32,000 nucleotides of DNA from Raphidiopsis brookii D9 (lineage in GTDB: Bacteria > Cyanobacteriota > Cyanobacteriia > Cyanobacteriales > Nostocaceae). Location of the stretch: positions 90,001-122,000 of the forward strand of contig ACYB01000035.1 of NCBI GenBank assembly GCA_000175855.1. Reading direction: 5' to 3'. The notes beneath the pieces were generated by a model. It was given only the letters and a program-made list of their open reading frames with translations, ran no database searches and was not told where the DNA came from. Below, in pieces: positions 1 to 32,000 of the stretch (the stretch's first letter is position 1; every line of letters begins with the position of its first letter). A program made the translations under genes and the position numbers.

Positions 1-1
1 A

Positions 2-112
2 CACAGACAAAACATACTCAAAAATCTTGAGCACCGACTGGAAGCAGCAAGAATAAAAGGTGATGAGAGTCTAATTCGGCAATTAGAAGCCGAGCAAGCC
101 TCTTATCATTAG
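2..112 (+). CDS. 3' end of a small charged/coiled-coil protein (partial, runs off the left edge)
   Basis: Frame 2 is open from the window edge and reads ...HRQNILKNLEHRLEAARIKGDESLIRQLEAEQASYH, with TAG at 110-112. A hairpin plus T-run follows. No family recognised. Confidence 0.25.
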   Translation, partial: HRQNILKNLEHRLEAARIKGDESLIRQLEAEQASYH

Positions 113-135
113 ACTAAAACCGTTCTAGTCTTTTT
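111..135 (+). terminator. Candidate rho-independent terminator
   Basis: AGACTA (111-116) pairs with TAGTCT (126-131) around a 9-nt loop and runs into TTTTT (131-135), directly after the partial ORF stop. The stem is short and AT-rich. Confidence 0.35.
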
Positions 136-200
136 AGAACCAGTAAAATCGCCGTTGGTACTTCCTGTCCCATTTCAGGTGCTGTCCTTCGGCAATTTTT

Positions 201-491
201 TTAGTCCGTATTGAGGATTTTGGGGACTTTGAAAAAGTCACCTTCTTGTTGGGGGGCACTCCTAAGTATGGACTCCCTGTCCGGGTAGGGTTGTAGTTTA
301 TCTTCCCTAGTCACATTACTCAAGTCAATGGCCCTAGTGGTAGGAGGGACATTGCTAACATCAAGTTCCCCCAGTTGTTCTACATACTCCAAAATGCTTC
401 CTAACTGGAGGGTAAATTGCTCCTCCTCCTGTGCTGTTAATTCTAGCCGAGCTAGGTTGGCTACTTTGCGGACCTGTTCGCGATCAATCAT
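201..491 (-). CDS. gatC: Asp-tRNA(Asn)/Glu-tRNA(Gln) amidotransferase subunit C
   Basis: The 96-aa translation [26 protein letters not shown]...DFFKVPKIL is a typical GatC in length and sequence. Confidence 0.9.
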
Positions 492-534
492 ATTTTAGCA
501 ATAAATAATTGGTTATTTAAAATTTGGTTATCGG

Positions 535-1056
535 TTAAAAGAATACATCAATTTGCGATCTCCCGGTAGTTTTCAACCAGTTTTGGGCTTCAATGTAGTT
601 ATTAGGAGCCAGACGAATTGCCCGGATCCAATAGTCTGCGGCCTGGTCAAATAGTGCTTCTCCCTCATCGTTGTCACCCTCTTCCTTTGCTTTTTCGCCC
701 TTGTAGTGATAAATCACAGCGATGTTATTTAGGGCTTGAGGTAACCGAGGATTCAAATCAATGGCTTTATGATAGAAATCCAGGGCTCGATCATGGTCTC
801 CATTACTGGCATATATCAGTCCCATGTTGTACACGATAAAACTTTTATCATTGGTATCTTCTTCTAAAGATAGAGCCTCTTCGTAATATTCTAGGGCTTC
901 GGCATATTCCCCTTCAGCCTGTGCTGACATGCCATCTCGATAGTAGACAAAAGCCTCTTTAGCCTTTTTATTAGTTGGCAGAAGTTTCAGGATTAAATCT
1001 GCCATAACGGTAAAAGACTTGTCAACAAAATTATCGTTTTTCTGTGTTCTTGGCAT
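535..1056 (-). CDS. ycf3: Photosystem I assembly protein Ycf3 (TPR)
   Basis: The 173-aa product starts [15 protein letters not shown] and carries three TPR units ([54 protein letters not shown]). This is the canonical Ycf3. Confidence 0.9.
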
Positions 1057-1086
1057 ATTTACCCCTAAAGTAACATCATTGCAAAT

Positions 1087-2574
1087 TTAGCTGTTCTTAG
1101 CTGTTCTTAAATGTAAGGCATCACGAGCTTGTTCTCTATCATCAAAATGGATTTTTTCCGTGCCGAGAATTTGATAATCTTCGTGACCTTTACCTGCTAA
1201 TAATACACCATCACCTGGTTGAGCTTCCAGTATAGCAGTATGAATAGCTCTAGCGCGATCGCCAATTACCAGTCTTGACACATCCTCGGGCATACCGGTC
1301 AAGATATCTTCTAATATTGCATCTGGGTTTTCAGTGCGTGGATTGTCAGAGGTTACCACGACCACATCTGCTAAATCCGCTGCAATTCTACCCATTTTTG
1401 GACGTTTTGTTTTATCCCTATCCCCTCCACAGCCAAAGACACAAATAATTCTTCCTGGTATAAATGGACGAGCAGCTTTAAGTAAATTTTCCAGACTATC
1501 AGGGGTATGAGCATAATCCACAATAACGCTAATATCCTGATGAGGATCGATTTGAATTCGTTCCATTCTGCCAGGCACACCTGGAAAATTAGGTATATAA
1601 TCTACCACAGTTTCCAAATCCAACCCTAAGTGTAGGACCGCAGCTACAGCTGCCAAAAGATTTTCTAAGTTATACTGTCCCACCAGGGGAGAGCTAAAAG
1701 GGGAATTACCCTCAGGAGTATGTAAAATACCACTGACACCATGAGGTTGATAATTTAGATCACTCACCCAGAAATCGGCACTAGTATTATTAATGCTGTA
1801 TGTCCAAAGCTGCTGTTTATCCAAACCAATAGTTAAACGTTGTCCATATTGATCATCAATATTAATAACTGCTCTTCCTTGGAGATAGTCAGGAGTAAAT
1901 AACAAAGCCTTAGCTCGAAAATAATCTTCCATATCTTGGTGATAATCAAGATGATCTTGAGTAAGATTAGTAAACACAGAAACCTCAAAGGGACAGCCAA
2001 AAACCCTATCTTGGGCCAGGGAGTGGGAACTAACCTCCATAATCCCCAACTGACAACCAGCATCAACAGCTTGAGCTAGATTGTGCTGTAAGTCAATTGC
2101 AAAGGGGGTGGTATGGTTAGCAACTTGAGAAAAACCGGGCCAGCGAGTATAAAGAGTACCGAGTAAAGCTGCTGGCAAATTAGCTTGATTGAGAAAATAC
2201 TCAATTAAATGAGTAGTAGTAGTTTTGCCATTAGTCCCAGTTACGCCAACGATTTGCAGTTTTTCCGCTGGATAGCCATAAAAAGCTGCACAAACCTGGG
2301 CACAGACCTTATTAAGATTGCTAGCAGTAATTACCAGAGCATCCGAGGTGGGGGAAGTTTTGGATGCTGCTTGTGGGGAGATAATGGCCGCAACCGCACC
2401 AGCAGCTAAAGCACTGGGCCAGAACTCACCTCCATCAACCCTGGTTCCGGGTATGCCAATAAATAAATCCCCCTCACCACAAGCGTGGGAATTGGTTTTG
2501 ATCCCGCGAACTTCCACATCTTTACCCTGGTATTCCACGCCATCAATAACGGCCAATAATTCTCTTAAATTCAT
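1087..2574 (-). CDS. murE: UDP-N-acetylmuramoyl-L-alanyl-D-glutamate--2,6-diaminopimelate ligase
   Basis: Mur ligase motifs are present (GVTGTNGKTTT, DYAHTPDSL, CVFGCGGDRD, TSDNPR). The ORF is open to 2631, but ATG at 2574 (MNLRELL...) gives the usual N-terminus. Confidence 0.9.
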   Translation of the reverse strand: MNLRELLAVIDGVEYQGKDVEVRGIKTNSHACGEGDLFIGIPGTRVDGGEFWPSALAAGAVAAIISPQAASKTSPTSDALVITASNLNKVCAQVCAAFYGYPAEKLQIVGVTGTNGKTTTTHLIEYFLNQANLPAALLGTLYTRWPGFSQVANHTTPFAIDLQHNLAQAVDAGCQLGIMEVSSHSLAQDRVFGCPFEVSVFTNLTQDHLDYHQDMEDYFRAKALLFTPDYLQGRAVINIDDQYGQRLTIGLDKQQLWTYSINNTSADFWVSDLNYQPHGVSGILHTPEGNSPFSSPLVGQYNLENLLAAVAAVLHLGLDLETVVDYIPNFPGVPGRMERIQIDPHQDISVIVDYAHTPDSLENLLKAARPFIPGRIICVFGCGGDRDKTKRPKMGRIAADLADVVVVTSDNPRTENPDAILEDILTGMPEDVSRLVIGDRARAIHTAILEAQPGDGVLLAGKGHEDYQILGTEKIHFDDREQARDALHLRTAKNS

Positions 2575-2692
2575 TATCTTATACCTCATCGCGAAAAGAT
2601 CTGGCAGATATCTTGTGTCTATTTTGCACAATTTTAACCACAGTACCTAACGAATTGGCAACTGGCAATTCCATCTCCTGTGTTTTATTGGA

Positions 2693-3025
2693 CTATTCAT
2701 CCCGATCTGCCAACATCAACAACTTACTAGCTGTGGTCAATAACAAGTTCTCTAATTGCTGAACACTTCCACGGGGAGAGGGACGGGGTACAGATTGCCA
2801 AGACTCTTTTCCTCCACTAGAATCCCATAGAAACAACACGGGAATTTCATACTGATAGGCGGCAAACCAATCTTCATGGGTAGTAATATCACGCACTTCT
2901 AAAGTAAAACTAATATTAGTATCTTCATGACTACTCTTATTGGTGTGATGGGTTATTTGTTCTAATTTTTCTATTAACCCTTCACAAAGATGACAACCAG
3001 GTTTACCATACAGGATAATTTGCAT
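2693..3025 (-). CDS. Glutaredoxin-like (thioredoxin-fold, DUF836-type) protein
   Basis: MQIILYGKPGCHLCEGL contains a CxxC motif in a Grx-like N-terminus, and YEIPVLF lies downstream. The start is taken at the second ATG (3025); the ORF is open to 3037. Confidence 0.7.
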   Translation of the reverse strand: MQIILYGKPGCHLCEGLIEKLEQITHHTNKSSHEDTNISFTLEVRDITTHEDWFAAYQYEIPVLFLWDSSGGKESWQSVPRPSPRGSVQQLENLLLTTASKLLMLADRDE

Positions 3026-3133
3026 TGTGTGAATCATATTAGTAATGAATGGTTAAGTTATATAGCTTTAGCCAGCGCTCAGAAAAGAGTTTATCCCTTA
3101 CCCAATGCAGATGGCTACAGCTATATTGTAAAA

Positions 3134-4318
3134 CTAAGATAGAGAACGAACAAACTTGTCTAGTCGCTCCACTCCTTTCTTAATTGTAGTCATATCTGTA
3201 GCATAGGAAAGACGGATGTTATTATCAGCTCCGAAAGCTACCCCTGGAATAACAGCAACTTGATGGGATTCTAATAAAGCATCGCAAAACTCCAGGGACC
3301 TTAAACCAGTTTTACTGATGTCGGGAAATAAATAAAAAGCCCCATCAGGTCGAACACAAGTCAACCCAGGAATGGAGTTGATACCATCATACATAACCTG
3401 ACGACGTTGAGCAAAAGCTTGACGCATTTCCTCTACACAGTCTTGTGAACCTTCCAGAGCAGCGATCGCACCATATTGAGCAAAAGTACAGACATTGGAA
3501 GTACTATGTCCTTGAATAGTAGTAGCAGCTTTAATAATTTCCAAGGGTCCGGCCAAATAACCCAAACGCCAACCAGTCATGGAGTAACCCTTAGCAAAGC
3601 CATTACTAATTAAAGTCCTGGAGAAAATTTCCTCACCTAGGGAACCAATACTAACATGTTGTGAGCCATCATAGAGAATCTTTTCGTAAATTTCATCAGA
3701 AACCACAAAAATATCCGCCTCCACAATCACCTGAGCTAGATCCCGAATTTCTTCTAATGTGTACACCATCCCAGTAGGGTTAGAAGGTGAATTAAGGACA
3801 AATAACTTAGTTTTTGAGGTAATAGCTTGTTTGAGCTGTTGGACACTAATTTTATAGCCATTGTCAGCATAGGTTGGTACAATTACTGACCTCCCACCTG
3901 CTAAAGTAACCATTTCTGGATAACTCAACCAGTAGGGTGCGGGGATAATTACCTCATCTCCTGGTTCAATTAAGGCCATGATGAGATTATATAGGGAATG
4001 TTTACCCCCATTAGTAACCAAGACGTTTTCTGGTTTATAGTCTAAACCATTATCGCTTTTTAGCTTGTTAGCAATAGATTCTCGTAGCTTTGGCTCACCA
4101 GCGGCTGGACCATATTTGGTCTTACCTTCTTTTAAAGCCTTTGTAGCTGCATCTATAACGTGGGCTGGAGTATCAAAATCCGGCTCTCCAACACTGAAAC
4201 TACAAACATCAATACCCTCTGTCCTCATACCCTTAGCTTTAGCTGTAATAGCCAGGGTAATGGAGGGTGTTACCTGACCTACTCTTGCTGCCAATTTCAT
4301 TCTACTTTTCTGAGTCAA
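3134..4318 (-). CDS. Class I pyridoxal-phosphate-dependent (aspartate-type) aminotransferase
   Basis: The 394-aa product has [23 protein letters not shown] and the lysine region [17 protein letters not shown]. Confidence 0.85.
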
Positions 4319-4737
4319 TCTCTATCACATATTAAGGATATCTTAGAAATTCGGTTGAAATTTGTATTTTCTTTCTGGTGGGTTGAGAACTGATGGTTTG
4401 CTTATTCAAGTATTAATTTGTATTGATTAATATTAATTGGGAGATTTATGCCCGGTTTAAACTCAAATATTACTTACTCAAAAGCGTGCAAAAAAGTAAT
4501 TTAAAGAGATTCGATGTTCATTTTATACTACTTATCTAGTTATTGAAAGCACCCCTTGCATCAGGAGGAATTATATTATTTATTGTTAAATATCAGGTTA
4601 AAAATGGACATATTGGCAAAGACTAGGTTAACATGGTGTAGTGTTGCGGAAAAACCGTGTTTTCTTGCAAATCGACTCGATGATAAGTTGAGTCATAATT
4701 ATCTACATCCAATTTATTTTCCTAACCTTTTGCAAAA

Positions 4738-5508
4738 ATGTTGTTGTTTTTAAAACTGATTGATTATCTATTAGCTGCTGTTTTTATTGGTGCGGCTTTG
4801 ATCATTTATTTTGACTCTAATAATCAGCCCTACTTGTTAGCTGGAATAGGAGCTTCCGCAATAGCCATTTTGCTGTTTCTTATCAACAGAAACTCAGTAG
4901 GTGCAGCGGAAAAACAAGCCAAGAAAAACGAATTCACCAAAAAAGCTGAACTTTACACATCCCTGTTACAGAATAGCAATTCCTTGGAACATAACACTAT
5001 TGTCCCTGTAAGAGCTAACGCTCTGGAATATTGTCAAGATTTGATCAATGACTATAAAAAAACCAGAAATATAGCCAGATCTCTTTACTATGTCTTACAA
5101 ATTTCCACAGTAATTCTCTCAGGTGTCACACCAATTTTAGTCCTGGTTGATAAACTAGAAACCGGACAACCCTGGTTGAAGTGGCTACCTGTCATTTGTC
5201 CTGCAGTAGCATCTATTGTCGCTAGTATTGTTACGTCTTTTCCCTTTCAAAAGAATTGGGTTACAGCCAATACAATTGTAGAGTTATTAGAAGCAGAACA
5301 AGAAAAATTCATTTTAGGAATTACACCCGCATATCGTTGTTATGACGTTGTTGGTGACCTAGAACAACAACAAAAAGCCAGTCAAGCTGTAGAACTATTC
5401 ATTAGCCAAGTCAATAGTATTCACTTGCAACAAGTTCAACAAGCAACTGAACAGCAGTCCGATAAAAGGAAGGAAGAAACTAAGACTCAAGATCCCGCGT
5501 TAAATTAG
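4738..5508 (+). CDS. DUF4231 / SLATT-like membrane protein with an extra N-terminal 2-TM segment
   Basis: Two N-terminal hydrophobic helices come first. The core then looks like DUF4231: NDYKKTRNIARSLYYVLQISTVILSGVTPILVLV, a second helix WLPVICPAVASIVASIVTSF, and FQKNWVTANTIVELLEAEQEKF, followed by a Q-rich tail. Recognised by pattern only. Confidence 0.55.
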   Translation: MLLFLKLIDYLLAAVFIGAALIIYFDSNNQPYLLAGIGASAIAILLFLINRNSVGAAEKQAKKNEFTKKAELYTSLLQNSNSLEHNTIVPVRANALEYCQDLINDYKKTRNIARSLYYVLQISTVILSGVTPILVLVDKLETGQPWLKWLPVICPAVASIVASIVTSFPFQKNWVTANTIVELLEAEQEKFILGITPAYRCYDVVGDLEQQQKASQAVELFISQVNSIHLQQVQQATEQQSDKRKEETKTQDPALN

Positions 5509-5526
5509 AGTTCGGGAAATGGGAAA

Positions 5527-6103
5527 TTAGTCAACTTCAAGCAACTGGGGAATTATCTTTCTGAGAGCATGACCCCGGTGACTAATGCTTTTTTTCAACT
5601 CCGGTGACATTTGGGCAAAGGTCAATTTTTTTTCCGGAACATAAAAAATCGGATCGTAACCAAAACCACCCTCTCCCCTCACTTCATACAGAATTTCCCC
5701 CTCACAACTACCCTCAGACTGGAAAATAATTTCCCCCTGGGGGTTAGCAACAGCTATGGCACAGATAAATTTGGCTTGCCGGTTTTCCGTGTTTGCTAGT
5801 TCGCTTAGTAACCTTCCAATCCTTTCTTCGTCCGTGTTTCCATACCGAGCAGAATATACACCAGGCGCACCATTTAACCAGTCTACCCATAAGCCAGAAT
5901 CATCAGCGATCGCCCATTGAGATGTATATTTTGCAACTTCAACAGCTTTCAAGCAGGCGTTTTCAGCAAAGGTGGTTCCGGTTTCATTCACATCTAAATC
6001 AGGGGGTTTGGGAGTTAGTTCCCAACCAGAATCGGATAAATAAGCCTGCATTTCCCTTTAATTTTCCTGGATTTCCCGTCCCCACCACAAGTGTTTTTTT
6101 CAT
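5527..6103 (-). pseudogene. rdgB: Non-canonical purine NTP pyrophosphatase RdgB/HAM1, reading frame broken by +1 base near codon 16
   Basis: ATG at 6103 encodes MKKTLVVGTGNPGKLKG, which includes the conserved GNxGK motif. The rest of the protein (MQAYLSDSGWEL...FGYDPIF...SHRG) is in another frame starting at 6051. The span is 577 nt, i.e. 3n+1. Confidence 0.8.
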
Positions 6104-6133
6104 TAGCTATCCACTGATAAATGTTGGTAAATA

Positions 6134-7600
6134 TTAATTTGATTCTGCCCAGGTTTTTGCCCAATTTAATGTTTGGTGTACTTGTTCTATTGTAGGTGCT
6201 TCACAGTAAAGTCTTAAGACTGGTTCAGTGCCACTAAATCGAATCATCAACCAACTTTCATCCGCAAGACGGAATTTATAACCGTCTATGGTCTGACAAT
6301 TAAGGACTTTTTTGCCGGCAATTTCTGTTAATTTCTGAGTTTGTAGTTGTTGTAGTAATTTATCACGGATCTGCATACTTGCCAATGGTAAATCTATCCG
6401 ATCATAAGCAGAGAAGAAATTATTCTTTTCCTGTAATTGCTGATAATATTCACCTAAATCCAAACCAGAATCTACAACTGCTTCTAATACGTACAATGCA
6501 GACAATAGAGCATCCCGTTCAGGAATGTGGCTACCATAACCAATCCCCCCCGATTCTTCACCACCTAATAAAACTTCTGTCACCAACATTCTATCAGCAA
6601 TGTATTTATAACCAACAGCAGTTTCAAATATTGATAAACCCAGGGATCTGGCTACACTGGGAATTAAGTCAGACCCACTGACGGTTTTGACAATTTCTCC
6701 GGTAAAATTGCGTCTGGTTTTTAGGTGATCTATCAAAATCGGAATCAATATTTGAGAACTTAGAAAATTGCCATTTCTATCCAACGCCGCAATGCGATCG
6801 CCATCTCCATCAAATACTAAACCAACCGTTAATTTTGAGAAATTTTGTTGCTGATGAATTTCTGTATAATTTTTAATTTCAGCTGAAATTTCACAAATAT
6901 ATTTAGGCAAAGGTTCTGGTGGTTTTCCGCCAAATAAGGGATCTCGATTACCATTAATTTCTCTCACTTTTTGCCCTAATAGCCTCTCTAAACCACTAGC
7001 AGCTGCACCATGCATCACATCAACAAATAGTATTAATTTATCCGAGGATATTGCCTCCCGAATTGCCTCAATATTCACTTTCTTTGCCAATGCTTGACAA
7101 TAACTTATCCAGGGATCAAACGTCTCTTCTTTTCCTAGATTACCCACTGAAGAAAATTCCACAGTTAATAATCTTTCTATTTCCTGAGTAACCTCTGGAG
7201 GGACTGAACCCCCAAAAGCACTCTTGACTTTTAAACCCAAATATGAGCCAGGGTTATGACTAGCTGTGATCACTAAAGCTCCCAAAGCATTAAAATCTTT
7301 AGCAGCCCAACTAAAAGCAGGTGTTGGTGCATAGTCTTGACTAAATAGAACATCAAATCCTAAATTTTTAATAGCATCAGCTACAACGCGGGCAAAATTT
7401 TCCGCCATAAAGCGACGGTCATATCCGACCACAATACTACGGCTACCAGTTAGGGAATAGTATGTATTATATAACACATTAGCTGCTACGGAAGCAACTA
7501 AAGTCAGACGTTCAAAAGTAAACTCATCAGCGATTACTCCTCGCCATCCATCAGTACCAAACTTGATAGGACTCAGAAGGATATTGGTTGATATGGGCAT
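6134..7600 (-). CDS. Alpha-D-phosphohexomutase family protein (phosphoglucomutase/phosphomannomutase)
   Basis: The catalytic loop TASHNPGSYLGLK, the metal loop FDGDGDR and the sugar loop GGEESGG are all present in a 488-aa product. Confidence 0.85.
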   Translation of the reverse strand: MPISTNILLSPIKFGTDGWRGVIADEFTFERLTLVASVAANVLYNTYYSLTGSRSIVVGYDRRFMAENFARVVADAIKNLGFDVLFSQDYAPTPAFSWAAKDFNALGALVITASHNPGSYLGLKVKSAFGGSVPPEVTQEIERLLTVEFSSVGNLGKEETFDPWISYCQALAKKVNIEAIREAISSDKLILFVDVMHGAAASGLERLLGQKVREINGNRDPLFGGKPPEPLPKYICEISAEIKNYTEIHQQQNFSKLTVGLVFDGDGDRIAALDRNGNFLSSQILIPILIDHLKTRRNFTGEIVKTVSGSDLIPSVARSLGLSIFETAVGYKYIADRMLVTEVLLGGEESGGIGYGSHIPERDALLSALYVLEAVVDSGLDLGEYYQQLQEKNNFFSAYDRIDLPLASMQIRDKLLQQLQTQKLTEIAGKKVLNCQTIDGYKFRLADESWLMIRFSGTEPVLRLYCEAPTIEQVHQTLNWAKTWAESN

Positions 7601-7626
7601 GGATATAAGCCGTAATTTCTAATCTT

Positions 7627-8277
7627 TTAGATTTTATCAGCAACCTGAGCAATGGCCAATGGTAAGATCTGGTGTTCCTGAACTTGGATTCTCGCATGTA
7701 GTGTTTCTGCTGTATCGTTTGGCAATACTGGAACTGCAGCTTGCATCAAAATTGGACCGCTGTCCATTTCTAATCTCAGCAGGTGAACTGTACAACCTGT
7801 TATTTTTACACCTGCTTCTAATGCTTGTTCTACAGCTCTAACACCTTTAAAACTGGGCAATAAACTGGGGTGAATATTAATAATGTGATTGGGAAAAGCA
7901 TCTATCAGTTCTTGGGTAACTAAACGCATCCAACCGGCCATAACTACTAAATCAACTTGATATTGGCGCAGAGTGCTGACAATTTCCCGATCCAAATCTT
8001 CCCGCTTTTTATAATGACGATGATTGAGTAATATTGCTTCTACTCCATGATTGAGAGCCCTTTCTGCTGCTTTTGCTAGGGGGTTATTATAAATTAAAAC
8101 TTGAATTTGGGCATTAAGATCCCCCGATTTGATTGCTTGAGCAACCACCTCAAAATTGCTCCCATTCCCAGAGGCCATGACTCCTAATTTTACAGGTTTT
8201 ATGTCATGGGACTGGTAACCTGAAACATCAGGGGAAATTAGACTAGAGGTGCTATTCATGGAGTAAGATTGAATCAT
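7627..8277 (-). CDS. purN: Phosphoribosylglycinamide formyltransferase
   Basis: KLGVMASGNGSNFE, DLVVMAGWMRL, INIHPSLLPSFKG and GCTVH are PurN hallmarks. Confidence 0.9.
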   Translation of the reverse strand: MIQSYSMNSTSSLISPDVSGYQSHDIKPVKLGVMASGNGSNFEVVAQAIKSGDLNAQIQVLIYNNPLAKAAERALNHGVEAILLNHRHYKKREDLDREIVSTLRQYQVDLVVMAGWMRLVTQELIDAFPNHIINIHPSLLPSFKGVRAVEQALEAGVKITGCTVHLLRLEMDSGPILMQAAVPVLPNDTAETLHARIQVQEHQILPLAIAQVADKI

Positions 8278-8295
8278 AAAGTTACTGATATTCTC

Positions 8296-9771
8296 TTACA
8301 AACTTGGGGAAGACGCTAATTCTGGAGGAACATCTTCACCATAGCTGTAAATTTCAATTCCTAATTTAGAAGCTATGGAATTGGCACTGGGGTGAACCAT
8401 GGGTGAAATTACAATCTTTCTCGTAGCTTGTCTTTGATGTTGTTGCTGATAAAAGTCTACTTTCCGGTAAAAAGTGTACAAGTCACCTTTGCTTAGGGAT
8501 GATTTAATCTCACAAATGATTAGTTGCCCATTTCGTATAATCAAATCTAGTTCTACTTGGTCTGGTCTACCAAATACTATTCCCTGATCATCATACTCGA
8601 CTATATTCAAAACTTCCACGCCAAAAGACTCTTCTAAGATTGCCTTTAACCCATTACGAAATGAGGACTCAGAACATAAACCCCACCGTGCACCGAGTCC
8701 GCTAATACCAACTTCATGCTTACGACTCATACGCTCTATTGCTGCGATAACTTGGTCAAATTCCCGTTTGTTTTCATCCCACTTACAAGCTTGCTCCTGA
8801 CGGTCAAGTTCCATTTCCCGTTTGTTTTCATCCCACTTACGAGCTTGCTCCTGACGGTCAAGTTCCATTTCCCGTTTGTTTTCATCCCACTTACGAGCTT
8901 GCTCCTGACGGTCAAGTTCCATTTCCTGTTTGTTTTCATCCCACTTACGAGCTTGCTCCTGACGGTCAAGTTCCATTTCCCGTTTGTTTTCATCCCACTT
9001 ACGAGCTTGCTCCTGACGGTCAAGTTCCATTTCCCGTTTGTTTTCATCCCACTTACGAGCTTGCTCCTGACGGTCAAGTTCCATTTCCCGTTTGTTTTCA
9101 TCCCACTTACGAGCTTGCTCCTGACGGTCAAGTTCCATTTGGGTGATGACCCGGTCAAATTCCTGTTTGTTTTCATCCCACTTACGAGCTTGCTCCTGAC
9201 GGTCAAGTTCCATTTCCCGTTTGTTTTCATCCCACTTGCGAGCTTGCTCCTGACGGTCAAGTTCCATTTCCCGTTTGTTTTCATCCCACTTGCGAGCTTG
9301 CTCCTGACGGTCAAGTTCCATTTCCCGTTTGTTTTCATCCCACTTACGAGCTTGCTCCTGACGGTCAAGCTCCATTTGGGTGATGACCCGGTCAAATTCC
9401 TGTTTGTTTTCATCCCACTTGCGAGCTTGCTCCTGACGGTCAAGTTCCATTTGGGTGATGACCCGGTCAAATTCCTGTTTGTTTTCATCCCACTTACGAG
9501 CTTGCTCCTGACGGTCAAGTTCCATTTGGGTGATGACCCGGTCAAATTCCTGTTTGTTTTCATCCCACTTACGAGACTGCTCTTCCCTATCCCGTCGTAT
9601 TTCCCCTAATACTAAATCAAAGTGACTTTCCGTCTCCAAGCTTCCAGCAAAATAGCTGGAAATTGCCCTGACTAGTAAATTCCGCATTTCTACGTCTTCA
9701 TTTACTAATACAGGTAACTGTTGTTTTAGCAGCTGTTTAAAATCCATATCATTCATAGTTATGATATGCAC
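8296..9771 (-). CDS. DUF3782-type protein with a C-terminal PD-(D/E)xK-like nuclease fold and a massively expanded charged helical repeat
   Basis: The C-terminus (GARWGLCSESSFRNGLKAILEESFG...GRPDQVELDLIIRNGQLIICEIKSSLSKGDLYTF) matches my memory of the cyanobacterial DUF3782/PD-(D/E)xK family (D...ExK-like ELD...EIK). The middle holds 13 copies plus 1 degenerate copy of MELDRQEQARKWDENK(RE or QEFDRVITQ). Confidence 0.7.
   Translation of the reverse strand: MHIITMNDMDFKQLLKQQLPVLVNEDVEMRNLLVRAISSYFAGSLETESHFDLVLGEIRRDREEQSRKWDENKQEFDRVITQMELDRQEQARKWDENKQEFDRVITQMELDRQEQARKWDENKQEFDRVITQMELDRQEQARKWDENKREMELDRQEQARKWDENKREMELDRQEQARKWDENKREMELDRQEQARKWDENKQEFDRVITQMELDRQEQARKWDENKREMELDRQEQARKWDENKREMELDRQEQARKWDENKREMELDRQEQARKWDENKQEMELDRQEQARKWDENKREMELDRQEQARKWDENKREMELDRQEQACKWDENKREFDQVIAAIERMSRKHEVGISGLGARWGLCSESSFRNGLKAILEESFGVEVLNIVEYDDQGIVFGRPDQVELDLIIRNGQLIICEIKSSLSKGDLYTFYRKVDFYQQQHQRQATRKIVISPMVHPSANSIASKLGIEIYSYGEDVPPELASSPSL
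8740..9600. repeat. In-frame tandem array of 54-bp and 75-bp units (13 near-identical copies at 8761-9525, with degenerate copies at both flanks)
   Basis: I located the unit boundaries by hand. The order is 7x54 bp (8761-9138), 75 bp (9139-9213), 3x54 bp (9214-9375) and 2x75 bp (9376-9525). The 75-bp unit is the 54-bp unit plus ttgggtgatgacccggtcaaa. Only a handful of single-base differences exist, e.g. acaagc, tgcgagc, tcctgtt, aagctcc. Confidence 0.95.
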
Positions 9772-9946
9772 AAGTCTTGACTACAGATACCATTGTACCA
9801 CAGGTCATAAAGATTTGATACTTCTTCTAAAATTCTTTTCGAGAAAAGATGAAAATGGCGATCGCCAACTGCATAAAAACTCATTGGAGATGGTTGTTAC
9901 GTGTTAATTGATGGGATGGTAATTATGAAGTATCTGTGCTTTTTTT

Positions 9947-10958
9947 CTACTGTTGTGCTGGTGGTGAACCTCTAAAAAATTTCGTTTTGGGATCGCACTT
10001 AATTTTCGCCTTTACATTAGAGTTGTCAGTGGTGTACTCAGAAGCAATTGGTTCAATGTAACAAGATTTACGTAAATAAAATCCCTTTTTACTATCAGTT
10101 GGTCCCTGCCAAATACTGAGAAGATCTAATCGGTAACCTGATTTGATATTAACCACACGAGGTTCAATTTTCCATAGTCCCTTCTCTTCAAATTTTTGCA
10201 GGTTTTTATTAATAATTATTTTTCCCAAGTTATCCACCTGTTGATTTGCCTCCAATAGCCACCTTTCCGCTTCTGACCAGGGTCTATTCGTGATTTGCTG
10301 TAGGATTAAAGGTTCAATTCTATTTAAAATTACATTGCCTGGTTCTGGTTTGTTTGCTTTTGGTTCAAATTTTAATTACAAAATTGCTGCGTTGAAAACT
10401 CTGTGCAGATAAACTGGGATATTCTTTTAACCATTTATCTGTGACAAAGTTAAATTGTAACCAGCAACTAATTAACATTGACCAACTTAGCAGCAAAATG
10501 ATTTTTTGTCTGACTTCCAATTTAGGAAGAGTCGCTTTTGGCGATATACCATTCCCCGTAAAAAACTGTGGTAATGCTGTAATTATGGCAGCAATTGTGG
10601 GCCATAAAACTATGGTTCTGACCGTGATTGTGTTTTCTCCATGTCCAAAGACAAATACACTAAATATAAATCCTGTCAACAAAGCACCCACAGGCATAAA
10701 AGTTCCTGGAATTCTTACGGGAGAATCTGTTGTGTACCAAGCGGTTCCGGCGAATAAAAATATCCAACCTGTAAAAGCAATAATATCTTTGATTATACCC
10801 GTGGCTAGGGATGAAATTCCCCAGGAGAAAACACTTAGATATATAAATGTCTGCCACGAGAAAGATCTGGGGGGCATTAATAGTTTCTGAATGCCTAAAA
10901 ACAGATCTTTAATAAATGTGAATAACTGGATGATTTCTTTCAATAATGGAAAGTTCAT
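9947..10958 (-). pseudogene. fraD: FraD-like septal membrane protein (5 TM plus a soluble C-terminal domain), split by a +1 frameshift at about 10370
   Basis: ORF 10365-10958 encodes about 5 TM helices and stops at TGA 10365-10367. A second frame is open from 10375 down to 9947 with no start codon until a TTG at 10255. Removing one T from TTTT 10370-10373 fuses them into 336 aa. It sits immediately downstream of a fraC-like gene. The FraD identity rests on size, topology, synteny and memory only. Confidence 0.45.
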
Positions 10959-10998
10959 AATTTTTACCTAGGGGATGCAGAGTGGTAGATTTTAAGTT

Positions 10999-11544
10999 TT
11001 AACTTCTTTTGAGAAAGTCCCGTGCTAAAATAAGTAGGGTAATGGCGGTATAGCTGATTGTATTAGCTATAAGGATGGTTGTAATCAGGTTATTATTTTG
11101 CATTTTCAGCTTTTGTTTCGCCAGACTCTTTTCTCTTTGGGTCATTTCTGCCAAGTCTAACTGATTCTTACCCTCACGCAAAATAATCATTAGTATTTTT
11201 AAAAACACGGACTCGATTACAAAAGTCCCCAGGAAAATCAAAAACCCTATGAGAAATAGATTAGTTTTGAGATTACCTTCAAAAGTGTTAAAGAATACAT
11301 AGCTCATCAGTTCCGATTTCAATTTGACGGGTAGAATTGGGTCCAGCAAGAAAAAAACGTTCCAACCCAGAACCGTGGAGAGGACATTGAGCGTTATGGC
11401 GTAGAAAACACTGGTCTTTTTGTCAAATTTGATTGCTCTGTGGAGAATATAGGACTCTATCGGAATAGCAACTAGCAAAAATAAAGTTTGAAAGACAATT
11501 GTACCCACGGGGAGGACTTTGGGTAGTGATAATTCATCAAGCAT
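10999..11544 (-). CDS. fraC: FraC-like filament-integrity membrane protein
   Basis: The 181-aa product has 3-4 TM helices (MLDELSLPKVLPVGTIVFQTLFLLVAIPIESYIL...). Its size and its position upstream of a FraD-like gene match the Anabaena fraC-fraD arrangement as I recall it. Confidence 0.45.
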   Translation of the reverse strand: MLDELSLPKVLPVGTIVFQTLFLLVAIPIESYILHRAIKFDKKTSVFYAITLNVLSTVLGWNVFFLLDPILPVKLKSELMSYVFFNTFEGNLKTNLFLIGFLIFLGTFVIESVFLKILMIILREGKNQLDLAEMTQREKSLAKQKLKMQNNNLITTILIANTISYTAITLLILARDFLKRS

Positions 11545-11647
11545 AAGACAGTGTGAATGAATTGAGTGGGATGGTTAAAAACTCATGGAACAACCATTCA
11601 ATATAATAGAATATACATAACTTGGGAGAAAATGGCTAGAAAAGAAG

Positions 11648-12784
11648 ATGACAAGAAATGGAATCGGTATTCTGACAGCACAAGCACGGTCAGAAAGACT
11701 GACGGGTCAAATTCACGTCTATGATGGTGCGGGAAAGGGTAAATCTCAAGCTGCTCTAGGGGTGGTTTTGCGCTCTATTGGCCTGGGTATCAATACTAAG
11801 AGCAATTGTAATCGCGTTTTGCTATTACGGTTCTTGAAAGGACCAGGAAGAGATTATGACGAAGATGGAGCGATCGCAGCTTTACAAAGGGGTTTTCCTC
11901 ATTTGATTGACCAGGTGCGTACAGGTAGGGCTGAGTATTTCGGACATGATGAAATTACTCCCTTTGACCGAGCAGAAGCAGCAAGGGGTTGGGATGTGGC
12001 CAAGGGTGCTCTTGCTTCCGACCTTTATTCGGTGGTGGTTCTGGATGAAATTAACCCGGTTTTAGATTTGGGACTGCTCCCAGTTCAAGAGGTGGTAGAA
12101 ACCTTAAAATCTAAACCTCAAGAACTGGAAATTATTACTACGGGTCGAGCAGCTCCACAACAATTACTGGATATTGCTGACTTGCACTCGGAAATGAAAC
12201 CCCACCATCATCCTCAAGCAGCAGAATTACTCTTGGATGGTATAGAAATTTATACTGGTTCAGGAAAAGGTAAGTCTACTAGTGCTTTGGGTAAGGCTCT
12301 AAAGTCTATTGGTAGGGGCATTAATCATCCCGGGTCTGCTCGTGTATTGATTATGCAATGGTTGAAAGGTGGTACTGGATATACTGAAGATGCTGCGATC
12401 GCCGCTTTACAGCAATCCTATCCCGATGTGGTGGATCACTTACGCTGCGGTCGGGATGCGATCGTGTGGCGCAATTCTCGACAACATTTGGACTATGTGG
12501 AAGCAGAACGAGGTTGGGAAATTGCCAAAACTGCGATCGCATCTGGGGTGTATAAAACTATCATCCTTGATGAACTAAATCCCACGGTTGACCTTGAGTT
12601 ACTCTCCGTAGAGCCTATCCTACAAGCCCTATTGCGTAAACCTAAAGGTACGGAAATCATTATTACTGGGCGTTGTCAAAATCAACCAGCCTATTTTGAT
12701 TTGGCAAGTATTCATTCTGAGGTTTATTGTCATAAACATTACGCAAACCAGGGAGTAGAATTAAAAAGAGGGGTAGATTTTTAA
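11648..12784 (+). CDS. cobO: Tandem-duplicated cob(I)yrinic acid a,c-diamide adenosyltransferase (CobA/CobO/BtuR-type P-loop) protein
   Basis: There are two homologous halves. Each has a P-loop (YDGAGKGKSQAALG and YTGSGKGKSTSALG), an L(L/M)xFLKG-type motif, a DE(I/L)NP motif and an IITGR motif. Confidence 0.75.
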   Translation: MTRNGIGILTAQARSERLTGQIHVYDGAGKGKSQAALGVVLRSIGLGINTKSNCNRVLLLRFLKGPGRDYDEDGAIAALQRGFPHLIDQVRTGRAEYFGHDEITPFDRAEAARGWDVAKGALASDLYSVVVLDEINPVLDLGLLPVQEVVETLKSKPQELEIITTGRAAPQQLLDIADLHSEMKPHHHPQAAELLLDGIEIYTGSGKGKSTSALGKALKSIGRGINHPGSARVLIMQWLKGGTGYTEDAAIAALQQSYPDVVDHLRCGRDAIVWRNSRQHLDYVEAERGWEIAKTAIASGVYKTIILDELNPTVDLELLSVEPILQALLRKPKGTEIIITGRCQNQPAYFDLASIHSEVYCHKHYANQGVELKRGVDF

Positions 12785-14697
12785 GGGAGGGGAGTTAGGT
12801 TTACTGTGGGTTTGTCTTCATCAAACAAAGCCAAATCAAACCAAAAGGTAGTACCTACTCCAACTTCACTAACCAAATGCATTTGACTATGGTGTCTTTC
12901 CATGATATTCCTGACAATAGATAAACCCAGACCAGTACCCTCTAGGGTATGAACTCGATTTTCTACCCGGAAAAAGCGATCAAAAATTGCTTCTTGGTCT
13001 TCTGGAGCAATACCTATACCTGTATCACTAATCTCAATGCGGACTAATGGGGAATTGTGACCAGACCTATTTACATCTACTCTATAGGCACGAATGGCTA
13101 CTATGCCTCCTGCTGGTGTGAATTTCAAAGCATTACCGATTAAATTGCCAAACACTTGCAGCAATAAATCATAATTACCTATCACCATTGGTAAATTAGA
13201 TGCTAGTTCCTGAACCAGGTTAATACCCTTCTCCTTAGCATTAAGTTGATAAGTTCTCAACGTTTGTTCTAATGCTTGTGCTAGGTCAACACCATCAAAA
13301 TGGTAGGTTCGACCAGACTCTAGTTTTGACAAGTCTAAAACATCATTAACCAAACGGGTAAGTCTATCAGTTTCATGATTTACGGTTGCCAAAAATTCTT
13401 GACGCTCTTTGGCACCTAGGTCATCACCATAATCATGAAGAGTCTCAATATAGGTTTTAATATTGAATAGGGGAGTGCGCAACTCATGGGAAATATTACT
13501 AATAAATTGACTTTTAGCTTCATTTAATTCCACTTCCCGAGTGATATCTTGCACAGTAATAGCAATACCCTTAATGCTTTCTCGTTGGGAGTCAAGAACG
13601 GTGGTCAAAAGAATACGAATGGTACGTTTGGTTGGTTCTCTCAAGGGGATGCGAAATTCTGCACTTTCACGCTCACCACTGGCCATTTCATACAAAGTGC
13701 GAGTTATTTCCATTTGCACACTATGTGGTAGGTAATTCAAAAGATTTTGACCCACCACATCTGTTCCCTCCCAGGCAAAAATACGTCTGGCCGTGGGATT
13801 AACCAAAATTACCTGCATATTATTATCAATAAGTACTGCACCATCAGCAATAGTAGAAACTAAAGTTTCCAATTTAGCTTTTTCCGCAGTTAATTCCTCT
13901 ATATTTTGTTCCTCATACCTTTCTAGTCTTTCGGCCATGTCATTAAAGCTGAAAATTAGTTCCCCTAATTCTCCTCCCAAGGGTAAATCTATGCGCTGTT
14001 TAAAGTTTCCCGCCGCTATTTGTTTTACCCCTGCTAGCAATTCCTTAATTGGTTTGGTAATAGTCAAAGCATTAATCACCCCTGCCAAAATTACCATTAC
14101 CCAAATTGTGATAAAAACCGCAATAGTCACATCACGGGTAAAATTAGAGGAAATTACCGCTGTGGGATTGGGATTAATGCCAATGGCCAGCATACCCAAA
14201 TATCGCTTATTGGCCATCAAAGGGATAAAGACATCTGTGACTAAACCATCAGGCGTACTATGTTGACGAACTATTGGTTTTTGCTCATCATCAAGATAAT
14301 CTTCCGGTGGCAGCATTTCTTGTTTAATCGTCAAGGAACTTTCTAACTGGGGATCCCAGAAGGGAATGCCAAAAAAGATTTCGCCCGTTTCATCAGCATA
14401 CAGCATATAGCGCACGCTAGATGTACTACTGTAAAAGCGCTGGGAAAATTGTGCCACCTCCGTGAAGTTTTTTTCTGCAACTAGTGGTGTAACGTTAGAA
14501 GCTAACAGCAGTCCCAAGTCTCTGCCAAATCTTGTGTCATTCAACCATTCATCTTGTTGAATTGTATTAACCGCCCAAAAGGTTAATCCACTCATAAATA
14601 GGGAAACCACTAAGGTAGCAACTGCTAGGAGCTTAGTTTGTAGGGTAAACTCATACCACCAATGATTAATCACATTACGAATTGTTACAATTAACAT
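12781..14697 (-). CDS. nblS: Sensor histidine kinase, NblS/Hik33 (DspA/Ycf26) type
   Basis: The N-terminus WWYEFTLQTKLLAVATLVVSLFMSGLTFWAVNTIQ...TRFGRDLGLLLA closely resembles Hik33 as I remember it. It is followed by a second TM, HAMP, PAS, the H-box SHELRTPLFNIKTYIETL and the HATPase motifs GNALKFT, DTGIGI and GTGLGLSI. Confidence 0.75.
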   Translation of the reverse strand: MLIVTIRNVINHWWYEFTLQTKLLAVATLVVSLFMSGLTFWAVNTIQQDEWLNDTRFGRDLGLLLASNVTPLVAEKNFTEVAQFSQRFYSSTSSVRYMLYADETGEIFFGIPFWDPQLESSLTIKQEMLPPEDYLDDEQKPIVRQHSTPDGLVTDVFIPLMANKRYLGMLAIGINPNPTAVISSNFTRDVTIAVFITIWVMVILAGVINALTITKPIKELLAGVKQIAAGNFKQRIDLPLGGELGELIFSFNDMAERLERYEEQNIEELTAEKAKLETLVSTIADGAVLIDNNMQVILVNPTARRIFAWEGTDVVGQNLLNYLPHSVQMEITRTLYEMASGERESAEFRIPLREPTKRTIRILLTTVLDSQRESIKGIAITVQDITREVELNEAKSQFISNISHELRTPLFNIKTYIETLHDYGDDLGAKERQEFLATVNHETDRLTRLVNDVLDLSKLESGRTYHFDGVDLAQALEQTLRTYQLNAKEKGINLVQELASNLPMVIGNYDLLLQVFGNLIGNALKFTPAGGIVAIRAYRVDVNRSGHNSPLVRIEISDTGIGIAPEDQEAIFDRFFRVENRVHTLEGTGLGLSIVRNIMERHHSQMHLVSEVGVGTTFWFDLALFDEDKPTVNLTPLP

Positions 14698-14762
14698 TGT
14701 TCGACCACCAATATGTTTGATTACATTCTTAGCCTATCATCAAATTTACTGACTGACGGGGA

Positions 14763-16049
14763 TTAGCCAGTAAACTTGAGGACACGATGACCAATATCTC
14801 GACGGTAGTAAATTCCAGGAAATTGAATCTGTTGAATTCCATGGTATGCTTGGGCGATCGCCTGGGGGAAATTTTCTCCCCGTCCAGTAATATTTAACAC
14901 TCTACCGCCATCGGAGATAATTTGTCCTTGGGCGTTTAATTTAGTGCCAGCATGGAACACTTTGGCACCTAATATTTCCGCATCTGGGATACCAGTAATC
15001 ACCTCACCCTTTTGATAATTACCGGGATAGCCAGCGGAAGCTGCGACAATAGTAGCTGCTGCACCGGATTTCCAAGCCAAGGGTGGCATATCTGCCAATC
15101 GCTGGTGAATACAGGCTAGGATCAATTCATCTAAGGGGGTTTCCAATAACGGTAGAATTACTTGGGTTTCAGGATCGCCAAAGCGACAGTTAAACTCTAA
15201 AACACGGAAGTCGCCATTATCTGCAACCATTAGGCCAGCGTACAAAATCCCACGATAGTCAATCCCTCTTTGATTTAAAGCCAAAATGGTATTTTCTAAA
15301 ACTTCCCTTTGCACCCGTGACATTAGCTCTGGTGTAGCGATAGGAGTTGGTGCGTATGCTCCCATACCCCCAGTATTTTCTCCTGTATCCCCTTCACCTA
15401 TACGTTTATGGTCTTGTGCAGGTAAGAGTGGTCTAATAGTGACTCCATCTGTAATAGCTAAAACAGATACTTCTTGACCCAGGAGGTATTCCTCAATGAC
15501 TACACAATTACCTGCACTACCAAACTGTCCTTGAAAAATAGCATCTATAGCCATTTCAGCTTGTGTGAGAGTTTCAGCTACGGTGACACCTTTACCAGCA
15601 GCCAAACCGTCAGCTTTAATTACTATGGGTACTCCCTGTTGTTGGACGTAGATTTTTGCTAAATGGGCGGAGTCAAATACAGCAGCTTTAGCTGTGGGCA
15701 CTCCTGCTTCTTGCATTAATGATTTAGCCCAGGACTTACTTGCCTCGATTTGCGCTCCATTGCGGTTAGGACCAAATACCATAAGTCCTAGTTCTTGTAA
15801 GTAGTCAGTGATGCCATTTGCCAAGGGGACTTCCGGACCAACGACCACCAAGGAAATGTTATATTCTAGGGCGAATTTGCCTATAGCAGGGAAGTCGTTT
15901 ACTGATAGGGGTAGGTTTTGACAACCTTTGAGATTTGCAGTACCACCATTTCCAGGTACGCAAACCACCTGATTAACCCGCTCAGACTGCAGCAGTTTCC
16001 ACGCTAGAGCGTGTTCTCTTCCTCCATTACCAATAACTAAAACCTTCAC
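14763..16049 (-). CDS. purD: Phosphoribosylamine--glycine ligase
   Basis: The product reads (M)KVLVIGNGGREHALAWKL... with an ATP-grasp core (KADGLAAGKGV, EFNCRFGDPE). I prefer the start at GTG 16049; the ORF is open to GTG 16070. Confidence 0.9.
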   Translation of the reverse strand: MKVLVIGNGGREHALAWKLLQSERVNQVVCVPGNGGTANLKGCQNLPLSVNDFPAIGKFALEYNISLVVVGPEVPLANGITDYLQELGLMVFGPNRNGAQIEASKSWAKSLMQEAGVPTAKAAVFDSAHLAKIYVQQQGVPIVIKADGLAAGKGVTVAETLTQAEMAIDAIFQGQFGSAGNCVVIEEYLLGQEVSVLAITDGVTIRPLLPAQDHKRIGEGDTGENTGGMGAYAPTPIATPELMSRVQREVLENTILALNQRGIDYRGILYAGLMVADNGDFRVLEFNCRFGDPETQVILPLLETPLDELILACIHQRLADMPPLAWKSGAAATIVAASAGYPGNYQKGEVITGIPDAEILGAKVFHAGTKLNAQGQIISDGGRVLNITGRGENFPQAIAQAYHGIQQIQFPGIYYRRDIGHRVLKFTG

Positions 16050-16362
16050 CTGTTTTAATACCTTTGCCACAAAAATAGATAAAAGTTAGAGTGGATGTAG
16101 TAGAGCTATTATTTGGCAACAAAAAACCCCCTACTCCACAAGCTGACCCATTATAGCACCATTTATGTTTTTCGTTAAACTTTCCCGGTCTAAAGACGCG
16201 GAGATTTCTGAAGAGCCCATAAATGAACTTTCTTAGGCCGGCTTAAATCAACCTCTACCAATTCCCCATTGTTGATCACAAGAATTTTGACTGCTTTCCT
16301 TAGTGGTATGTATGCCATAATTAAACTATAGCATTAATTGCCAAAAGTTAGCAAGTGGATAA

Positions 16363-16842
16363 CTAGTTAATTTCCTCGATGATGGCTTTTTGAAAATCTT
16401 TAGTCGTATTACAGATAAATTGTGGATTTAAAATTTGCTCAATTTTGTAACAACAAACATCAGGAAATATAGCCAACTCCATTCCTGTTTCTGCTGCTGC
16501 TTCTCGACGAGCATTTCGGTAAGCCTTACTGAGCAAGTCAGGAATATACTTTCCTAAACCAGGATTTTCTTCTAACAAATCTTGAAGATCATCTCGTTGG
16601 TTAGCAATCGTGGTAAACCAACTGATAGACCGCTTATCAGCTTGATATTGCCACTTGAGTAAATGGGAGAGTAAAACAATTAAACGACTCTTTAACTGAT
16701 TTTTTTCACTAATGCCCATTAAGGTTAATTCTTCAGCCAAATTATCCCAATCTAAAATATCGCCATTTTTATGCTTCAACGCCCAAATCTGGTGATTTAA
16801 CCAGGTTAAGAAATCTGTGATATACAAAGAAGAGTCAGGCAT
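16363..16842 (-). CDS. DUF29 domain-containing protein
   Basis: SLYITDFLTWLNHQIWALK...LDWDNLAEELTLMGISEKNQLKSRLIVLLSHLLKWQYQ is the characteristic cyanobacterial DUF29 pattern. Confidence 0.8.
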   Translation of the reverse strand: MPDSSLYITDFLTWLNHQIWALKHKNGDILDWDNLAEELTLMGISEKNQLKSRLIVLLSHLLKWQYQADKRSISWFTTIANQRDDLQDLLEENPGLGKYIPDLLSKAYRNARREAAAETGMELAIFPDVCCYKIEQILNPQFICNTTKDFQKAIIEEIN

Positions 16843-17141
16843 AAAAAATTACCGATTCTACTGTTAGGATTATTCGCCTTAACACCAAATACCATATCAA
16901 ATTTTTTCTATAAGTCAAGGGAATATGACCGTTAGTTTACATTTCTTTACTGCGAACGGCGATCGCCTCTTGTCTGTTTCTATCCATTGAACTGTGCCTA
17001 TATCGGTAGAAATTCCAAAGCGCCCCTGGGACAGGTTTATTTAAGTATGGAACTGCTATTCTTGAGGTCATCCCCTTTAGGTAGTTAATAAAGGCGAGCT
17101 CGCACTTGCGAGAAGGGCTTTGGCTCGCTTTTTGGTAAATT

Positions 17142-17471
17142 TTACACTTTGGCCCAATAATCTGACACCAACACCGACTCCAGGTAAGGGCCCACTAAGT
17201 CCTTAAACAACTCGTGGTCAGGGTGGGGTAGGTAGGCGTCGAGGTCTGCTTCGCTTTTAAAGGTGAGGAAGAAGCAGTGGGTGAAGCCGAGAAGATTCAG
17301 TTCGGATTTTTCCTTGGATACATTGGTGCCCCACTCAAAATCGTGAATGACATCGATCTTGGCAGGTAGGGCGCGGAAAGCTTCTTCGATTTCCGCGATC
17401 TGTGCAGGCGTTGTTCCCTCTTTGAACTTGAAGACGACAACGTGACGGAGGAGAGATGGATTGGTGGGCAT
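17142..17471 (-). CDS. Dabb (stress-responsive alpha/beta-barrel) family protein
   Basis: MPTNPSLLRHVVVFKFKEGTTPAQIAEIEEAFRALPAKI...FTHCFFLTFKSEADLDAYLPHPDH is typical of Dabb. The start is ATG 17471. The 154-aa ORF in the track (to 17606) adds an implausible N-terminal extension. GC content and codon choice are visibly richer than in the neighbouring genes. Confidence 0.8.
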   Translation of the reverse strand: MPTNPSLLRHVVVFKFKEGTTPAQIAEIEEAFRALPAKIDVIHDFEWGTNVSKEKSELNLLGFTHCFFLTFKSEADLDAYLPHPDHELFKDLVGPYLESVLVSDYWAKV

Positions 17472-17558
17472 AGTAGGATTGTACTTTTGAGATTTTTGTA
17501 TTAGATGAAGGCGGACATAGGGAATGTACCATAGAATCATAGAATCAAACACTGATCT

Positions 17559-17582
17559 CAAGGTTCGGTTTACCGAACCTTG
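17559..17582. repeat. Perfect 10-bp-stem hairpin (CAAGGTTCGG-TTTA-CCGAACCTTG)
   Basis: Read directly from the sequence. It lies about 20 nt downstream (minus strand) of the tnpB-like remnant stop. A direct repeat ATAGAATC x2 sits at 17531-17546. Confidence 0.7.
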
Positions 17583-17602
17583 TGGATGTTCTTGAAAGTT
17601 TT

Positions 17603-17689
17603 TCACCCGGAAGTCGATAATTTTTTAATTATGTTGGCTGCGCCTTGGCAGTCAGCATTCATTAAGATGCCTTGAGCAGATGTGTCCAA
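17603..17689 (-). mobile_element. Possible remnant of the 3' end of an IS200/IS605-family tnpB (RNA-guided endonuclease) gene
   Basis: The minus-strand frame reads LDTSAQGILMNADCQGAANIIKKLSTSG*. ADxxGAxNI(L/I)KK followed by LST.G resembles the conserved C-terminal (H/N)AD.N(G/A)A.NIL..GLSTVG of TnpB proteins. Only 28 codons remain, so this is weak. Confidence 0.3.
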
Positions 17690-17691
17690 TT

Positions 17692-20367
17692 TTATTCCAC
17701 CACCTCATTCACAGGAAAGCGGTCAATTAACTGCATTGCCCTTCCAGCATTTTTCCGCAGAGACTCGCTCACAAAGGGAGCATGAGGAATTTGTGACAAC
17801 AAATCAAGAGTACGCCTTAATAACCTAACTACATCACCCTCATCTAAAGTGGTCATGGCACAAATTTGTAACCATTTGGTTCCCAGTGCCCATTGTTCTA
17901 CAATAGCAATCAGTTCGAATTCTAACCATATAGGTAGAGCAACATGATAACGATGTTGAATCTGAAATAACTTACGTCTAATATTACGCAAATTTGACAG
18001 GGCACTCCCCACCTCATCACTCAAATCAAAACTCACCCTACTATCAGGTCGTGGTGTTTCCGTGACTAGTGCTGCTATTGCTGCTGCTAAGTGATGGGGA
18101 TCTAAATTATCTAATTCACCACTATCTATAGCTAATCCTAACCATAATTCATTCTCACCCCTAATGGTGGCCGCCATTTGTCCCAAGTATGTGGGTACCA
18201 AATTGTCCAGGGCGTCAAAATGTTGTAGAATCCTAATTAGGTTCAAAAACTGCTCCCAATGTTGCTCAGAGTTTTGTTTTACCTGCTTCTCTAAACCCTC
18301 CAGATATGATTTTAATTCCAGAAACTTGGCTTTCTGCTTGAATATATGCCCAATTTTACCGGACTGGTGTACGGGATTATTTTCCATTTGTGACTGTATA
18401 GACACTACCCGACTGAGTTGATTTGCTAACTCCGGTGTCATGTACAAAAACTCTGTCGCGTCTGGAATAATATCCGCTATCTCTGCTGTCTGTGCATCTC
18501 CTCGCCAAGAATAACCTTTTTTTAATCCTAGCTCTATAGGGGGTATAATACTTTCTAGCACTTCTACCCTAGATATATGAGCATGTACTTCAAGTATATC
18601 TGAGCTTGTAGCTGAGTACCAACGATTATTCTTACCTAAACAAATAAGATAGGAACTCGGACCAGTGTCTGGCACTTTACTATATAGTATGGCTGTTATT
18701 GGTAGAGTAGCTGTGGTGTTTTTATCTCTCAAGCTCACAAGAGTCCCTTTGACGGCAAATTCCAGCATCATATACAATTCAGACTCTCTTTCTTCCCTTA
18801 GTTGCTCCTGTAAAGTTCTAAATATATGTAGCTCTACCTTTAAAATCTGTTTCAACTTTTCATAAAGGGTAATTTCATTTTCGTCTATGACACTTAATTC
18901 TTCCTCAATTTTTGTCAATTCTGCCTTAATTTCCTCAATTTCGTCGTATTCTGGCTTTAAATATAAAGTCGCCATGTACTGACCAAAACTGCGCTCTATT
19001 AGTTCCTTAGCTTGTTCTAAGGTATGGGTTTGCAACAGGTTTAACACCATGCCATAACTAGGAGTAAACTGACTCACTAAGGGATCTGCAGGGGATGTGG
19101 CTAAATATGCAGCTTCTCTTGCTCCCTCAAAGGGTGTTTGTAAAGTCACTACATGACCCTGTCTATCCATTCCCCTTCTACCCGCACGACCGGACATCTG
19201 TAAAAACTCAGAAGCCTTCAATAGTCGATGTCCATTATCAGTTCGCTTGGAAAGAGTTGATATTACTGTTGTCCGCGCAGGCATATTAATACCCGCCGCT
19301 AGTGTTTCTGTGGCAAATACAACTTTAATTAGACCCTGCTGAAATAGTTCTTCAACTAGTAACTTCCAAGCTGGTAATATGCCTGCATGGTGTGCCGCAA
19401 TACCCTTATACAGGGGAGCAATTTGCCCAGAACGTCCAGCTTCCGGATTGCGAGTTAAAAATTCATCAATTTGTACTCGTAATATTTGGGATTCTTCATT
19501 ATTCACCAACCATAGGTCGCTAACTTCTGAAACGGCTTTATCACAACCACGACGGCTGAAAATAAAGAAAATTGCTGGTAACATATCCCTCTGGGATAAT
19601 TGACTGAGGGTATAAACTATAGTTGGAGGTTCGGGACGATTACCATAACCCCTCTCCCCAATCCCCTTCTTACCCCGTTTGATTAACCTGGAATTAATTT
19701 TGGTCCTACTCTCATTCAGTAGAGGAAATAAACCTTTTGGGTTACAGAAGTGAAACTCTAGGGGAACGGGACGAAAATCAGAGTAAATTAAATCTGTTGG
19801 TCCGTGAACCCGATTTAACCAATCCGTTAGTTGGTCGCTATTATCAACAGTAGCAGAAAGGGCAACCAACTGAACCTCCTGGGGACAGTAAATTATGGAT
19901 TCCTCCCAAACTGTACCCCGCTGCTGATCGTTCATGTAGTGGCATTCATCTAAGACCACAGCCTCAACATTGGTCAAAGATACCCCAATTTGTCCTATGG
20001 GGGTACCATAAAGCATATTACGGAAAATTTCCGTGGTCATCACAATAATCGGTGCTTCCCGGTTTACAGAAGCATCTCCCGTGAGCAGTCCCACCTGCTC
20101 AAAACCAAATTTTTCCCGAAAGTCCCGTAACTTTTGATTGGATAAGGCTTTTAGGGGAGTTGTGTAAAATACCCTTTTACCCTGAGATAAAGCCCGATAA
20201 ATGGCATATTCACCAATTAAGGTTTTACCAGAACCTGTCGGAGCACAGACAACTACTGATCTTCCACCATTTAAAGAGGCGATCGCATCTAGTTGAAATT
20301 GATCGAGTTCAAAGGGAAAAATTGACTGTAGGTCAATTTCTAAAGGGGATGGAGTGTGATTATTCAC
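17692..20367 (-). CDS. Ski2/HelY-like DEAD/DEAH-box (DExH) RNA helicase with a DSHCT-type C-terminal domain
   Basis: Motifs present are CAPTGSGKT, DECH, SATV, TETLAAGINMPA and QMSGRAGRRG, with a C-terminal LDEGDVVRLLRRTLDLLSQI. I prefer the start at GTG 20367, which has GGAGG 6-7 nt upstream. The ORF is open to ATG 20490. Confidence 0.85.
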   Translation of the reverse strand: MNNHTPSPLEIDLQSIFPFELDQFQLDAIASLNGGRSVVVCAPTGSGKTLIGEYAIYRALSQGKRVFYTTPLKALSNQKLRDFREKFGFEQVGLLTGDASVNREAPIIVMTTEIFRNMLYGTPIGQIGVSLTNVEAVVLDECHYMNDQQRGTVWEESIIYCPQEVQLVALSATVDNSDQLTDWLNRVHGPTDLIYSDFRPVPLEFHFCNPKGLFPLLNESRTKINSRLIKRGKKGIGERGYGNRPEPPTIVYTLSQLSQRDMLPAIFFIFSRRGCDKAVSEVSDLWLVNNEESQILRVQIDEFLTRNPEAGRSGQIAPLYKGIAAHHAGILPAWKLLVEELFQQGLIKVVFATETLAAGINMPARTTVISTLSKRTDNGHRLLKASEFLQMSGRAGRRGMDRQGHVVTLQTPFEGAREAAYLATSPADPLVSQFTPSYGMVLNLLQTHTLEQAKELIERSFGQYMATLYLKPEYDEIEEIKAELTKIEEELSVIDENEITLYEKLKQILKVELHIFRTLQEQLREERESELYMMLEFAVKGTLVSLRDKNTTATLPITAILYSKVPDTGPSSYLICLGKNNRWYSATSSDILEVHAHISRVEVLESIIPPIELGLKKGYSWRGDAQTAEIADIIPDATEFLYMTPELANQLSRVVSIQSQMENNPVHQSGKIGHIFKQKAKFLELKSYLEGLEKQVKQNSEQHWEQFLNLIRILQHFDALDNLVPTYLGQMAATIRGENELWLGLAIDSGELDNLDPHHLAAAIAALVTETPRPDSRVSFDLSDEVGSALSNLRNIRRKLFQIQHRYHVALPIWLEFELIAIVEQWALGTKWLQICAMTTLDEGDVVRLLRRTLDLLSQIPHAPFVSESLRKNAGRAMQLIDRFPVNEVVE

Positions 20368-20799
20368 TAGAACCTCCACTCTGAGGAGGATGATGCTATC
20401 ACAAGACCTGGAAGTAACATCTGGGCGAATTGACTCGCCACCTGAAAATTCATAACTGTAACCATCCTGAATTTGCGGATTGTTGAACAATATTTGTGGG
20501 TGATTGCTACCCCCTACCCCCTGTACACACTGGAGGAACTGTACTTCCTACTATTATAGATGGATATGGTGGGGGATGGGGTTTTCCAGTAAGTCCCACT
20601 TATGATTACTTAATTTTCTATTATACAATCTAGCTGCATGACAGCTTAACTGAAATTCTGGGCCCGATTCTCAGATTCGTTAAAAATCATCAATAACATC
20701 AAATTTACCCCAATCTATTGAGCTAAATTGGGAGTGGGTTCGTCTCCTAGTTGTAGTTTCTAGAAGAACTCTAATCAACCTTCGGAAAAATTCTCAGAA

Positions 20800-21651
20800 A
20801 TGATTCAAAAAATTTTGCTGGCTGTCTCCGGACTCGGACACGCAGAGGAAATGATGAAAAACTTAAAGGAACTACCATCAATCCAATCTGCTAAAATTAC
20901 AGTTCTGCACGTTGTACCTTCACAAAGTACCGCAGCAGCTATGACGGAAAAATGGGAAGAGGGTGGTAAAATCCTCGCCAATGCTATTCAGTCTCTCAAT
21001 TTCGACCCTAGTCAAGTCTCTTCTATTTTGCGTCAGGGTGACCCCAAGGATGTGGTTTGTCAGGTAGCTGATGAAATCGGCGTAGACCTAATTGTTATGG
21101 GATCTCGGGGACTCAAACGTCTAGAATCTATTCTGTCTAACTCTGTTAGTCAGTATGTGTTCCAATTATCCTCCCACCCTATGTTGCTGGTTAAGGATGA
21201 TATCTACGTTAAACGCATTAAACGAGTTATGGTGGCTGTGGATGGCTCCCCTTCCTCATCTCAGTGTTTACAACTGGCTTTGTTTTTGCTAAGTGGGGTT
21301 GAGTCTGGACAGTTAATACTAGTCAACGTTAACACAGACCTGGGAGGTAAAATGTCAGGTATCATTGACATTAAACCGGAAAGAAACTCAGTTTTAGGCA
21401 ATGCGGTAGCTACTGCTGAAAGTCGTGGTATTCCTGTACGTTGTGTCACTAGCAGTGGTAAACCAGGAGAGGAAATCTGCCGTCTGTCACGGGAACTAAA
21501 CGCTGACCTTTTATTGTTGGGATCGCCAGACCGTCGCCCATCTATAGCCAAGAGTTTTGTAGATCTTGACCGACTATTGGGATCCTCCCTATCTGATTAC
21601 GTGCGCGTGAACGCTACTTGTCCCGTACTGCTGGCAAGAACTGTTTCTTAA
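20800..21651 (+). CDS. Universal stress protein, tandem UspA domains
   Basis: There are two USP halves. Each begins with (I/V)L(L/V)AVDGS-like strands and ends with G.RG......LGS(V/L)S..V-like motifs (LIVMGSRGLKRLESILSNSVSQYV; LLLLGSPDRR...LGSSLSDYV). Confidence 0.85.
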   Translation: MIQKILLAVSGLGHAEEMMKNLKELPSIQSAKITVLHVVPSQSTAAAMTEKWEEGGKILANAIQSLNFDPSQVSSILRQGDPKDVVCQVADEIGVDLIVMGSRGLKRLESILSNSVSQYVFQLSSHPMLLVKDDIYVKRIKRVMVAVDGSPSSSQCLQLALFLLSGVESGQLILVNVNTDLGGKMSGIIDIKPERNSVLGNAVATAESRGIPVRCVTSSGKPGEEICRLSRELNADLLLLGSPDRRPSIAKSFVDLDRLLGSSLSDYVRVNATCPVLLARTVS

Positions 21652-21727
21652 ATTCGTAGTTCTTTGTAACAAACTGAACAAGTGTTCGCTTGTTCAGAAT
21701 GACACCTTATGGTCATGATACTCATAA

Positions 21728-21766
21728 TTGACATTTCCCCGCCTTTACAAGACGGGGGAGTGTCAA
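21728..21766. terminator. Imperfect 39-nt hairpin between the convergent USP and psbM genes (possible bidirectional terminator)
   Basis: TTGACAttTCCCCG-cctttacaaga-CGGGGgAgTGTCAA starts 2 nt past the psbM stop on the minus strand. On the plus strand it is followed by a T6 run (21773-21778) that lies inside psbM. Confidence 0.4.
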
Positions 21767-21768
21767 GG

Positions 21769-21882
21769 TTAGTTTTTTCCACCTTCACGACTGGCAGTTT
21801 GGATGTAAAGAATTATTAAGAACACGGCAGGAACAAGCACGAACAAGATGCTTGCTACAAACCCCAGGTCATTCACTTGCAT
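21769..21882 (-). CDS. psbM: Photosystem II reaction centre protein M
   Basis: Hand translation gives [37 protein letters not shown] (37 aa). This is near-identical to the known cyanobacterial PsbM pattern M.VN.LG(F/L)IA..LFVLVP.VFL(I/L)ILY(I/V)QT. It is too short for the ORF track. Confidence 0.85.
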
Positions 21883-22109
21883 GGCAAGATAGCCTCTCTC
21901 TAAGTTGATTTTTGTTGATATACTCACTGACCTAGAAGGCCAGAGATTTTTGACAGTTCACAGCCACCTGCTACTCAAGTAGTCTTGCGATCGCTCCCTA
22001 TCCGTTTTAGGTCGTGCCGATGTCCCGTACTGACCACTTCCACACTATACACTGATTCACTGAAAATGACAAGTTGCATAGGAAAAAATCTGCAACTAAG
22101 GAGGGACAT

Positions 22110-22406
22110 TTAAGGTTTGGTAATCACACTTACCGGCCCATTAACTAGAGTTTGACAGGCAAGACGGTAAGTATGTGGGGAGTTCTTAAATTTCCGCTTT
22201 TCCACATCCGTGCGCGATGACAGATTCTCCAGTCCTTCAGTAACTTCCACAATGCAAGTGGCACATTGTCCGTAGCCACCACAATTGGTCATTTTACCCC
22301 ACAACTTATAGATGTCAATTCCATTCTCCAGTGCTTTGAGTCGGAGGTTGGCTCCATCCGCTGCTATTACTTCCTTGTTTTCTTTGATGAATTTAATGTT
22401 CCCCAT
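22110..22406 (-). CDS. 2Fe-2S ferredoxin-like iron-sulfur protein
   Basis: The 98-aa product has the cysteine cluster [10 protein letters not shown]...C (LACQ), typical of plant-type/fdx-like 2Fe-2S proteins. Confidence 0.8.
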
Positions 22407-22506
22407 GGCTCTTAGCTGTTAGTTGTGACTTGTCACTGGTTAGTCTCATTTCTTATGAAAAAGTCCTAGGACAGGGATTACCTGTCCATATTGAGACCCG
22501 ATTAAT

Positions 22507-22644
22507 TTACCTGAAGCCCACAGCAGCTTGCCAAACAAAAGCAAGCAGCAAGAAGAATACAGGGATAACCGGGAGTACGTCTACCAAAGGTCCAAAGGTT
22601 TGGTAAGCTTCAGGGAGTTTTGCTAATAAAATTACTGCTTCCAT
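22507..22644 (-). CDS. psbK: Photosystem II reaction centre protein K
   Basis: Hand translation gives [45 protein letters not shown] (45 aa). This matches the PsbK consensus [27 protein letters not shown]. It is too short for the ORF track. Confidence 0.9.
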
Positions 22645-22845
22645 GTTTGTTTAAATCCAATTAATCCGACACAGCTTTTATACTTGAGAAGTATCCTATC
22701 ATGGTTTGGTTCTGGTTTAAAAATCTTCTGATTTACCCTTAGAAATTAAAGCTTCAGTCAAATCTTAACAGAAAGGATACATTCAGGAGAAACTTCCTGC
22801 AATTTGAGTTATTATTGGTATTCTGAGATTCTGCATCTTCCTACT

Positions 22846-24018
22846 ATGCTAAATCCTAATCTGGATGAAATCCAGTTAACGAAAGACGACTACGAAAGAT
22901 ACTCTCGCCATTTAATCTTGCCAGAAGTGGGCTTGGAAGGACAAAAACGCCTAAAAGCTGCCAGCGTATTATGTATTGGCACAGGTGGACTTGGTTCACC
23001 ACTGCTATTATACTTAGCAGCAGCGGGGGTGGGACGTATTGGTATTGTTGATTTTGATGTGGTTGATTTCTCTAACTTACAACGTCAAGTCATCCACGGC
23101 ACATCTTGGGTGGGTAAACCCAAAATTGCATCGGCAAAAGACCGCATTCATGAGATTAACCCCTATTGTCAGGTGGACCTATATGAAACTCGGTTAAGTT
23201 CAGAAAATGCTATTGACATACTTAGTCCCTACGACGTTATTGTAGATGGGACTGATAACTTTCCCACCCGGTATCTAGTTAATGATGCTTGTGTATTGCT
23301 AAACAAACCCAATGTTTACGGCTCAATTTTCCGTTTTGAAGGGCAAGCAACAGTATTTAACTATCAGGGTGGTCCTAACTATCGGGATCTATATCCCGAA
23401 CCCCCACCACCGGGTATGGTTCCTTCCTGTGCAGAAGGTGGTGTATTGGGGATTTTACCAGGAATTATTGGTGTAATTCAAGCTACGGAAACAGTAAAGA
23501 TTATTATTGGTAAGGGAACCACCCTCAGTGGGCGTTTAGTGCTATATAACGCTTTGGATATGAAGTTCCGAGAGTTGAAGTTGCGTCCTAACCCTGTCCG
23601 CCCAGTGATTGATAAACTCGTTGATTACGAAGAATTTTGCGGTATTCCTCAAGCTAGAGCAGCGGAAGCCCAACAGCAAATGGAAACCCAGGAAATGACT
23701 GTCAAGGAGTTAAAGACTCTCATAGACAGTGGTTCTCAGGATTTTATCCTATTAGATGTGCGTAATCCTCATGAATATGAAATTGCCAGGATTCCTGGTT
23801 CTGTGTTAATACCCCTACCAGAAATTGAAAATGGTGATGGTGTAGCAAGGGTCAAAGAATTGCTTAATGGACACAGTTTAATTGCCCATTGTAAGATGGG
23901 TGGACGCTCTGCCAAAGCTCTGGCTATTCTCAAAGCATCAGGTATATCAGGAACTAATGTCAAGGGTGGTATTAATGCTTGGAGTCAGGAGGTAGACCCT
24001 TCCGTACCACAGTATTAG
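22846..24018 (+). CDS. moeB: Molybdopterin-synthase adenylyltransferase MoeB/ThiF-type E1-like enzyme with a C-terminal rhodanese domain
   Basis: RYSRHLILPEVGLEGQKRLKAASVLCIGTGGLGSP, the NLQRQ motif, a CAEGGVLG region and a C-terminal rhodanese domain (CKMGGRS) are present. I prefer the start at ATG 22846; the track ORF begins at TTG 22804. Confidence 0.85.
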   Translation: MLNPNLDEIQLTKDDYERYSRHLILPEVGLEGQKRLKAASVLCIGTGGLGSPLLLYLAAAGVGRIGIVDFDVVDFSNLQRQVIHGTSWVGKPKIASAKDRIHEINPYCQVDLYETRLSSENAIDILSPYDVIVDGTDNFPTRYLVNDACVLLNKPNVYGSIFRFEGQATVFNYQGGPNYRDLYPEPPPPGMVPSCAEGGVLGILPGIIGVIQATETVKIIIGKGTTLSGRLVLYNALDMKFRELKLRPNPVRPVIDKLVDYEEFCGIPQARAAEAQQQMETQEMTVKELKTLIDSGSQDFILLDVRNPHEYEIARIPGSVLIPLPEIENGDGVARVKELLNGHSLIAHCKMGGRSAKALAILKASGISGTNVKGGINAWSQEVDPSVPQY

Positions 24019-24106
24019 TATTAAGCTCAGAAGAGGCGATCGCTCGCGGATAAATTCACCTTCTGTAAACTGGCGATCGCCTTCTTTCAGCCTTCTTATT
24101 CTTAGT

Positions 24107-24757
24107 TTGGGTGCCATTTGGTCTTTTGCGATCGCATCCTTTGTACTTTTAGGTGCTGGTATGGTTTTAAGGTTTTTCCACCCACCAGAAATACCCGCGT
24201 TGCCCAAAAACTTCCCAGCTTCAACAATACCCTTTCATAATCTATCCTTCATTTTCCTAACCGGTTTTACCATGTCCTGGGGATCTCGTTTGCTTATGGA
24301 TACCTTAGGCAAAACGCTCAAAACCCAATTATCCCCTGATAGGATCACCATAACTATGCTATCGTTCGGTTTAGCGCTGGCTTTGGCATCCTTACCTGCT
24401 GGATTTTGTGCTAGCAGGTTTGGTAATCGTCCAATGATGATACTAGGAATTATCGTCACTACTATATCCGTTTCAACCATGATAATTTTCCCAGTGCCAA
24501 TACCCTTTATAATCCTCTTGATAGTGTCCTTAATAGTTGGTTTTAGCTTGATAACAAATGGCATAATTCCATTTATTCTACAGTCAACTCCTCCCCGCTG
24601 GTCAGGATTAGGAATTGGCACTTATTTTGGTGGATTTTCTTTGGCCATGAGTCTTTTTGGCTCGCTCTTTTCTCCAGCTATTAGTCCTTTTGTGGCTGGT
24701 ATAAGCGCAGCCCTAGCTTTTTCCGTTAGTAGTATATGTATTTTTCTACCAAAATAG
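24107..24757 (+). CDS. MFS-like membrane protein consisting of a single six-helix half (possibly a gene remnant)
   Basis: The 216-aa product has about 6 hydrophobic helices. A degenerate MFS loop motif GFCASRFGNRPMMILG is present, followed by PPRWSGLGIGTYFGGFSLAMSLFG. There is no room for a second half because moeB ends at 24018. The start is uncertain (TTG 24107 or ATG 24161). Confidence 0.4.
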   Translation: MGAIWSFAIASFVLLGAGMVLRFFHPPEIPALPKNFPASTIPFHNLSFIFLTGFTMSWGSRLLMDTLGKTLKTQLSPDRITITMLSFGLALALASLPAGFCASRFGNRPMMILGIIVTTISVSTMIIFPVPIPFIILLIVSLIVGFSLITNGIIPFILQSTPPRWSGLGIGTYFGGFSLAMSLFGSLFSPAISPFVAGISAALAFSVSSICIFLPK

Positions 24758-24879
24758 AATATAAACGACCTTAAAGATGAAAGTGCCAACATTGCCACCA
24801 TGTTCAGATAGCGCTAGAATTTTCTTAGGGTTTTTTTCAAAAATTACTAATCACTAATCACACCTTTTCTCGTTAAAAT

Positions 24880-24893
24880 GGTATAATTGTTCT
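24880..24893 (+). promoter_or_regulatory. LexA-box-like site overlapping a TATAAT -10 element upstream of recA
   Basis: GGTATAATTGTTCT differs at one position from the Anabaena-type LexA box RGTACNNNDGTWCB (as I recall the consensus). TATAAT lies at 24882-24887, about 70 nt upstream of the recA ATG. Confidence 0.35.
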
Positions 24894-24955
24894 GATCAAA
24901 AAAAAACAAAGCAACCCTAACGCATCTTTGTTAAATCCTATATTTAGAGACTCTA

Positions 24956-26030
24956 ATGGCAACTAACACAGCGGATACTGGCAAACAAAAAGCACTGAGT
25001 ATGGTGCTAAACCAAATTGAGCGCAGCTTTGGTAAAGGAGCAATTATGCGTTTGGGTGATGCTACCCGAATGCGAGTAGAAACCATTTCTACCGGAGCAC
25101 TAACCCTGGATTTGGCCTTGGGTGGTGGTTTACCCAAAGGGAGAGTCATAGAAATCTATGGACCAGAAAGTTCCGGTAAAACCACTGTGGCCCTCCATGC
25201 AATTGCGGAAGTACAAAGAAATGGGGGTATAGCAGCTTTCGTGGATGCAGAACACGCTCTGGATCCTACCTATGCAGGTGCATTGGGTGTGGATATTGAA
25301 AACCTGCTCGTTTCCCAACCGGACACTGGTGAAGCTGGTTTGGAAATAGTTGATCAGTTAGTACGCTCCGCTGCAGTTGATATAGTAGTAATTGACTCTG
25401 TAGCTGCCCTAGTACCTCGTGCTGAAATAGAAGGGGATATGGGTGATGCCCACGTGGGTTTACAAGCTAGATTGATGAGTCAGGCTTTGCGTAAAATTAC
25501 TGGTAACATTGGTAAATCCGGTTGCACAGTTATTTTTATTAACCAATTACGTCAAAAAATAGGAGTTACCTATGGTAGTCCAGAAACTACCACAGGTGGT
25601 AACGCCCTAAAATTTTATGCTTCTGTAAGATTAGATATCCGCCGAATTCAAACACTCAAAAAAGGTTCCGATGAATTTGGTAATCGGGTTAAGGTTAAGG
25701 TAGCAAAAAATAAAAGTTGCACCACCCTTTAGAGTAGCTGAATTTGACATTATATTTGGTAAAGGAGTTTCAACCCTGGGTTGCTTAGTAGACCTAGCAG
25801 AAGAAACAGGAGTGCTAATTAGAAAAGGTGCATGGTATAGTCATAACGGAGAAAATATTTCCCAAGGTAGAGATAATGCCATCAAATACCTGGAAGAGAA
25901 ATCTGATTTTGCCGAAAAAATTAAAGAGCAGGTACGTGCTAAACTAGACCAGGGGGCGTTAGTTTCCGCCAATTCTGTGGCTAAGTCCACTGAAGAGGAA
26001 GTAGAGGAGGAAATAGAAGAGGAAGAATAA
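24956..26030 (+). pseudogene. recA: Recombinase RecA, reading frame broken by one extra A at 25712-25715
   Basis: The N-terminal 258 aa (GPESSGKTT, the L1/L2 regions) end ...[14 protein letters not shown]. The next frame continues [51 protein letters not shown]... to 26030. The canonical junction is KNKVAPPF. The span is 1075 nt, i.e. 3n+1. Confidence 0.9.
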
Positions 26031-26162
26031 ACTTCTATCTTGTGCTGACAGTGGTTTTTAATCACCATCTTTCGCTATTTGGGTGCGTCTGTCTGTCAGC
26101 ACACAACCTAAAATCCTTAACTTTGAAACCAATAAAAACTGATTACCGCAAACCCATTAACA

Positions 26163-27101
26163 ATGTCTTTTTTTCGTGAAGATGAATTCCTGAACAATTT
26201 GGGCAATCAAGTTCTAACAGCTACCACGTCCCAATTCCCCCAATTGTCTGATGACCAAATAGCTTTAACCTGGGTTGTTTACGACCCTCCTGTTATTGTC
26301 AACACAGGTGGCGCTTTGACCCCTAATGCTTTTTGGCATCATCCAGTCCGAGGTTTTAGTTATCGTGGTGAAAACCGGATCTATCCCGCTAGTATAGTAA
26401 AATTGTTCTATATGGTGGCAGCTTATGAGTGGTTGGAACGGGAAATGACTACCACTTCTAAGGAGTTGGAACGAGCCCTGAACGATATGATTGTGGATTC
26501 TAGTAATGATGCTACTAGCTTGATAGTTGACATTCTTACCGGAACCACCTCCGGTCCAGAATTGCCTACTGAGCCTTTTGCCACTTGGAAGTATCAAAGA
26601 CAAATTATTAACCGTTATTATCAGTCCCTGGGGTGGCAAGAAATGATGAGTATTAACGTTTGCCAAAAAACCTGGGGTGATGGTCCCTATGGAAGAGAAA
26701 GAGCTTTTTACGGGGAAATGTTTGAAAATAGAAATATGTTAACTACTAATGCTACTGCTCAGTTGTTACACAGTATTGTGGGCGGTGTGGCGGTTTCTAG
26801 TCAGCGTTCTCAGCAAATGCTGACCCTACTCAAGCGAGAAATTAGTACCGATGAATTACTAAAAGATTTAGAAGAGGATCAGGTTACAGGTTTTTTAGGA
26901 GGTGGCTTGCCTCAAAATAGCCAAATCTGGTCAAAAGCGGGTTGGACTTCTTCTGTACGCCATGATGCTGCCTATATTGAGTTGCCCAATCACCATCCTT
27001 ATCTGTTAGTAGTTTTTACAGAAGGGAAGGAAAACGCTAAGAATCGGGAAATTCTGCCTTTTATCTCCGCTGAAATTGCTCATACCATGACCAAGTTGTG
27101 A
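26163..27101 (+). CDS. Class A beta-lactamase-related serine hydrolase
   Basis: It has an SxxK motif (PASIVKLF), an SxN-like motif (DSSNDAT) and a K(T/S/A)G-like motif (SKAGWT). Confidence 0.7.
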   Translation: MSFFREDEFLNNLGNQVLTATTSQFPQLSDDQIALTWVVYDPPVIVNTGGALTPNAFWHHPVRGFSYRGENRIYPASIVKLFYMVAAYEWLEREMTTTSKELERALNDMIVDSSNDATSLIVDILTGTTSGPELPTEPFATWKYQRQIINRYYQSLGWQEMMSINVCQKTWGDGPYGRERAFYGEMFENRNMLTTNATAQLLHSIVGGVAVSSQRSQQMLTLLKREISTDELLKDLEEDQVTGFLGGGLPQNSQIWSKAGWTSSVRHDAAYIELPNHHPYLLVVFTEGKENAKNREILPFISAEIAHTMTKL

Positions 27102-27109
27102 TTTATCAT

Positions 27110-27748
27110 TTATGAGAATTTTGTCCGGCGATAGATTTCTCTTATGGGAACTTCGACGTTTATACTGTGGAAGATAACTGATTGCTCAATTTGATCATAA
27201 ATTTCCAATTGCCAAAGATTGTTTTTTTCCCCATGTTGTTTATAATATAGTTCAACGTATGGTTCATCCTGAGCAACTAGTACATATTCAATAAAACTAG
27301 GGAGGGAGCGATATTTTCTAAATTTGTCTCCCCTGTCATACTTTTCCGTAGAAGGGGAAAGAACTTCGATAATTAATAGGGGGTTAAGAACTTCATCCCT
27401 GCGATTGGGACTGAATTCGGGACTACCATCAATTACAAATATATCAGCATAGGTTCCATGATTTAAGCTGGGTAGCCAGATTCTTAAATCGCTATTATAA
27501 GTCTCAAAACTGCTATCTCTAAGAGCAAGGTTCAAAAAGGTAGTTATATCCACAGTAATACGACTATGAACTTCCGAACCTCCTGGCATAATCATTATCC
27601 TTCCATCTGCGTACTCATGACGTTCTTGCCCAGTTTCCTCAATCCTTCTGTACTGATCTGGAGTTAGGAGGATTTCAATATCATTCCCGGGAACTGCGAT
27701 CGCTCGATTAGTAGTGTTACTATCAAACCTATTGTTGGCAATAACCAT
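27110..27748 (-). CDS. Uma2 family (DUF820) restriction-endonuclease-like protein
   Basis: YEYADGRIMIMPGGSEVHSRI...ADIFVI...PLLIIEVLSPSTEKYDRGDKFRKYRSLPSFIEYVLV is the typical Uma2 PD-(D/E)xK core. Confidence 0.8.
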   Translation of the reverse strand: MVIANNRFDSNTTNRAIAVPGNDIEILLTPDQYRRIEETGQERHEYADGRIMIMPGGSEVHSRITVDITTFLNLALRDSSFETYNSDLRIWLPSLNHGTYADIFVIDGSPEFSPNRRDEVLNPLLIIEVLSPSTEKYDRGDKFRKYRSLPSFIEYVLVAQDEPYVELYYKQHGEKNNLWQLEIYDQIEQSVIFHSINVEVPIREIYRRTKFS

Positions 27749-27757
27749 TAATTCACC

Positions 27758-28726
27758 TCAGCAACTTTTAGTTTCTTGACAAGACTCACCATGACAATGA
27801 TTTACCTCTATAGAAACATGAGCAATAGTTGGAATATCCCTGAGTAGCATTTTATAGTATTCTGGGGTTTTTGGATCATGGGTAACTAAGGAAATCATAG
27901 CTGCTAAATGATGCTGTCCAACATACCAAATATGTATATCTGTCACCCGATTATCCGAATTTTCCTCAATGGCATTGACAATGGCCAACCTGATTTTTTT
28001 ATCAGCAGACCCATCCAATAAAATCAAACCGGTATCTTGTAGCAACCCGTAAGACCATTGACTAATTACTCCTGCACCCACCAGTCCCATTGCTACATCC
28101 ATCCATACCCAACCTAAAAATTTACCGGTAAATAAGGCAATAATGGCAAATATGGAAGTCAAAGCATCTGCTAAAACGTGAAAATAGGCAGCACGTAAAT
28201 TATGATCCTGTTGGCGTTCATGATGATGTTCGTAATCATGTTCATGGTGGTCTTGCAATAAAAAGGCGCTGACTATATTGACAAATAGTCCAATAATAGC
28301 TATGGTTATGGACTCATTGAACCGAATTTCGGTGGGTGTCAAAAATCGCTGTAACGATTCAATCCCCATAAAAAGGGCAATAATTCCCAAGACCACAGCA
28401 CTAGTAAATCCAGCTAGGACGCTAACCTTGCCAGTGCCAAAGGTATATTTAGGATTGTTGGCATTATTGCGTGCATATTGATAAGCAAAGACAGTAATAC
28501 CAAAAGCTGCAACGTGGGTAGCCATGTGCCAACCATCAGCTAGTAAGGCCATAGAGCCAAAAATCGTCCCTGCTGCAATTTCCGCTATCATAGTTAATGC
28601 GGTTAGCACCATAACAATTTTGGTACTTTTCTCAGCTTGGTGCTGGTTACCAGCAAAATCGTGGGAATGTTGCCATTCTTCTAAAGTATGAACATGCACA
28701 GGTTTTTGACACTCCTTTACAACCAT
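27758..28726 (-). CDS. dmeF: CDF family Co(II)/Ni(II) efflux transporter DmeF-like
   Basis: HSHDF...MVLTALTMIAEIAAGTIFGSMALLADGWHMATH, a His-rich loop HHEHDYEHHHERQQDHN and HVLADALTS are present. I prefer the start at ATG 28726; the ORF is open to 28804. Confidence 0.8.
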   Translation of the reverse strand: MVVKECQKPVHVHTLEEWQHSHDFAGNQHQAEKSTKIVMVLTALTMIAEIAAGTIFGSMALLADGWHMATHVAAFGITVFAYQYARNNANNPKYTFGTGKVSVLAGFTSAVVLGIIALFMGIESLQRFLTPTEIRFNESITIAIIGLFVNIVSAFLLQDHHEHDYEHHHERQQDHNLRAAYFHVLADALTSIFAIIALFTGKFLGWVWMDVAMGLVGAGVISQWSYGLLQDTGLILLDGSADKKIRLAIVNAIEENSDNRVTDIHIWYVGQHHLAAMISLVTHDPKTPEYYKMLLRDIPTIAHVSIEVNHCHGESCQETKSC

Positions 28727-28988
28727 AATAATATACACATTGTGACCCACCCAGGCACCAGTATAATCACCAGAGTTAATGATAGCAGTGATTGGAGGTA
28801 ACAACCTAGCAATGAGATTGTAAGTATTTGGGCGGTTGTTTGGGTGTTTTCATGACTATATCACAGCGATGACAGACCTTGTCATAGGTGTTGGTTAATC
28901 TGCTAATCTGAAATCTTTTGTTTCTTAATGTATGCTGAAAACGATATTATATAAGGCATCACTTCAGACATCACAGATTGAACGCGCC

Positions 28989-29264
28989 ATGAAAGTAGAA
29001 ACTATTCGCACAACGTTAACCATACCGAAAGAATTGCTAGAAGCAACTGATAAAGCAGTGTTAGAAGGTAAAGCTAAAAATCGCAATGACTTTGTGGTGC
29101 AAGCTCTGAAAAGAGAACTAGCAGCACAAAAACGAGCTGAAATTGATGCCGCTTTAGCGGAAATGACTAGAGACCCGGATTATCAAGCGGAAGTTTTAAG
29201 GATGGAGGTGGAATTTGCTACGGCGCAATGGGAAGCATTGCAGCTAGGGGAATCTCCACGATGA
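28989..29264 (+). CDS. Ribbon-helix-helix (CopG/MazE-like) antitoxin
   Basis: MKVETIRTTLTIPKELLEATDKAVLEGKAKNRNDFVVQALKREL is an RHH N-terminus. Its stop overlaps the mazF start in ATGA (29261-29264). Confidence 0.7.
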   Translation: MKVETIRTTLTIPKELLEATDKAVLEGKAKNRNDFVVQALKRELAAQKRAEIDAALAEMTRDPDYQAEVLRMEVEFATAQWEALQLGESPR

Positions 29265-29617
29265 GAAGGGGTGAAGTGTATGATGCGCGTCTTGAAATGA
29301 CTGAAGGTTCTGAACAGGGGGGAACCCGTCCAGTAATTATTGTGAGTCGTGACGTGATTAATCTATCTAGCCCGGTTGTTTTAGCAGTACCATGTACAAC
29401 CTATCAAACAGGCAAGCGGGTTTATCCCACTCAGGTTTTGATTTTAGCACCAGATGGTGGTCTCAGGAAAGATTCGGTCGCAATGGCAGATCAGGTGCGG
29501 GTTTTGTCGAAAACGCGCTTTTTGCGATTACGTGGTGTGCTTTCTGAGGTGGTTATGGCCCATCTGGCCCAGGCCCTATTAATTGCTTTGGATTTATCAG
29601 GGGAACATAATAGTTAA
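29261..29617 (+). CDS. mazF: Type II toxin-antitoxin system PemK/MazF family toxin (endoribonuclease)
   Basis: MRRGEVYDARL...GSEQGGTRPVIIVSRDVIN...VLAVPCTT...DSVAMADQVRVLSKTRF is the MazF/PemK signature. Confidence 0.85.
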   Translation: MRRGEVYDARLEMTEGSEQGGTRPVIIVSRDVINLSSPVVLAVPCTTYQTGKRVYPTQVLILAPDGGLRKDSVAMADQVRVLSKTRFLRLRGVLSEVVMAHLAQALLIALDLSGEHNS

Positions 29618-29648
29618 AGGGGGGATTCCCCGTGAAAGTCCCCCAAAA

Positions 29649-29810
29649 TCAACGTCGTTTGGCTGTGCTGCGGTTCATTTCTCGGTTTTCTTCCTCTCGA
29701 CGACGGCGATCGCGCCAATCCGCTAAGGTTAAATAAACTACACCGCCCGTAACCCCTACTAGTAACATTAGGGCAACCACAGCTAAAATACTCAGTAATG
29801 AACTCTCCAC
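29649..29810 (-). CDS. Small single-TM protein with a highly charged Arg/Glu tail (hypothetical)
   Basis: A GTG at 29810, 8 nt after the petN stop, gives VESSLLSILAVVALMLLVGVTGGVVYLTLADWRDRRRREEENREMNRSTAKRR. The ATG start in the track (29852) would overlap petN by 35 nt. No family recognised. Confidence 0.3.
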   Translation of the reverse strand: MESSLLSILAVVALMLLVGVTGGVVYLTLADWRDRRRREEENREMNRSTAKRR

Positions 29811-29817
29811 AGTCCCC

Positions 29818-29904
29818 CTACAGTCCGTTACGTCCCCAAACGACCATGGCAATGGACCATGTAAAGACGACCATTAGTGATACCCAACCTAGTGTCAAAA
29901 TCAT
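29818..29904 (-). CDS. petN: Cytochrome b6-f complex subunit PetN
   Basis: Hand translation gives [28 protein letters not shown] (28 aa), matching the PetN consensus ...[23 protein letters not shown]. It is not in the ORF track. Confidence 0.85.
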
Positions 29905-30014
29905 AGTTCTACTTTTTAAATAAACAAACCACACCTTCTTATCCTACCAAAAATTCGGTGGCAAAATTCTTTGCTGTTGGCAAAGCTTTCTGCTATACCA
30001 GAAATGTCGGCGTT

Positions 30015-30914
30015 ATGGCAAGTAGTAGGAAATTGCCATTTAGGAAAGTCAAAGTGGAATTTAATCAACAACTTTTAAAACATTACTGGAAACGTCACTT
30101 AGAATCAGAACACCAACAGCCACATTTATTCAGTTCTGTGCACGTTTTTGACAGTTTGCCGTCAACAAATCAAATGGCGTGGCAATTATTGAGTCAAGGG
30201 GAAAAACAGGGATGTGTAGTGATTGCCCAACAGCAAACTGGGGGAAAGGGACAGTGGGGAAGACAATGGCTATCTCCCCAGGGCGGATTATATATTTCCC
30301 TGGGCATACCTTTACAACTGGAAGTTGCCAATGGGTATCAACTAACTTTGGCCAGTGCTTGGGGAATTGCATCCCAGTTAGAAAATTGTGGCGTGGAAGC
30401 AAGAATAAAGTGGCCAAATGATTTAGTATTAAATCGTCGTAAACTGGGAGGGATTTTAACAGAAACTAAAGTTCAACAAGGACAAATTACCCAGGTGGTC
30501 ATTGGCGTAGGTGTCAACTGGAAAAATCCCGTGCCAGAAACCGGTATTAACCTACATTCTTGGCAAAACGAGAATTTATCGCCAATTTCTGGACTAGAAA
30601 TGCTTGCTGCTCAGGTTTTGCTGGGAATAGGGTTCGGTCTCGATTGTTGGCAAAAGGAAGGAATAAGCATTCTTTTGTCCCGTTATCTGGATTTACTTAT
30701 CAATTTGGGTGATCAAGTATATGTCAATATCCCATTTTCAAAGGGAAATGAGGATCATTGGCTTGGAACTAGTGTTTTGGCTACCGTGGTTGGGGTTACA
30801 CCCCAAGGTCATTTGCGCCTACAAACATCCGGAAATAGAGAGGAACTCACACAACGAGAAATTTCCCTCGAACCAGGTACAATCAGTTTGGGTTACACTC
30901 AATTCTCTGTTTAG
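30015..30914 (+). CDS. birA: Biotin--[acetyl-CoA-carboxylase] ligase
   Basis: VFDSLPSTNQMAW...VVIAQQQTGGKGQWGRQWLSPQGGLYISL and IKWPNDLVLNRRKLGGILTE are BirA catalytic-domain motifs. The start is uncertain: ATG 30015 is preferred over GTG 29958. Confidence 0.8.
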   Translation: MASSRKLPFRKVKVEFNQQLLKHYWKRHLESEHQQPHLFSSVHVFDSLPSTNQMAWQLLSQGEKQGCVVIAQQQTGGKGQWGRQWLSPQGGLYISLGIPLQLEVANGYQLTLASAWGIASQLENCGVEARIKWPNDLVLNRRKLGGILTETKVQQGQITQVVIGVGVNWKNPVPETGINLHSWQNENLSPISGLEMLAAQVLLGIGFGLDCWQKEGISILLSRYLDLLINLGDQVYVNIPFSKGNEDHWLGTSVLATVVGVTPQGHLRLQTSGNREELTQREISLEPGTISLGYTQFSV

Positions 30915-30953
30915 TCATACCATTCTTAAACTTACCCACAAATTAAGGAAAAA

Positions 30954-32000
30954 ATGTCCCATTCCCATAGATCTACTAAAAAGCAAAGACGGTATAATCG
31001 AAATTTAACAGGCAGACGTTTTGCTTGTACAGTACCTCTATCATGGTTGAGCAGTATTAGTTTAATAAGTGGTGGTTTTGTATTTGCCCAAACTGAATCA
31101 CCACTAAATAATATTGTCTCTACTGTGGAAGTTTCTCAACCAACTACGTTGGGAGATAAAGGGCAAAATGGTAATAAATCCGTACCAGTGGAATCAGAGT
31201 CAGAAAGTTCTCCAACTTCAGTAATCCTGAAGGTTCCCGTACCTCCTGTACAAAACTCACTACCTGAAGCATTATCAAATAGTACGCGATCGCTTGAGAA
31301 AACATCTACACCAGTCATTCCAGCAACTGGTGAAATTGGTAATAGCAACAGCCAGATTACAGGTAAGGATTATAATGGTAGCCAAATTGATCCCACCGAA
31401 TATAACGGAAATAGGAGTGATGAATATGATGCACCTAGCTCCGTGGAAGTTACGGTAAGAGATCAAGGTTGTAAAGTGGTTACCTCCCAGGTTAAAAAAT
31501 CTCCTGGTACTTGTACTCAAAAAAATCCCTCTAAACCATCAGTGGTAAATTCTACTCCAAAATCACCACCTACTTGGTTGACAAAAAGTTCACCTGCAAG
31601 TGTAAGCACAAGCCCGATTAAAACAATCCCCAATCACAACACAGGGGAAACTGTCATTTCCCAAAATCAGAATAGTCTAAAAGCCAATTCCCGTAATAGA
31701 AGCGCTGAAAGACAGGTTTATATGGAGATGAGTTTAAAAAAAGTTAGCTACAATCAACCTCGGATCCCTGACCCCAGGGAATTTTCTTCTAGCAAAATGG
31801 TCACCCCAAGCACTTCTGGTTTTGGCACCCTACCACCACCAATGATAGAAGGAAAGGTGCCACCCCGTCCCAGTAAGGTTTCCTATGATTTTGATCTGGC
31901 ATCGGTTTTACCAGAAGGCCCTTATATAGTTTCCTTTGCTGATAATAGCACTATTTCCAGTAGTATTTCGGGTTTTACATTTCCTTTATCTTTTGCAGCG
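30954..32000 (+). CDS. Secreted Ser/Pro/Thr-rich protein, probably the N-terminal part of an M23 (LytM-type) metallopeptidase (partial, runs off the right edge)
   Basis: ATG 30954 opens a frame that stays open for 349 codons to the window end, which is why it is absent from the ORF track. It has a basic N-terminus plus a hydrophobic signal-like segment (LSWLSSISLISGGFVFAQ), then a long low-complexity region. It ends ...GFTFPLSFAA, which resembles the sequence just before the LytM domain in cyanobacterial M23 peptidases. The catalytic domain is not in the window. Confidence 0.5.
   Translation, partial: MSHSHRSTKKQRRYNRNLTGRRFACTVPLSWLSSISLISGGFVFAQTESPLNNIVSTVEVSQPTTLGDKGQNGNKSVPVESESESSPTSVILKVPVPPVQNSLPEALSNSTRSLEKTSTPVIPATGEIGNSNSQITGKDYNGSQIDPTEYNGNRSDEYDAPSSVEVTVRDQGCKVVTSQVKKSPGTCTQKNPSKPSVVNSTPKSPPTWLTKSSPASVSTSPIKTIPNHNTGETVISQNQNSLKANSRNRSAERQVYMEMSLKKVSYNQPRIPDPREFSSSKMVTPSTSGFGTLPPPMIEGKVPPRPSKVSYDFDLASVLPEGPYIVSFADNSTISSSISGFTFPLSFAA

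What the first reader, a model, noticed from the sequence alone, without database searches (positions are those of the whole stretch)
8740..9600. Recent in-frame 54/75-bp tandem expansion turns a DUF3782/PD-(D/E)xK protein linker into a helix of about 290 residues
Thirteen nearly identical DNA units (10 of 54 bp and 3 of 75 bp), plus degenerate flanking copies, encode MELDRQEQARKWDENK(RE|QEFDRVITQ). As I remember this cyanobacterial family, members carry only one or two EQ.RKW(D/E)EN-like segments between the N-terminal domain and the C-terminal nuclease-like fold. So this copy appears to have amplified one helical module about 14-fold.

The near-perfect nucleotide identity, with only a few point differences, suggests the expansion is recent or is homogenised by recombination. 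Both unit lengths are multiples of 3, so gain or loss of units preserves the frame and would create length variants. The E/R/K/Q/D-rich composition resembles single-alpha-helix or coiled-coil spacers. At 1.5 A per residue, about 290 residues would span roughly 40 nm.

A ruler-like or length-variable spacer attached to a nuclease-fold domain is unusual, and I do not know of a description of it.
Basis: partly seen in the sequence, partly recalled or inferred. Interest (0 to 1): 0.7.

Follow-up and report, generated by a model that had tools for sequence, protein, structure and literature searches.

The report
Variable-length helical stalk in a nuclease
A cyanobacterial gene for a nuclease-like protein of unknown function has a long helical stalk built from 14 near-identical repeat modules; stalk-plus-nuclease proteins of this family were already described, and related strains carry 4 to 12 modules, so this is the longest version of a known, naturally length-variable protein.

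Summary
Window 8761-9525 holds 13 near-identical in-frame units (3 of 75 bp, 10 of 54 bp), preceded by a degenerate 72-bp unit. They lie in a minus-strand gene (8296-9756) encoding DUF3782 + PDDEXK_10. Its C-terminal domain is a NucS/EndoMS-like PD-(D/E)xK fold with an intact E..D..ExK motif.

- The family does not normally carry one or two such segments. Long, internally repetitive stalks are the rule across phyla.
- Helical/coiled-coil stalks on this nuclease family were already described in 2007 and 2016.

What holds up, and what I did not find in the literature searched:
- In Cylindrospermopsis/Raphidiopsis the array is a true VNTR. Complete alleles carry 4, 5, 6, 7, 8, 9, 10, 11 and 12 modules; this window has 14, the longest.
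- Units are homogenised within strains, while both terminal domains are under purifying selection.
- Every length change is 7, 18 (7+11) or 25 (7+7+11) residues. The same DNA periods (21, 33, 54, 75 bp) recur independently in distant relatives. This keeps a Trp/Met/Phe stripe on one helix face, which favours a coiled coil over a single alpha-helix.

Function remains unknown. Copy number needs confirmation with spanning reads.

The parts
8296..9756 (-). Gene for a 486-aa DUF3782/PDDEXK_10 protein. The mechanical ORF extends to a GTG at 9771. The stop codon is 8296-8298.
   Evidence: ORF list. Orthologues start MNDMDF/MTINDMDF. Pfam hits. Synteny fraC-fraD-(fraE)-gene-purN-PGM is conserved in L001, L003 and L004. 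dN/dS is 0.1-0.2 in both terminal domains.
9643..9756 (-). N-terminal module conserved across the family (residues 1-38, two short helices, motif ..ELPxL..D.E.R..).
   Evidence: AF2 helices 3-20 and 22-33. Nearly invariant L14, P15 and D21 in alignment A2. No Pfam, NCBIfam or PHROG match.
8716..9642 (-). Whole predicted helical stalk (residues 39-347). If it were one continuous helix it would be about 46 nm at 0.15 nm per residue.
   Evidence: AF2 full-length model: helices 39-203 and 211-347 with pLDDT about 90, and a low-confidence break at 188-214. One Gly and no Pro in the stalk.
9526..9597 (-). Degenerate first unit (72 bp, RRDREEQSRKWDENKQEFDRVITQ), preceded by the family-wide junction motif ETESxFD..L.E.
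   Evidence: R57 is invariant, and D56 and E58 are at least 90% conserved in A2.
8761..9525 (-). Array of 13 near-identical units. Three are 75 bp (25 aa = 7+7+11) and ten are 54 bp (18 aa = 7+11). Each is centred on one Trp.
   Evidence: TRF. Unit parse. Mean core identity 98.6%. W-W spacings are 25,25,25,18,18,18,25,18,18,18,18,18,18.
8923..9452 (-). Higher-order 237-bp period (one 75-bp unit plus three 54-bp units), 2.2 copies. The array seems to have grown partly by duplication of four-unit blocks. Unit 11 (8923-8976) looks like a 75-bp unit that lost one 21-bp heptad.
   Evidence: TRF: 237-bp period, 98% matches, score 1032. Unit 11 ends AAACAGGAA like the 75-bp units. The block-growth reading is inference.
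8563..8796 (-). Pfam DUF3782 match. It covers the last repeat unit, the end of the stalk helix, the invariant GxRWG motif (8680-8694) and the first helix and strands of the nuclease fold, including motif I E363 (8668-8670).
   Evidence: profile positions 1-78 of 78. Invariant G355, R357, W358 and G359; E363 at least 90% conserved. Coordinates verified.
8353..8559 (-). Pfam PDDEXK_10 match, the catalytic core. It contains E402 (8551-8553), D404 (8545-8547), E416 (8509-8511) and K418 (8503-8505), which form the ..ELD..(x11)..ExK motif.
   Evidence: E402, D404 and E416 are invariant and K418 is at least 90% conserved. The AF2 domain core has pLDDT 88-97 with a helix, three strands, helix, strand, helix, strand order. 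The best Foldseek PDB matches are NucS 2vld and EndoMS 5gkj/5gke.

Best explanation
The feature is a coding VNTR (variable-number tandem repeat) inside the helical stalk of a stand-alone DUF3782/PDDEXK_10 protein.

Shown:
- The protein has a small conserved N-terminal two-helix module, a stalk of about 310 residues predicted helical, and a C-terminal NucS/EndoMS-like PD-(D/E)xK domain with an intact E..D..ExK site.
- The stalk is built from Trp-centred modules of 18 residues (7+11) or 25 residues (7+7+11).
- Module number varies from 4 to 14 among Cylindrospermopsis/Raphidiopsis strains. This window carries the longest allele.
- Units are homogenised within each strain.
- Both terminal domains are under purifying selection.

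Inferred:
- The array grows and shrinks by unequal recombination or replication slippage between 54/75-bp units, partly in four-unit blocks.
- Only changes of 7, 18 or 25 residues persist. Only these keep the Trp/Met/Phe/Ile stripe on one helix face, which I take to be the seam of a homo-oligomeric coiled coil. This matches how the Lupas laboratory described the stalks of this endonuclease family.
- The stalk acts as a rigid oligomerisation and spacer element. It holds the nuclease domains at a distance from the N-terminal module, and each unit adds about 2.7 nm (18 aa) or 3.8 nm (25 aa).
- Stalk length is only loosely constrained, so most of the variation is probably near-neutral.

The enzyme's substrate and cellular role are unknown. 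The patchy distribution, paralogue clusters and lack of a conserved partner gene fit an accessory, possibly conflict-related nuclease better than a core repair enzyme.
For: - Array and frame.
- Domains.
- Fold and catalytic residues.
- Orthology by synteny.
- Allele ladder: complete proteins carry 4, 5, 6, 7, 8, 9, 9, 9, 10, 11, 12 and 14 modules, and all W-W spacings are 7, 18 or 25.
- Concerted evolution: within-window unit identity is 98.6%, against flank identities of 96.5%, 95% and 92.5% to other strains. The GAG/GAA synonymous variant is fixed across all units of a strain.
- Purifying selection: dN/dS is 0.12-0.21.
- One-face stripe: M1, W12, A9, F19, I23 and V22 fall within about 90 degrees on a helical wheel at 3.57-3.6 residues per turn.
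- Family-wide rule: in 52 independent cluster representatives the W-W spacings are 7 (38%), 11 (19%), 18 (10%), 4, 14, 15 and 25. The mean angular offset is 31 degrees, against 90 expected at random.
- Independent recurrence: DNA tandem periods of 21, 33, 54, 75 and 162 bp occur in Thermodesulforhabdus, Thioploca and another genome, with different unit sequences.
- W+7 position: W, L, I and F together make up 58% of residues there.
- Literature: coiled-coil stalks in this family; function unknown with patchy, HGT-like distribution.
- No conserved neighbour genes, and tandem paralogue clusters exist.
- The AF2 monomer folds the array back on itself rather than leaving one free helix. This is weak support for a seam that seeks a partner.
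Against: - The seam is sparse. In the 18-residue unit only M1 and W12 (plus A9) are hydrophobic, and the other seam positions are R5, Q8, N15 and K16.
- Family-wide, the position 3-4 residues after W is mostly Q or N.
- In R. curvata two units have Arg instead of Met at position 1.
- The module EEQNRKW also carries dense i/i+3 and i/i+4 opposite-charge pairs (0.31 and 0.18 per residue), as single alpha-helices do.
- No oligomer prediction or experiment was possible.
- Nuclease activity, expression and any effect of length are untested.
- Copy number in this assembly is not verified by reads.
Confidence: 0.62

Rival explanations
1. Single alpha-helix (ER/K-type) spacer, one of the first reader's two suggestions. 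The array is a monomeric, salt-bridge-stabilised rod that acts as a length-variable tether between the two end domains.
For: - The stalk is 55% charged and has many i/i+3 and i/i+4 opposite-charge pairs.
- The family consensus EEQNRKW places E to R and E to K at i+4.
- There is only one hydrophobic residue per heptad, with Q or N at the would-be d position.
- There is no Pro and only one Gly in the stalk.
Against: - E+K+R is only 44% and 25% of residues are hydrophobic or Ala. This is lower in charge and higher in hydrophobicity than classical ER/K helices (my knowledge of that class).
- A Trp conserved across phyla sits at strict 7/11/18/25 spacing on one face. A free rod would not need this.
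- The AF2 monomer pairs the two halves of the array.
- A related stalk (Tcar0761 constructs) is an experimentally trimeric coiled coil.
Confidence: 0.2
2. Intramolecular antiparallel hairpin, as in SMC or Rad50 arms. The array folds back on itself, bringing the N-terminal module next to the nuclease domain, with the repeat tip distal.
For: - The AF2 full-length monomer model has two helices of similar length (39-203 and 211-347) with a break near the middle of the array.
- The N-terminal module is conserved together with the nuclease domain across the family.
Against: - The break is low-confidence (pLDDT about 42) and lies inside a perfect repeat with no loop-forming residues.
- Monomer AF2 commonly folds long amphipathic helices back on themselves.
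- Gain or loss of single units would keep shifting the apex.
- pTM is only 0.33.
Confidence: 0.1
3. The 14-module count is an assembly artefact, an over- or under-count of a shorter or different array.
For: - Short-read assemblies cannot handle this locus. Two metagenome contigs end inside the array.
- 21 database entries for this protein are truncated, without one or both end anchors; at least nine are annotated 'partial'.
- The longest exact internal repeat is 159 bp.
- The exact protein is not on record elsewhere.
- The window has two homopolymer frameshifts, in fraD and recA, so the sequence is not error-free.
Against: - Large contigs and chromosome-scale records carry 8, 9, 9 and 12 modules. 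These are C. curvispora (3.9 Mb), Cr2010 CP065936, NIES-932 AP018317 and a 1.3-Mb contig. Fourteen is therefore a modest extension of a continuous ladder.
- A same-lineage metagenome allele has 11 modules (P0273).
- The array keeps its frame and contains position-specific variants.
- Homopolymer indels are typical of long-read data, and long reads would span 0.8 kb easily (inference).
Confidence: 0.1

Closest known systems
Pfam DUF3782 (PF12644) + PDDEXK_10 (PF07788, formerly DUF1626; COG5493): coiled-coil-stalked prokaryotic endonuclease family of unknown function
   Same: Both Pfam models match above their curated cutoffs. The architecture is the same: an N-terminal helical or coiled-coil region followed by a PD-(D/E)xK domain, as described by Knizewski 2007 and Hartmann 2016. 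C. raciborskii members were already noted in Steczkiewicz 2012.
   Different: This is the longest stalk among about 270 members inspected. The globular domain starts at residue 355, against a maximum of 283 in the unbiased set. Its units are the most nearly identical at DNA level. I found no description of strain-level module-number polymorphism or of the 7/11 Trp-module arithmetic in the papers retrieved.
NucS / EndoMS (archaeal and actinobacterial mismatch- and branched-DNA endonuclease; PDB 2vld, 5gkj, 5gke)
   Same: It is the best structural match to the C-terminal domain (Foldseek E 2e-4 to 1e-3, probability 1.00, 111-117 aligned columns, TM 0.47-0.50 normalised to the query). It shares the PD-(D/E)xK active-site layout. 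DUF1626 was linked to DUF91 (NucS) by profile methods in 2007.
   Different: Sequence identity is only 16-19%. There is no NucS N-terminal domain: this protein's N-terminus is a two-helix module plus stalk. No clamp-binding tail is evident. It is not a member of the family, only a fold relative of the catalytic domain.
Tcar0761 and crenarchaeal DUF3782 stalks (alpha/beta coiled coil, PDB 5APZ)
   Same: They are grouped in the same Pfam entry. They are tandemly repeated stalk modules (14 consecutive MATKDDIAN nonads), and constructs are trimeric in crystals.
   Different: The beta-layer motif [aliphatic]-A-T-K-polar-[DE] is absent from the window protein and from all 147 representatives checked. 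The periodicities are 7/11/18/25, not 9. This agrees with the published remark that bacterial members lack nonads.
Type I restriction HsdS central conserved region (e.g. EcoR124I versus EcoR124/3, two or three TAEL repeats)
   Same: From my own knowledge, not tested here: a tandem in-frame repeat in a helical coiled-coil spacer of a nucleic-acid enzyme, where copy number changes a physical distance. This is the best precedent for the 'ruler' idea.
   Different: There the repeat is 4 residues in 2-3 copies, with a proven effect on the length of the DNA-recognition spacer. Here the units are 18/25 residues in 4-14 copies and no known readout exists. The two are not homologous.
Size-variable coiled-coil surface proteins (e.g. 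streptococcal M proteins) and ER/K single alpha-helices (myosin VI/X)
   Same: From my own knowledge: M proteins change size by intragenic recombination between tandem repeats that keep the heptad register. ER/K helices share the charged i/i+4 pattern seen here.
   Different: No signal peptide or membrane segment is evident in the sequence (by eye; no predictor run), so this protein is probably cytoplasmic, and it ends in a nuclease domain, so immune-evasion logic does not apply. Its composition is less charged and more hydrophobic than ER/K helices.

Membership tests
Pfam PF12644 DUF3782 / PF07788 PDDEXK_10 family | Matches to both profile HMMs above the curated gathering scores, in the order DUF3782 then PDDEXK_10. 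| tested here: met
   89.4 bits against a cutoff of 24.4 (residues 326-403) and 75.4 bits against 21.2 (residues 405-473). 949 homologues at E<=1e-5 were scored; the 120 listed all carry both domains.
PD-(D/E)xK phosphodiesterase superfamily | Restriction-endonuclease-like core of alpha, three beta strands, alpha, beta. | tested here: met
   AF2 domain model: H31-46, E49-57, E67-76, E79-85, H91-108, E114-118, with core pLDDT 88-97. Top Foldseek hits are the PD-(D/E)xK nucleases NucS and EndoMS, then Can2 and VC1899.
PD-(D/E)xK phosphodiesterase superfamily | Conserved catalytic motif E ... D ... (D/E)xK. | tested here: met
   E363 (at least 90% conserved), E402 and D404 (invariant), E416 (invariant) and K418 (at least 90% conserved) in 71-95 homologues.
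PD-(D/E)xK phosphodiesterase superfamily | Metal-dependent nuclease activity. | not testable with these tools
   No member of PF07788 has a reported activity in the papers found.
NucS / EndoMS | Two-domain protein with the NucS N-terminal DNA-binding and dimerisation domain, plus detectable sequence-family membership. | tested here: not met
   The N-terminus is helical. There is no Pfam or NCBIfam NucS hit. A profile search of PDB sequences finds no NucS. Only the catalytic domain superposes.
Alpha/beta coiled coil (Tcar0761-type nonad stalk) | Nonad or hexad insertions with the beta-layer motif [aliphatic]-A-T-K-polar-[D/E]. | tested here: not met
   Zero motif hits in the window protein and in 147 representatives. 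The periods are 7/11/18/25.
Canonical or hendecad-containing coiled coil | Repeat lengths that are sums of 7 and 11, with hydrophobic residues confined to one seam. | tested here: met
   18=7+11 and 25=7+7+11. The seam M1/W12/A9/F19/I23/V22 lies within about 90 degrees. Family W spacings are 7, 11, 18 and so on. All allele indels are 7, 18 or 25 residues.
Canonical or hendecad-containing coiled coil | Homo-oligomerisation through the seam. | not testable with these tools
   Only monomer AF2 was available. It pairs the two halves of the array, which is suggestive only.
Charged single alpha-helix (ER/K SAH) | Very high E/K/R content with i/i+4 salt-bridge networks and no hydrophobic seam. | tested here: inconclusive
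   Salt-bridge pattern present (0.31 and 0.18 pairs per residue at i+3 and i+4). However, E+K+R is 44%, 25% of residues are hydrophobic, and a conserved Trp stripe exists.
Known anti-phage defence systems (PADLOC) and phage protein families (PHROGs) | Significant match to a defence or phage protein model. | tested here: not met
   PADLOC best E=0.025, a CARF model over the N-terminal module and first repeats. PHROGs best E=0.009, of unknown function and within the repeat.

The most novel reading that the evidence does not exclude
Stalk length is not neutral. The VNTR would be a contingency-type locus that tunes a molecular ruler. Under this reading the N-terminal module recognises a partner or a site, and the NucS-like domains act at a distance set by the number of 2.7/3.8-nm modules. 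Co-occurring bloom strains carrying 4 to 14 modules would then differ in the reach or cut spacing of an accessory, possibly defence-related, nuclease. This would be a much larger-scale analogue of the TAEL-repeat ruler of type I HsdS. The independent re-invention of 54- and 75-bp units in distant phyla would then reflect selection for evolvable length.
Probability: 0.1. Interest if true: 0.7.

Novelty: new member of a known kind. Interest (0 to 1): 0.35.

Why it matters
1. It is a natural allelic series: 4 to 14 modules, a stalk of about 18 to 47 nm if extended, on an otherwise conserved nuclease under purifying selection. Such a series could be used to ask whether stalk length matters in the uncharacterised DUF3782/PDDEXK_10 family.
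2. The strict 7/18/25-residue arithmetic recurs independently as 21/33/54/75-bp DNA periods in distant phyla. This is a clean example of protein-structure phase constraining how a coding VNTR can evolve.
3. The locus is a potential high-resolution strain marker for bloom-forming Cylindrospermopsis/Raphidiopsis.
4. It is a practical warning. At least 21 database entries for this protein are truncated, many of them annotated 'partial', and the two metagenome contigs recovered here end inside the array.

None of this changes the picture of a known family, and the function remains unknown.

Tried and rejected
- Exact-protein look-up of the window product: not on record.
- Two scans of genome contigs, one with protein patterns and one with a degenerate unit-core DNA pattern, returned nothing usable. 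The source organism was therefore not named directly. It is placed in Cylindrospermopsis/Raphidiopsis from 92-97% flank identity.
- NCBIfam, PADLOC and PHROGs gave no meaningful match.
- A profile search of PDB sequences gave only low-complexity helical hits (apolipoprotein A-I, KMP-11; E>=0.03). I reject these as compositional.
- A Foldseek search with the full-length model returned only the nuclease-domain matches, so it said nothing about stalk geometry.
- The promoter and terminator scan was not above shuffled expectation and found no terminator before purN.
- I looked for a conserved partner gene in five unrelated genomes and found none.
- I considered lipid-binding amphipathic 11-mer repeats (apolipoprotein- or LEA-like) and rejected them because the hydrophobic face is only one residue wide.
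- I considered gene decay and rejected it because of the dN/dS values and the intact frame in 12 complete alleles.
- Literature searches for Cylindrospermopsis with tandem repeat and coiled coil, and for length-variable stalk nucleases, returned nothing.
Full report
**1. Observation**

Tandem Repeats Finder reports a 54-bp period at 8761-9140 (7.0 copies, 99% matches). It also reports a 75-bp variant and a 237-bp higher-order period at 8923-9452 (98% matches). Nothing else in the 32-kb window is tandemly repeated.

The array lies in a minus-strand ORF, 8296-9771. Orthologues begin MNDMDF or MTINDMDF, so the real start is probably the ATG at 9756, giving 486 aa.

My parse gives a degenerate 72-bp unit at 9526-9597, followed by 13 units that start with MELDRQEQARKWDENK at 8761-9525. 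Three of these are 75 bp (ending QEFDRVITQ) and ten are 54 bp (ending RE, or QE in one). The 48-nt cores average 98.6% identity.

Pfam confirms DUF3782 (E 1.8e-25) and PDDEXK_10 (E 3.3e-21), both well above their cutoffs. The DUF3782 model begins inside the last repeat unit, so the repeat is the stalk part of that model.

**2. The protein**

An AF2 model of the C-terminal 154 residues, built on a 95-sequence alignment, has a core pLDDT of 88-97. Its secondary-structure order is helix, three strands, helix, strand, helix, strand.

The best solved-structure matches are the archaeal endonucleases NucS (2vld) and EndoMS (5gkj, 5gke). These have E about 1e-3, probability 1.00 and TM 0.47-0.50. Can2- and Card1-type nuclease domains follow, and the full-length model reproduces this ranking.

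E402, D404 and E416 are invariant, and K418 and E363 are at least 90% conserved. The E..D..ExK site is therefore intact.

The full-length AF2 model (pLDDT 79) has two short N-terminal helices (3-20 and 22-33). It then has helices 39-203 and 211-347 at pLDDT about 90, separated by a low-confidence break in the middle of the array.

The N-terminal module matches nothing in Pfam, NCBIfam or PHROGs, and the whole protein has no meaningful PADLOC match.

**3.

I searched 1.84 billion cluster representatives with the C-terminal domain only, so that the search was not biased towards repeats. It gave 776 relatives.

Among 108 relatives that carry the GxRWG anchor, the anchor lies anywhere from residue 8 to 283, with a median of about 150. 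Most of these N-terminal regions are visibly built of lineage-specific tandem modules, very often containing (R/K)KW(D/E)E. Long repetitive stalks are thus the norm. Here the anchor is at residue 355, the longest seen but on a continuum.

The architecture is already in the literature:
- Knizewski et al. 2007 assigned DUF1626 (PF07788, COG5493) to the PD-(D/E)xK superfamily and linked it to DUF91/NucS and Hjc/Hje. They noted that most members have an N-terminal, mainly coiled-coil region (PMC1913061).
- Steczkiewicz et al. 2012 list the function as unknown, with a patchy, HGT-like distribution, and mention the C. raciborskii clade (PMC3424549).
- Hartmann et al. 2016 describe the N-terminal coiled-coil stalks of this endonuclease family, which Pfam groups as DUF3782. 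They solved the trimeric nonad stalk of Tcar0761 and remark that bacterial members lack nonads (PMC4786415).

I confirmed that last remark. The beta-layer motif is absent from the window protein and from all 147 representatives.

**4. Orthologues: a real VNTR**

Loci from a lake metagenome (L001), C. raciborskii Cr2010 (L003) and R. curvata NIES-932 (L004) share the order HisK-cobO-fraC-fraD-(fraE)-gene-purN-PGM-Ham1-DUF4231. Their flanks are 96.5%, 95% and 92.5% identical to the window.

Counting Trp-centred modules in all available complete proteins gives 4, 5, 6, 7, 8, 9, 9, 9, 10, 11 and 12, and 14 in the window. The nearest outgroup, Chrysosporum, has 4 and is not syntenic.

Alleles with 5 and 11 modules share the window's exact C-terminus, so large differences arise within one sub-lineage.

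All units of a strain share strain-specific synonymous states: GAG in the window and L001, GAA in L003 and L004. Within-array identity (98.6%) exceeds between-strain flank identity.

The terminal domains show dN/dS of 0.12-0.21, so the gene is maintained.

**5. Structural arithmetic**

Every W-W spacing in every allele is 7, 18 or 25 residues. The 75-bp and 54-bp units differ by exactly one heptad (FDRVITQ). All other alleles have an extra heptad (EQTGKWN) in the last unit that the window lacks, and NIES-932 has an extra DEQSRKW in the first unit.

On a helical wheel at 3.57-3.6 residues per turn, M1, W12, A9, F19, I23 and V22 fall on one face. Only L3 lies opposite.

Across 52 independent representatives, W-W spacings are 7 (38%), 11 (19%), 18 (10%), 4, 14, 15 and 25. 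The mean angular offset is 31 degrees, against 90 expected at random. At position W+7, W, L, I and F together account for 58% of residues.

DNA-level tandem periods of 54 and 162 bp (Thermodesulforhabdus), 21/33/75 bp (Thioploca) and 21/33/54/75 bp (a paralogue cluster in another genome) recur with unrelated unit sequences. The 54- and 75-bp unit sizes are therefore not accidents of this genome. They follow from heptad-plus-hendecad building blocks that keep a Trp stripe in phase.

This, together with the published trimeric coiled coil of a related stalk, makes a coiled coil the best reading.

A single alpha-helix is not excluded. The seam is sparse, Q or N occupies the would-be d position, and the module EEQNRKW carries an ER/K-like salt-bridge pattern.

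**6. Mechanism**

Shown:
- The gene carries a coding VNTR in its stalk.
- The nuclease site is intact.
- The end domains are under purifying selection.
- Only in-phase length changes are seen.

Inferred:
- Unequal recombination or slippage between units, partly in 237-bp four-unit blocks, drives the size changes.
- Selection removes out-of-phase variants.
- The stalk is an oligomerising spacer whose length is loosely constrained.

The cellular role is unknown. There is no conserved partner gene, and paralogue clusters exist elsewhere. Together with the patchy distribution, this points to an accessory nuclease.

The gene lies 18 bp upstream of purN with no terminator-like site between them, so co-transcription is plausible.

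**7. Reliability of the copy number**

Evidence that the locus is hard to assemble:
- Both metagenome contigs found with the unit pattern end inside the array.
- 21 database entries for this protein are truncated, lacking one or both end anchors.
- The longest exact internal repeat is 159 bp.

Evidence that 14 modules is credible:
- The window carries homopolymer frameshifts in fraD and recA. This suggests a long-read assembly, and long reads would span 0.8 kb (inference).
- Large contigs and chromosome-scale records already show 8 to 12 modules.

I rate an artefact as unlikely, at about 0.1. Only spanning reads can settle it.

**8. Verdict**

The finding is still the extreme allele of a known, already described stalk-plus-nuclease family of unknown function. 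It is not a new kind of system.

The parts I did not find in the papers retrieved are the strain-level module ladder and the 7/11 Trp-module rule. Interest is moderate to low, at 0.35.

Noticed in passing
window 24956-26030 (+), shift near 25705-25735: recA is split by a frameshift at an A-run (GCAAAAAATAAAAGTTGCA). The ORF stops after 258 aa, and canonical RecA sequence ([18 protein letters not shown]...EEEE*) continues in the +1 frame. In an essential gene this looks like a homopolymer sequencing error, which bears on assembly type and quality.
   Followed up: partly
window 9947-10958 (-), extra A near 10373: fraD (DUF5357, 336 aa in relatives) is split into two ORFs by one extra A relative to L001. 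This is either a second homopolymer error or real decay of a filament-integrity gene.
   Followed up: partly
window about 9840-9885 (-); compare L003 3158-3937 and L004 3159-3938: fraE (ABC2_membrane, 259 aa) sits between fraD and the nuclease gene in C. raciborskii Cr2010 and R. curvata. It is deleted in this window and in L001. Only the last codons (LAIAIFIFSRKEF*) remain.
   Followed up: partly
L011 5001-7003 versus window 7627-9756: The Cylindrospermopsis gene lies 18 bp upstream of purN. The non-syntenic Chrysosporum relative lies 12 bp from purT, in convergent orientation. Both neighbours are GAR transformylases. This is probably coincidence, since four other genomes show no pur neighbour.
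   Followed up: partly
L008 4900-9087 (also L007): One genome carries three or four DUF3782/PDDEXK_10 paralogues in tandem (309, 288, 312 and 182 aa). Their stalk lengths differ, and 21/33/54/75-bp repeats occur within this stretch.
   Followed up: partly
window 8785-8787 and 8761-8814 (-): The last unit has a unique CGT to TGT change (Arg to Cys, QEQACKW). It also lacks the heptad EQTGKWN that all other alleles have before NENRQEFD. The array sequence seems to have converted the formerly degenerate terminal unit. The single-base change could be a sequencing error.
   Followed up: no
window 8716-9609 (+) and 8736-9563 (-): Two long stop-free ORFs (297 and 275 aa) in other frames of the array are by-products of the repeat. 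Homology supports only the 8296-9756 (-) frame.
   Followed up: yes
P0140 and P0169 (representatives): A few family members have unrelated globular N-terminal regions instead of the usual module plus stalk. P0140, for example, starts with a sequence resembling the N-terminus of an aminoacyl-tRNA synthetase. These may be fusions or mis-assemblies.
   Followed up: no
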